64,000 bases of DNA. Source: Prorocentrum cordatum (taxonomy: Eukaryota). Positions 1 through 64,000 of the stretch are shown here, in pieces (positions within the stretch are counted from its first letter, which is position 1; each line of letters begins with the position of its first letter). The stretch covers positions 1,426,001-1,490,000 of the forward strand of contig CAUYUJ010000225.1 in the NCBI GenBank assembly GCA_963575745.1, read 5' to 3'. A program made the position numbers and the translations under genes. Below the pieces are notes generated by a model. It made no database searches, was not told the DNA's origin, and saw only the letters and a program-made list of their open reading frames with translations.

Positions 1-660
1 TTGGGCCGTCTTGGAACCCTCCTTCTTGAGCGCCTCTTGGGCCCTCTTGGGGCTCCAGGAGCCGTCATGCCGTCGTCGAGCGTCGTCGCACGTCGTCGTG
101 TCGTCGTACGTCGTCGCGTTCGTGTGGACGACGACGCGACGACCGCGAGCCCGCGGACCGCCCCCCCCCTCGCCTTCCCCCCCTTGAGGGGGTCTTCGGT
201 TGCCCCCACGCGTCCCGGGGGGGGGCCAGCTTGAAGCTACTCTGGGGCCTCTTCGGCTGCCTTGGGGGGCGTGCAATGCACGAAGCGGCTAGAACGTTGA
301 AGTGCATGTCAAACCGAAAAGGCAGCTGTTATTTTCGCCTCTTGCTGCCCTCGTGGGGGTCATCTTGGGCGCCCTCTCGTGCCTCATGGGGCCCTCTCGA
401 GGACGGTGGGGTGCCTCTTGGTATGCTGGGGGTTTGGGGGGTCTTTCGAAGTCGACAGGTTCAAAGTGTCAGTTCGCGTCCCTCCCCTGTGGCCCTTTTT
501 TGCGGCCCTCTTGGGACCCTTTGGGGGATTTTGGGTGGCACTTGGGCCGTCCCAGGCCCTCTCGGGCTGTCGTTTGGCCCTCTTGGCAGCCTTTTGGCGG
601 TTCAAAGGGTGGTATTGGAAGTCTTTCGGGCCGCCTTGGGCAGTCGGGGACCCAGAACAT
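1..660. repeat. Degenerate GGCCGTCTTGG/CCAAGA-type interspersed repeat tract
   Basis: Recurring TCTTGGG/GGCCCTCTTGG ~11-mers; the same texture recurs at many places in the window. Confidence 0.75.
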
Positions 661-935
661 AGAACGTACCCAACCCATTTGTATCAATGGAAACGAGGAG
701 TTGGCCGAAACTTGCATGGACAATCAACTTGATGTGTAAGCTACTTGGGACACGCGCCTATGGCATGATGCGCAGGATAACCATACAAGAACGAGGGGCG
801 ACAACTACAGGCTCGAAGAGGACATGGGGAGTCGGGAACGCAGAGCAGGAGAAAAACGTGCGGGAAGCCGAACCATCAGCACGGCAGCAGCAGAGGGAAG
901 GTGACTGCAGGAGGAGAACAAGGACGAAAGCGGCG

Positions 936-1834
936 TCTAATTTGAGTCTGCGGTGGGTACCCACTGTGCTGTGCCCCTCAGCAGCCCTCGAAAGTGGCGA
1001 CAGTTTCACAGATCGCAGCCCCCCAGGGATGGCGAGGTCTAATTTGAGTACCCACTGTGCTGGGCCCCCAGCAGCCCTCGAAAGTGGCGACAGTTTCACA
1101 GATCGCAGCCCCCCAGGGATGGCGAGGTCTAATTTGAGTCTGCGGTGGGTGCCCACTGTGCTGGGCCCCCCAGCAGCCTCGAAAGTGGCGACAGTTTCAC
1201 AGATCGCAGCCCCCCAGGGATGGCGAGGTCTAATTTGAGTCTGCGGTGGGTACCCACTGTGCTGGGCCCCTCAGCAGCCCTCGAAAGTGGCGACAGTTTC
1301 ACAGATCGCAGCCCCCCAGGGATGGCGAGGTCTAATTTGAGTCTGCGTGGCGTCACTGTGCTGGGCCCCCCAGCAGGCCTCGAAAGTGGCGACAGTTTCA
1401 CAGATCGCAGCCCCCCAGGGATGGCGAGGTCTAATTTGAGTCTGCGGTGGGTACCCACTGTGCTGGGCCCCTCAGCAGCCCTCGAAAGTGGCGACAGTTT
1501 CACAGATCGCAGCCCCCCAGGGATGGCGAGGTCTAATTTGAGTCTGCGGTGGGTACCCACTGTGCTGGCAGCCCCCCAGTGGCGACGTTTCACAGACGAC
1601 AGTTTCACAGATCGCAGCCCCCCAGGGATGGCGAGGTCTAATTTGAGTCTGCGGTGGGTGCCCACTGTGCTGGGCCCCTCAGCAGCCCTCGAAAGTGGCG
1701 ACAGTTTCACAGATCGCAGCCCCCCAGGGATGGCGAGGTCTAATTTGAGTCTGCGGTGGGTACCCACTGTGCTGGGCCCCTCAGCAGCCCTCGAAAGTGG
1801 CGACAGTTTCACAGATCGCAGCCCCCCAGGGATG
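936..1834 (+). repeat. Tandem repeat, ~102-bp unit, 9 copies
   Basis: TCTAATTTGAG starts at 936, 1038, 1128, 1229, 1331, 1430, 1532, 1637 and 1739; unit contains palindrome GTGGGTACCCAC. Confidence 0.95.
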
Positions 1835-1893
1835 GGAAGGAGACGCGCGAGTGGGAAGGAGACGCGCGAGCAGTGCTCCATTCAAAACGAGAA

Positions 1894-1918
1894 CCCAACG
1901 CAGGAGGGTTGGGAAAAA
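1894..1918 (+). other. Stem-loop plus short A tail, possible retroposon 3' end
   Basis: CCCAAC-gcaggagg-GTTGGG-AAAAA, 60 bp after the 102-bp array. Confidence 0.45.
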
Positions 1919-2729
1919 CATGTAAGACAACAGAAAAACGCAAGTAAATGATGACAACGTCGGCCCAACGAAAATCCCTTGGAATTTCGTCACGTCGCTC
2001 GCTACCGGAAGCCAACGGAAGTGGAACGAGGCGGAAAACGGCGGAAGGCCGTTGGAAGGCTTGCGGAAGACAGCGGCAACGAATGACGCCCAGTCCGATA
2101 CCCCCCCCTACCCCCCGAAGAAGCCTAGCAACGTAGTCTTCTGCTGTGGGCCGGGCGGGATCCCGCCTAACTTACTCCCCTCCAGCATGAGAATTTCAAT
2201 TCAACTGGACGAAAACCCCACCCATTAGAAATAGGGTAAACAAATATTCTGCTTCGTTCACGGATCCTGCCGTGCTGGGATCGGCTCGAAGTAAGATGGG
2301 GATCCGAAGTTGCAACGCTCCTGTCATGTCAGAGTCGTCTTGAGGTCATCTGGATATCATATCTCGGTCATGCTTGGATCGCGCAGCCGTCGCGTATTCA
2401 TTCTGGGGCCACCCTGGGCGCGCGTGGATCCATCTTGTTGCCATCGGGCCATCTCGGCGTCGCTCGTGGCTCATGAGTTTGATCATATTCGAGTCAGCCT
2501 GAGGCGGTCCAGAATCCACTGCGGGATCGTGTTGGGGTTGCGTCATCCCAGGGTCGTCTGGACGTTATCGCCTGTGGCCTCAGGCCCTCTTGGAACCATT
2601 CTGCGGCCATGGGGGCGTCTCGGGATCGCGCGCGCGAGCGCTGAGCACTCGCGCGCAACAACTCATCTAGCCGATGGGCGTGCGTACATCTACTTTTCGT
2701 TGCGAGTGTCCAAGGAAACTTTTGCTGGA

Positions 2730-4790
2730 GCCAAGTAGGGCGTCTGGTGGCTCTCTGGGGGAGCCTTGGGGCGCTCTTGGGTTGGTCGTGTGGCGCCTTG
2801 GGGGCTTCCAGAGGCCAGAGCTGTCTGGAAACTTTCGTCGAGGATTCCGGAGCGCGCTTGAGCCCTTTCGGAGGTTCGTTTCTCCTCTGTGGCTCCCCTT
2901 GGAATCCTTGTGGGGTCCTCTTTGGCCGTCTTGGGTGCCTCTTGGGCCATCCGTGTGCCTTTGTTCGCAGTCGTGTGACCTCTTGGCAGCCCCTCGGGGC
3001 TTCCTGGTGAGGTTTTGTGAGCCTGTGGGGCTGTCTTGGGCAGTCGGGATCCCAACAGAAGGGGAAGCAAAACAAGCAATCAAGGATTTGGCCTTCTCCC
3101 AGCTCGCTGGAGGAGCTTCGGAGCGGTCCTGGGGAGGTCTCGGGGCGTCTCCTGCGCTGTCCAGAGGCTGTCGTGGAGGATTCCGGAGCACTCTAGAGCC
3201 TTGTCGGAGCTTCGTACCTTCCATGCGGCTCCTCTGGGGGATCTTTTCGGGCCCCCTTTGGCCGCCTTGGGTGGCTCTTGGCCCTTCCCTGGGCAGTCGT
3301 GGGACTCTCTTGACAGCCTCTTGAAGCCCCCATGGGCGGTCTTGAAGCCTTTTGGCCCGTCCTGGGCTGTCGGGAAGCAGACCAAACGAGAAGCTCAACA
3401 ACTGTCCAAAACCTAAGGGAAGTGTTACCCAGCGTGGACTCCAAACAATATGGCTCGAGCAACATATGTTGTGTAATCCATTTGGTGCACATGATGATGT
3501 GCAATCTATGTTGTGCAATCCATGTTGTCCAATCTACGCTGGACAATAAAGGTGGTCCGATCTATGAAGCACCATATACGTGGTGCGATATATGTGTTGC
3601 AATTGATTTTTACAACCGAATTAACACATTCCACGCTCTTGCAAACATCGCACCGACCCACCCGCAACTTGGTTTGCAAAACCCATGCGGCGGCGATTGC
3701 GATGAGTGCTTGGCGATGGCTGTTGCATCTCTGCGGCCGCGCCAGCCCATTGACAATGGCCAAAGATTGGGGCGCCCTCTTTCGGTGCTTGTTTGGCCGT
3801 CTTGACATGATTTCTGGGGCCTCGCAGGCTGTCTTGGCGTCGGAAGCACGAAACAGTGAGAACATGAAAAACCTTCAAAAGCCTTCGAAAAACCTCACAT
3901 TTTCGCCTCCTGAGTGCCTCGTGGGAGTCCTTTTGAAGACATCTTGGCCGTCTTGAAGCCTTCTTGGGCTGTCTTCAAGCCATGTTGGACCAATGCTGAA
4001 ACGCTCTTGTGCGGTCTTGGGTTTTCTTGGAGCGCTCTTGGGCCATCCTGGCGCCCTCTTGGACGTCTCTCGGGCACTCCAGTCGCCCCTTTTCGGCCCC
4101 TTTGACTTTTTTGGCGCCCCCCGCCGGGCCCGAAACGGCTGGAAGAAAAATCAATGCACTCTGGGCCCCCTGGAACCCCCTCCCTATACACACACATAAA
4201 GATTCCCCTTCATTTATTTTCATTGATCCGGACCCTGCGGAAACCCCGCCACCTCCCTCCGATACGCCCCTGCAGGAGGCCACCCACCTGCTAGGCCTAA
4301 GCAACGGGCCCAGATCAGTCAGGAGGGCGGCCGAACGGCCCCCGAAGGGTTCCAAGAAGCCCCAGACACCCACCAGACGCCCGAAGACGACCCCAAGAAG
4401 ACCCCCAGCAGGCTTTCCACACACAGAAAGGCGTTGATTTTCAATTGTTTTTGCATGGTTTTGGGAGTGTTCAATTCTTCAGTCTTTTTGGCGCCCGAGA
4501 CCGCCCAGGAGGCCTGAAAATCTCCTCCAAAACTATCCGAAGGGCTTCCAAGCGGTCCAAGAGAGCCCCACGACGACACAACAGAGCTCTACGATGGCCC
4601 GAAAAGAGCACCATGACGGCCCAAGATGGCCCCAAGACACCCCCCGAACCATTCCAAATCGTGACCTGGTCATTCTGGGAAACCGCGATTGGAAGCAGGG
4701 TGGCCCGAGGAAGCCACCATGAGGAACCCAGTAGGTCTCCAGAAAGCCCCAAGAAGCCCTTGAAAAGGTTCACGAGGCCCCCAGGATGAT
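2730..4790. repeat. CCAAGA-type repeat tracts in both orientations, with an AT-richer spacer at ~3410-3720
   Basis: TCTTGG-rich to ~4100, then CCAAGA-rich 4320-4790. Confidence 0.7.
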
Positions 4791-5425
4791 CTCAAAGGAG
4801 GAGCATCCGCAAAAAGAGCTGAGGAGGGTAGGAACGAATTCGCAGGGTAGGGCGACAATGAGGAACGGGAAGAGGAAGCATGAGGGAAGGACAGCGGAGA
4901 ACATTATTAATAATTATGACTATCCGGCCGATCTGCGGTTGATCGGGAGTTTCTGTATATACAAGAAGGGGCGTGCGCTTCTCGGCGAGAGGAAAATTAT
5001 CGAGATGGGAATGAGCGTGTGGATCAGGAGGGCGAGGCTCGCGATGGGGGAGGATCAAGAGAGGCAGGGTCACGCGGGTGAAGATCAGGCGAGCGCGGAG
5101 CCGGAGGATGAGGATGCGAAGAAGGAGGTCCTGCCGAGAATGAAAATCAGGAGGGTGAGGATCGGGCGGGCGTGGCGCCCCCCGCTGCCATGCTGGCAAT
5201 TTCCACCTCCTCCTCCTCCTCCTCCTCCTCCTCCTCCTCCTATTCGTCCTCTGCCTCCTCCAACTCCCCTTCTCCTCTTTCACCTCGTCGTCCTCCTCCC
5301 TCTTTTCCTTTCTCTCCTCATCCCCCCTCCCCCCACCTGGGATTTCCCGGATGTCGCCTGAAACGGAACAAGGGGGCCTCAGAGGGCCGCCAGGGCCTCC
5401 TCGGGGAGGCTCTGGGGGGCCAGTT

Positions 5426-7502
5426 ATTATTCCCCATATCCTAAGATGGGGTTCTTGCTATTACTCGGACGCCGCCGACTCCAGAGAACCTGCTCATACA
5501 CAGACTTACTCATACTCAGACCTACGCATACTCAGACCTTCTCATAGTCTGAGTTGCTCAACGCACGGACTGAGACCTACTCCTACTCAGACCTAGTCAT
5601 ACTCAGACTCGCAAGGGGAGCTGCCAGGGATGTTCTCACGGGCCCGTTCGCGGCCAATTTGTAGGATATCTCAAGCGGATTGCTCGTTTTCATGCCTAAC
5701 ATCCTTTGCTTTCGGAGCAGATTCGGAAGATGTCTCAGGCGGGGCGCTGGTTTCAGCAGCCCTACGGGGAGCCGCCAGGGGTGTTTTCACGGGCCCGTTC
5801 GCGGCCAGTTTGTGGGGATGTCTCAAGCGGTTTGCTCGTTTTCATGCCCAACATCCTTGGCTTTCAGATCAGATGTCGAGGATGTCTCAGGCGGGGCGCT
5901 GGTTTCAGCACCCCTAAGGGGAGCCGCCAGGGGTGTTTTCACGGGCCCGTTCGCGGCCAATTTGTAGGATGTCTCAGGCGGTGTGCTCGTTTTCATGCCC
6001 AACCCTTGGCTTTCAGATCAGATTCGGAGGATGTCTCAGGCGGGGCGCTGGTTTCAGCACCCCTACGGGGAGCCGCCAGGGGTGTTCTCACGGGCCCGTT
6101 CGCGGCCAATGTGTGGGGATGTCTCAAGCGGTTTGCTCGTTGTCATGCCCAACATCCTTGGCTTTCAGAGCAGATTCGGAAGATGTCTCAGGCGGGGCGC
6201 TGGTTTCAGCACCCCCAAAGGGAGCCGCCAAGGGTGTTTTCACGGGCAGGTTCGCGGCCAGTTCGAGGGGATCTCTCAGGCGGTTTGCTCGTTTTCATGC
6301 CCAACATCCTTGGCTTTCAGATCAGATTCTGAGGTGATCTCAGGCGGTGAGCTGGTTTCAACACAACCGCCAAGGGTGTTTTTACGGGCCCGTTCGCGGC
6401 CAGTTTGTGGGGATGTCTCAGGCGGTTTGCTCGTTTTCATGCCCAACATCCTTGGCTTTCAGATCAGATTCGGAAGATGTCTCAGGCGGGGCGCTGGTTT
6501 CAGCACCCCTACGGGGAGCCGCCAGGGGTGTTCTCACGGGCCCCGTTCGCGGCCAGTCTGTGGGGATGTCTCAAGCGGTTTGCTCGTTGTCATGCCCAAC
6601 ATCCTTGGCTTTCAGAGCAGATTCGGAAGATGTCTCAGGCGGGGCGCTGGTTTCAGCACCCCCACAGGGAGCCGCCAAGGGTGTTATCACGGGCCCGTTC
6701 GCGGCCAGTTTGTGGGGATGTCTCAAGCGGTTTGCTCGTTTTCATGCCCAACATCCTTTGCTTTCAAAGCAGATTGTGAGGATGTCTCAGGCGGGGCGCT
6801 GGTTTCAGCATCCCTAAGGAGAGCCGCCAGGGGTGTTTTCACGGGCCCGTTCGCGGCCAGTTTGTGGGGATGTCTCAAGCGGTTTGCTCGTTTCCATGCC
6901 CAACATCCTTTGCTTTCAAAGCAGATCGTGAGGATGTCTCAGGCGGGGCGCTGGTTTCAGCATCCCTAATGAAAGCCGCCAGGGGGTAGGACACGGGCCC
7001 GTTCGCGGCCATTTTGCGGGGATGTCTAATGCACACTACCACAGGCTGAGGAGGGCACGGCCTGGCAGCTGAGGATGGGGAATGAATGGGAGGGCCATAT
7101 TCAATCATACTCAAAGCTCACTCTGACTCATACTCACTCACTCGCATGAAGATTCGCTCGTCTTCGTCGGCCCTGTCGCTCATGCGGACGCGCTATTATA
7201 CAACCCTCGGAAAAAATAACCTGAGGGATTCTGTTTTCGGTGATTGTATGGTCAGCGCTAATCCAATGCTGACGCTAGATATCTGACGTGGACGCAAGGG
7301 CTTCAAAAATCCGACGACCCCGCCGCAGCATTGAAGAACGCAGTTTCTAACAAGTGCCCGAGAAGATCGACCGTCGTGATTTCCAACTTTGTTTCTGTTC
7401 ATTTTTGAGGAGGCTTGTAATCAAGCCCTCATGAACAGACGCTCACTATGGCATGACATAAAACATGAGATGCACATATGGGGAGATCCACGCAATGAGT
7501 AA
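5426..7502 (+). mobile_element. Non-autonomous Helentron/DINE-1-like element, family A copy 1, carrying a 152-bp array
   Basis: Left end CCCCATATCCTAAGATGGGGTTCTTG (5432); right end GATGCACATATGGGGAGATCCACGCAATGAGTAA (7469-7502); interrupts a host repeat unit split between 5340-5425 and 7503 onward. Confidence 0.7.
5616..7030 (+). repeat. 152-bp tandem array, ~9.5 copies
   Basis: GGGCCCGTTCGCGGCC (or close variant) at 5640, 5791, 5943, 6092, 6244, 6386, 6538, 6691, 6843 and 6995. Confidence 0.95.
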
Positions 7503-8090
7503 TGAAAATGTCCCACGCGAAAGCGCCGGTTTGGAATTTGATTCGTCGCTGGATTTGCCAAATTCGCCGGACTTCCCCGATCTCGCCGGAAACGGAACAA
7601 GGGGATCTCTGAGAGCCGCTTTGGGGAGGCTCCGGGGGCCGGTTTCCTGAGGATGTCCCACGCGAGGGCGCCAATTTGGAATTCGTCACTGGCCGGACTC
7701 GCCGGACTTCCAAGGTATCGCCGGAATCGGAACAACGGGGGGGCCTCTGAAGGCCTCCTTGGTCCTTGGAAAGCTCTGGGGGGGCGCTTTTTCTGAGGAT
7801 GTCCCACGCGAGGGCGCCAATTTTGGAATTCGTCGCCAGATTTGCCGGATTTCCGAGATGTCGCCGGATTCCCCCGATCTCGACGGAACTGAACAGGGTG
7901 CCTCTGGAGGCCTCCACTGGGAGGCTCTGGGAACGGTTTTTCTGAGGACGTCCCACGCGAGGGCGCCGGTTTGAAGGCCTCCTTGGGGAGGCACCGGGCC
8001 TGACGATGTCACACGCGAGGGCGCCAATTTGGAATTCGTCGCTGGATTCCCCGGATTTCCCGGATCTCGCCGGAAACGGAACAGGGGAAC
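7503..8090 (+). repeat. Diverged ~135-146-bp tandem repeat (ATGTCCCACGCGAGGGCGCC family)
   Basis: Motif at 7508, 7653, 7799, 7948 and 8006; same family at 5340-5425 and 11035-11640. Confidence 0.85.
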
Positions 8091-8444
8091 CCTAGCCTAC
8101 AAGACGTCAGAAAAATAAAAATTACACTCGGGGTCGCCATGATGTCCCACGCAATTTGCGTGAAAATAGAAACTGCAAGGTTCTCGTGCGTATTTTCTTA
8201 GAAACCTGACGAGCGCCCTAGCCTACAAGACGCCCGAAATATAGAAATTAGACTCGGGGGTGTCATGATGTCCCATGCACTTTTCGACCTTCTATCAAAA
8301 TAGAAGCTGTAATGTTTTCGTGTATATTCCCATAGAATCTGAACGACTTGAAACCTCCGCGCATGTCCGTGTCCATTCCGTGTCTACCCGTGTCTAACAT
8401 GAAACGTGTCTATTTTTGCGAAACGTGTGTGTATGTTACTGAGT

Positions 8445-9560
<1,116 letters not shown>

Positions 9561-9563
9561 AGC

Positions 9564-9682
9564 CTCCCTCATGGCTGTCAGAGCCCTCTCCTGCTTCTGC
9601 TCCTCGGTCAGGGGGGCGCCGTCCTCGTCGTCGTCAGCGCCCGCGAAGACGACCACGAACGAGTCCCTGAGCATGTCGGGCC
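9564..9682 (-). CDS. Orphan exon of an unidentified gene (GPDMLRDSFVVVFAGADDDEDGAPLTEEQKQERALTAMRE)
   Basis: Non-repetitive island with strong G/C at third codon positions; CAG|G acceptor at 9684-9683; GAG|GC donor at 9563. Confidence 0.5.
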
Positions 9683-9949
9683 CTGGCGGGAAGCCGTGGC
9701 TACATAGGGAGCGCGGGCGAAGATGGCATTCACAACTGCGGTATTCACAACTGCGTATGGTTGGGCCCTTCGCCAAGTTAATGATTAGAACGCGTGTCTA
9801 AATTCCCGCGATCCATCCACATTGGGGAGCCATTGTTTCGCGCATGTGCGTTGTGCGTATCTGTGCCTGCATAGGCGTGCGTGTGTATATATGTACACAC
9901 ATTTGCATCAATACAAAAACACTTGTGTATATACATGTATACACGCGTG

Positions 9950-10140
9950 GGAGAAAGAGAGAGAGAGAGGGATAATGTGCGTGAGAGAGAGATAGAAAAA
10001 AAAAAAACATATAGAGAGAAAGAGAGAGAGAGAGAGAACGAGAGAGAAAGAGAAAGAGAGAGAGAGAGAGGAGGAGGAGGAGGAGGAGGAGGAGGAGGAG
10101 GAGGAGGAGGAGGAGGAGGAGGAGGAGGAGGAGGAGGAGG
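9950..10140. repeat. (GA)n and (GGA)n microsatellites
   Basis: Direct reading. Confidence 0.95.
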
Positions 10141-11034
10141 AGCGCTCAGAAGTGCAATGGCGCATGGGGGAGCCTGGAGGAGTGCCGAAGAGCGCGGTGG
10201 AATAGGGGGGGACTGCAGATGACTGCAGTGGAGCGCCGTGGAGTGCGAGGGAGTGGGGAGGTGTCTGAAGGAGCGCGGTGCCGAGGAGTGCGATGGAGTG
10301 GGGAGGCGTCGGGAGGAGCGCCGAGGAGTGAGACGGAGCGAGGAGGAATCTCGAGGAGTAGGGAGTAGGGAGCAGCGCGATGGTGTGGGGAAGAGTCCTG
10401 AGGAGTGACTGGGACGGCGCACCGAGGAAGGCGATCTTCATCGCACTGCTCGGCATTCCGTCTCACTCCTCGCCTCTCCACCTGATCTCCATCGCACTCC
10501 TCGGCATTCCTTCACACTCCTCCAAGCCCCCCCGCACTCCATCGCACTCCGTGGCACTCCTCCAAACTCTCCCCTTTCCTTCGCAATCCTCGGCGCTCCT
10601 CCCCCACACTCCCCATGCCATAGGATCCCTCACGCCTGGGTGTGCATAGGATCCCTCACGTCCATGTTTCCGTGCAAGTACGTGTGTTTATATTCACATG
10701 CGGACACACCCGCAAGCGTGTCTATCATTCGTTGCCTTTCTCCGCGAGCCAGTGCCCGGATATGTGTTCGTGTCTATTCGTGTCTATGTAGTACGCGTGT
10801 CTATTTCCGTGTTTATCATTGACGCTCGTGTCTATTTATGTACCATTTCGTGTATTTGTCAATCGATTCGTCTCTATTTGAAAACCTACACTTCGTGTCC
10901 AGTTTTACTTCTTCTCGCCTGTGTTTTTACAGTGTGCGCAGCACGAACAGATAGACACGATTCCTCTAGAAACTGAGCAACCCTTTCAAAGGAAAACACC
11001 CAGAAGATAGACACCGCCTCTTGTAGGCTAGGGG

Positions 11035-11640
11035 GCCTCTGAGGGCCTCAGATTCTTGGGGAGGCTCCGCGAGCGGTTTTCCTGAGGATGTCCCACCCGA
11101 GGGCGCCGGTTTGGAATTCATCACCGGATTCGCCTGATTTCCCGGATCTCGCCGGAAACGGAACAGGGGGGCCTCTGAGGAGGGCCTCCTTGGGGAGGCT
11201 CCCAGGAGCGGTTTTTCTGAGGATGTCCCACGCGAGGGCGCCGGTTTGGAATTCGTCGCCGGATTCGCCGGATTTCTCAGATCTCGCTGGAAACGGAACG
11301 GGGCGGCTTATGAGGGCTGAGGGTCTCATTGGGGAGGTTTTGGGTGCGGTTTTTCTGAAGAGTTTGGAATTCGTCGCCGGATTCGCCGGATTTCTCGGAT
11401 CTCGCTGGAAACGGAAGAGGGGGGCCTCTGAGGGCCTCCTTGGGAGGCTCCGGGGGCTTTTTTTCTGAGGATGTCCCACGCGAAGGCGCCAGTTTTGACT
11501 TCGTCGCCGGATTCGCCGGATTTCCCGGATCTCGCCGGAGGCCCCGAGGGCGGTTTTTCTGAGGATCTCCCATCTGGGGGCGCCCGTTTGGAATTCGTCG
11601 CCGGATTTCCTGGATCACGCCGGAAACGGAACAAGGGGGG
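11035..11640 (+). repeat. Second tract of the ATGTCCCACGCGAGGGCGCC ~135-bp family
   Basis: GGAATTCGTCGCCGGATTCGCCGGATTTC...GGAAACGGAACA repeated 4-5 times. Confidence 0.85.
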
Positions 11641-11854
11641 CCGTCGGCGGGGCCATTACCTCGCGCGCGGGGGGTCAGGATGACGTGAGTTCCACAGAAA
11701 CTCATTCAAATAGCAGCGAGGTTGGAAAAAAACAACAAGAAGTTATCGCTAAAGGCAACGTTGTTTGCTTAACCTTCCTGCCTATCCGCCTGTTTGCCAA
11801 ACTTCAAGGACCAAGGAAGGTGCATGGCGCGAAGCGCCATTGCAGTCTTCTGTT

Positions 11855-12434
11855 TGTGTATGTATATTCGTATGTGTGCAAATGTATGTAGGTATGTATG
11901 TCTGTGCATATATGCATACACGTATGTTTGTATCTATGAGCATGCATGTGTATGTACATATGTGTTTAAGTGTGTATACATGTATATGCACATGGACATG
12001 CAGATGTATATGTGTATGTATATGTGTATGTATGTGTATATGTGTACGTGTGTATGTGAATGTAAATGTACATGTATAGGTAATGTAGATGTAGATGGAT
12101 GGGTAGATGTTCATGCAGATGTATAATTATGCAGATGTAGATGTAGGTGAATATGTTCTCGTACATGTATATGTGTACGCATATGAATATGTATATGCAT
12201 ATGTACATGTATATGTAAATGTAAATGTACATGTATAGGTACATGTATGTGCATGTATGTGTACACATGTGTATCTATATGCACGAATATTATATGTGTA
12301 TGTGTACCTACGTGCATGCATGTATGTATGTGTGTAAGCATACGTATGTATGTATGCATGTGTATGTATGTATGTATGTATGTATGTGTGTATGCTTGTA
12401 GGGTGTGTGATTGTATATATTTGTATGTGTGTAC

Positions 12435-12465
<31 letters not shown>

Positions 12466-12860
12466 TGTGTATTTGTTCATTTGTATGTGTGTATAGCTGC
12501 ATGTTTGTATGGTTGCATGGTTGTACGTGTGTATGTATGTTTGTATGTATGTATGTATGTATGTATGTATGTATGCATACATGTATGTATGGATGTATGT
12601 ATGCATGCGTGTGTGTATGTATGTATGTATGTATGCATGTATGCATGCATGTGTGTATATATGTGTGCATGTATGTATGTATGTATGTATGTATGTATGT
12701 GTATGTATGTATGTATGTATGTATGTATGAATGAATATATGTATGTATGTATGTATGTATGTGTGTATGTATGTATGTATGTATGTATGTATGTATGTAT
12801 GTACGTACGTACGTACGTACGTACGTACGTATGTATGTATGTATGTATGTATGTGTATCT
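11855..12860. repeat. (TATG)n-type degenerate microsatellite
   Basis: Direct reading. Confidence 0.95.
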
Positions 12861-12871
12861 GTACACATTCG

Positions 12872-13669
12872 TATCCGCCACCGTGCCGCTGGGCACGCAG
12901 TGGGCCTCAACCCTCGCTCCTGAGGAGTCTTTCAGGGGCCTCGACCCCAAACTGACAGATCTCCCCGGGCTCGCCGCGTGCCCCCTGGGGCTTCCCGCGT
13001 GCCTCCTGGGCTCCCCCGCATCTTGTCGCGCGACTTTTCGGGACCAAGATGGCCCCAAGACGGGCCAACAGGGCCCCACGAGGCCCCCACGACGGTCCAA
13101 GAGGGCCCCGAGTCGCCGCACGATCGCTCCAAGACGCTCAATCAAGATGGCCCCCAGACGGCCCAAGAGGCCTCCAAGACGCCCAAAGAGGCCTCCAAGA
13201 GGCATTCCAAGAGGGCCCAAAGAGGCCAGATGAAACGATTTTGGCGTTCTCGCCTTTTCGATTGTCCGACGCTCCCAGACCGCCCAAGAGGCCCTCAAGA
13301 CCACCCTAAACGGCCCAAGAGGCCCCCAAGAGGGCCCCAAGACGGCCTAAGAGCGCCCCAAGGCCCAAGAGGTGCCCAAGACGGCCCCAATAGGGGCCCA
13401 AGAGAGGGAACACGAAGCGAAAATCTCAGCCTTCCGCCCCAAGAGGCCCCCAGGAGGCCTCAAGAGGCCTCCACGAGGCCCCTAGAGGCCACCGAGAGGC
13501 CCCCAAGAAGCCCAAAAGAGGCCCCAAGAGCCCCCAAACGAGTCCTGAGAGGCCTCCAGACTGCCTCCAAGAGGTCACCGAGAGGCCTCCCACAAGATCC
13601 CAACGAACATCCAATAGGCTTCATATCCACTAAGGCACTGTGGCGGGATAGGCCGAAGGCCATTCGATA
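12872..13669 (+). mobile_element. Non-autonomous element with asymmetric TIRs and hairpins (family B), CCAAGA-rich interior
   Basis: Left TATCCGCCACCGTGCC with hairpin CGTGCC-gctg-GGCACG; right GGCACTGTGGCGGGATA (13634-13650) followed by hairpin GGCC-gaa-GGCC. Confidence 0.6.
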
Positions 13670-14178
13670 CCAGGCCTGCGTAGTGCACGTGCCTACCAGT
13701 AGTAGGCATGTGCACCACCAATCTAGAGTGCCTAATATCTGAATCATAATCAACAAAATGTGGGACTTCCCCACTTTGACTGGCACTAACGATCGAAGAT
13801 AGGAGGACCCAAGTGCCCCAGACTACATACAAAGGGTTAGGCCTACCCTTGAGGGTACCAGCGCAGCTCTACAATCCTCTTCATCGTGTCCCTCTTCCTC
13901 GTGCTCCTCGTGCTTTCCTTCTGTCCCTTCCCTCCTCCCTCTTCCTTGCTTCCTCCTTCATGCTCCCTCCTGCTTCCTCCCTCCTACCTCCCTCCTGCTC
14001 GCGTTTCTTCCTCCTTGTCCTCGTCATGATCCTCCCTCTCCTCCTCGGTATCCCACTCCCTGGAGATTCAGGGACAATGATGATCGATCGACTCAAAAAA
14101 AATTAGACCGTCCCGTGGACTATACCGGATCTCTTGCTCGAGCCATGCGGTCATGCGATTGACCTGCAGTCCAGCGTT

Positions 14179-14833
14179 TCAAGGACGCCTCCGGCAAAAG
14201 GCGCACGTGCAGCCGACTGCATGCCGGTAGTCCACGAGCGCCACCGGCAGTACCTGCGCCTCCGAAAATACCATAACTTCGATATGATCCACGCAGCCAC
14301 CTTGTCTCGATGTATCAGCCCATATCGAATCAAAGACCACGCCTTCGTCGTCGTCTGGAGGTCTGTTGATCTGCGGCATGGGCTCTGACGCGCGAAAAGA
14401 CTCCCCAAGGGCAACGCGGGCAACCATTAAGGTCCTCTTGGCATTCTTTTCCAACTGATTTACGCGATCTTCTGTGTAATCGTCGCTTTTTGAAGAATTC
14501 GCAGCGAAGTAAGAAGCGGTGCCGAAGAGCTTACCAGAAGTCTCGCCCCCCATCTGCGGATTGAACCCACCTCTGCATATCTCCGCTAGGGTCGATGGTA
14601 CAGCCCCATGGAATAAGAAATGCTCGTTCAAGTCGAAGTCGTACCTGCTCGCCGGCACTTTCAGATGAGAGAGAGCCGAAATCGGAGAACACATGCCCTT
14701 TCGCTGCCTCTTGCCCTCGAGGTTCTAGAGCTTTGCCATGTAAGATGCTTGCACTCTTGGGTTTACTACCGATCACACCCCGATGATCTCGAGCTGCGGC
14801 GGCTCATGATACACGGCAGACCGGTACGACTCC
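14179..14833 (-). CDS. Terminal exon: PARP (ADP-ribosyltransferase) catalytic domain
   Basis: LNEHFLFHGA, GFNP, GKLFGTASYFAANSSKSDDY, VARVALG, VDHIEVMVF...QVLP: H-Y-E triad recognisable. Frame extends upstream (ESYRSAVYHEPPQLEIIGV*SVVNPRVQASYMAKL*NLEGK) through TGA 14775-14773 and TAG 14727-14725. Confidence 0.92.
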
Positions 14834-15015
14834 CTGTCGGAGAGACCCAAAGAGATACCGAAACCGCTGCTCTCCCGGGGCCTCTCCCGAGGTGCGTTCT
14901 GGCCAAGATTTCGCGGCGAATCCAGCTGCGGCAGCGAAGGCCTCCCGGGAGGCCCACAGAGAATTAGAGAACAAGAAGAAGGGCAACGGTATCGGTACCT
15001 CTTTCCTGCTCTGAC
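14834..15015 (-). other. 182-nt GT-AG intron in the PARP gene
   Basis: CACAG|GTCAG...CGACAG|GGAG; splicing gives in-frame STVASHR-ESYRSAVYHEPP. Confidence 0.75.
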
Positions 15016-15190
15016 CTGTGGCTTGCAACCGTGCTGACGACAATGTGCGACATGAACTGGCCAAACGGGTCCTCTTCTGGCACTGCGCCAATGCGGTACT
15101 CAGAATAATGGGAAGGCCGAGGCATCTGGGCAGCGTGCGCGAGTCGATCCGCCGCCCCGCCCTCGCACGCTGGGGCGTCTTCGACTATCA
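15016..15190 (-). CDS. Exon upstream of the PARP domain (...RPSHYSEYRIGAVPEEDPFGQFMSHIVVSTVASHR); 5' boundary uncertain
   Basis: Open frame of ORF 14964-15224 splices in frame to the PARP exon. Confidence 0.6.
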
Positions 15191-15896
15191 ACTGCATGGG
15201 AGAGGTTCCTCTGTAATGTTTCAAGAGCCTCTGCCCCCGACTTCAGGAGACAACTCGAGGGAGGTCTTCGTAAGGTCGATTCAGGGCCATTGCGCCCTAT
15301 TAGAAGGCCACTACACCAAGTTAGCCCAAACTAGGCCCCAAATTGAGCCAGATTAAACCGGATTAGGCGGGGTTGGACCGGATGATGAGCGGGAGTCTGC
15401 CGCTGTCCGACCACAGATGTAACAGCGCCGATGCTGAGATGAACCTCGCAGGAGCTGCAGCCTAACATACTCGCGCATTCGCCAAAAAGTGCCCACGCTT
15501 TGCTCTCCAGCGAGCTTCGTAGCCCCAAGATGGCCCTGAACACCAACCAGTCCCGAGATGGCTACAAGATGCCCCAAGACCGGCCCAAGGCAATCTATAG
15601 ACAACCCACAAGGCCCAAGATGCCCCGAAAAAACTCCACAACAGGGCCCCTGGGACGCCAAGCCCATCGAATAACTCGTGCTGCAGGATGTTAGGTGAAA
15701 GGCGGCTTCAGGAATACCGCAGAGGCTCCCGAGGAAGCCTCAAAGGCACCCGAAAGCCTCCAAGATCGCGCTAAGAGGCGACCAAGACAGCCCGAGCACG
15801 CTCCAAGAAACCCTCAGACCACTGCGCTACAATACTGCCCCAGAACCATGGCACCGAAGTCGATCTAAGACCGTCTAACAAGGGGGCTTGTAGAGC

Positions 15897-17091
15897 CTTG
15901 ACTCTAGTGAAACTCCTCAAGAGAACTCGGTAAACGGTAGAACGATCCTGCTCGGACTTCAATGCTGCACTAGCACAGTGACGGAAATTGCCGCAGACAG
16001 CGTGATATTTGTCCATAAGCTCTTTGAACATGAGCATGTCGTCATCATGGCGCCCATCCGTTCTCTGTCCAGATCCACTCGAACCGTCAGACGCCAGCCA
16101 TATCTTCAATGTCCAGTCGTGTGAAGCAGAGAGAACCTTCTTACCGTCTGGAGAGAAACAACAACTATAAACATCAGCGTCGTGCCCGCTCAGGGTATGC
16201 AGCAGCGCACCGTCAGACGCCAGCCATATCTTCAATGTCCAGTCGACTGAAGCAGAGAGAACCTTCTTCCCGTCTGGAGAGAAACAACAACTATAAACAT
16301 CACCGTCGTGCCCGCTCAGGGTATGCAGCAGCGCACCGTCAGACGCCAGCCATATCTTCAATGTCCAGTCAACTGAAGCAGAGAGAACCTTCTTCCCGTC
16401 TGGAGAGAAACAACAACTATAACAACAGCGTCGTGCCCGCTCAGGGTATGCAGCAACGCACCGTCAGACGCCAGCCATATCTTCAATGTCCAGTCCTCTG
16501 AAGCAGAGAGAACCTTCTTCCCGTCTGGAGAGAAACAACAACTATAAATATCAAAGTGGTGCCCGCTCAAGGTATGCAGCAACGCACCGTCAGACGCCAG
16601 CCATATCTTCAATGTCCAGTCAACTGAAGCAGAGAGAACCTTCTTCCCGTCTGGAGAGAAACAACAACTATGAACAACAGCGACGTGCCCGCTCAGGGTA
16701 TGCAGCAGCGCACCGTCAGACGCCAGCCATATCTTCAATGTCCAGTCAACTGAAGAACCTTCTTCCCGTCTGGAGAGAAACAACAACTATAAACATCACC
16801 GTCGTGCCCACTCAGGGTATGCAGCAACGCGCCGTCAGACACCAGCCAGATCTTCAATGTCCAGTCAACTGAAACAGAGAGAACCTCCTTACCGTCTGGA
16901 GAGAAACAACAACTATTAACAACAGCGTCGTGCCCGCTCAGGGTATGCAGCAACGCACCGTCAGACGCCAGCCATATCTTCAATGTCGAGTCATGTGAAG
17001 CAGAGAGAACCTTCTTCCCGTCTGGAGAGAAACAACAACTCACAACAATATTGCGGTGCCCGCTCAAAGTTCGTTCGGCACGGAATACCAT
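15897..17091 (-). CDS. WD40 repeat exon, 8 x 42-aa HET-E-like repeats plus linker, frameshifted
   Basis: Consensus ALLHTLSGHxxxVxSCCFSPDGKKVLSASxDxTLKIWLASDG; unit anchors at 16084, 16210, 16336, 16461, 16587, 16713, 16832 and 16958 (spacings 126,126,125,126,126,119,126); possible AAG|GC donor at 15896. Confidence 0.93.
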
Positions 17092-18734
17092 TGGCCGCGA
17101 ATTGTGCTTTCAAGGCGGGCGAATGCACCTTGAGTCCCGCAAGGGCCACAGCTTGTCCGCCACTTTGCCTGCATCGAATCGCGCGAATCAGCAAAATGCG
17201 GTACGGTGGGGGTGGTCATCAATGCGTTCGAAGGCAAGTTCGTTTCCCTGTCACATCAGCCCCCATGAACACCCCCCAGGAAACGAAACCCCGTGGGAGA
17301 CCTAATGCATTTTCTCGTGCCTGTCGTGGTGCGTTTGAGGAGCAACCCGGGCCATTGTCTGACCACTTTGGGCTGTCATGGGGCCATCCTGGACCGTTTG
17401 GGGGCAAGCTTGGGCCGTCTCTTGGTCCTTGGGGCCATCCTAGGCCACCTTCGTGGCCATCCTGAGCAATTTTGCCCGTCTGGCGGTGGCAAATTCGTGC
17501 GGCAACGCCACCACATTTTTGATCGACTCGCGCGCGGCCGCCGTCTGCGACCTTGGGCGGGCTTGTCCACTGGCGAAACCAATGTTTGCATGCACAGACT
17601 TGCTTGCCGCGACAAGCGAAACAGCAGGCCCACACGGCGATGCAAGCACCACTGGTGGGCAGACGACGCAGCGGACACGGCAGAGCAACGCGACAGCGAG
17701 CGAGGCACGACGGTAAAACAAGAAAAAGGCGAGGGCCAAAACGGGAAGCGAGCTGGGCAGCGGCGCGGCCGACGCCCGCGGAATGCTTGGGCCTGGTGAG
17801 CGAGCTTGCCTTTGACTACCGACCAGACCACCCCAACCGAACCCGAAAACCCGAATTTCGGGTTGGGGGGGGTACGGGTTCCGCATATGGAATGGATGCC
17901 CCCCCCGCTGGGAATGGAGGGCAAATTGAAATTTTCGGGGCGGGTTGGGGTGGTTTGGTGGGCGGCGAAACTTGGCACGAACGCAGGGTTCGCCCTGGGT
18001 GTACGCGTGTTGGAAGCAGCACTCGCTGCGTTTGGGAGGCGCCCCCCCCCCGCCCCCCGTCACACACGCTTCAGCTCCGCCAGCGACGCGGCAACGCAGT
18101 TGCAATCAATGCTAAAACGAGCTGCGTCGAAACGACGCGACAACCTGCGATGGAGCCCCCCGTCCTTTTTAACCCGGTGGCGCAGAGGATCCTCAAGCAG
18201 CAGATGCAACTGCCACTTGCGATCGGATATTGTCGAAGGCATAGTGTACTAAACGTGCACACCGTCAATGCAGCGTGAATGGTGTGAAGGAGGAGCTGTA
18301 AATCCAAACGAAACGTCCAGCGGCCACGGGGTTCCCCGACCACGCATACACTTGTTCGGCGTCGTGACCTCGCGCGCGGCGACGGGGCGTAGAAAATCGG
18401 GCGCAGGCAGTGAAGCGCGCGCGTTTACGCCTGGCCTAGCACCCAGAAGCCGCTTAGAGTCTCGCAGCCGGCAGCAGCCATGCCCATCCAGGCTTGGATT
18501 GCGGGGAAGGGCGATGAGTAGACGAAACTACGGTGAGGGTGGAAGATGACAGAAGCCAACTGGCGCACACACACACACACACACACTCACTCATTCACTC
18601 ACAAACTCACGCTCCTTGGGCGGTAGCGATCTCGCGCGCAGTGACGAGGCGGACAAAGTGAACAGACAGCGCGCGCGGCGGCAAGGCCCTCAGCATCGCT
18701 TAGGATGCGGTCCTACCGATACCAGCCATGCAGA

Positions 18735-18795
18735 AAGCACACACACACACATCCGACCGACATCAGCACACAAACACACACGCAGGCACGCACGC

Positions 18796-18873
<78 letters not shown>

Positions 18874-18936
18874 GCACACACACACACACACACGCACACG
18901 CACACGCACACGCACACGCACACGCACACGCACACA

Positions 18937-18990
<54 letters not shown>
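18735..18990. repeat. (CA)n/(CAGA)n microsatellite
   Basis: Direct reading. Confidence 0.95.
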
Positions 18991-18993
<3 letters not shown>

Positions 18994-19779
18994 CCTCGTG
19001 ATGGAGGGGGGGCGGCGCTTGGGTGGGTGAGGGGAGGACGGGTTGGGCCAAGTGAAACTGCCATCGCTCGAACAGTGGCCGCACGTGAAACCAGAATGGT
19101 AAACCTCAACCGCGCGAAATGCGGGGAACGACTCTGCCACAGTCCCTTCCTCCTCGCCTTAACCATCTCCTTCCCCCCCCGTTTCCCCCTCCCGCCCCCT
19201 CCTCCTCATTTCTCCTCCTCCTCCTCCTCTTCCTCCGCCTCCTCCTCCTCTTCCTCCTATCTCGTCCTCCGCGGGGGGGGGCTGACTACCGTCTCCTGGT
19301 TTCCAGTCCTACCCCTAGGGCACACTGTCAGTGGAACCTGCATCCACGGTCTGGGTGAGTGGCAACCGGCCTTCTGTTCGGTATGGCAGGCAGCGGGCAC
19401 TTGGACTGGGGGTGGGCGTTGTGAAACCTGCTCGGCTGGGGGATGCCCCCGCCGCTGGGTGTAGCACGGCCCTCGGTCTCAGCCTTGCCCAGCTGATGGC
19501 GGCGTTAGTCAGACACCTGTGGTGGCATGTAAGGCTCCCAAGGACTCGCGTTTCCGTGAAAGGTGGTGGCGAGTGCCACAACGGCTGGGGCAGGAGTTCC
19601 CAATGCGCAATGCCCACTGTTTCGGCGGGGTCGAGCCTGGGGGGCCGCCCACGAACCAACATGCCGTCACGGTGGGGCCGCGAGTCGCCAAGCGACGAGG
19701 TCCGCTGAACCTACCCAGCACCATGTTTGTCTGTGGTGCAGAGGCATGGGGCGCCCATTAATGCTTCCTCATGTATTCT

Positions 19780-20430
19780 CCTCCTATCCCCTCCTCCTCC
19801 TATCTCCTCCTCCTCCTCCTCCTCCTTCTCCCCCTCCTCCTCCTCCTCCGCCTCCTCCTCCTCCCCCTCCTCCTCCTCCCCCTCCTCCTCCTCCTCCTCC
19901 TCATCTTCCTCCTCCTCCTCATCATCATCATCCTCCTCATCCTCCTCATCCTCCTCATCCTCCCTCCCTCGTCGTCAATCCCAGCCATCCCCCCTCCCCT
20001 GCGAGTCCACCTCGCGTGCTCCCCCTCTTCGGAGAGGGAAGGAGAGCGGGCGGGCAAGCGGGAGAGGAGAGGCAGCCAATCGGCCGCGCGGCCGCGCGGA
20101 AATGGTGTCGGGCGGGTACGGGGTCACGCGCCGACCACGAGCTGCAAGGCGCCCGCCCCCCCACCCCCCCCCCAAACCCCCAGAAGGTGCAGCCGACGAC
20201 GCTGGCCGGCCAGGAGCCGTGGCCATCCCGGCTGCAACGGAGCATGTAAGCACGCCACCTCTTCCCTCCTGCTCCCACCTCTTCCCTCCTGCTCCTCCTG
20301 CTCCTCCTACTCCTCCTGCTCCTGCTCCTGCTCCTGCGCCTGCTGCTGCTGCTGCTGCTGCTGCTCCTCCTCCTCCTCCTCCTCCTCCTGCTCCTGTTCC
20401 TGCTCCTCCTCCTCCTCCTCCTCCTCCCCC
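19780..20430. repeat. (CCT)n/(CTG)n tracts flanking a short unique GC-rich island
   Basis: Direct reading. Confidence 0.85.
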
Positions 20431-20583
20431 TCCACTCCCGTTAGCTCCAGCTAGCTCCGCAGCCGACGCCACCTCGATGAAGTGAAACCGAAAAAAGGAG
20501 AGGAGAGAGAGAGAGAGAGTGAGCAAGCGAGAGAGAGAGAGCGATTCATGAATATGTGTATATATACATATGTAGATGTGCAC

Positions 20584-20615
<32 letters not shown>

Positions 20616-22119
20616 TACACCGTGCCTTATGGGAGAAGAAAGGGGAAAGCTGAGGAGACGAATCGGGCAGCAAAGCCTCCCGCTCACAATGCCAACAATA
20701 TTGGACAAACGCATAGTGTGCGCACCCCTGACGGCCCCCGATCGTTTATATACACCTGCACGACCACCCCTCGGGTGATAAGGTTGGTGGGGGGAAAAGA
20801 ACCAACTGACGACAACTGCGACGGCGGTGATGATGACGATGCTGGTGATGCGCCCTCGAGTTGGCGACGACGCGTGGTGACGACGCTGCGTCGCGATATG
20901 GTCCCACTATCTATCCCACTCGATCGACCTCACCATCAAGACACCACCAGGGCACCATGAGGCCAAATAAATGCCACCACTACTGTGCTGTGATGGTGTG
21001 TGCTAAGTGTAATGGCTGGCTGCTGATGGCAAGGTGATGGCCACAGTGGTGATGAGCGTGGCGGCGACAGCAACGACAGTAGTGCTGAGTACGATCGGAA
21101 CACCATCGGAACACTATCGGGCCAAACAGAAGCCACCACCACTGCGCTGCGATTGCAATGTGACGATGTGGCGTCTCGATGTGATCTCACCATCGATCCC
21201 ACACGATCGACCTCACCATCGAGACACCACCAGGCCACCATGAGGCCTAAGAAATGCCATCATTACTGTGCTGTGATGGTTGGTGCTGAGCGTGATCCCC
21301 GCCCAGATGTTCTGGCCCCCGGTCCCGCGGCCTCCGAGGGATAGGAAACAAAGAAAGGACGGAAGAGGGTGTGAGGGACGGAAAGAATTGAGAAAGGCGA
21401 GGAAAGAGGTGGAGGGAGAACAAACAGAGTGGAAGCGGACATAAGCAAGAGAACGTGTGGAGACCGACGGAACACCGACGGGACAATTGGCGTATCTCAC
21501 TATCGATCACACAGTCGATCACACTTCGAACTGGGTTCCACATCATTTTTTCGAGGACGTCCCGCACAAACGTTCATGTTCCTGTTGTTTCGATTATGAT
21601 TTCGAACTTGGTTCGGATCTGTTTCGCGAGGAAGGTCCTCGAGGCTTGTCGTCTTCGAACCGCCACCCCGTTTTGCCTTCTCCGAACTCAATTGGAGGTA
21701 CGGTTGAGGGAAGGAATTGAGCAACACTCCCCCCCTCCCCCGCAACTCAAAGTTTGCACGTTCCTTGAAGACCACTCGGAGGCCCAACACCGGAAGATCC
21801 GAAACCAACACTGCATTTTGGGGGGAGGGAGGGGGAGTTCAAACCAAAGGTTCTGCATGAGTGCTGCTTGATTGTTTCCGACACCCGCGATCGCCCGCCT
21901 CCCGCCGGCACAGCTCCACCCCCACCACATTGTACCAGGCTCCGCGCGCCCAGCGGGGCATGTCCGATCCACGCTGCGCCAGCATGCCAAAGAATGGGCG
22001 ATCTTTTGTCACGGCACAGTACATACATGGAGAGAGAGAGAGAGAGAATATGAGAAGAAGAGAGGAAGAGAGAAAGAGAGAGATAACATGTAAAGAGGAG
22101 GCATTAGGTGATGGATCTC

Positions 22120-22965
22120 ATTATCACGATCGATCTCCCTATCGATTTGACAATCGAACTCACGATCGATCTCACAAGCGATCTTACCATCGATCTCACA
22201 ACAGATCCCACAATCGATCTCCCAATCGATCTCACCATCGATGTGACAATCGAACTCACTATCGATCTCATTTTCGGACTCACGATTGATCTAACAACAA
22301 TTCCCACTATCGATCTCACAACAATTCGCACGATCTGATTCACCATCAATCACCATCGATCTCACAATCGATCTCACCATCTATGTGACAATCGAACTCA
22401 CTATCGATCCTCAGCATCGGTCTCACTGTCGATCCCACCATAGATCTCACGAGCGATCTCACCATCGATCTCACATCAGATCATACGATCGATCTCACAA
22501 CTAATCCAACTATCGATCTCACAACAGGTCTCATTATCGATCTCAAAATCGATCTCACTATGGATATCACAATCGATCTCACATCAGATCCCACTATCGA
22601 TCTCACAATCGATCTCACAAGCAATCGCACGGTCGATATCACAACAGTTCTCACTATCGATCTTCGAATCAACCTCAGCATCGATCTGGAAATCGAACTC
22701 ACTATGGATCTTACATTCGGAATCACCATCGATCTCACCATCGATCTCACCATCGATCTCACGGTCGGTCTCACAATCGATCTGACAATCGATCTCACGA
22801 TCGATCTCACTGTGGATCCCGCTATAGATCTCACGAATGAACTCACCATCGATCTCACAACAGATCTTACGATCGATCTCACAACAGATCTCACGATCGA
22901 TCTCAAATCAGATCTTACGATCGATCTCACAGCAGATTTCGCAATCGATCTCACTATCGATCTCA
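22120..22965. repeat. 12-bp minisatellite ATCGATCTCACN, ~70 units
   Basis: Direct reading; produces the artefactual TIDL/RSIV ORFs. Confidence 0.93.
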
Positions 22966-23389
22966 CCGCCGCGCCACCGACGGGACACCGCCGCGCCATC
23001 GACGGGACACCGATGGGACACCGTCGCGCCACCGATGGGACACCCCCGGCCATCGCGCGCTGGGGGGCAGCGGACAACTGGCTCCACAGCCCCTTGTTCC
23101 TCTCGCGCGCTCACGCAGCTTCGCCTCGCCCGCACGCGCGACACGAACACGGAATCGAAACCGATTTCCTGGTGGGGGGCTCTCCGTTCCACTGCGATCT
23201 CACCCCCTCACCTCCGATGGAGAGAGAGGGGAGGGAGGAATACACACAGACTTTTATATATGTACATGTGTATACGTATCTGAATTATTCACTGCGTGGG
23301 GATCCCCATATGTGCATCTCCTTGCTGGCGCTCCCTTGGTGGTGGGACTCGGTGAGGACGAATCTGGATTTAAGTGTGACTGAGCTGCC

Positions 23390-23523
23390 GCTCTCTCTGC
23401 TCTCTCTGCTCTCTCTGTCTCTCGCTCTCTCTCTCTCTGCCCTCTCTCTGTCTCTGCCTCTCTTTCCCTGCCTCTCTCTCTCTGCCTCTCTCTCTGCCTC
23501 TGTCTCTCTGCCTCTCTCTCTCT

Positions 23524-23562
<39 letters not shown>

Positions 23563-23568
23563 TCTCTC

Positions 23569-23603
<35 letters not shown>

Positions 23604-23721
23604 GCTCTCTCTCTTCGCTCTCTCGCTCTCTCTTGCTCTCTCTCGCTCTCTGCTCTCTCTCGCTCTCTGCTCTCTCTCTCTCTCTCTCTCTCGCTCTCTC
23701 GCTCTCTCTCTCTCTCTCTCG

Positions 23722-23791
<70 letters not shown>

Positions 23792-23813
23792 TCTCTCTCT
23801 TCTCTCTCTCTCG

Positions 23814-23894
<81 letters not shown>

Positions 23895-23980
23895 CTCTCT
23901 CTCTCTCTCTCTCTCTTCTCTCTTCTCTCTCTCTCTCTTCTCTCTTCTCTCTTTCTCTCGCCTGTCTCCTCTCTCAACTC

Positions 23981-24020
<40 letters not shown>

Positions 24021-24055
24021 TCTCTCGCTTCCTCTCTCTCTCTCTCTCTCTCTCT

Positions 24056-24125
<70 letters not shown>
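23390..24125. repeat. (CT)n microsatellite, ~730 bp
   Basis: Direct reading. Confidence 0.97.
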
Positions 24126-24127
<2 letters not shown>

Positions 24128-25265
24128 GCTCGTGAGATCAGCCAGGGTGGCTCCCCCTTGGGGCTCCCAAATGATGCCCCTGGCAGCGTTTTGTGACCAT
24201 GAGGCTCTCAAGAGATACATGTTGGGGAGGCCAAACGGCAATTCTAGCTGAGGCGTCCCACCAAAATCGGCGCGAACGGGCTCGTGAGATCAGCCAGGGT
24301 GGCTCCCCCTTGGGGCTCCCAAATGATGCCCCTGGCAGCGTTTTGTGACCATGAGGCTCTCAAGAGATACATGTTGGGGGCGCCAAACGGCAATTCTAGC
24401 TGAGACGTCCCACCAAAATCGGCGCGAACGGGCTCGTGAGATCAGCCAGGGTGGCTCCCCCTTGGGGCTCCCAAATGATGCCCCTGGCAGCGTTTTGTGA
24501 CCATGAGGCTCTCAAGAGATACATGTTGGGGGCGCCAAACGGCAATTCTAGCTGAGACGTCCCACCAAAATCGGCGCGAACGGGCTCGTGAGATCAGCCA
24601 GGGTGGCTCCCCCTTGGGGCTCCCAAATGATGCCCCTGGCAGCGTTTTGTGACCATGAGGCTCTCAAGAGATACATGTTGGGGAGGCCAAACGGCAATTC
24701 TAGCTGAGACGTCCCACCAAAATCGGCGCGAACGGGCTCGTGAGATCAGCCAGGGTGGCTCCCCCTTGGGGCTCCCAAATGATGCCCCTGGCAGCGTTTT
24801 GTGACCATGAGGCTCTCAAGAGATACATGTTGGGGGCGCCAAACGGCAATTCTAGCTGAGACGTCCCACCAAAATCGGCGCGAACGGGCTCGTGAGATCA
24901 GCCAGGGTGGCTCCCCCTTGGGGCTCCCAAATGATGCCCCTGGCAGCGTTTTGTGACCATGAGGCTCTCAAGAGATACATGTTGGGGGCGCCAAACGGCA
25001 ATTCTAGCTGAGACGTCCCACCAAAATCGGCGCGAACGGGCTCGTGAGATCAGCCAGGGTGGCTCCCCCTTGGGGCTCCCAAATGATGCCCCTGGCAGCG
25101 TTTTGTGACCATGAGGCTCTCAAGAGATACATGTTGGGGGCGCCAAACGGCAATTCTAGCTGAGACGTCCCACCAAAATCGGCGCGAACGGGCTCGTGAG
25201 ATCAGCCAGGGTGGCTCCCCCTTGGGGCTCCCAAAGGATGCCCCTGGCAGCGTTTTGTGATCATG
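24126..25265 (-). repeat. 152-bp tandem array, 7.5 nearly identical copies
   Basis: GGGCTCGTGAGA at 24126, 24278, 24430, 24582, 24734, 24886, 25038 and 25190; reverse complement aligns to the 5616-7030 unit. Confidence 0.97.
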
Positions 25266-25519
25266 AGAGAGTGCGAGTGTGAGCTTAACTTATCTTATCT
25301 TATCTTGAAATCTATTCTTATCATCTCTTGTGCTATTTTATCTTATCTTGTAGTATCTTATCTTGTCTTGTCTTATCTGGTGATTATCATTGGGAGGAGG
25401 GAGGCGCGAGCGGGATGAAGAAGGAGGAGGAGGAGTGGGAGGCGTCAGAGTAATAACAAGAACCCCAATCCTTAGGATATGGGGAAAAAGAGGAAACAGA
25501 GAGAGAGAGAGAGAGATAG

Positions 25520-26210
25520 AGAGATAGAGAGAGAGGGCAGGCTTGGAATGCCTGCGAACATTCCAGGACATCCACGGATTGGGGCTTTCCTCTGGTGTAA
25601 CCGCAGTTCTCACGAAAACATACTCAACTCTACCCAACAACAATCGCCGATTTCGCTACTCCAGGCGGAATGAAAAGCTCTGGCGGCCATGCTATATCAG
25701 CGACTGCTTCATGGAGGCACGAAAGTCGATTACGAGATTCACAGTTGAGATTCCAACCTCGCCAGGGCACCGCTGACGCACTCATGCTTGCGAGGCGCAT
25801 GATCGACGCAGCGCTGTCGAACAGCAGCGGTGCTATCATCTTACTTCACTCGATTGGGCAAAGGTATATGATCGATTGAAGCCCGAACGTTTGTGCGCAA
25901 CTTTGACTTGATTCGGGTTACCCTGGCCTCACGTGCAAAGGTTCAGTGGAACTTACTCGTGCCAGCATCTCACTAGCGTTGACCACTGCGGTAACTCTTC
26001 GCAACGACGTCAAGCAGATGGCATTGCCCATGGGTGTCAAACATTAGATTCAGCGTGGCCCCTGCAACAGGACAGGGACAGGCTCGACGCATTCCACTGC
26101 AAATGCTTGCGCCGAAATTTAAGGATATCTCACTCTTGATTATTTCGCATCAGAAACGAGACTGTGCTGGCAACAGCTGGATCAAAGCCGTTGTGCAGGA
26201 AAATAGTTTC
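25520..26210 (+). mobile_element. Decayed, internally deleted non-LTR retrotransposon RT fragment
   Basis: Across frameshifts: PISLLQAE*KALAAMLYQRLLHGG, RLRDSQLRFQPRQGTADALMLARRMIDAA, LDWAKVYDRLKP...FGLP, RLDAFHCKCLRRNLRI. Confidence 0.85.
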
Positions 26211-26617
26211 TGAGGCCGGCGGGGCGCTTGTGAGCGATGGCGGCGGCAAGCCTAGAACATGTGCTCGCCGCAAACGCTGGGGGGCGCCCAAAACAACAGT
26301 GGGCAACTTCCGTCCATGACGCAGCATGACTGCATGCATCACTGCGTAAGCATCCTGCTTGTATTACTCTGCCTACGCGTCCGCCAGGGGCGAGGCCACT
26401 GTCCGTCCACGTGCCGAAAAATAAGCCTGCTGTAGAAGTTGTCTCGCCTGATCAATAAACCAGCTCCGATACCAGGCCCAATCCAAGATCCTCTGGCTCC
26501 TGTTGTTGCTCCTCCTCCTCCTCCTCCTCCTCCTCCTCTTCCTCCGCCTCCCTTCTCCTGCTCCTCCTCCTCCTCCTCCTCCTCCTCCTCCTCCTCTTCC
26601 TCCTCCTCCTGGACGTC

Positions 26618-26671
26618 CTTGCCCACGGGCCCCAGCACTCTGTGCTCCAGCTCGCGCCCCCACGGCAGCCC
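26618..26671 (-). CDS. DUF4336-family gene, exon 5 (GLPWGRELEHRVLGPVGK); 3' boundary uncertain
   Basis: Fits the PWxxExxxxxLGP block that follows LP in DUF4336 proteins; GAG|G acceptor at 26673-26672; in phase with exon 4. Confidence 0.75.
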
Positions 26672-27907
26672 CTCGCAGGGGGGGGGGGGGGCGAGGGGGA
26701 GAGGAGGCAAAGAGGGGGAGGAGGGGATGACGACGAGAAGGAAGAACGAGGGAGGAGGATAAGAGGAATATCCGTGATGAGCAGGAATGAAAAACATGGC
26801 GACTGTCGACGATGGGGGAGGAAGGAGGGAGGGAGGGAACGACGAAACAGGAGAGAGAATCGAGAGGGCCAAATACCTCGTCAACGGAGGCTTCGGCCCG
26901 CAAAATGGAAGAGACGTGCCTATAGAACGGAGGCGGAACCACCCCGTCATAGGAGACCACTGGGGCGGGCCCGGCGGGCACCGCAGCGAGGACGAAGGGG
27001 CGACGAGGAGGACGAGGACGAGGACGAGGAAGACGAGGACGAGGATGACGAGGAGGACGAATGGGGCGACGAAGAGGACGAGGACGAGGACATCGAAAAC
27101 CTGGATCGATTCCGGACGGCCCCGGTCCCGACCCGGCCTCCAGAGGCCGAGGAGTGAGAAAAAGCTGGCCGAACCTCGAGCGAGGGCGATGGAGATGAAG
27201 AAAATAAGGCGGCCCAGGGACACACAAATAAATAGACAGAAATCCCAGGATTCCCCTGTTCTTTCCCAGATTTTCTGGGTTTTCGTCTTCCTCACCACTT
27301 CCAATATTGTCCCATATTTTCCTAGGAGTTGCCGATTAACTGTGTCCTTGTGTTTTTTCCCTCATGAGAAGACGGTGACCATGATCGGGGGGGGTGGGCG
27401 AAAGGGTAGGATAGCAAGGGTAGGGTAGGGAATCAGCTCACGTGGGCGCTTTCCCTGGCGCCTCCTGGCGCCTCCGGGCGGCATGGACCATGACCAACAT
27501 CGGTATCGACAAGATCCCGCGACATCCTGGTCATGGTCACGTGTTTCGGCGACGAGCCGGGGGAGAAATGAGAGGGGGCGGGCCTTCTCAGAAGGCTCGG
27601 AAATCGCCCGGCCTTCTCAGAAGTTTACGATGCCTGCCCCGAAGACACTGACCCGCGATCGCATCACCCAGGCAGCAGTCTCACGCCATAACCCTCGGTG
27701 AGGGCATCCAAGGAGGAGGAGGAGGAGGAGGAGGAGGAGGAGGAGGAGGAGCAGGTGCAGCAGGAGTAGCGGAGGCGGTGGAGTTACTACTAATGTAACC
27801 CTCGCTGAGGGCAGCCTTCCAGTAAAGAGACCCTCGGTGAGGGCAGTCTTGCAGCACAGACCCTCGGTGAGGGCACCGACTCAGCAATTCCGCACATTAT
27901 TTCTCTC

Positions 27908-28895
<988 letters not shown>

Positions 28896-29679
28896 TACAT
28901 CAGTAACGTTATACTCAAGTACCCCCAGCGTTTGCCAGTTGGAGAGATGCCGAGCGAGACGATCACCGCGAGTGAGTCGACATCCTAGGCCTGAGAATCT
29001 AGGGGGGGTAAGGGTGCGGTGGAAGTGAAGGGGATTGGTGGGGGGCGGAAGCGCCAGCAAGACCCTCGATGAGGGCAGACATCGCAAGTTCAGCACCTGC
29101 AGGTTGGCAACCAGCGCTTTATTCAAGCAGCCTCAGCTTTGCCGGTTGGGGAGAGAGATGCCGAGCGAGACGACCGCCACGAGAGTCGACCGCCAGGCGC
29201 TCGGCGATGGCAGCAGGGTTTGTGAGGGGGGAGGTCGGGGGGTTTTCGTTGGAGGTGCTGGGTGAGGGCATCGCTGTGTTCGAGCGTGATTCTGGCACTG
29301 GCGTGCGAGAGCCGCTCTGACCCGACCGTGGGCACCCATCGCACACGAATAGACGAGGAATGCGGTGGTGGTGAAGTGGTTTAGATCCAGGAGGCGGTGA
29401 AGGAAGGTAGCACATCGCACTCAGTATGTTTATATACTCCCTCGGCGAGGGCATCTTAGAAATTGACTGCCGGCTGACCTCGGTGAGGATTAGAACTGCC
29501 CTCGGCGAGGGCCCTTGTCACAGGCGGGATCGGATTGTGGAGCTGGGCGAGGTGGGAGGGGACTACGTTGCCGACGCCCGCAGATAAAATATTCGATGCC
29601 CTCGCAGGCTTCTTTACTTTCCTGTGCCTCTTCGCACACCTTGCGCCGTTTAGTCTACATTGAGCTGACTACATTTGAG

Positions 29680-30205
29680 CCTCCTCCCCCCCGCCCTTCC
29701 TCGTTCCCTGCTTCCCTGCCTCCTCATAAGCGTCTTACCCCCTCCTCCTCCTCCTCCTTCCTCCTCTCTCCTCCTCCTCCTCGGCCTCCTCCTCCTCCTC
29801 CTCCTCCTCCTCCTCCTCCTCCTCCTCCTCCTCATCCTCTCCCTCGTCCTCCCCATCCTCCTCCACCTCGTGCTCCCCTTCCTCACCCTGCCGCTCCCTT
29901 CCCTCCTCCTCCTCCTCCTCCTCCCTTCCCCTCCTCCTCCCCTCCTCCTCCTCCTCCTCCTCCTCCTCCTCCTCCTCTGGTCTTCTTTCCTTCCTCCTTC
30001 TTCTCTCCTTCCTCCTCCTCCTCCTGGTGTTTTTTTCCTCCTCCTCCCTTCTCCCTCCCCTCCTCCTCCTGCTCTGTCCCTCCCCTCGTCTTCCCCTCCT
30101 CCTCCCCTCCCCCCTCCCCCCCCCATCCCCCTTCCCCCCTCCTCCTCCTCCTCCTCCTCTTCCTCCTCCTCCTCCTCCTCCTCCTCCTCCTCCTCCTCCT
30201 CTTCT
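29680..30205. repeat. (CCT)n microsatellite
   Basis: Direct reading. Confidence 0.95.
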
Positions 30206-30452
30206 TCTTAGAATTATCATCCTTCTTATTTGGGTTATTATGATTATTAGTCTATCATCAGTAGTCTTACTACGACTACTGATATTAATGAGTATTAGTG
30301 TTAGTTTTATTCGTGTGGCTACTACTTATAACCAATAATACTATTACGAGTGTTCGTTCTATGCTTCTTGTTATTCGTAGTATCAATATTAGCTGTAGCA
30401 TTGTCACTATTATTATTCGTATACTTAGTAATCGTTTATTAATATTCGTGTT

Positions 30453-32261
30453 CCTCATATCCTAAGATGGGGTTAGTGTTATTACTTGGACGCCTCCAAC
30501 TGCTCAATCCTCGTCTGCTCCTCCTCCTCCTCCTCATACCTAGGCTCGCGCATACCTAGACTTACTCATACACAGACTTACTCATGCTCAGACCCAATCT
30601 TATTAACTTGCTCATAATCAGACCTACTCATACTCAGACTGACCCATGCTGAGACTCACTCGTACCCAGACTTGCTCATACTCGGACCTTCGCATTGTCT
30701 GACTTATTGAACACACAGCAGATTGTGAGGATGTCTCAAGCGGGCGCTGGTTTCAGCACCCCTAAGGGGAACCGCCGAATGGTATTGCACGGTCCTGTTC
30801 GCGGCCGTTTTGTGGGGATGTCCCGAGCGGTTTGCCTGTTTTCTGTCCCAGCGTCCTTCGTTTGGAGAGCAGATTGTGAGGATGTCTCAGGCGGGGCGCG
30901 GGTTTCAGCACCCCTAAGGGGAGCCGCCGATGGGGTATTGCACGGTCCCGTTCGCGACAGTCGTGTGGGGATGTCTCAAGCGCTTTGCATGTTTTCTGTC
31001 CCAACATCCTTCGCTTGTAGGGGAAATTGCCAGGATGTCTCAGGCGGTGCGCTGGTTTCAGCGCCGCCGAGGGGTATTGCACGGTCCCGTTCGCGGCCGT
31101 CTTGCGGAGATGTCTCCAGCGGCTTGCCTGTTTTCTGTCCCAACATCCGTCGCTTGGAGAACAGATTGTGAGGATGTCTCAGGCGGGGCGCTGGTTTCAG
31201 CACCCCTAAAGGGAACCGCCGAGGGGTATTGCACGGTCCCGTTCGTGGCCGTATTGTGGGGATGTCTCAAGCGGTTTGCCAGTTTTCTGTCCCAACATCC
31301 TTCGCAGGTTGAGCAGATGGTGGGGATGTCTCAGGCGGGGCGCTGGCTTCAGCTACCTAAGGGGGGCCGCCAAAGGGTGTTGCACGGATCCGTTCGCTGC
31401 CATTTTGTGATGATATCTCAAGCAGTTTGCCTGATGTCTGTCCGAACATCCTTCGCTTGGAGAGCAGATTGTGAAGATGTCTCAGGCGGGGCGCTGGTTT
31501 CAGCACCCCTAAGGGGAGCCGCCAAATGGTATTGCACGGTCCCGTTCGCGGACGTTTTGCGGGGATGTCTCAAGCGGTTCGCCTGTTTTCTGTCTCGACA
31601 TCCTTCGCCTGGAGAGCAGATTGCGAGGATGTCTCAGGCGGGGCGCTGGTTTCAGCACCCCTTGGGGGGCCGCTGAGGGGTATGACACGGTCCCGTTCGC
31701 GGCCGTTTTGTGGGGATGTCTCAAGCGGTTTGCCTGTTGTCTGTCTCAACATCCTTCGCTTGAAGAACAGATTGTGAGGATGTCTCAGGCGGGGCGCTGG
31801 TTTCAGCTACCTAAAGACAGCCGCCAAGGGCTGCTTTCACGGCTCCGTTCGTCGCCATTTTGTGGTGATGTCTCTAACGGCTTGCCTGTTTTCTGTGTTT
31901 GCGTTGTGTCCCGAGTGGCTCTCCCCGTTGCGTACGGCGGTCAAGGAAGAATGACCAGGTGTTGCTGGCGCAGAGCTTGTGTCACCGTGGGATGTTGCTT
32001 TCTCTCTCCGTGGTGCTTTCCAATCTTGTCGTCGTCAGCGGGAGAGGGAACTTGAGAAGGTTCATTCTCCCGCGTGCGTTTGGGCTGGGGAGGAACTTGA
32101 AAAGGTTCACTCTCTAGCTGCGGGAGAGGGAACTTGAAAAGGTTCACTTTCCCGCTTGTGGCTCATATGACTCATATGGCTGGGCACTCATTCAACTTTC
32201 CCAAATGCAATATTACCTTTTAAGAAGGATGCACATATGGGGAGCTCCACGCAGTGAGTCA
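30453..32261 (+). mobile_element. Family A copy 3, carrying a 152-bp array
   Basis: Left end CCTCATATCCTAAGATGGGGTT...TTACTTGGACGCC (30453); CAGACTTACTCATA repeats as in copy 1; right end GATGCACATATGGGGAGCTCCACGCAGTGAGTCA (32228-32261). Confidence 0.7.
30717..31900 (+). repeat. 152-bp tandem array, ~8 diverged copies
   Basis: CACGGTCCCGTTCGC-like anchors ~152 bp apart; shares GATGTCTCAGGCGGGGCGCTGGTTTCAGCACCCC with 5616-7030. Confidence 0.93.
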
Positions 32262-32760
32262 TTGTCATTATTATTATGGTTGTTATCGTTATTCCCGTCC
32301 TCCTCATCCTCCTCCTGCTGTTCCTCCTCCTCCTCCTCCTCCTCCTCCTCCTCCTCCTCCTCCTCCTCCTCCTCCTCCTCCTCCTCCTCCTCCTCCTCCC
32401 ACCCCCATCCCCACTCTCCCAATCGCTCCTCTCCAGACAGGTGAAAACGATGTTTTCGATGCGTGTTATGGATTACTGTGCTCGGCCGAGAGCTGCCGGG
32501 TGCGCACGTAAATTATCAGGTCTACGGAAAACATTTCGAGCCCTTCGCCTCTAGATGACCCCCGAGACCGCCAGCAGGCCCCCAAGGAAGCCCCCAAGAA
32601 GCCTAAACCAGACCTCAGGAGGCCACGAAGAGCCCCCGAGAGGCCCCAAGACACCTCCAAAACCGCCTCCACGAGGCCTCCCAAGAGAACCCCACAGGTA
32701 TCGAAGCGGCCTCTAACTTGCAACCGAAGCACGGTGGCGGGATGGGCAGGGAACAGCTAG

Positions 32761-34503
32761 ATCCGCCGCCCCCTGCTGATTCATCACAGGGGTGCCTGGC
32801 GTGCTAGATCCTTTCGGTTTGGGTTTTGGTTCTTTTTCCAGAACATCCCCCCCTGGGGTTTCGGCCAATCCCGCCGGCCACCCAGAAGGGCGCGCAGCAG
32901 GTGGTTGCAAAGGGTGTTTCGGCTCCGGACGGCTCCAAGACGGCCTCCAAGATGGCCAAGATGGGCCTCCAAGTCCGCCCAAGATGGTCCAAGATGGCCT
33001 CGAAGACGGCCCAAGAGAGTCCAGGATGCCTCCAAGTTCGCACAAGAAACACCTAAGGCGGTCCAAGACGGTGCCAGAGGCCTCCAAGGGGCCTCCAAGA
33101 CGGCCCAAGAGGGCTCCTCCAGGGTCCTCAAGGACGGCCCGAAGCGGTCAAAATCATGGATTTCCCTTTGGTTTTTGAAGGCTTTTGCTACTTTTCGGTT
33201 TCCCGACGGCCCGAGACGGCCCAAGAGGCCATCAAGATCGCCCCTAGACTGCCCAAGAAGCCTCCAAGACGGCCCCAGGACGGCCCAAGAGGGCCTCAAG
33301 AAACCCAAGATGGCCTCCAAGACTGCCAAGATGGCCTCCAAGATGCCTCCAAGACGGCCAAGATGGCTTCCAAGACGGCTAAGACGGCCCCAAGATGCAC
33401 CCAAGACGGCCCAAGCTGGCCTCAAGATGGCCTAAGACAGCAAAATAGGCCCGCAAGAGGCCTCCGAGACGGCCCAAGAGCTCTCCAAGACGTCCTCCAG
33501 GAAGGCCCGGCAGAGTCAAAATCATTGATGTTCCTATGTTTTTGAAGGGTTGTGGCTTTTGCCGCTTTTCAGCTCTCCGACGGCCCAAGACGGCCCAAGC
33601 GGCCCCAAACATCGACCAAAGAGCGCCCAAGAGGCCTCCAAGATGGCCCCATGACAACGCAAGAGGCCCCCAAGAGGGCCCCAAGAAGGCCCCAAGACGG
33701 CCCAAGAGGCCCCCGAAACGCCCAAGATGCCTCCACGACGGCCAAAATGGCCTCCAAGATGCCTCCAAGACGGCCAAGATGGCCGTCAAGACGGCTAAAA
33801 TGGCCCGAAGATGCACCCAAGTTGGCCCAAGCTGGCCTCAACATGGCCTAAGACGGTCCTATAGGCCCACAAGAAGCTTCCAAGAGCCCTTCAAGACGTC
33901 CTCCAGGAATGCCCGAAACGGCCAAAATCATTGAATTGCCTGAGGTGTTTCAAGGATTGTGGCTTTTGCTCTTTTTCAGCTCTCCGACGGCCCGAGACGG
34001 CCAAAGCGGCCCCCCACACATCGACCCAAGAGCGCCCAAGAGGGCTCCAAAATGGCCCCATGACAGCCCAAGAGGCCCACAAGAGGGCCCCAAAAAGGCC
34101 CCAAGACGGCCCAAGAGGCCCCCAAAGACACCCAAAATGGCCTCCAAGGCGGCCAAAATGGCCTCGAAGATGCCTCCAAGACACCCTAGATGGCCGTCAA
34201 AACGGCCAAGGTGGCCCCAAGATGCACCCAAGGCGGCCCCAGATGGCCTGAAGAGCCCAAATGGCCCGCCAGAGGCCTCCAAGACATCCCAAGACCCCTC
34301 CAAGAAGTCCTCCAGGAAGCCCGACAGCTTGGAAACCACCTGGTCCGATAGCTCGCCCGACTCGGTGTTCCCCGAAGGCTCTCGAAACCCACTCGGGGAA
34401 CGCGTGGCCCGATAGCCTGGCCAAGCTCGAACCCAACTTTCGGCCACGCAGGCGCTTCCAAAAAGGCAGGGGGCGGCGGTGACTCGCCAAAGGCGTCTTT
34501 GAT
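32761..34503 (+). mobile_element. Non-autonomous element with a perfect 14-bp asymmetric TIR and 3' hairpin (family B-like), CCAAGA-rich interior
   Basis: CCGCCGCCCCCTGC (32763-32776) versus GCAGGGGGCGGCGG (34466-34479); left hairpin CCCCTG...CAGGGG; right hairpin CGCC-aaa-GGCG. Confidence 0.7.
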
Positions 34504-34589
34504 CCGCCGCCCCTGTGGTTTGCCACCACCACCCTGCGGCTTGCCACAAGGGCGCACGTTGGTCTGGATGTATGGCGTTGTTGTGGTTC

Positions 34590-34650
34590 CCTCTCTCTCT
34601 CTCTCTTTCTTTCTTTCTTTATTTCTTTATTTCTTTCTTTCTTTCTTTTT

Positions 34651-34710
<60 letters not shown>

Positions 34711-35006
34711 CATATATATATAAATACCGATACATATTCACACGTATATGTATGTATGTTTGCACGTACGTACGTACGTACATACATACATGCGCAAATA
34801 CGTACGTATGTATGTATATACGTGTGTATGTATATGTATGCGTATGTATATATGCATATGTAAATGTGTATGTATATGTATATGTTTATGAATATATATA
34901 TGTGTGTATATGTATATGCATACATGTACGTATATGTATATGTATATGCATTTGTATATGTATTTGTATATGTATACGTATACGACTATATATATATACG
35001 TATGTA
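34590..35006. repeat. (CT)n then (TA)/(TATG)n microsatellite
   Basis: Direct reading. Confidence 0.9.
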
Positions 35007-35044
35007 CTAGAACCACGCGCGCTTCGCGCGCGCTTAGGTTCTAG
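35007..35044 (-). mobile_element. Helitron-like 3' terminus (GC hairpin then CTAG|T)
   Basis: Minus strand CGCGCGC-gaa-GCGCGCG-tggtt-CTAG followed by T; near-copy at 63549-63587. Confidence 0.55.
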
Positions 35045-35589
35045 CGCGGACTTCCCCGATTGTGAACGCGAGCTCGCCCCACACGGGAGCGTGCTGCCAG
35101 AAGGACCGCTGTCGAAAGAACGGCGGGGCTCTTGCGGCCACGGCGAGGGTCTTGGCCACGAAGGGGTCCCCCGGCCTGGAGCTAGGCAGCAGCACGACGA
35201 GCCAGAGCCGCTCCTGTGTCCAAGGCGGTCCTTGCTTCGGCGTCCTGGCCGGGCTCATTGCATGCTCAACGAGAGCTTCACCAACTACATCAAAACGCGG
35301 ACTACAACAACCGCACCCTGATTATTCTGATGACTCAAATCGTGTCGACAGTGTTGCAGCATACGGCTCTGGTGAGAAACGCCAGGAAGAGGAACGCCAG
35401 CCCTGTCTGGACGGGAGGACCCCAGCCAGCGCAAGGAGAGTCTTGCTTCTTCCATGGAGTGAGGAGGAAGACTGGGCGAACGAGGAGAATTAGTCCCCAA
35501 GGGAACCCACAGGACAGCCTCAAGTGACAAAACCATATCTGATTTGTCTTTAAATGGTTCTCGCATTCTCGCCAGCTCGGGGCTATGAA

Positions 35590-38330
35590 CCCCGAGGAGA
35601 AGGTGGCCCAAGATGGTCCCCGGGAGGGGCCGGAGAGGCCCGCAAGGGGGAACTCGTGGGGGCTGTTTGGGAGCCTCTTGAAGCCTCGTTTGGGCCTCCT
35701 GGGTGCCTCTTGGGGGTCTCCTGGGGCCTCTTGGGGCCCCTTTGGGGCCTCCCGGGGCCCGGTGGAGGCGGGAGGCTCGAATTTCCGGTTCGCGGTTCCC
35801 CTCTTGGGGCCCTCTGGGGGCCGTCTTGGGCCTCTCTTCGCCCGTCTTGGGCGCGTCTTGGGCCGCCTTGGGGCCCTCCAGAGCCGTCTTGAGGGCCTCT
35901 TGGAGGCCTCTTGGGGCGTCCGCGGGGGGCTTTTGAGCCGTCGTGGAGCGTCGGTCAGCTGAAAAGGCGGGAAAGGCAAAATGCGTCCAAAATCTTAGTA
36001 AAATTAACGATTTTGGCCTCTTGGGGCCCTCTGGGGGGGCCTCTTGGAGGCCTCTTGGAGCGTCTTGGGGGCCTCTGTGGCCGTCTTGGGCTTATCTTGG
36101 GCATCTTGGGGCCCTCTTGGCGCCCTCCTGGGCCTCTTGGAGCCTGCTGGGCCTGCATGGTTCTAGCCCAGGCCGGGGGGCGCTGGACGATCTTGGACAA
36201 GGCTATCAAGCACAGGCGCGCGACTGCATCTGAGGAGCTTCTGGGGTGTTCCGCATGCTTCGTCAACTGGCTGTTGGAGGCACCTCTTGGGTGCTTCTTG
36301 GGGGGGCGTCTGAGGGCCCCTTGGGGACATGTGTTCTGCAATTTGAAGCCGTCATTGGCCGTCTTGGCTGCGCGGAAGCCCGACTTGAGGCCACCTGCTG
36401 CCAGATTGAGGCAATCCGGGAGCCTCCCGGGGGCGTCCTGGAAGCAGTTTTGACGCATCGAGGGCACTCTTGGGCTATTTTGAAGCCTCTTGGACGTCTC
36501 CTACGGGCCTTTGAGGCCCTCGGGAAGCTTTTGGGGTCCTCGTCGGACCACTTGGGGGCCTCTTGCGGCCTCCTGTGGGCCTTGTGGGGGGACCGCTCTG
36601 CTGTTGGGTCGCGTCCCCCTTCTTGGGCCTCTCTTGGGGCTCTTGGGGCCCTCTGGGGCCGTCTTGGGCGCATCAAGCACCGTATTGGGGCCCTCGCGGG
36701 CCGTCTTGGGGCCCTTTTGGAGGCCTCTTCCTCTATATGGGAGCGGTATTGGAAGCCTCTTGGGCCGTGTTGGACATCGGGATGCCAAAGGCAGAAAACA
36801 ACGTAGAACCCGTCAAAGCCCAATCGTAAAACAATGAGTTCTGCCTCTTGGGGCCACCTTGGGAGATCTCTTGGAACCTCGTCGGCCCTCTTGGGAGCTT
36901 CTCAGGGGCCTCTTGGATCCGATTGGGGGCATCTTGGGTCTTCCCGAGAACCTCTCGGGGTAGAAAGCTCGGATTCTCGATTCGTGTTTCCCTTCTTGGG
37001 GCTCTCTTGGGGCCGTCTTGGGGCCCTCTCGGGCGCCTCGGGCACCGCCTTGGGGCCCTCGTGGGCCGCCCAGGGCCCTCGTGTAAGCCTCTTCGGCTAT
37101 CTTCGAGCTGTCTTGGAGACCTCTTCCTCCTCCTCGTCCCCCTCCTCCTCCTCCTCCTCCTCCTCACTCCAGCTCTCTCTCCTCTTGATCTTCCTCCTCC
37201 TCCTGCAGCGTGTTCCGGAAGGCTCCCGCCAGAACATGCTGTGCACAAGTGCTGTCACTGCTCCCGCCACCGTGCCCTGGGTGGTGGGTCAGAGGCCTCA
37301 TGGGTGTTGGTTTGGATCTCGTGGTTGGCCTGTCGGGGACGTCGTGAAGGCAGTTTCGCAGCTTCTCGGTAGCCGTTTTGGGACCGTTGTGGGGCCTCCT
37401 CGGGGCTGTTTTGTGGCCTCTTTAGGCCTCGTTTGGGCCTCCTGGGTGCCTCTTGGGGGCCTCCTGGGGCCTCTTGGGGGCTCCTTGGGGCCTCCTGGGG
37501 CACTCTTCAAGCCGGAGGGTCGAATCTTGGAGTCGTGGTCCCCGTCTTAGGCGCATCTTGGGGCCGTCTTGGGGCTCTGTTGGGCTGTCTTGGGCGACTC
37601 TGGGGCCCTCTTGGGGCCCTCTTGGGCCGTCTTGGGGCGCTCCTGGGGGCCTATTGAGCCGTCTTGGAACGTCGGACAGCCGAAAAGGCTGGAAGGCCAA
37701 AATCGTTCGAAAACCTTCGTAAAATTGACGATTTCGGCCTCTGGAAGCGCTCTGGAGAGGCGTCTTGAAGCGTCGTGGAGTGCCTTGGGGGGCCTCTCGG
37801 GCCGTCTTGGGCCTATCTTCGGCGTCCTGGAGCGGTCTTTCGGCGACTCGGGGCCCGCTTGGGCCGTCTTGGGGCTCTCTTCGCCCGTCTTGAGCGCGTT
37901 TGGGGCCGTCTTGGGGCCCTCCAGAGCCGTCTTGAGCCCCTCTTGGAGGCCTCTTGGGATCTCTTGGGCTCTCTTGGGGCGTCCGCGGGGGGCCTTTGAG
38001 CCGTCGTGGAGCGTCGGAAAGCTGAGAAGGCGGGAAAAGCAAAATGTGTCCAAAACCTTCGTAAAATAAACGATTTCGGCCTCGTGAAGCGCTTTGGAGA
38101 GGCGTCTGGAAGCGTCGTGGAGTGCCTTGGGGAGCCTCTCGGGCCGTCTTGAGCCTATCTTGGGCGTCCTGGAGCGGTCTTTCGGCGACTCGGGGCCCGC
38201 TTGGGCCGTCTTGGGAGCCTCTGGATGCCCTCCTGGACTATTTTGGACCTCCCCGGCCGCCCCGTCCTCCCATGGGGGGTTGGAGGCGGCGGCCTCCCAG
38301 GCCCAGGACGCGGAAACTGTGTAAAAACAC
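35590..38330. repeat. CCAAGA-type repeat tract (TCTTGG orientation)
   Basis: Internal duplications; 36159-36480 is homologous to 63580-64000. Confidence 0.8.
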
Positions 38331-38404
38331 AGGGAAAATGAGCCCCCGTCCCCCCATGGGGGGTGGAGGCACCTGTCCTGGGGCCCCCGGCCTCGCCCCC
38401 AGGG

Positions 38405-38907
38405 ATATATCTATATATATATATATATATCATATGTGTATGTATATGTATAGGTATATGTTTATGTGTATGTATATGTGTATGTATATGTATACGCATA
38501 TGTATATGTATATGTACATTTGTAGTATACTATATTATATATATATATATATGTGTATATATATATGTATATGTATATGCATATATATATATGTACATGT
38601 GTATGTGTTTGTGCATGTGTATGTGCATGTGGATGTGTATGTGTATGTGTATGTATGTATGTATGTATGTTTGTATGCATGTGTATGTATGCATGTATGC
38701 ATGCATGCATGCATGTATGCATGTATACACGTATGCGTGTATGCATGTCTGCATGTAGGTATGTGTGTACGTACGTATGTATGTATGCATGCATGTATGT
38801 ATGTACGTACGTACGTATGTATATATGTATGTATGTATGTCTGTGTATGGGTGTGTGTCTGTATGTATGTTGTATGTATGTATGCATGCATGCATGTGTA
38901 TATATAT

Positions 38908-38938
<31 letters not shown>

Positions 38939-38990
38939 CATACATACATACATATATATAAATAAATATATATATATATATATATACATA
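38405..38990. repeat. (TA)/(TATG)n microsatellite
   Basis: Direct reading. Confidence 0.95.
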
Positions 38991-38999
38991 CGCCCATTG

Positions 39000-39590
39000 C
39001 CCAACTCGCCTCCAAGACGGCCGAGAGGCCCCAGATGGCCTCCAAGATGCCTCCAAGACGGGCAGGATGGCTCCAAGAGAGCCCAAGGTAGCCCCAAGAT
39101 GGCTGCACAACCGCCAAGATGGTGCAAGAGAGCCCATGACGGCCCAAGAAGAGCCAAATAAGCTCCTTGAGACAGCCCAAGAGGCCTCCAAGAGGCCTCC
39201 AGGGAAGTTTCGAAGAGGCAAAATCATGGATATCCCGTTGATGTTTGAAATGTGTTGGCATTTGCTTCTTTTCGGTCTTCCGACGGCCCGAGACAGCCCA
39301 AGAGCCCCCAAAGATCGCCCCAAGATCGCCCAAGAGGCCTCCAAGATGGCCCCAGGACGGCTCAAGAGGCTCCCACGACGGCCCCCAAAGGGCCCCAACC
39401 AAGACGCCCAAGATGGCTATCAAGACGACCCTGCTTCGCCCCAAGAGAGCCCCCAGACGGCCCTCAGAGGCTCCCAAGACGGCTTCCGACGGGCCAGGAA
39501 CGCTGCAAGACGGCAAAAGAGGCCCCCAAGAGGCCGAAGGAGGCCCCCAGGAGGCCCCAAGAATGACCCAGGAAGCACCCAAGAGGTCTC
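39000..39590. repeat. CCAAGA-type repeat tract
   Basis: Direct reading. Confidence 0.8.
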
Positions 39591-41459
39591 CTCATCCTTA
39601 TCCTCATCCTCCCTTTCCCTCCCTCTCCTCATCCTCCTCTTCCTCCCCCACGTGCTCCCCGAAGGGCTTCCACGACGGCTAGGGGAACGCATGGTTCAAT
39701 AGCGTTGCCCAATTTTGCCCAGACGGTTGGCCACATAGGCATATCCTAGAAGGCAGGGTACGATTATACACTACCCCCCTCGCCCAACAGCGAAGCAGAT
39801 GCGTCGGACGACGACCATTGCCAGCGCCCCGCACGCGAGAATCCAGACGGCTCGCCCCGGCCCTCACCCGGAGACGCTGGACCGCCATGGGCCACGAAGG
39901 CCGCGTCGATGCGCGCGCCAACAACGCGGCCGCCAGGGGGGCCGAGTGTCTGCGGCCCTGCGTTGGCGCCACCTGCGAAGAAACCAGTGGCGCAGCCCTA
40001 CAGCGCGCGGAACAGTTATGAAGGCGAGTCAACCTCAAACCCTGGTGAGCAACTGCCTTAGGTCATGACTGCGGCATCCCCGCGAAATGCTGGGTCTGGC
40101 ATTGTTCGGACGACTGGCCCGATTGCATCCTGAGCGCCAGCGAGGGTCCGCCAATGGGCAAAAGGAAGTGGTGCGGAAATCCTGCGAGTCAGCTACATTA
40201 CCCATCCTCGCGGAAGAATGTAGAACAAAAGCGGCACGGGGATGCAGGCCAAAACGCAGTTCAGACATTGCGAGCGGGACCCTTCGTTCAAGTGGCATAC
40301 GTCTGCCAATGTTGCACCTTGACGAACGCACTGCGTAATGCACGACAGTTGGTTGGAACGGAAGTGTAAGGCCAAATCTAAAACCAGCCATGGCTGCGGC
40401 CCAGAAAGGGGTCCACTTTGAGGAACACCCTGGCGTTAAATGGCATCCGCCTCTCAGTGTTGCCGCGAGGCGCGCGCGCCAAGAAAAAGTGCATCGATGA
40501 CCTGGCAATGGCGCACATCCGCGCACGTTGCCAACATTGGATGGAGGACATTACTGCTGAATGGTTCTCCTGTCGTCATCGTCGCTGGAATTTCATCGAG
40601 TGTGATAGTTTCTCAAATACTGTTATGACTTGTCTTCAGGGTGCGTGCCCCCAATCAAGAAGGAATGCTCCGTAACAAGAAACAAGCGCAATGTACCACG
40701 AAGTAGCTCTCGGAGAAAACCAAAGTCACGCGTCAAATGGACGAAACCCCTCCAGTGGGAAACCTAGAGGGAAGCGAGACGGACACTCCAACAAGAGAGA
40801 GTGCTGCATCACCAGCTCCACGTGGAAGAGCAGGATACCAGATCATCAGTATCCACAGAAGCAAAGGGTATGCCTCTTAGATATCCGCGCGCCAAGGGAA
40901 CGGGCAATTCGTATTGGGTGGTCCCCCTCGTTCTCCACCTCCGCATGTTGTACATGGCGCCAAGCAGGCGCAACCGCAAAGGGAAGAAACGGCTTGGGGG
41001 CCAAAAGGGGCAGAAAAGGACATCTACAGCAAACGACCGTTTTGAGCGAACACTGGGCGGCCGACGTGTTGAGCTGGCGTCGAGCAACGGAGCGTGCAGA
41101 AGAGCTTCAGACGCAACCGGAATTACCCGCGGAGGCGCCAGGCAATATATTCTTTGGTGACGGCGCAAGTATGCTTCAGTTTATTTCCCACATGGCCCAA
41201 GAAAACCATGGATGCGCGACTCCATGTTTGCACTGATACACACACTGTGTACAGCCAAAGCTGATAATAAGGATGCGCGGAAGGACGCAAGGACCTTGGA
41301 ATGCCATGCTGTTTTTTTCGAGCGGAACAAAGCCGAAACCGAAGGACGCAAGGACACTTCATGCCGAGCAGGCGCTTGGGCCAGAAGGAAAACCAACGCA
41401 CGGACGTAAGGGTACCCTTGAAAGTCGCGCGTCCCTGCGGGCACGGCGCGTACCCAGAA

Positions 41460-42010
41460 GGGCATCCGTGGGCGGCGCCTATTTCGGCGGCAAAGATGCG
41501 CAAGGGCGCCTTGCCTGGCGCGAGTCCTCAAAGGCTGCTCCCCCAGATGCGCGCTGGTGCGCACATTGCGGCGGCAAGGTCGCGCAAGGGCGCCCTGCCT
41601 AGTCAGCATCCTTCGGTGGCGCCCCCAGGTGTGCGACGCTGTGCACAGCGCGGCGCCAAGGACACGCAACGGCGCCCTGCCTAGCCCGCATCCTTCGGTG
41701 GCGCCCATCGGTATTCGACGCTGTGCATGATGCGGCGGTAAAGACGCGCAACGGCATCGTGCCTGGCCCGCATCCTCGGGTGGCGTCCCCTCGGTGTGCG
41801 ACGCTGTGCACAGCGCGGCGGCAAGAACGCGCAACGGCGCCCTGCCTGGTCAGCATCCTTCGGTGGCGCCCCCAAGTGTGCGACGCTGTGCACAGCGCGG
41901 CGCCAAGGACGCGCAACGGCGCCCTGCCTGGCCCGCATCCTTCGGTGGCGCCCATCGGTGTTCGACGCTGCGCATGGCGGCAAAGACGCGCAATGGCGCC
42001 CTGTCTGGCC
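41460..42010. repeat. ~82-bp tandem repeat, ~6 copies
   Basis: CATCCTTCGGTGG-like anchors at 41607, 41688, 41771, 41854 and 41936. Confidence 0.85.
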
Positions 42011-42208
42011 CGCGTGCGTTCCTACTCCACGTGCTCCCCCCTCGCAGCGCGCACCGCACAAGTGACCCACCGGCGGGTGGGTCACCCGAAAACTGGTGGA
42101 GAAAAACGAATACTTGTTTCGGATGCATCATGCGCATCAACCCGAGTTGGTGCCTTCCAACTCCATAGGTTCCCCCTTTGCAGCGCGCACCGCACAGGCG
42201 ACCCACTC

Positions 42209-43350
42209 TTTTGCCAAGCGTATCCATATCAGTGCAACATACAAGGCATTCTGTGTACACCCGCCTCAGGCTCGCCTGGCAACGGCTATGCTGCGCCAGG
42301 GTCGCCGAGAAGCAGTTGACTGCGTGGTCTAGGACTGAGTATGCCCACTCTTTCGGGCACCCCTGGTCCAGTCTGTCTCCAGCGTTGCGGCGTGCGGTTG
42401 GCTATCCTCTTCAGGACCTGCCACAACCAACCACACGGGGCAAGCCGACGCTGTCACGAACGACACCTCTGTCTCCGACTGTGCGAAAACACCACGCGTA
42501 CCTCTTGAATGCAAAGATACACTGTGTCTGGTTGTATTCTGGGACTCCTTCGTACACGCGAAAACTGCCAGAAGATGTCAAGCCAGGCTCTGAGAACCTG
42601 CTGGTTTGGCCGTCATCAAAGAAGGGAGGAAACAACTGCCCCCTCTTTCGTGACACCGCCGGCAACTGCAGCTAAGCCGGGCGATTGGATTGCCCCATTT
42701 TCCTTGAGAGGACACTAACCACGGCCCAGGGGTGTGAGCTACCCGACCCGTGCGTTAGGCGCTCGTGGACAATCAGAGCGCACCTGCGTGCGACCCCCCA
42801 TTTTTGGTAAAGCCACCACTGCTACCTCTCTGACTGTTGGGAGAAAGGCCGCACCACCGAAAACGAGTTCCTGGAGAGACTTTCGGCTGATAGCCAATCT
42901 TTTGCCAAGCATATCCATATTAGTGCAACATACAAGGCATTCTGTGTACACCCGCCTCAGGCTCGCTTTTCAACCGCTATGCCGCGCCAGGGTCGCTGAG
43001 AAGCAGTTGACTGCGCAGCTTCCTTTGGTCTCCTTTCTGGTCTAGGACTGAGTATGCCCACTTTTTCGGGCACCCATGGTCCAGTCCGTCTCCAGCGTTT
43101 CAGCGTGCGGTTGGCTATCCTCTTCAGGACCTGCCACAACCAACCTCACGGGGCAAGCCGACGCTGTCACGAACGACAACACTGTCTCCGACTGTGCGAA
43201 AACACCACGCGTACCTCTTGAATGCAAAGATACACTGTGTCTGGTTGTATTCTGGGACTCCTTCGTACACGCCAAAACTGCCAGAAGATGTCAAGCCAGG
43301 CTCTGAGAACCTGCTGGTTTGGCCTTCATCAAAGAAGGGAGGAAACAACT
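42209..43350 (+). repeat. ~430-bp direct duplication (42209-42638 and 42900-43350)
   Basis: Both copies run TTTGCCAAGC...GGAGGAAACAACTG with high similarity. Confidence 0.9.
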
Positions 43351-45840
43351 GACCCACTGGCGGGTGGGTCACCCCAAAACAGGTGGAGAAAAACAAATAC
43401 TTGTTTCGGCTGCATTCTGGGCACCAACCTGGGTTGGTGCATTCCTACTCCATGTGCTTCCCCTGTGCAGCGCGCACCGCACAGGCGACCCACCGGCGGG
43501 TGGGTCACCCGAAAACTGGTGGAGAAAAACGACAGCGCGAACCGCACTGGTGACCCACCAGCGGGTGGGCCATCCGAAAACTGGTTGCGAAAAAACCATC
43601 GTTTCACTTGCGCTCTGGGCATCAACCTGAGGTGGTGCATTCCTGCCCCATACGATTTCCCAGTGTTGCGCGCGCCGCACGGGCGAATCACCAACGGGTG
43701 GGTTGCCCGAAAACTGGTTGCGAGGAACCCATCGTATCACTTGCATTCTGGGCACCAACCTGAGTTGGTACACTCCTGCTCCATACGCTTCCTGTGTTGC
43801 GCGCACTGCACAGGTGACCCACCAGCAGGTGGGTCACGCGAAAATTGATTCAGATAAACAAGCCATTTCATTTGCATTCTGGGCCTCATATTGAGTTGGT
43901 GCGTTCCCACTCCAGTCGCTTCCCATGTGTAGCGCGCGCCGCACAGGTGACCCACCAACGGGTGGGTGACCAGAAAAATGGTGGATCAAAAACAATCGTT
44001 TCACTTGCATGTTGGGACTCATCCTGAGTTCGAGCACTCCTACTTCATACGCTTCCCCTGAGTAGCGCGCACCGCACCGGTGACCCACCAGCGGTTGGGT
44101 CGACCGAAAACTGGGTTTGATAAAACAACTGTTTCACTTGAGTTCTGGGCCTCATGTTGAATTTGTGCATTCCTACTTCATACGTTTCCCTCGTGTGGCG
44201 CGCGCCGCACGGGTGACCCACCAATGGGTGGGTCGGCCGAAAACTAGTGGAGAAAACCAATCGTTTCACTTGCATGCTGGGACTCATTCTGAGTTTGCGC
44301 ACTCCTACTTCATACGTTTCACCTGTGTAGCGCGCACCGCACAGGTGACCCTCCAGCGGGTGGGTCGCCCGAGAGCTGGGTTTGATGCGCCAACTGTTTC
44401 ACTTGAACTCTGGGCCTCATGTTGAATAGGTGCCATCCTACTCCAGTCGCTTCCCCCGTGTAGCGCGCGGCGCAGAGGCGACCCACCGGCGGGTGGGTCC
44501 CCCCAAAACTGGTTGAGAAAAGCCAGCCCTTCTTTTGCATTCTCGGCATCAACCTAGATTAGTGCACTCCTACTCAATACGGTTCCCCTGTGTAGCGCGC
44601 GCCGCACAGATGACCCACCAGCGGTGGGTCACCCTAAAAATGGTTGAGAAACAACCCATGCCTACCTTGCAAGGCTGGTGCATTTCTATTCCAGACGCCC
44701 CCCCTGCGCAGCGCGCGCCGCACAGTTGACCCACCAGCGGGTGGGTCAGTCGAATACGATTCTTGAACTCAACAATGAATTGTTTCACTTGTTTAATTTT
44801 GGACATCAATCTGAGTTGGTACACTCCTGCTCAAAACGCTTCCCCTGTGCGGCGCGCACCGCACAGGTGACCCACCAACGGATGGATCGCCCGAACACTG
44901 GTTGAGAACAACCCAGCTGCTCTACTTGCGCTTCGGGCATCAATATTGGCTGGTGCATCCCTGCTCCAAACGCTTCTCCTGTGTGGCGCGCACCGCACAG
45001 GTGACCCACCAGCGGGTGGGTCACCAGAAAACTGGTTCAGAAATACCAATTGTTCCACTTGAATTCTGGGCATCAACATATAAGTTCGTGAATTCCTTCT
45101 CCATACACTTTCCCTGTGTTGCGAGCACCGTCCAGGTCACCCACCAGCGGGTGGCTCACCCGAAAACTGGTTCAGAAATACCCATCGTTTCACTTACATT
45201 CAGGGCATCAACATAAGTTCGTGAATTCCTACTCGATACACTTCCCCTGTGTTGCGCGCGCCGCACAGGGGATGTAACAGTGCGTGGAACATCCAAAAGC
45301 TGGTTTCGTTCCACTTGCGTTTTTGGCATCAACCTGAGGTGGCGCATTCCTGCTTCATACGCTTCCCCGGTGTTGCGCGAACCGAAAAAGTGACACCAAC
45401 CAGCGGGTGGGTCATCTAAAAGCTGGTTAAGAAAAACAAATCCTTCCACTTGCGTTTTCAGCATCAACTTGAGGTGGTGCATTCCTGCTCCGTACTCTTC
45501 CTTTGTGTTGCGCGCACGACACAAATGACCCGCCAGCGGGTGGGTCACCCGAAAGCCGGTTGAGAAAAACCCAGTGTTACACTTACATTCAAGGCATCAG
45601 CCTGAATTGGTGCACTCCTACGCCATACGCTTCCACCGTTCAGCGCGCAGTGCACAGGTGACCCACCAGCGGGTGTATCACCCGAACACCGATTGAGAAA
45701 AAACAGCTGTTACACTTGCATCTGCGCCTCAACATGAGTTGATGCCTTTCCTACTCCATACGCTTCCCCACGTGTAGCGCGCGCCGCACAGGTGACCCAC
45801 CAGCGGATGGGTCACTCAAAAGCTGGCCGGTAAATTCTGG
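43350..45840. repeat. ~133-bp tandem array, ~19 diverged copies, each with palindrome GTGACCCACC-AGCG-GGTGGGTCAC
   Basis: Anchors at 43814, 43947, 44080, 44213, 44345, 44478 ... 45658, 45792; outlying copy at 42062. Confidence 0.9.
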
Positions 45841-47257
45841 GCATCAGCATGCGCTGAGGAGGAGAAAAAGGAGGAGGAGGAGGAGGAGGAGGAGGAGCAG
45901 GAGCAGAAGGAGCAGGAGGAGGAGCAGGAGGAGGAGGGGGGGAGGAGCAGGGGGAGAAGGACGGCGAGGAGGGAAAGTACATGAGTAGCAGGGACAGGGG
46001 AAGAGGGAGGAGGATTTAGAAAGGGAGAGATGAAGAGAAGGAAGAGGAGGAGGAGCAGGAGGAGGAAGCGGAAAATGGCGAATGGTGCCGTGCCCACCCA
46101 GCATCCTCAGGGCCGCGCCCAACCGTGAGTGGGAGAGCAAGGAGGGCGTGCCCAAGAATGAGTAAAGGTGCCCTGGCCGTCGCGGATCTTTGGGGCCGCG
46201 CCCCCCGCGAAAGAAAGGGACGGCAAAAACGGGGCTGAAGATAGCCAAGGGTGCCCTGCCCATCCTCAGGGCCGCTTCCCACCCGTGAGTGGGAGGGCAA
46301 GGAAAACATGCCCAAGCATGAGCAGAGGTGCCCTGCCCGTCGCGCATCCTTGGGGCCGCGGCCCCCATGAATGTAGAAGAGGATGGCCGAGGGGGCCCTG
46401 CCCATCGCGCATCCTGTGTAGGCTTGGCCCACAGGGGCATAGCGCTGCGCGATCGAAGGATGCAGCCCGCCCCAAGGGAACCCTGAGGGGCTGGCCAACG
46501 AAAATTTCCACGGATGGGTCGAAAGGGCAACGATGCAAATGCAACCTTGGAGAATTGTGTAAACCGTGATATCGTTCCGCCTCTCTCGTTCTACCTCCTT
46601 CCAGGTCTCAGCAGCGGTTGGAACTCAATGCCAATGACACCAGCTGAATGTGTCTTGGCTGTTGCAACCAAGTCCAAACCTGCAGCAGGTCTGGCGTCTA
46701 GACAGTTTATACAATTTCGGGACACAAATCAAGAAGGGTGTGCATCGGAAGGACGGGCGCAGGCGTCCCGCCATCCAGGAAATAGTTAAAGGCTTCGTGC
46801 AGCGAGCCATTGAGGCTCTGTGCCGCTAAGCTTGCAGCCCAGCGGCGCACGAATTCACGCGTTGGAGTGCGCTGGCGCTTACAGATTCAGAACCTAGCTC
46901 CGAAACCCGAACCGATACTTCAGGACCCTGGCCCCCAGGGGGGGGGGGGGGCAGGTTGGGCGGGCATTGGCCACGCAGGGGTCTCCCTGGTCGGTTGCTG
47001 GCCATCTCGGCCCAAGGCCCCAGGGCAGTAAATTAGCTCTCCACGAAACGAATGGCAACACAAATATTCAACAAGTCTCCTCGTGGCCTCTGCGGATCGC
47101 TCACGAACGGCTGACCAAGGTTTGTTCGGAGCACCCCTGGGGGCTCAGCCCACTGCTGGCAAAGTCTTCCCTGCGTGTCTTTGGGGCCCGTGTCCAGTGC
47201 GAAGGCACACTGGCCTTGCCGATCGGCTCGGAGCGCTGCTTGGCGGAGGTCCCTGCT

Positions 47258-47925
47258 CCCTCCTCCTCTTCCTCCTCCTCCTCCTCCTCCTCCTCCTCCT
47301 CCTCCTCCTCCTCCTCCTCCTCCTCCCCCTCCCCCTGCCCCTGCCCCTCCCCCTGCCCCTCCCCCTCCCCCTCCCCCTGCCCCTCCCCCTCACCTCGCCC
47401 CCCCCCTCCCCCTGCCCCTCCCCCTCCCTCCTCCTCCTCCTCCTTCCTCCTCCTCCTCCTCCTCCTCCTCCTCTCCTCCTCCTTCCTCCTCCGCCTCCGC
47501 CTCCTCCAACTCCCCGCCTCCTTCGCTCCGCCTTCCGCTCCGCTCCGCCTCCTCCGCCTCCACCTCCGCCTCCGCCTCCGCCTCTCCTTTTCCCCTCCCT
47601 CCTTCTCTCCTCCTCCTCCTCCTCCTCCTCCTCCTCCTCCTCCTCCTCCCTCCTCCTCCTCCTCCTCCTCGCCCCTCCCCTCTCCTCCACCCTCGTCCTC
47701 TCCCCCATCCCCTTCCCCCTCTCCTCCCCCTCCCCCTCCTCCTCCTCCCTCGTCTCCCTCCTCCTCCTCCTCCTCCTCCTCCTCCTCCTCTCCTCCTCCC
47801 TCCTCCTCCTCCCCCTCCTCCTCCTCCCTCCCTCCTTCCTCCTCCTCCTCCATCTCCTCCTCCTCCTCCTCCTCCTCCTCCTCCTCCTCCTCCTCCTCCT
47901 CCTCCTCCTCCTCCTTCTCCTCCTC
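47258..47925. repeat. (CCT)n/C-rich microsatellite
   Basis: Direct reading. Confidence 0.95.
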
Positions 47926-48469
47926 TGATGATGATGATGATGATTACTACTGCGATTGTTACTACTACTGTTATTCGTGTTATTACTACTTGTGTTTGTC
48001 CTATTGGTAGTAGTAGTATTCGGATTGTTACTATATGTTTTGTGATTCCTCGTCTGATTTTTATTGTAGGTAAAAAGTCGTATGATGTGTCTTACTATGC
48101 TTCCCTTAGTAACATTCTTCGTAAACTGTATAGTAGTATTACTCTTAAGTATAATACTTGCATTGTCGCATTCCTCTTCTTAGTGTCATTGTTATTATTT
48201 GCATTCGTGTCATTATTAAGTTTACTCACTAATCGTATCGTTTGTATGTTTATTATTATTCGTCTTATCATTATAATTATTATTATGTCTTTGCTGATTG
48301 TGTTTATCTTGACTATTCGTATTACTGATACGCTTACTCTTATCATTATCATTATTATTAGTAGTATTACGATTGTTATTAGTATTCCTCCTCCTCCTCC
48401 TCCTCCTCCTCCTCCTCCTCCCCCCGCCTCCTCCTCCTCCTCCTCCTCCTCTTCCTCCTCCTCCTCCTC

Positions 48470-49180
48470 CTCCATTCCTTTCCTAATCCATAATTTCTCC
48501 CTGTCGCACCCCGAGGCCAGTTTTTAGGGCGGTCCGGGCGTTTCGCCTGAGATTTCCTCACCATTTATGACCCTGAAGCTTAACACATTGACAACAGTTT
48601 CACAAATGGAGGGCGGGTCGTTTTCAAAATGTGGCTCTCTCGCCTAAGCGCCGCGCGCATTCGTTTAAAAGACTTGCAAGAGTTTCACGGATTGAAGGCG
48701 GTTCCTTTTCAAAATGTGGCTCTCGCCTAAGCGCCGCGCACATTCGTTTTACAAGTTTGCAAGAGTTTCACGGATTGAAAGCGGTTCCTTTTCAAAATGT
48801 GGCTCTCGCCTGAGCGCCGCGCACATTCGTTTTACAATTTTGCAAGAGTTGCACGGATTCCCATGATCAGCGTAACAGAAATAGTGTTTTCGAAGGATTC
48901 AAGCATATGAGGGTGCAACAATTACGTTGATTCGCGGTGTTGAAGTCCCAAGAATGGCGTTCTGGCACGATTCAGAATCGCCAAGACGCAGCAGTCAAGT
49001 TGATCCGTGACGTTGAAATCCCGAGAACGATGTTTTGACATGCGTCAGGGTCGTCAAACGGTTGTCTTCCACGAGGCAATTCTCTCAGTGGAAATGAACC
49101 CTTGTAGGGGCCTATGAAAAGGGATCCTGGAGGGAGGGTCTATTCCAACATCGTTGATGACTCTTGGGTTTGCACTGGTC
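48470..49180 (+). mobile_element. ~700-bp interspersed element flanked by (TCC)n; inverted partner at 51876-52560
   Basis: TCTCCCTGTCGCACCC...TTTTTAGGGCGGTCCGG and GATGACTCTTGGG ends match the reverse complement of 51876-52560; internal ~84-bp repeats. Confidence 0.85.
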
Positions 49181-49571
49181 CTTCTCCTTCGTCCTCCTCA
49201 ATCCTCCTCCGTCCTCCTCCGTCGTCCTCCGTCCTCCTCCGTCCTCCTCCGTCATCCTCCATCCTCCTCCGTCCACCTCCGTCCTCCTCCGACCTCCTCC
49301 GACCTCCTCCGTCCCCCTGCGTCATCCTCCTCCCCCTCCTCCTCCTCCTCCTCCTCCTCCTCCCCCTCGGTCCTCTTCCTCCTCCTCCTCCTCCTCCTCC
49401 TCCTCCTCTCCTCTCCTCCTCCTCCTCCTCCTCCTCCTCCTTCTCCTCCTCCCCCTCGGTCCTCTTCCTCCTCCTCCTCCTCCTCCTCCTCTCCTCCTCG
49501 GCCTCTCCTCCGTCCTCCCCCCTCGTCTTCCGGCCCTCCTCCGTTCTCCGGGGCACACGGGGGGCGGGGGC

Positions 49572-49662
49572 CTCGCGGGAGGGCCCGCGGCCGGGCAGCT
49601 CGCGAACCCGGCCGAGGGGGAAGCCCAGGAACGCCAGCGGCAGGTTGAGGGGGACCGCGTAC
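49572..49662 (-). CDS. DUF4336-family gene, exon 4 (YAVPLNLPLAFLGFPLGRVRELPGRGPSRE)
   Basis: Fits the WSFPLNLPLSWLG block of DUF4336; 91 nt; phase fits exon 3 (CA+G = Gln); GAG|GC donor. Confidence 0.9.
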
Positions 49663-50293
49663 CTCCGACGGAGCGAGCGCGAGGCGGGGATTCATCAATC
49701 TCGATCTTTCTTTTCTTTTTAGAAATCGAGATTGTAATGATGACGTCTTATTTTCTTTTTTAAATAAATGAATGAAAGAAGAGAACCTTGGAAGTGCTTG
49801 CTCGTGAATCTTAATTGTGGCGAGCGGTTAAGCGCTCAATAGGCCACAATTAATCACGAGCTAAGCCCTCCGGTTCTCTTGCTTAAAGATGGGCCGCTCC
49901 ATATCCGCCGCCTGGGAAGGTGGATGTGTATATATTTTGGCCCCCGGGGGCCCGAACTTGTTCACATCCACCGCCTGCCGAGGTCCCCGAAGATTGATTC
50001 TCCAGGCGGTGGTCATGTATAAATTCCCCCCTCGGAGCGAGGCTTGATTTCTCCAGGGGAGTATGTGTTCCAGTCCGCGGGCACAAGCGGGCACGAGGCC
50101 GGTGCAGGTGGCGGCCAAAGCAATGGGGGGAGCGCGCCGGAAGCAATGTGGGGCGCGACGGGACGGGGGAGGACAAGAGGGGCAGAGAAGAAGGAGCCGC
50201 TTTTGGGGAACGAGCGGTGAGCGCGCCAGCGCCGCCAGGCGGGGGGCCCCAGCGCCGATCCGAGCAATCCGCGCGGACCTCCGAATTGGTACG

Positions 50294-50377
50294 TGTATGT
50301 GACTGCTTGTTTCCCTACTCTGACTGTCCAGGGCATGTATGTGACTGCTTGTTTCCCTACTCTGACTGTCCAGGGCA
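50294..50377. repeat. Exact 42-bp tandem duplication in intron 3
   Basis: TGTATGTGACTGCTTGTTTCCCTACTCTGACTGTCCAGGGCA x2. Confidence 0.95.
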
Positions 50378-50761
50378 ATTCTCTGGAGGCGCCGAGGAGC
50401 TGGCCAGGACGCGGCGGGCGCGGCCGGTGCGTGCGGAGCCCGTCTGCTGACCGGGAGGCCTGGTTGAGGGTGCCAGGCCGCTGGCCAGGAGGAGAGGGCG
50501 GCAGGGGTGCGCGCCGAGGAGAGGGGAGGACGCGGCTGACGCGGCTGCGGGCCTGGGACAGCGACCAGTGTTGGCGGCGCGCAGAGGGGGGTAGGAGAAG
50601 GGGGGAAGGATTCTTAGCACCCCTGCTTCTTAGAAGGCGCGGGCCTTCTCTGTAGATGTAGAGTTGGCGCCTTCTAAGAAGCTGCCTCCTTCTAAGAAGC
50701 CTTCCCTCCTCCCCCTACCCCCTTGTGCGCGCCGCCCAAAAAGAGGATGGCGGGCGGGCAC

Positions 50762-50880
50762 TGCCCGGGCGCGATCCAGACCTCGGCGTCCGGCAGGCGC
50801 TGCGCCAGCGGACCAGCAAAGGTCTTATGCTCGACCGCCACAGTGGGGAGCACGATGTACTTCACAGGGCCGTATCTCTC
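50762..50880 (-). CDS. DUF4336-family gene, exon 3 (ERYGPVKYIVLPTVAVEHKTFAGPLAQRLPDAEVWIAPG)
   Basis: Hallmark GxVKYIxLPT...EHKxFxGP; 119 nt; AG acceptor at 50882-50881; GT donor at 50761. Confidence 0.93.
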
Positions 50881-51002
50881 CTCGAGCATCATGCGGGGGT
50901 GGGGGGAGTGCCATACAGGTGACGTGAGGAGGAGGAGGAGGAGGAGGAGGAGGAGGAGGACAAGGAGGAGGAGGAGGTGGTGGAGGAGGAGGAGGGGGAG
51001 GA

Positions 51003-51580
51003 GGACAAGCTAGGTGCGCTCGCGTCATATCTGACGTCCTACCCCTCCCTCCCATCCTTACCATGGCGCTGATTTTCTCTATCCGCGGACGCGTGTCGTA
51101 GCGGACCTGTGGCTCCGCGCGCGCGTGCGTAGTGGGTGGTGGTGCACGTGCGTGCGTGCGTGCGTGTGTGCGTGGTTGTGGTGGTGGTGGTGGTGGTGGT
51201 GGTGGTGGTGGTGGTGGTGGTGGTGGTGGTGGTGGTGGTGGTGGGTGGTGGTGGTGGTGGTGGTGGTGCGGCGCGGTGGTGGCGGGCGGATGGGCGCGCG
51301 AGAAAGAGGCCCGCGCTGGGGCGAGAACGCCATCCTGAACGACGGAGGCCAAACACCGATCCGAAAATGAGGCCCACGCTGCAGCGGGAGCACGATTCGG
51401 AACGATTCGGGAGCAGAAATGAGGCCGGCGCCTCAGCGAGAGCAGCATTTTGAAAAAAAACACAAGCGAAACCCGTTTCCCGGGAATCCTGTGTGTAAAA
51501 AACAATACGCGGGGGGGTGTCGGATATCTTCGGGACGCCATCAGGGGAAGTGGGAGAGTATTTTCATATTGTGTAATTGT
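51003..51580 (-). mobile_element. ~580-bp SINE-like element, copy 1, flanked by (TCC)n
   Basis: Near-identical to 58939-59524 apart from the internal (GGT)n; hairpin CGTCA-gata-TGACG near the minus-strand 3' end. Confidence 0.7.
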
Positions 51581-51806
51581 GGAGGAGGTGGAGGAGGAGG
51601 AGGAGGAGGAGGAGGAGGAGGAGGAGGAGGAGGAGGGGAGGAGGAGGAGAGGAGGGAGGAGGAGGAGGAGGAGGAGGAGGGAGGAAGGAGAAGGAGGAGG
51701 GAGGAGAGAGGAGGGGAGAGGAGGAGGAGGAGGAGGAGGAGGAGGAGGAGGAGGAGGAGGAGGAGGAGGAGGAGGAGGAGGAGGAGGAGGAGGAGGAAGA
51801 AGAAGA

Positions 51807-51837
<31 letters not shown>

Positions 51838-51875
51838 GAGGAGGAGGAGGAGGAAGAGGAGGAGGAGGAGGACGA

Positions 51876-52560
51876 GGACTGGTGAAGACCCAAGAGTCAT
51901 CAAAGATGTTGGCATAAACACTCCCTCCAAACTCCGTTTTCATAGGCCCTTACAACGGTTCATTTCCACAGGGAATTGCTTCGTTGGAAGACAACCGTTT
52001 AAAGACCCTGAAGCATGCCAAAACATTGTTGCCGGGATTCCAACGCCACGGATCAACCTGCCTGTTGCGCTTTGACGGTCTTGAACCGCGCCAGAACACG
52101 TACCTGTTGCACCTTCATTATCCAACATTCGTCCAAAACACCATTTCTGGTACGCTGCCTCTGGGAACCCATGAAACTCTTGCAAGTATTACAAACGAAT
52201 GTGCGCGGCGCTCAGGCGAGAGCCACATTTTGAAAAGGAACCGCCCTCAATATATGAAGCCTTTTTGCAAGTTTGTCATACGAATGTGCGCGGCGCCTGG
52301 GCGAGAGCCACATTTTGAAAACGGCCCGCCCTCCATCTGTGAAGCTCTTACAAATGTTTAAAACGAGTGTGCGCGGCGCTAAGGCTAGAGCCACATTTTG
52401 AAAACGGCCTGCCCTCCATGTGCGAAACTGTTTTCAACTTTTAAGCTTCAGTGTCATACATAAGTCGTGAGGAAGTTCCAGGCGTAACGCCCGGACCGCC
52501 CTAAAAACTGACCTTTGGGTGCGACAGGGAGAAGTTATCTATAAGGAACAAAGAATGGAG
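51876..52560 (-). mobile_element. Inverted, diverged copy of the 48470-49180 element
   Basis: Reverse-complement alignment at both ends and over the internal GAGCCACATTTTGAAAA repeats. Confidence 0.85.
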
Positions 52561-52620
52561 GAAGAGGGGGAAGAGGAGGAGGAAAAGGAGGAGGAGGAGG
52601 AGGAGGAGGAGGAGGAGTTC

Positions 52621-52772
52621 CTCCAGACCGCGCAAGAGCGACATGCACTCGTCCGTGGGTGCCACGGCGCTGTAGAGCAGGAGGCCACCTGCCTCCAGCC
52701 TCAGTACGGTCATGCGGATGGGCACGTGGACGTACAGCAGGCCGATCTTCTGCTCGAGCCCCCAAACTTCGC
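52621..52772 (-). CDS. DUF4336-family gene, exon 2 (EVWGLEQKIGLLYVHVPIRMTVLRLEAGGLLLYSAVAPTDECMSLLRGLE)
   Basis: Hallmark LYVxVPIRMTVxxLxxGGLLxYxxVAPTxEC; 152 nt; non-canonical GAG|GA donor at 52620. Confidence 0.93.
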
Positions 52773-52809
52773 CTCGGCCGATGCGCAGGTTACGGAAGGC
52801 AACGGCCGG

Positions 52810-52816
52810 GAGGAGA

Positions 52817-52847
<31 letters not shown>

Positions 52848-53450
52848 GGAGGAGGACGAGGAGGAGGAAGTGGACGAGGAGGAGGAGGAGGAGAGGGGAG
52901 GAGGAGGAGGAGGAGGAGGAGGAGGAGGAGGAGGAGGAGGAGGAGGAGGGAGGAGGAGGGAAGATTGAAGAGGAGGGGAGGAGGAGGAGGAGGAGGAGGA
53001 GGAGGAGGAGGAGGAGGAGGAGGAGGAGGAAGAGGAGGAGGAGGAGGAGGAGGAGAGGGGAGGGGAGGACGAGGAGGAAGGAGGGGGAGGGGGAGGAGGC
53101 GGAGGCGGAGGCGGAGGCGGAGGCGCGAGGAGGAGGAGGAGGGAGGAGGAGGAGGAGGAGGAGGAGGAGGTGGGGAGGAGGCGGAGGAGGAGGGGAGGGG
53201 GGAGGGGGGAGGGGGGAGGGGAGGTAGGAGGAGGAGGAGAGGGAGGAGGGAGGAGGAGGAGGAGGAGGAGGAGGAGGAGGAGGAGGAGGAGGAGGAGGAG
53301 GAGAGCAGGAGGAGGAGGAGAGGAGGAGGAGGAGGAGGAGGGGGAGGAGGGGGAGGAGAAGAGGAGGAGGAGGAGGAGGAGGAGGAGGAGGAGGAGGAGG
53401 AGGAGGAGGAAGAGGAGGAGGAGGAGGAGGAGGAGGAGGAGGAGGAGGAG
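52810..53450. repeat. (GGA)n tract abutting the LINE 3' end
   Basis: Direct reading. Confidence 0.95.
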
Positions 53451-54299
53451 TCCATGGGATTCGGCCCATGGTCCATCCGCGCCACAGTGCCTTCCTCCTC
53501 ACGCGTCGACTCTGACGCCAGCACAGCGGCCCCAGGCACTTCGCCAGCCCTCGGCACACCGACGACAGGTCGTCGAGCACGAGTATCCAGCTCACCTCGC
53601 TGAGGCCCAACTCCGCCGCAAACCTGGGGCCCCAACTTCGCCGCGACCTCCTCCGAAGCGGACACGGTCCTGCTGAGCCTGCCTTTCGTGCCCAACTCCT
53701 CCGAAGGCGGCCTCGCACTCGACGATTCGGCTGCCTGTTCTCCACGCGACATCGACGAACTCTGAGCAGCGGGCTCTGACGACAGCTCAGGGCAGACCGC
53801 GGCCGCCAGCGGCGGCAGTGGCGCCGCGGCGGCGGCTCCGCGGGTGGCAGCGGCAGCACGCCTGCCAGGCACAGCGCTGATCCCCTTCTCCGCCTTGATC
53901 ATGGAGTGCGCGCGTGCCGTGCCCACTTGGCCAGCCTGCGCATGTTGGCGTGGTAGTTGGCCCGAATGCGTCGCCGTGCTGCCGCGCTGCCCACGCCGCC
54001 TCGCAGAAGTCCTGAGCCATCCTGAGCCTGACCACGCCCATGTTGTCGATGCCGATCGTCCGAGCAGCCTCGTTGACGAGCGGCGCCCACGTATCATGCA
54101 TCAGCAGGTCGGCCACGTAGGACACGCACAGGCGCAGCCAGTGCGCTCTGACTCCAGCTTCGTCGAGCACAGAGACGTCCTGGAGCCGGAACGCGGTGCA
54201 GGCCCTCAGCGTCCTCTCGAGCGTCATGCGCGCCGACGCGGCAGCTCGCCACGCAGGGCCCTGGTCCTTGGCCTCCGTGACTTGCAGTTGTGTCTCCGC

Positions 54300-55900
54300 A
54301 GACGCCGTTGCGGCTGACGGCGCCAGTGGTGGTCATCTTACTCAAAGGCTCGAAGACGCCGCCGTTGGCCAGGTGCTCGAGCCCAGTGCCCTTGCTGACC
54401 TCGCGCCACTGCCACGCTTGCACAGCGCGCAACAGGAGACGCCGGACGATCCACGGGGCCAGCTCGAAAACATGGACGTCGACATCTTCGTGCGCGCGCC
54501 AGGCGGCGGCGTTGACCACCTGCCAACCGACCCGCTCGAGGGTGAGCCGCACCGCACTGAGGGGCCCGCGCGCCTGGCTCCAGCTCTGGGCCTGGCAGCG
54601 CGCCATGCCGCAGTCGATGATGCGCTGGGGAATCCAGCTTCCCCGGGCCGCCCGCGGCAGCATCATGGTGGGCAGGAGCGTGGCTCTGATTATCGGGTCG
54701 AGCATGGGCGTCAGCATCAGGGTGAGCGTGCGCGACCGTCCAGCCAAGCTGGACGCGACCGCCTTGAACGACTCCGTCCGCAGCGTGTCCAGCTCCATGG
54801 CGGCGCAGCCAGTGACGGCGATGCCGTGGGTCACGCTGGGCTCGATGCCAGCCCTGGCGACCTTGCTCGCAGCCTCCTTGCGCCCTGCCCCTGTCTTGAG
54901 GATCGCCACGCGGCGTTGACGTAGCCCTGCCTGCACCAGCTTCTCCTGGCGCACCTCGCGCACGATTCGCCTGCCACACGAGAAGTCACCGCCCATTGTG
55001 GGCTCACCCTTGACCGAGATCACGCCGAGCGGCCAGCGCAGACGGGCAGCCAGGCCATGGCGAGCAGCAGGGAGGTTCGCCAACGCCCTTGGCTTCTTGA
55101 CCGCAACGTCGAGGTCCACGTCCACGAGTAGCGTCTTGAGCCTGAAGGCAGCCCCAGCAACCTCCTCCGTCACCCGCGCGAGCCCGCCAACTCGATGGAG
55201 CATGAGGTCGTCCACGACCGCTGCCAGCGACAAGGTCGGGCGCTGGATGACCAGGCGGTCGAGCGGCCCGATCAGGATGCGCTTCAGCAGCGAGGTCGAA
55301 GCCGTCACCGGGCAGGATGGACTGCCTCGCCTCGATCACGCTCGAGGCAGCGCTGCCCATGCAGAGGGCCCTCGGCGCGCAGTATAGCTCCGGCGTCAGC
55401 TTGAGCTGCCACGGCGGGAAGCCAGCGGCGATGGCAGCGTCGAGCAGCCAGTGGTGCCGCACTTGCTCGAACGCCTTGAGCAGGTCGAGCAGGGCGGCGA
55501 CCGCCACCCAGGACTCGGCGTCGCCGCTGTCAGCGCCCCGCTGCGTGGCCCACTCTCCGATCACAGCTAGATGCCATACGGCCCGCTCGCAGCTGCGGCC
55601 AGCCGTCGCCCACCTGTATGGGCGATCGTTTGCCCCCTCCCACTTGCGGGCGAGGCCACGCCGAAGTCGTGCCTGCACCCTTGCGAGCACCATGATGACG
55701 GCGATGGGCCTCGCTCCGCCCAGCCGCTTTTGGATGGGGCCGATCTTGGTGGTCATGAGCGGCCAAGCGGCGTCGCGCTCGATCGCCATGGGGATGTCGA
55801 TGAGGACCCCCCAGCGCCTCGTCGCATAGCTCATCGAGCTGACGCGGCCTCGCGGCGCAGATGGACATGCCCGTGGTGGCCCTGAAGGAGCGCAGCACGT
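54300..55900 (-). pseudogene. LINE ORF2 reverse transcriptase region (frameshifted)
   Basis: GGARPIAV, GRSCERAVW, LLDLLKAFEQVRH, QSILPG, then LAAVVDDL (YxDD equivalent) in the next frame. Confidence 0.9.
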
Positions 55901-56839
55901 TGCGCAGCTCCTGGACTGAGGGCCTCGGCGGCCTCTCGCCCAGGTCCGAGGGCCAGTGCAAGCGCATGTGCTCGCAGGATGTCCTCCACCAGCGACTCCA
56001 CTCTACCTCGAGCTGCGTCACCTGCTGCCCGAGGTCCATGGGCTCGAACAGCTGCCTACAGTCGCCGAGGCCGTCGCCGTTCTCAGCTTCGCCAATGGGG
56101 CTCGGGTCGGAACCGATGGGCAGACGGGATACTGCGTGGAGACCGCCACCTCCCCCTTCGGCCTACTTCTCGACCCACAGCTGGAACTGGGCGGTCCGCT
56201 GCCCCATGCCCCGCTCCGCCATCTCGAACGCGACCGCGTGCGCGCGCGCAGCTGCTGCAGCGCGGCGGGGCCCGGCAGGGACAGACGCAAGTTGTTAAAC
56301 AGTATCCACCAAGCCACGGTTTGAGGCAACACCTGATGGCAGGACAGAACCTCGCCGTTATCAAGTGTCGACCTCAGTGGCTGGGGATCCGTCTAGCAGT
56401 CTGCGCGCACCTCGAAGAGCGTCGAGACGCGCGCGCGGCTGCTCCACGGCGGCGATGTCGAGCAGCGCGCTGGCCACGCGGTGCATCCAGGTCGCCTCTG
56501 CAGAAACTCGGGGCCAGCGGGCACCGGCCACAGGAAGCCGACGGTGCCGCCGCGGCTCTGCAGGGCGAGCTCGCCCCTTGTGCTTGACCTTGTCCCCCTT
56601 CCGCCCGGTAGATGTCGATCCACTCATCCTCGGCGGCGCCGAGGAACCGCTGCCGCGCAGTGGCGAGGTGGCCCTTGATGCTGCTGTCGCGCTCGGCCTT
56701 GTCCAGCACCCCCCCCTGCCCGCCAGCAAGCAAGCTCTGCAGTTCCTGGCCGATCTCGCTCCAGCGCTCGCCGTGCGCATGGCGAGCACAGCCCGCGGGC
56801 CGCTGGACAGGGAAGGGCTCGGGCACCTGCGCGAGGCCC

Positions 56840-57505
56840 CCAGCTCCAGGATGACGGGCTTGTGCGGGTAGACTGGTGACCCGCTGACCACTCGGATGTT
56901 GGTCACCTTGAGTCCTCGCGAGACGATGAACAGATCGATCGTCCTCTTCGACCGCGCGCAGGCGGGCTCCAAAGTGTCCGCGACGACGGCATCGAAGAGT
57001 CTCAGCACGCCCAACTTCACCAGCTCCTGCTCGGCGCAGCTGGAGTCGCCCCCGACCGCGCACGGGCGGCCATGCTCCCGCAGCCTGCAGGCCAGGTCTT
57101 TCAGCGCGTAGTAGTTGAACGCGTTGACACCAGCGCCTGACTGCAGGTAGGTGTTGGCCAGCGCAATGCCACCGCGGACTGGCCCAGAGCGATGTAGCAC
57201 ATGCGCGCGCCCCTCACGTTGGACGGGCGGGCGTGGCCCCAGCATGGCGGCAAGCCCATGCTCGCTGCGCACGCGCGCGAGCAGCCCCCCAGTCGCTTGC
57301 CCCCCAGCCAGCGACGGCACCGCGGCTGCACCGCAGGCACAAAGCCCACTACGACGAAGCTCCCCTTCAGCGTCCGTCGCGCGCGCTTGTCCTAGCCGAG
57401 TGTCTTGAAACAAGATGACGTCGCAGCCAACCAGCTCCTCGATGAGACACCTGTCGACGTTCAAATACGAATTCATAGTCAGCGACGCGATGCTCCAAGA
57501 CTGGG
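56840..57505 (-). pseudogene. LINE ORF2 apurinic-like endonuclease domain (degenerate)
   Basis: DVILFQDTR, TGG, NTYL, VGGDSS (for GGDFN), RTIDLFIVS, PHKPVILEL. Confidence 0.85.
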
Positions 57506-57510
57506 CACGG

Positions 57511-58613
57511 CTACCCCAAACGCGGCGTCTTGGCCTCAACCGCGGCCGCGTGCTTCTGCTTGAGGTGAGCCTGGAACTCCTCGACGAACTTCCGCTTCTC
57601 GGGGTCGGAGCCGACGAAGGCCGAGGCGGCGGCCTGGAACGCGTCACCCGTGGTAAACTCCAGCGGCCCCCCTTCGAGGTCCCCGTCGAAGCCTTCGCCC
57701 GCGGCGACGCCCGCAACGGCAGCCCCTGCGGCAGCCTCACAGCCGCTTGCTGGGGCGCCCGCGGCGCCACCGCCCGCTGCGACTGGTTCAGGAGAGTGAG
57801 CTGCCAACTCCTGCCAGCAGCGCGCGGAGGGGGCCCAGCAGGTCCTCGCTGAGCTGGAGTTTGGTGTTCGCCAGACGCGCCCACGACGCCCTCGAGCTTC
57901 TTCGCGTGGCCGATGAGTCCGCCGACGTCGCACTTGGACGCGGCACCATGCTTGGGCACGGTGTCGTTGGCGAGCGCGGCCTTCGCCCTGGAGACGGCGG
58001 CGCCCAGCTCGACCTGTAGCTGCGCGACCTTCTCCTTCTGCATGCAAGAACCCTGGAGCGCCTCAGCAGCAAGCTCCTGCTTCTTCTCGTAGTCCAGCTT
58101 GGCTTGCTGTAGCCGCTTGCAAGCTTCGTCCGCCGCCACCTGCGCAGACTTGACCGTCTTGATCTCAGAGAGCAAACCCAGCTGCTGCTGGAGCAGGAAG
58201 CGCAACTGCCGCGGGCTGTGCTTGTCGTTGGCGGCCAGCGTGACGGACAGTAGCTCGAAACCGGCATCGCTGAGTGCCAGGAAGCGGTCGCGGGCCTCGG
58301 GCGAGAGCTTGGGCGGCTGCGCCCCAAAGCCCCCGCCACCTCCACGCTTCGGCTTCTGCACGGTGTGCCACGGGCGGGAGCCGCCAGCACCGTCCGCCCA
58401 AGCCCCGCGCGGTGGAGAAAAATCATCACGAGGAGCAAGCACACCGCGATTGGTCGGTCGGCCGACAGCCCGTGCACCCCGTCTGCCGACACTTCGCGCG
58501 CCAGCCCAGGTTCTTGTAGTGGCAGCGGTGGCATCGCCAGCTTGTCCCCTGAGCTGACTCACGCACTGCACCAGCGCCAGAGCCGCCGCCGCCGCCGAAA
58601 GGAGGAGGAACCA
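57511..58613 (-). pseudogene. LINE ORF1 with RanBP2-like Zn finger and coiled coil (frameshifted)
   Basis: WRCHRCHYKNLGWRAKCRQTGC at 58539-58474; helical KRLQQAKLDYEKKQELAAEAL segment; stop at 57511. Confidence 0.7.
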
Positions 58614-58748
58614 TGCCGCGCGAACGGCTCGCCACAAGGGCGGCGGGCTCCTCACCTGGGGCTGACCAGGCGGAGACAATTGAAGACTGCCGCGGACTAG
58701 CGGTATCCTTGCAGGCACGGAGGCGCGGAGCCCCCAAAGTGCAGGCAT

Positions 58749-58769
58749 CTTGAGCCAAAATGGCTACGG
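58749..58769 (-). other. Dinoflagellate spliced leader (DinoSL) relic
   Basis: Exact CCGTAGCCATTTTGGCTCAAG, 21 of the 22 nt of DCCGTAGCCATTTTGGCTCAAG; not followed by a GT-started SL RNA intron. Confidence 0.97.
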
Positions 58770-58938
58770 GGGAGGAGGAGGAGGCGGAGGAGGAGGAGGA
58801 GGAGGAGGAGGAGGAGGAAGAGGAAGGGAGGAGGAGGAGAGAGAGGAGGAGGAGGAATAGGAGGAGGAGGAGGAGGAAGAGGAGGAGGAGACGGAGAGGA
58901 GGAGAAGAGGAGGAGAGGGGGAGGAGGAGGAAGGGGGA

Positions 58939-59524
58939 GGACAAGTAGGTGCGCCTCGCGTCATATCTGACGTCCTACCCTCCCTCCCATCCCTTACCAT
59001 GGCGCTGAATTTCCTTCCTATCCGCACGTGTCGTAGCGGACCTGTGGCTCCGCGCGCGCATGTGCGTAGTGGGTGGTGGTGCGCGTGCGTGCGTGCGTGT
59101 GTGCGTGGTTGTGGTGGTGGTGGTGTGTGGTGGTGGTGGTGGTGGTGTTGTTGTGTGGTGGTGGTGGTGGTGGTGCTGGTGGTGGTGGTGGTGGTGGTGG
59201 TGGTGGTGGTGGTGCGGCGCGGTGGTGGCGGGCGGATGGGCGCGCGAGAAAGAGGCCCGCGCTGGGGCGAGAACGCCATCCTGAACGACGGAGGCCAAAC
59301 ACCGATCCGAAAATGAGGCCCACGCTGCAGCGGGAGCACGATTCGGAACGATTCGGGAGCAGAAATGAGGCCAGCGCCTCAGCGAGAGCAGCATTTTGAA
59401 AAAACGCAAGCGAAAACCCGTTTCCCGGGAATCCTGTGTGAAAAAAACAGTACGCGGGGGGGGTCGGATATCTTCGGGACGCCATCAGGGGAAGTGGGAG
59501 AGTATTTTCATATTGTGTAATTGT
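58939..59524 (-). mobile_element. ~580-bp SINE-like element, copy 2
   Basis: Direct repeat of 51003-51580; (GGA)n on both sides. Confidence 0.7.
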
Positions 59525-60153
59525 GGAGGAGGAGGAGGAGGAAGAGGAGGAGGAGGAGGAGAGGAGGAGGAGGAGGAGGAGAAGGACGAGGAATAGGAGG
59601 AGGAGGAGGAGGAGGAGAAGAGGAGGAGAAGAGGAGGAGAGAGGGGGAGGAGGAGAAAGAGGGAGGAGGAGGAGGAGGAGGAGGAGGAGGAGGAGGAGGA
59701 GGAGGAGGAGGAGGAGGAGGAGGAGAAGAAGTGGAGGAGGAGAGAGGGGGAGGGAGAAGGCGGGAGAATGGTCTGTTCGAGCGCGGACGGCACGCCCAAA
59801 ATAGTGACGATGCCGCTGGAGGCGCGGCCCGAAACAGGCGTCGACCACTGTTGGGCAGGTGACGCCTGCCGTCTGCGAGACAGACGGCGAACCCTCCCAC
59901 AAGATCAGAAGCTTCACAAGTTGAGCTCGCAGCGGTCGTCGTTCCCTTCCGTACCGTCCCATCTCGGACGCCCCGAGCATTAGGTCGGGCATGTCCTCCT
60001 ACAGGCGGGTTTTGGACGAAAAATGAAACATAGGTCAGAAAATACCCCCAAATAGTAAAGAAGACTCGAAAAATCGTCCCCTGACTATTTTTCGACTGGT
60101 TTGGAATATTCCTCCTGTAGAGGGACATGCCCGACTTCACCCGAGCAAAACAC

Positions 60154-60326
60154 CTGGAATGTACTCCACCAGCAGCGTCCGCCTGCGCTCGTAGGGCGCG
60201 ACGGGCAGCGCCGGCCACAGCGGCCACCATGCCTCCGAGGGCGTGGGCGGCGGCCGCAGATCCGCGGCGCCGCCCGGGGCGGCGGCCCCAAATGGGGAGG
60301 CGAACGCTTCCCTCGCCGGGGCCACC
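60154..60326 (-). CDS. DUF4336-family gene, first recognisable exon (...EAWWPLWPALPVAPYERRRTLLVEYIP); 5' boundary uncertain
   Basis: Fits the N-terminal WPxWPxxPxxPYxxRRT motif; CAG|GT donor at 60153 in phase with exon 2 (G+GC = Gly). Confidence 0.88.
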
Positions 60327-61556
60327 CTGGAGCTCGGCCCCTCTGACGGGCCGATTTTCCACCACCGCTACCATATGTAGGATAGGGGGGCGGAAAAGGA
60401 GGAGGAGGAGGAGGACGAGGAGGAGGAGGAGGAGGAGGAGGAGGAGGAGGAGGAGGGGAGGAGGCAGGAGGAGGAGGAGGAGGACGAGGAGGAGGAGGAA
60501 GAGGAGACCTCCTCATCCTCCCTTCTCCCTCGTCCTACTTATGGTAGTGGTGGTGGAAAACCGGCCCATCATCCTCGCCGGTCCGCGGCGACAGCAGGCA
60601 CACGGCCGCCGCAGCAGTGACCCAACCCACCGTGGGGCGCCTGGACCACGCATAGCTCGAGCTGAACCGTGTTATTTCCGTGTTCGCTTTGTCTTCGTAG
60701 TAGTCCGTTCCGTCTCCGTGCTGCCTCTACTGCGGAACGGAATCAGAACGGAAGCGGCCCACGAAAGCACCAAAACACCGTTTAGCTCGAGCCCTGGCCT
60801 GAACCACGGACAACGGGATCCCCAGCCGGGCCACCGCGGCCGCCCCATCGGCGCGGTGGCCCAGGATAAGGCGCCTGAGGCTGGAACGTTTCAGGCAGCA
60901 GGTTGCAACGAGGGCGGGGCGACAAAACACGCGACCCTTCTGTTGCGGTCGCGATGCCAATGCCAGCGTCGAGGAGCAAGCTGTGCGGAGTCAGGGCGAA
61001 CTGCTGGTGGCGACGCTTTGCAGACTCTGCCACTGCTCGGGCAGCCTCCCAGCGCTCACTGATGCCCATCCAAAACAAAGCATCAAAGATGATGGATCAT
61101 TACAAGGCCGACGATAAAAACGACGGCAAGGTGATTGAGGATAAGAACGACGAGGGTGAAAATGAAGACAAGGACGAGGACCAACATGATGACGATGATG
61201 TTGGTGAATGCGATGACAAGAGTGGATGTGAAAATAATGACGACGATGCTAATACTGGAAAACGCGCCACTGGATCACCCTGTAGTTGAACAGGGGGGGG
61301 TCCGACCCCCCCCCACTCCCCCCCTTCAAAGGGGGGTGAGATTTTCGACTCCCCCCCCCCCCCTTAAGGAAAGGGTCCGAACCCCCCCCTCCCCCGACCC
61401 CCCTTGAAGGGGGAGGGGGTTCCGCCCCCCCCTCCACCCCTTGACGCTGGAAAGGGCGTGGGGAGTTCGAACCCCCCCCTCCCCTCCCCCCCTTTGCGCC
61501 GAACAGGGGGCCGGGGGGGGGCCTCTCCTGCAAGGGGGGGGGGGTCTGGCCTCGGG

Positions 61557-62790
61557 ATAGTGAGCAGTGAGTAGTGAGTAGATAATCATGAGTAGTGAGT
61601 AGTGAGTAGTGAGCAGTGAGTAGATAGTAGCGAGTAATGAGGAGTGAGGAGTGAGTAGTGAGTATTGCGCAATGAGTAGTGAGTAGTGAGAAGTGAGCAG
61701 TGAATAGTGGGTAGTGGGGAGTGGGTAGTGAGTAGTGAGTAGCGAATAAGGAGTAGCAAAAAGTGAATAGTGAGTCGCAGATACGGCACTGTGACTAGTG
61801 AGTAGTGAGGAGGGAGTAGTCAGTAGTAAGTAGCAAGTAGGGAGTAGCGAGCAGTGAGTAGTGAGTACTGAGTAGGGAGTAGTGTGGTCTGTAGTGAGTA
61901 GTGAGTAGTGACATGTGAGAAGTGGGGATTGAGTATTGGGCAGCGGGTAGTGCGTAGGGAGTAGCGGGTAGTGAGTCGTGAATTGTGACTTGTGAGTACT
62001 GAATAGCAAGTAGCGAGTAGCGACTTATGACAAGTGGCTTCTGAGTAGGGAGTAGTGGGTAGTGAGTAGTGCGTAGTGACTCTTGCGTAGTGAGTAGTGA
62101 ATAGTGAGTAGTGCGTAGTGGGTAGTGAGTCGTGAGTAGTGAGTACTGAATAGTGAGTACTGAGTAGCGTAGCGACTTGTGACTAGTGACTAGCGGGTAG
62201 CGGGTAGGGAGTAGGGAGTAGCGAGTAGTGAATAGTGAGCAGTGAGCAGCGGGTACTGTGTAGGGAGTAAGGAGTAACGAGTAGCGAGCAGCGGATAGTG
62301 AGTAATGAGTTGTGGGCAGCGAGTAGTGAGTAGTGCCCTGTGAGTACTCAGTAGTGAGTAGTGGACAGTGGCTAGTGGGTAGTGAATAATGCTTACTGAA
62401 GAATGAGTAGTGGGCAATGAGTCGTGATTAGTGAGTAGAATAAGGAGTTGTGAGTAGTGAGTAGTGAGTTGTGGGCCATGAGTAGTGAAGTGTGAGTAGT
62501 GAGTAGTGAGTAGTGGATAGTGGCTAGTGGGTAGTGAGTGGTGGTTTGTGATTAGTGCAAAGTGGATAGTGACTAGTGTTTAGTGTTTAGTGAATAATGA
62601 GTAGTGAGTATTGAGTAGTGGATAGTGAGTAGTGAGTAGTGAGTAAGGAGTAGTGAATGATGAGTAGTGGGTAGTGAGTAGTGGGTAGTGAGTAGTGAGT
62701 CGTGAATAGTGAACCGTTAGTAGTGAGAAGTGAGTAGTGACTAGCGAGTAGTGAGTAGTGGGTAGTGGGTAATGCGTAATGAATAGTGAA
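61557..62790. repeat. 7-bp minisatellite (AGTGAGT)n, ~1.2 kb
   Basis: Direct reading. Confidence 0.95.
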
Positions 62791-63516
62791 TGCTGTTTGG
62801 GGCTAGGGTTAGGGTACGGGGTTAGGGTTGGGAGTCAGGGTAAGGGTGAGGATTAGCGTTAGGGGTGGTAGGGGTCGGGTTCCGGAGCCTGGGGGCGCCG
62901 TGGCGAAAGGGGGGGAGGGGAGGGGGCTTCGAATTTGGCGGCCAAAGGGGGGGAGGGGGGGGGGTCGGAACCCCCCCCCCCTTTGAAAGGAGGGGAGGGG
63001 GGGGGGGGTCCCCGGACGGATCCCCCGACGACGGATCGGGAGGGGGGGGGGGGTCCCCGACGACGGATCTGGTAAAGAGGGGGGGGGGTCCCAACCCCCC
63101 CACCTTGGGGAGATCCAGCGGCGCACCCTCCTAATAATGATCAAGCACGGGATTCAGGAGATTTGGATGAGGATGGCGATCCTACGGATGTGGAGGGGTG
63201 AATGCCAACATGAAGATGACGAGGACATTGCCCGTAGACGTGGCGTTGGCAACCATGCTCAACGTAACCGTTTAGCAGGTGGCACCGAACGGCACCTTCA
63301 AGTTGTCGTAAGCAAAGGCTGCGACGTAGACCCGTCGGTCGGAAAAAGTGGGTAGAAACATGAAGTAGGAAGGCGTTGGAAGTATATTGGGTTTCCGCCC
63401 GCCCCCTGAAGAGGAGGGAAGAGGGAAAACCGCTCGACTATTGAAGCATGAAGGCGGCTAAAGTAGATTGGGATCTGGGGATATCCAAATATTTACTTCC
63501 AACGGCCAGCGCGTAC

Positions 63517-63547
<31 letters not shown>

Positions 63548-63548
63548 A

Positions 63549-64000
63549 CTCGAACCATCGCGCGCGATTCGCGCGCTTAGGTTCTAGCCCAGGCCGGGGG
63601 GGGCGCTGGAAGATCTTGGACAGCGCTATCAAGCACAGGCGCGTGACATAGTCGTGCCTCCTGAGGGCCTCTTGGGGACCTATCGGGTCTTCGTGGGGGC
63701 GTCTGAAGGGCTTTTGGGGGTATCTCCGTGCTTCCTCAATTGGCTGTTGGAGGCACCTCTTGGGTGCTTCTTGGGGGGGCGTCTTGGGGCTTCTTGGGGT
63801 CCCTTGGGGGCATCGTCGGGGTTCACCTGGCAATCGGAAAGTGATGTTCTGCAATCTGAAGCCGTCATTGGCCGTCTGGGCTGCGTGGAGGTCCGACTTG
63901 AGGCCGCCTGGGGCCACATTGAGGCAATCCGGAAGCCTCCCAGGGGCCTCCTGGAGACAGTTTTGATGCATCGAAGGCACTGTTAGGCTATCTTGGAGTC
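63549..64000 (-). mobile_element. CCAAGA-type element with a Helitron-like hairpin terminus next to (TA)n
   Basis: CTCGAACCATCGCGCGCGATTCGCGCGCTTAGGTTCTAG matches 35007-35044; body matches 36159-36480. Confidence 0.5.

What the first reader, a model, noticed from the sequence alone, without database searches (positions are those of the whole stretch)
16084..17070. WD40 repeat variation is concentrated at HET-E-type ligand-facing positions
After GH the repeats read RNIVV, DAVVN, DGDVY, VAVVH, HFDIY, DAVV(frameshift), DGDVY and DADVY. At S-x-D-x they read HDS, VDW, VDW, VDW, EDW, VDW, VDW and HDW. The rest of the unit is nearly invariant, including most silent sites. These positions correspond to those under positive selection in HET-E repeats, so concerted evolution plus diversifying selection is inferred.
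Basis: partly seen in the sequence, partly recalled or inferred. Interest (0 to 1): 0.75.

Follow-up and report, generated by a model that had tools for sequence, protein, structure and literature searches.

The report
Hypervariable WD40 propeller fused to PARP
In a dinoflagellate genome, eight near-identical WD40 repeats that vary mainly at their predicted binding-face residues form the front end of a now-broken gene ending in a PARP-type enzyme domain, a design also found in other dinoflagellates that likely aims ADP-ribosylation at fast-changing, possibly foreign, targets.

Summary
Eight 126-bp WD40 units (minus strand, 86-98% identical) carry 13 of their 23 variable columns in six codons matching the selected positions of HET-E (p=4e-8). 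Codon models give omega about 6 there against 0.16 elsewhere, supporting GH+1, +2, +3, +5 and D-1 but not D+1. The conservative test weakens without units 1 and 5. The pattern itself is known: the same positions vary most in 32 other highly repetitive WD40 arrays.

The array is the N-terminal part of a gene, with at least two inferred introns, that ends in a tankyrase-like PARP domain with an intact H-Y-E triad; no NACHT was found. This copy is broken twice in the array (7-bp and 1-bp deletions) and twice in the PARP exon (stops).

WD40-PARP homologues occur in Prorocentrum cordatum and Polarella glacialis. The latter has seven homogenised blades, most variable at four of the same sites, and folds as propeller, long helix and PARP. 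It is not an HNWD NLR. It likely works as a target-selecting propeller guiding an ADP-ribosyltransferase; the defence role is inferred and untested. Seven literature searches found no description.

The parts
17065..17091 (-). Likely start codon (ATG at 17091) and N-terminal strand d, MVFRAERTL
   Evidence: the Polarella homologue P0132 begins MEFRSLKGH, likewise just ahead of the first GH. Start is inferred, no RNA seen.
16083..17064 (-). Eight 126-bp WD40 units; tetrad residues H3, D25 and W31 are present in all 8 and S21 in 7 (lost in the unit 3 deletion); hypervariable codons 4, 5, 6, 8, 24
   Evidence: (PF00400 E 1.6e-29, 2e-21, 6e-21 in the three open pieces)
16755..16756 (-). 7-bp deletion in unit 3 (frameshift; exact placement ambiguous, 3 equal alignments)
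16420..16421 (-). 1-bp deletion in unit 6 at codon 8 (frameshift; could be a read error in a short base run)
15996..16082 (-). Linker after the last blade, aligned with the P0001 linker up to KYH
   Evidence: tblastn
15147..15995 (-). Inferred intron 1 (about 0.8 kb, stops in all three frames); exact borders not determined
   Evidence: gap between homologous blocks; translations
15016..15146 (-). Exon for the start of the PARP domain (HAAQMPR...VASHR)
   Evidence: tblastn to P0001, P0002, P0004, E 1e-8, 2e-10, 6e-6
14834..15015 (-). Inferred intron 2, 182 bp, GT...AG; removing it joins SH-R-ESY as in homologues
14179..14833 (-). Last exon: PARP catalytic domain with FHG, GxxxYFA and DHIEVMV (H-Y-E) and a C-terminal HxxxCxCxxC motif; in-frame stops TGA at 14775 and TAG at 14727; final stop at 14181
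   Evidence: PF00644 E 3.5e-12; 71% identity to P0001 over 225 aa; family profile best matches tankyrase-2, E 2e-21, Glu aligned

Best explanation
This is a broken, likely pseudogenised copy of a dinoflagellate gene that joins an N-terminal WD40 propeller with hypervariable, predicted top-face residues to a tankyrase-like PARP domain, and the intact protein likely used the propeller to pick a fast-evolving target and the PARP domain to ADP-ribosylate it. Shown: the repeat anatomy, the replacement excess at codons 4, 5, 6, 8 and 24, the PARP exons on the same strand, homologues with the same architecture, and four lesions. Inferred: unequal crossing-over or gene conversion homogenised the blade scaffold while selection kept different binding residues. 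The propeller recruits the substrate directly, as tankyrase's ankyrin repeats do, rather than tripping an NTPase switch. The targets are likely parasite, viral or other non-self proteins. Copies are born and lost, and this one has died. Nothing about activity, ligand or expression was tested.
For: Selection. In codons 4-8 first and second positions carry 15 extra alleles and third positions 1 (p=0.014), which argues against a local mutation hotspot or escape from conversion. Positions 1, 17, 18 and 33 vary almost as much as the hot sites in divergent arrays (0.73-0.84 against 0.77-0.88, 61 proteins) but fall to 0.16-0.31 in high-identity arrays (32 proteins), where 5, 6, 8, 24, 26 stay at 0.61-0.78. 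In the window, positions 1 and 17 do not change in amino acid and 18 and 33 change only in unit 2. Face: codons 6, 8, 24 are R1-2, R1 and D-1, the top-face binding hotspots of Wu et al. 2012. In the P0132 model (pLDDT 90) positions 4-6 lie in the d-a loop, 8 at the start of strand a and 24-26 in the b-c turn, where Paoletti et al. place HET-E's pairs. Fusion: P0001 aligns to the array, linker and both PARP exons in order. Of 13 close PARP relatives (10 hits of 457 candidates and 8 of 3413, duplicates merged, distant P0010 set aside), 5 carry WD40 repeats. P0132 has 7 blades differing 0.63 at the six sites and 0.10 elsewhere. The family profile best matches tankyrase-2 with H, Y and E aligned.
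Against: Eight short, recombining units give few events; the conservative test depends on units 1 and 5, whose multi-base patches may each be one conversion event. D+1 is not selected here, and codon 4 is invariant in 6 of 7 P0132 blades while positions 17, 20, 32 and 33 vary there. P0002 and P0004 have divergent, non-homogenised blades, and 8 of 13 relatives carry this PARP without WD40, so hypervariability is not a fixed family trait. Only about two close paralogues per named species were found, not a large expansion, though the word-based searches are limited. WD40-bearing PARPs are not resolved as a clade: polytomy, 0% of bootstrap trees with one origin, though one origin is not rejected (p-AU 0.25). 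No evidence of expression, activity or a link to infection. Intron 1 borders are unknown.
Confidence: 0.6

Rival explanations
1. Recent amplification from one blade plus relaxed constraint: the top-face loops tolerate any residue, the rest is under purifying selection, and no diversifying selection is needed.
For: Continuous blade re-amplification is reported (title and passages of bioRxiv 2022.03.13.484165). Without units 1 and 5 the excess is not significant (p=0.21). pN/pS computed only within the four core codons is 1.08.
Against: Omega fixed at 1 for the hot codons is rejected (p=1.3e-5). Third positions in the same patch barely vary. Equally tolerant positions off the top face are homogenised.
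Confidence: 0.15
2. The gene is an NLR-like sensor whose propeller controls its own PARP in cis, or pairs with a separate NTPase. Ligand binding would switch on self- or bystander ADP-ribosylation, NAD+ drain or cell death, as with HET-E's effector domain.
For: Same selected positions as HET-E. Highly conserved repeats are enriched in fungal NLRs (PMC4986451). The long helix in the P0132 model (residues 316-362) could oligomerise.
Against: No NACHT or NB-ARC Pfam hit in 17092-22094 on the minus strand. P0132 and P0004 run from a start Met through WD40 to PARP with no room for an NTPase domain. The window and P0001 linkers are short. pTM 0.56 gives no fixed domain packing.
Confidence: 0.17
3. 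The gene is intact in life and the breaks are assembly errors or are repaired by RNA editing or stop read-through.
For: The unit 6 deletion sits in a short base run; tandem arrays assemble poorly (PMC12222747); H-Y-E is retained.
Against: Four independent lesions, including a 7-bp deletion and two nonsense codons in non-repetitive sequence. Reads and RNA stayed unchecked.
Confidence: 0.1
4. A diversity-generating retroelement or similar adenine-directed mutator writes the variation.
For: Codons 4-7 vary only at positions 1-2, with constant C or T at position 3.
Against: GAG at codon 24 and GTG at codon 8 vary at position 3; adenines directly flanking the patch are invariant; no template copy in the window beyond the 8 units; P0001 has W and E at variable sites. 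The adenine rule is recalled knowledge.
Confidence: 0.02

Closest known systems
Podospora anserina HNWD/NWD NLRs (HET-E, HET-D, HET-R; Paoletti 2007 PMC1805685, Ament-Velasquez 2025 PMC12222747)
   Same: Near-identical WD40 units, selection at the residues flanking the conserved V after GH and before the tetrad Asp, signs of exchange between units, pseudogenised copies.
   Different: No NACHT or HET domain found; propeller is N-terminal and single (7-8 blades), not a C-terminal double propeller; effector is a C-terminal PARP; D+1 not selected; dinoflagellate host.
Highly repetitive WD40 proteins of bacteria, fungi and protists (Hu et al. 2017, PMC5587647)
   Same: Internal identity above 0.7, full tetrads, diversity at hotspot sites; this array is a plain member.
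   Different: A PARP fusion or dinoflagellate case did not appear in the passages read; their supplementary dataset was not examined.
Tankyrase-1/2 (ankyrin repeats + SAM + PARP)
   Same: Best solved match of the catalytic domain (E 2e-21), H-Y-E triad, repeat domain in front of a C-terminal PARP.
   Different: WD40 instead of ankyrin, no SAM; the tankyrase Cys/His insert aligns to a gap and a C-terminal HxxxCxCxxC is present instead; tankyrase repeats are not known to be hypervariable (recalled).
Ectocarpus ROCO-LRR and NB-ARC-TPR candidate receptors (Zambounis 2012, PMC3341825; abstract and outline only)
   Same: Algal repeat domains under diversifying selection with gene birth and death.
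   Different: There each repeat is an exon and a GTPase or NB-ARC is present; here all blades lie in one exon, with no NTPase found and a PARP effector.

Membership tests
Highly repetitive (HIC) WD40 domain | WD40 repeats with DH[S/T]W tetrad | tested here: met
   PF00400; H3, D25, W31 in 8 of 8 units, S21 in 7 of 8
Highly repetitive (HIC) WD40 domain | Internal identity above 0.7 (Hu 2017) or 0.85 over 100 aa (Dyrka 2014) | tested here: met
   DNA 0.865-0.983; amino-acid difference 0.03 outside and 0.60 at the six sites over 36 positions, about 0.87 identity
HNWD/NWD NLR (HET-E type) | NACHT domain upstream of the WD40 repeats | tested here: not met
   No Pfam hit in 5 kb upstream, three minus-strand frames; full-length homologues P0132 and P0004 lack it. 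Short distant exons cannot be excluded for the window copy.
HNWD/NWD NLR (HET-E type) | N-terminal effector (HET) and C-terminal WD40 sensor | tested here: not met
   Order is WD40, linker, PARP
HNWD/NWD NLR (HET-E type) | Positive selection at four codons (7, 9, 25, 27 of Paoletti = 6, 8, 24, 26 here) | tested here: inconclusive
   6, 8, 24 supported, 26 not; 4 and 5 also supported. Mapping rests on spacing and text anchors; no HET-E sequence was obtained.
HNWD/NWD NLR (HET-E type) | Repeat-number polymorphism among strains and exchange between genes | not testable with these tools
   No genome held; no strain or paralogue DNA
PARP (ARTD) catalytic domain | PF00644 fold with H-Y-E triad | tested here: met
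   H present in 13 of 14 rows (P0130 has Y), Y and E invariant in 14 of 14
PARP (ARTD) catalytic domain | NAD+-dependent ADP-ribosyltransferase activity | not testable with these tools
   needs assay; the window copy has two stops upstream of the catalytic core
Tankyrase | Ankyrin repeat clusters, SAM domain, Cys/His insert in the catalytic domain | tested here: not met
   WD40 instead; no SAM hit in the frames scanned; insert aligns to a gap
Diversity-generating retroelement target | Template repeat and adenine-only variation | tested here: not met

The most novel reading that the evidence does not exclude
Dinoflagellates run an NTPase-free, two-part immune effector: a re-amplifiable, hypervariable WD40 propeller that works as a swappable homing head for a PARP, ADP-ribosylating proteins of viruses or parasites. 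It would be the first candidate variable receptor family in this lineage and a convergent counterpart to fungal HET-E.
Probability: 0.4. Interest if true: 0.78.

Novelty: new variant of a known kind. Interest (0 to 1): 0.55.

Why it matters
How dinoflagellates (bloom formers, coral symbionts) recognise viruses and parasites is largely open (my own knowledge; searches returned nothing on it). A small protein with a variable binding face and an assayable enzyme makes that testable: intact homologues can be expressed, their targets labelled with NAD+ analogues, and blades swapped. It also extends the concerted-evolution-plus-hotspot design beyond NTPase receptors. The variation pattern alone is not new, and this copy is probably dead, which caps the score.

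Tried and rejected
No whole genome is held, so paralogues could not be counted. Reads and expression stayed unchecked, and the source organisms of the unnamed homologues stayed unknown. A single-sequence fold of the middle open piece failed (pLDDT 37) and was not used. The one profile-library search used full-length P0002 and was swamped by long WD40 proteins: 0 of the best 150 had the PARP domain, so it served only as a background set. The WD40-only search (best 120 of 2303 hits) returned P0001 but no other array of this type. A spliced-leader relic upstream of the ATG was not significant (12 of 634 tiles scored as high). The DGR idea was rejected (see rivals). My repeat pattern caught only 2 of about 4 P0001 blades, so its figures are weak. 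The ESM Atlas gave only generic PARP clusters below 0.9. Foldseek of the P0132 model returned propellers only among the listed rows: 7-bladed WRAP-T and PkwA at TM 0.97 of target, and generic viral WD40 proteins. No HET-E sequence was found in the text or supplements searched. Earlier-findings look-ups by sequence, place and the first word set were empty. No complex prediction was run: there is no candidate partner.

Full report
Observation. The region holds eight 126-bp units on the minus strand, starting at 17064, 16938, 16812, 16693, 16567, 16441, 16316 and 16190; TRF gives period 126 and 92% matches. Each reads SGH-xxxVx-SCCFSPDGKKVLSAS-xDW-TLKIWLASDGALLHTL and hits PF00400. With S of SGH as 1, 13 of 23 variable columns fall in codons 4, 5, 6, 8, 24 and 26 (p=3.7e-8). 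There are no further copies in the window. Codon 26 is W in 7 of 8 units.

Selection. Minimum-change counts give 19.7 replacements over 14.3 sites in the six codons against 8.3 silent changes over 30 sites in the whole unit (4.9-fold, p=2.6e-5); outside them the ratio is 0.21. My own GY94 implementation gives M0 omega 0.78, M2a over M1a 2dL=15.0 (p=5.5e-4), selected sites 4, 5, 6, 8 and 24, and fixed-site omega 5.8 against 0.16; a star tree agrees. Counting each allele as one event gives 14/14.3 against 8/30 (p=0.0025). Dropping single units gives p between 0.001 and 0.055, and dropping units 1 and 5 gives 0.21. Within codons 4-8, positions 1-2 carry 15 extra alleles and position 3 only one (p=0.014; 17 against 3, p=0.06, for the six hot codons). 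Twelve column pairs fail the four-gamete test. Diversifying selection is therefore supported but rests on few events, and recombination can inflate the tree-based tests.

Positions. Paoletti et al. (PMC1805685, passages) report codons 7, 9, 25 and 27 flanking conserved 8 and 26, in the d-a loop and b-c turn on the top face. The spacing fits my 6, 8, 24, 26. Ament-Velasquez et al. (PMC12222747, passages and section 10) use 10, 11, 12, 14, 30, 32, 39, which fit my 4, 5, 6, 8, 24, 26, 33. The mapping is by spacing, because no HET-E sequence was found. Wu et al. (PMC3419727, passages) define R1-2, R1 and D-1 as general top-face hotspots, my 6, 8 and 24. The pattern is not peculiar to HET-E. Of 150 proteins, 149 had four or more ungapped repeats; in the 32 with internal identity of 0.75 or more (363 repeats) the most variable positions are 24, 6, 8, 5, 26, then 1 and 4. 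Seven such proteins among 75 usable of 129 gave the same top set. Hu et al. (PMC5587647, passages) already state that highly repetitive WD40s, protists included in the high-identity class, vary at hotspot sites.

Context. An exact match to the dinoflagellate spliced leader (motif recalled) lies at 58749-58769, with none in 100 shuffles, and the nearest named homologues are from Prorocentrum cordatum and Polarella glacialis. The window is dinoflagellate; the species is not established. Scanning 29 window ORFs found a PARP domain at 14182-14724 on the same strand (E 3.5e-12). P0001 aligns in order to the array, the linker to 15996, an exon at about 15146-15016 and a last exon from 14833, with a GT-AG intron between the last two. 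The ATG at 17091 gives MVFRAERTLSGH, like MEFRSLKGH of P0132. No Pfam domain lies in 5 kb upstream. The last exon has two in-frame stops (14775, where P0001, P0002 and P0004 have Arg, and 14727). With the two frameshifts this copy is most likely a pseudogene; reads and RNA stayed unchecked.

Family. Searches gave 13 close PARP relatives (40-65% identity among the other 12 to the P0001 domain) plus distant P0010. Five carry WD40 repeats; the other eight have other N-termini, one ubiquitin-like. P0132 has seven blades with their own fixed signature, differing 0.63 at the six sites and 0.10 elsewhere; between arrays the scaffold differs by 0.23-0.39. Homogenisation therefore happened separately in each gene, and P0002 and P0004 are not homogenised. 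In P0132 positions 5, 6, 8 and 24 are the most variable, position 4 is invariant by pattern and positions 17, 20, 32 and 33 also vary. AlphaFold with a 38-row alignment models P0132 as seven four-stranded blades, a 47-residue helix and a PARP fold (pLDDT 90, pTM 0.56); Foldseek matches 7-bladed propellers at TM 0.97. A family profile best matches tankyrase-2 (E 2e-21), with H, Y and E aligned. The PARP tree leaves the six WD40-bearing rows in a polytomy; one origin is neither shown nor rejected (p-AU 0.25).

Mechanism. With no NTPase switch found, the simplest reading is a guided enzyme: the propeller's top face binds a target and the PARP modifies it, as tankyrase's repeats recruit substrates (tankyrase ankyrin role: passage in bioRxiv 2026.07.25.740670). 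Diversifying selection on that face, blade exchange and gene death point to an arms race, so non-self targets are likely. These steps are inferred. Rivals are ligand-gated activation in cis, relaxed constraint after amplification, and assembly error.

Novelty. Searches listed no paper on dinoflagellate WD40-PARP proteins or selected WD40 arrays in dinoflagellates. The PARP surveys PMC2964712 and bioRxiv 2026.07.25.740670 have zero occurrences of WD40. The library omits most subscription papers, and I did not see the supplementary dataset of Hu et al. or any bioRxiv supplements. Also seen: passages of PMC2873952, PMC13449251, PMC4986451, PMC3417536 and bioRxiv 2022.03.13.484165 and the abstract and outline of PMC3341825. 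Two earlier scan notes describe parallels; they are unchecked leads. Verdict: real, statistically supported with caveats, a known evolutionary design in a new host and a new architecture, seen in a dead copy. Interest 0.55.

Noticed in passing
window 58749-58769 (-) and about 58748-54000 (-): Exact dinoflagellate spliced-leader 21-mer directly followed by ATG and a frameshifted LINE-like ORF series with endonuclease- and RT-like motifs seen by eye (no Pfam hit for it). Looks like a trans-spliced retroelement copy.
   Followed up: partly
window about 52500-52800 (-) and downstream: DUF4336 exons (PF14234, E 2e-16 and 1e-29) of an intron-rich gene.
   Followed up: no
window 5615-7027, 24125-25267, 30717-31896: Three 152-bp tandem arrays; the first and third share a consensus, the second is a different, 99%-homogeneous unit.
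   Followed up: no
window 1048-1835, 41485-42013, 43534-45826, 27909-28895, 22124-22966: Further satellites of 102, 82 and 133 bp, a (TCATCA)n tract and a 12-bp array.
   Followed up: no
P0003, P0005-P0009, P0131, P0133: The same PARP clade, with invariant DHxE and a C-terminal His/Cys motif (likely zinc-binding), occurs with varied N-termini including a ubiquitin-like domain: a modular, apparently undescribed PARP subfamily.
   Followed up: partly
P0138, P0237, P0163 and others: Long proteins, many with a P-loop motif, with 10-14 near-identical WD40 blades varying only at the hotspot sites.
   Followed up: partly

What the first reader, a model, noticed from the sequence alone, without database searches (positions are those of the whole stretch)
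53451..58769. LINE whose 5' end is exactly the spliced leader: possible promoter-free, trans-splicing-dependent retrotransposon
Seen: the perfect 21-nt DinoSL core sits at the junction between a (TCC)n flank and the LINE body. The LINE lies sense within intron 1 of a host gene. Established: DinoSL is added to mRNAs by trans-splicing, and SL relics mark retroposed cDNAs. Inference: the element RNA was SL trans-spliced before integration. The inserted SL ends in AG downstream of a pyrimidine tract, so read-through host transcripts could be trans-spliced again to regenerate capped full-length element RNA without an internal promoter.
Basis: partly seen in the sequence, partly recalled or inferred. 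Interest (0 to 1): 0.8.

Follow-up and report, generated by a model that had tools for sequence, protein, structure and literature searches.

The report
Dead LINE capped by spliced leader
A worn-out jumping gene (a LINE) inside an intron of a dinoflagellate gene starts exactly with the short leader that these algae splice onto their messenger RNAs. It was therefore copied back into DNA from a leader-capped RNA, but nothing here shows that it depends on that leader to spread.

Summary
A perfect 21-nt DinoSL core lies at 58749-58769 on the minus strand (0 of 100 shuffles gave a match). It sits exactly between a 166-nt (TCC)n tract and a 5.3-kb APE-type LINE at 58769-53451 on the minus strand.

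The LINE is a dead copy. It has at least 4 in-frame stops and 2 frameshifts in ORF2, and at least 1 frameshift in ORF1.

It lies in the sense orientation in a 7.4-kb intron of a DUF4336 gene. That gene matches a Prorocentrum cordatum protein at 95-100% identity. The intron is number 3 in the deposited model, and the first one among the exons that homologues support.

Best reading: the LINE RNA was SL trans-spliced, fully reverse-transcribed, and inserted into a (GGA)n/(TCC)n microsatellite. The promoter-free, trans-splicing-dependent life cycle is possible but was not tested here:
- No genome was held.
- No RNA run was listed.
- No other 5' end of the family could be read.
- This copy carries no relict leader.
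- An upstream host donor site should favour cis-splicing.

It is not a CRE/SLACS/NeSL-type element. This scan has already noted SL-headed LINEs on at least 9 other stretches of the same genome, so this copy adds one case plus the (TCC)n and intron context. My paper searches found no explicit description of such LINEs.

The parts
58770..58935 (-). 5' flank: (TCC)n-like microsatellite, 166 nt, 98.2% pyrimidine on the sense strand, no AG
58749..58769 (-). DinoSL core, 21/21 identical; this is the 5' terminus of the element
   Evidence: 1 match; 0 of 100 shuffles
58616..58748 (-). 133 nt between the leader and the ORF1 candidate start (ATG at 58615-58613). A second ATG abuts the leader at 58748-58746 and opens the 800-codon stop-to-stop frame, so the ORF1 start is unresolved.
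   Evidence: no protein relatives of this region
57511..58615 (-). ORF1-like region: a Cys-rich piece, a coiled-coil-like stretch and a C-terminal piece lying in two frames (at least 1 frameshift, probably 2); stop at 57513-57511. No family match.
   Evidence: read by eye, inferred
56793..57515 (-). N-terminal endonuclease domain of ORF2 (APE/ExoIII-like, judged through relatives)
   Evidence: P0020 residues 19-265, E 1e-16; P0025 E 9e-15; clade profile positions 4-157 match exodeoxyribonuclease III, E 3.3e-6; no direct Pfam or PDB match
56160..56370 (-). Damaged linker with 4 in-frame stops; includes a lower-GC stretch around 56280-56400 and a part with low depth in run X1
54334..55843 (-). 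Reverse transcriptase, split over two frames (shifts near 55805 and 55299); motifs LLDLLKAFEQV and VVDD
53451..54333 (-). 3' region. Relatives have a CCHC motif plus RNase H here; in this copy the region is only partly alignable (to 54100) and is out of frame.
53452..53471 (-). Terminal 7-bp hairpin (CCAUGGG / 6-nt loop / CCCAUGG), 1 nt from the 3' end. Not significant on its own.
   Evidence: z = -0.80; 32 of 200 shuffles fold as well
52809..53450 (-). 3' flank: about 640 nt of (TCC)n-like repeat. It is either the target microsatellite or the element's own tail. The whole flank down to the acceptor (52774-53450, 677 nt) is 95.4% pyrimidine and AG-free, and the repeat ends about 35 nt before the host intron's acceptor.
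60140..60343 (-). Host DUF4336 gene: the exon upstream of the LINE-bearing intron (P0152 residues 39-106); GT donor at 60139
52618..52773 (-). Host DUF4336 gene: the exon downstream of the LINE-bearing intron (P0152 residues 102-153, 100% identity); the acceptor AG lies just upstream
50761..50886 (-). Host DUF4336 gene: next exon (Pfam DUF4336, E 1.4e-13). Further exons lie at 49664-49572 and 26674-26609.

Best explanation
This is a dead, full-length copy of an APE-type non-LTR retrotransposon. It has an ORF1, an N-terminal APE-like endonuclease and a reverse transcriptase; its relatives also carry CCHC and RNase H. The genome is that of a Prorocentrum cordatum-like dinoflagellate.

Steps, each marked as shown or inferred:
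1. Inferred: the RNA of the source element received the 22-nt DinoSL by trans-splicing at an AG just upstream of ATGCCTGC.
2. Inferred: the endonuclease nicked the (GGA)n strand of a (GGA)n/(TCC)n microsatellite inside an intron of a DUF4336 gene. The anatomy shown here fits this reading: the (GGA)n on the plus strand runs straight into the antisense LINE at 53450|53451.
3. Shown by the perfect 21-nt leader at the junction: reverse transcription ran to within one base of the RNA's 5' end.
4. Shown: the copy has since decayed, or was already defective.

The leader is therefore a stamp of how the template RNA was matured, as in DinoSL-tagged retrogenes. The new copy inherits the leader's two AGs behind a long pyrimidine tract, and it is co-transcribed with its host gene. 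Re-splicing is thus mechanically conceivable, but there is no sign that this copy ever did it.
For: - The leader is exact and unique in the window (0 of 100 shuffles). It is followed by ATG, not GT, and Rfam finds nothing.
- LINE identity. The clade profile matches R2 at E 4.3e-11, L1 ORF2p at 9.5e-11, ExoIII at 3.3e-6 and RNase H at 9.2e-6.
- The closest relatives, at 81% and 75% identity, are named Prorocentrum cordatum.
- The family is multi-copy. In run X1, 627 contigs were laid: 76 at 99% or more, 243 at 95-99%, 144 at 90-95% and 164 under 90%. All 30 bins are covered, including 58259-58616 at depth 20-28. Contigs carrying indels lie at 58677-58736, next to the leader.
- Host intron and orientation.
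- Lesions.
- Literature passages state that DNA-encoded DinoSL marks retroposed cDNAs (PMC6050394; PMC7245778; PMC12014239). Song et al. found 'RNA-dependent DNA replication' enriched among DinoSL-relict genes (PMC5585692).
- Leads only, not tested here: at least 9 earlier notes of SL-headed LINEs in this genome.
Against: - No second copy of this family could be read at its 5' end, so 'full length' rests on this copy alone.
- The 133 nt after the leader and the start of ORF1 have no detectable relatives in either protein search, at near or longer lengths.
- The base before the core is C, not the T/A/G of the 22-nt leader.
- No target-site duplication can be read in a microsatellite.
- There is no poly(A) tail.
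- No leader was found on distant relatives. 0 of 5 metagenome LINE loci have even a 15-nt relict with up to 3 substitutions. Only one of those loci reaches upstream of ORF2, and they may not come from dinoflagellates.
Confidence: 0.8

Rival explanations
1. One reading: this LINE family has no promoter of its own. It persists because each new copy carries a leader whose AG, placed behind a pyrimidine tract, lets read-through host transcripts be trans-spliced again into capped element mRNA.
For: - The leader's AGs at sense positions 5-6 and 20-21 are the first AGs after 166 nt of AG-free pyrimidine.
- The copy lies in the sense orientation in a transcribed intron.
- Splicing at the terminal AG would recreate the same RNA exactly.
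- Relict leaders from re-splicing are documented for retrogenes.
- Run X1 holds a contig with a leader followed by a relict leader, but it is not linked to this LINE (table 5c).
- Leads only: two earlier notes of LINEs in this genome with a leader plus a relict.
Against: - This copy has no relict and is dead.
- The host donor at 60139 lies upstream, so cis-splicing should compete (recalled nematode outron rule).
- Orientation bias and 5'-end counts could not be computed.
- No RNA data were available.
- The P. cordatum paper's supplementary note calls LINEs young (Kimura 0-10) but says nothing about leaders in the passages seen.
Confidence: 0.3
2. A chimera made by template switching. The reverse transcriptase jumped from the LINE RNA to the 5' part of an unrelated SL-capped host mRNA, so the leader and the next roughly 130 nt are not LINE sequence.
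For: - The 5' 345 nt has no protein-level relatives.
- An ORF1 frame change lies near 58430.
- U6/L1-type chimeras are known in mammals (recalled).
Against: - X1 contigs with small indels cover 58677-58736 at depths of 16-135, above the 4-5 depth of the lowest-depth contigs. This suggests the segment is multi-copy, but it is weak evidence because leader-anchored contigs inflate the depth there.
- The reading frame that holds the Cys-rich ORF1 start is open through this segment.
Confidence: 0.07
3. The DNA-encoded leader serves as a minimal promoter through its TTTT/TTTG motif, as Song et al. proposed for retrogenes. On this view copies are transcribed from the leader itself, not rescued by trans-splicing of read-through RNA.
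For: PMC5585692, abstract and passages: the TTT(T/G) of DinoSL relicts is preferentially retained upstream of retrogenes. The leader here is intact, 21 of 21, while the body is damaged.
Against:
- At 5-10% divergence, an unchanged 21-mer is expected in 11-34% of cases (my arithmetic), so its integrity is not evidence of selection.
Confidence: 0.1
4. The leader was already at the site, as a remnant of an SL RNA gene or of an older retrocopy, and the LINE landed next to it. This would be an SL-gene-targeting element like CRE/SLACS/NeSL.
For: None beyond the adjacency itself.
Against: - The leader's 3' end joins the LINE with no SL-intron sequence (GT...), and the LINE's 3' flank is (TCC)n, not the rest of a leader gene.
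- No Rfam match.
- The endonuclease is the N-terminal APE type, not the C-terminal restriction-like type.
Confidence: 0.02

Closest known systems
DinoSL-relict retrogenes ('recycled processed cDNAs'; Slamovits and Keeling 2008, recalled and as described in passages of PMC6050394, PMC5585692 and PMC12014239)
   Same: There is a DNA-encoded DinoSL at the exact 5' end of a retro-copied sequence. It implies reverse transcription of a mature, trans-spliced RNA.
   Different: Here the retro-copied RNA is the retrotransposon itself, not a host mRNA. The 3' end has no poly(A) but a hairpin plus (TCC)n. The leader is full (21 nt) with no truncated relict.
SL-gene-specific LINEs: CRE1/CRE2/SLACS/CZAR of trypanosomatids and NeSL-1 of nematodes (recalled)
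   Same: A non-LTR retrotransposon lies physically next to a spliced-leader sequence.
   Different: Those elements insert into SL RNA genes, use a restriction-like endonuclease C-terminal to the RT, and interrupt the leader exon. This element has an N-terminal APE-like endonuclease and carries the leader as its own 5' end. It sits in a microsatellite inside a protein-coding gene's intron.
Microsatellite-specific LINEs (R1-clade Waldo/Mino/Kibi/Koshi, R4-clade Dong; recalled)
   Same: The same simple repeat flanks the element on both sides in one orientation. The repeat could pair with the element's 3' end during target-primed reverse transcription.
   Different: Only one copy was seen here. 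(GGA)n/(TCC)n makes up 5.4% of this window, so a chance landing has a probability of about 3-6%. Clade membership was not tested.
Trypanosomatid L1Tc/ingi with the Pr77 internal promoter (PMC1874656 and PMC8190864; search listing and abstracts only)
   Same: A LINE in an organism whose mRNAs are all SL trans-spliced.
   Different: By those abstracts, L1Tc makes unspliced transcripts from its own internal promoter. The element here bears the leader, which is the opposite solution.

Membership tests
APE-type non-LTR retrotransposon (LINE) | Reverse transcriptase domain of the non-LTR type | tested here: met
   The direct Pfam RVT_1 match is only weak (E 0.0066-0.028, under the cut-off). However, there are 435 relatives at E<=1e-3, and 9 of 12 scanned carry RVT_1. 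The clade profile matches R2 and L1 ORF2p at about 1e-10.
APE-type non-LTR retrotransposon (LINE) | Apurinic-endonuclease-like domain N-terminal to the RT | tested here: met
   57515-56793 aligns to the N-termini of P0020 and P0025 (E 1e-16 and 9e-15). The clade profile's N-terminus matches exodeoxyribonuclease III at E 3.3e-6. P0009 has Exo_endo_phos at E 1.8e-4, under the cut-off. There is no direct Pfam or PDB match of the window's own fragment.
APE-type non-LTR retrotransposon (LINE) | Target-site duplication and a defined 3' tail | tested here: inconclusive
   Both flanks are (TCC)n, so a duplication cannot be read. There is no poly(A). The tail may be the (TCC)n itself.
DinoSL-relict retrocopy | DNA-encoded DinoSL at the 5' end of the copied unit | tested here: met
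   21/21 at 58749-58769 on the minus strand; 0 of 100 shuffles.
DinoSL-relict retrocopy | Truncated relict leader(s) showing repeated rounds of splicing and retroposition | tested here: not met
   There is a single full leader and no CCATTTTGGCTCAAG repeat downstream.
DinoSL-relict retrocopy | Remnant of a poly(A) tail at the 3' end | tested here: not met
   The 3' end is ...CCCATGGA followed by C(TCC)n.
SL-gene-targeting LINEs (CRE/SLACS/CZAR, NeSL) | Restriction-like endonuclease C-terminal to the RT, and no APE domain | tested here: not met
   An APE-like domain lies N-terminal. The relatives' C-termini are CCHC plus RNase H.
SL-gene-targeting LINEs (CRE/SLACS/CZAR, NeSL) | Insertion inside an SL RNA gene, with leader-gene sequence on both sides | tested here: not met
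   The flanks are (TCC)n within a DUF4336 intron. There is no SL intron and no Rfam match.
Microsatellite-specific LINE | Most copies lie in the same repeat in the same orientation | not testable with these tools
There is only one copy in the window and no genome is held. Hints only: contigs of X1 (18) and X3 (12) join a (TCC)n-like flank plus leader to other bodies, and one X3 contig joins 58015 to the flank.

The most novel reading that the evidence does not exclude
A lineage of dinoflagellate LINEs targets (TCC)n/(GGA)n microsatellites in a fixed orientation. Each full-length insertion then places the leader's AGs directly behind a long AG-free pyrimidine tract, which is a ready-made trans-splice acceptor. 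Any sense read-through transcription, for example from a host intron, could then be turned into capped, translatable element mRNA without a promoter. The same enzyme would stamp host retrogenes with the same (TCC)n|leader junction.
Probability: 0.15. Interest if true: 0.8.

Novelty: new variant of a known kind. Interest (0 to 1): 0.5.

Why it matters
Dinoflagellate genomes are full of retro-copied genes that carry leader relicts. The enzyme behind this retroposition, and the way the copies get expressed, remain open questions in the papers I read (passages of PMC5585692, PMC6050394 and PMC12014239). A LINE that itself bears the leader shows that LINE RNA enters the same maturation path as host mRNA. 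It also makes APE-type LINEs a concrete candidate for the retroposition machinery.

If the leader plus pyrimidine tract does act as a reusable acceptor, this would be a retrotransposon expression strategy without a promoter. This single dead copy cannot decide that. The P. cordatum assembly and SL-primed long-read cDNA could.

Tried and rejected
- **Whole genome:** none is held.
- **Second copy in the window:** none found.
- **Earlier notes by sequence or place:** nothing by RT protein, by 5' DNA or nearby.
- **Sequencing runs:** no RNA holder is listed. Only run X1 holds part of the stretch (0.22 of the words). The read laying tables did not resolve whether body-matching contigs carry the leader; 161 loose ends and 697 pieces were not shown. 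No contig of X2 was laid.
- **Metagenome scans:** A3 found 204 pattern matches but 0 relatives. A4 found 5 distant LINE loci, of which 0 of 5 had a leader or relict, even with up to 3 substitutions. These loci have 45-51% GC, are 27-34% identical to P0012, and only L001 reaches upstream of ORF2. They are therefore uninformative.
- **IMG/VR (viral contigs):**
  - A3 gave 0 relatives and A4 gave 0.
  - The 31-nt leader+body junction gave 0 matches.
  - Of 119 leader-bearing stretches, 0 contained a LINE-like ORF. The positive control worked.
- **Protein searches with the leader-to-ORF1 region:** none at near lengths and none at longer lengths.
- **Direct Pfam or PDB recognition:** none for the endonuclease fragment or for ORF1.
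- **3' hairpin:** not significant.
- **RT phylogeny against named clades:** not done, because no reference set was available. Domain architecture was used instead.
- **Literature:** searches found no paper that states LINEs begin with DinoSL. [quoted passage not shown]

Full report
[quoted passage not shown] It is the only match in the 64-kb window, with 0 mismatches, and 0 of 100 dinucleotide-preserving shuffles gave a match. Its 12-nt 3' part has no second site even with one mismatch allowed.

On the sense strand the leader is preceded by 166 nt (58770-58935). This stretch is 98.2% pyrimidine, (TCC)n-like, and free of AG. The base directly in front of the leader is C, so the variable 22nd base (T/A/G) is not matched.

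The leader is followed at once by ATGCCTGC..., not by the GT of an SL RNA gene. Rfam finds no RNA family anywhere in the window.

**The body is a LINE.** Pfam sees the window's own fragments only weakly: RVT_1 at E 0.028 and 0.0066, both under the cut-off. This is because the reading frame is broken. A 413-aa fragment (54094-55335, minus strand) finds 435 proteins at E<=1e-3 among 1.84 billion representatives.

- The nearest named hits, at 81% and 75% identity, are 'unnamed protein product [Prorocentrum cordatum]'.
- Of 12 relatives scanned, 9 carry RVT_1, 3 carry RNase_H, and 1 carries Exo_endo_phos under the cut-off.
- tblastn of long relatives maps an N-terminal domain to 57515-56793, a linker to 56225-55806, and the RT to 55843-54334. 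The RT lies in two frames, with shifts near 55805 and 55299.
- A profile of 12 relatives plus the window's N-terminal fragment matches several solved proteins: the R2 protein (E 4.3e-11), human L1 ORF2p (9.5e-11), exodeoxyribonuclease III at its N-terminus (3.3e-6), and RNase H near its C-terminus (9.2e-6).
- The language-model atlas places relative P0009 among RVT_1 + Exo_endo_phos clusters.

The clade is therefore APE-RT-(CCHC)-RNase H.

Upstream of ORF2 lies an ORF1-like region with a coiled-coil-like stretch and a stop at 57513-57511. It has no family match. The leader-to-ORF1 region also has no protein relatives. Its start is unresolved. One ATG abuts the leader at 58748. Another, at 58615, opens a Cys-rich piece in a different frame.

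**State of the copy.** Frame tracking shows several lesions:
- 4 in-frame stops between the endonuclease and the RT (56370-56160);
- 2 frameshifts in the RT;
- at least 1 frameshift in ORF1.

The copy is dead, unless some of these lesions are assembly errors, which I could not check.

**Ends and target.** The 3' end reads ...CCAUGGGCCGAAUCCCAUGGA. This forms a 7-bp hairpin 1 nt from the end, followed by about 640 nt of (TCC)n. The fold is not better than shuffles (z = -0.80; 32 of 200 shuffles fold as well).

On the plus strand the (GGA)n runs directly into the antisense LINE at 53450|53451. This is the geometry expected if the (GGA)n strand was nicked and primed reverse transcription (inference). 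No target-site duplication can be read in a microsatellite.

(GGA)n and (TCC)n tracts make up 3,472 of 64,000 nt (5.4%) of the window, about half in each orientation. One insertion in such a tract therefore has a chance probability of about 3-6%. That is suggestive of targeting but does not prove it.

**Host gene.** Pfam found one DUF4336 exon on the minus strand at 50761-50886. A search with it returned a 435-aa P. cordatum DUF4336 protein, P0152. tblastn maps P0152 onto the minus strand at 95-100% identity, at these positions:
- 60848-60798
- 60648-60574
- 60343-60140
- 52773-52618
- 50886-50761
- 49664-49572
- 26674-26609

The LINE lies between 60140 and 52773, in the sense orientation. The intron is about 7.4 kb, with a GT donor at 60139 and an AG|G acceptor before 52773. 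In the deposited model this is the third intron.

**Family-level evidence.** No genome is held, and the window has no second copy.

One public run, X1 (kind guessed as DNA), holds 22% of the element's sampled words. No RNA holder is listed.

Laying X1's contigs at 80% likeness or more gave 627 contigs: 76 at 99% or more, 243 at 95-99%, 144 at 90-95% and 164 under 90%. They cover all 30 bins. Summed depths are about 70-160 over the endonuclease and RT, 20-28 over 58259-58616, and 6-25 at the 3' end. The family is therefore multi-copy and diverged.

Contigs with 1-nt deletions lie at 58677, 58685, 58713 and 58736, next to the leader. The tables do not say whether these contigs reach the leader.

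In X1, 18 contigs match the leader plus the (GGA)n flank but diverge into different bodies (agreement 0.41). In X3, a different organism of the same study, 12 contigs do the same. One X3 contig joins 58015 directly to the flank, with only 20 nt on one side, so this is weak evidence. These contigs suggest that a (TCC)n|leader junction recurs. They were selected by similarity to my reference, so no frequency can be given.

**Other collections.**
- Metagenome contigs: 5 distant LINE loci were found, and 0 of 5 had a leader relict.
- IMG/VR: no relatives of the family and no junction match.
- IMG/VR stretches bearing the leader: 0 of 119 contain a LINE-like ORF.

**Mechanism.** The most economical account is that the element's RNA was SL trans-spliced, copied to its 5' end, and inserted by target-primed reverse transcription.

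This is sound as sequence logic: the first AGs after the 166-nt tract are those of the leader. Splicing at the terminal AG would regenerate the same RNA.

Three points limit it here:
- Passages of PMC12014239 give CCATTTTGGCTCAAG as the usual relict, which means re-splicing occurs at the inner AG. Progeny should then carry a leader plus a relict, and this copy has none.
- The copy sits in an intron with a donor site upstream. In nematodes that arrangement favours cis-splicing over trans-splicing (recalled, not tested).
- The copy is dead.

An alternative way to express such copies is the TTT(T/G) motif of the leader acting as a core promoter, as Song et al. proposed (PMC5585692).

**What is known.** The papers I read state that DinoSL relicts mark retroposed cDNAs. 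They also state that the reverse transcriptase responsible is unknown, with LINEs or Ty1/copia suggested. Song et al. report enrichment of 'RNA-dependent DNA replication' among relict-bearing genes, which implies RT genes with relicts. None of the passages seen says that LINEs begin with the leader, and none of searches found such a statement. The supplementary note of the P. cordatum genome paper calls LINEs young (Kimura 0-10).

This scan has already noted SL-headed LINEs on at least 9 other stretches of this genome. One of them lies inside a TCC repeat, and two carry a leader plus a relict. These are unchecked leads. By sequence, none matched this family.

**Verdict.** This is a new variant of a known kind: a DinoSL-tagged retrocopy in which the copy is the LINE itself. 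It is not a CRE/SLACS/NeSL-type element. Interest is moderate (0.5). The idea is attractive and testable with the assembly and SL-primed cDNA, but this dead, single-leader copy adds one more case rather than a proof.

Noticed in passing
IMG/VR loci L006-L124 (e.g. L016, L025, L029, L062, L064; contigs GVMAG-M-3300023179-82, -3300023174-52/-43, -3300007618-2, GVMAG-S-3300013131-116): The exact 21-nt DinoSL core occurs in 119 stretches of the viral collection, mostly in giant-virus MAG bins with a median locus GC of 0.20. There are 136 distinct contexts. In 129 of them the preceding base is A, which gives the 22-nt leader, behind an AT-rich upstream stretch. Only 3 are followed by GT. The first ATG lies a median 49 nt downstream and opens a median 221-codon ORF; 105 of 134 ORFs have 100 codons or more, against 11% at random positions. 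Of 30 such ORFs scanned, 7 are DUF4116 repeat proteins and 2 are CCCH zinc-finger proteins. This looks as if giant viruses of dinoflagellates encode the host leader at the 5' end of many of their genes. One paper search listed no description of this. Basis.
   Followed up: partly
L072 (IMGVR_UViG_3300008016_000003, 5319 nt), minus strand: The contig begins exactly with the DinoSL core and encodes a 788-aa ORF with viral RdRP_1 (E 4.9e-7). It is a dinoflagellate +ssRNA-virus-like sequence carrying the host leader, either a transcript of an endogenous copy or a leader-capped viral RNA.
   Followed up: partly
window 26609-60848, minus strand: The host DUF4336 gene is spread over at least 34 kb. 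One intron is about 22.9 kb (49572 to 26674). Residues after 243 of P0152 could not be placed in the window.
   Followed up: partly
window, whole; e.g. 52809-53453, 58767-58896, 59522-59732, 47256-47927, 49320-49495: (GGA)n and (TCC)n microsatellites make up 5.4% of the window: 1,711 nt as GGA and 1,761 nt as TCC on the plus strand. Within the DUF4336 introns between 52.5 and 60.5 kb they lie with the pyrimidine strand as the sense strand, one of them ending about 35 nt before a 3' splice site.
   Followed up: partly
runs X1 and X3 laid on window 58749-58794: Many contigs of two organisms join a (TCC)n-like flank to the spliced leader and then continue into bodies unlike this LINE: 18 loose ends in X1 and 12 in X3. 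X1 also has a contig with a leader followed by a relict leader.
   Followed up: no
window 56280-56400 (inside the LINE): A lower-GC stretch between the endonuclease and the RT coincides with the cluster of in-frame stops. The neighbouring bin 56111-56289 has depth 10 in X1, against 70-114 in the bins beside it. This may be a small insertion or a copy-specific segment.
   Followed up: no
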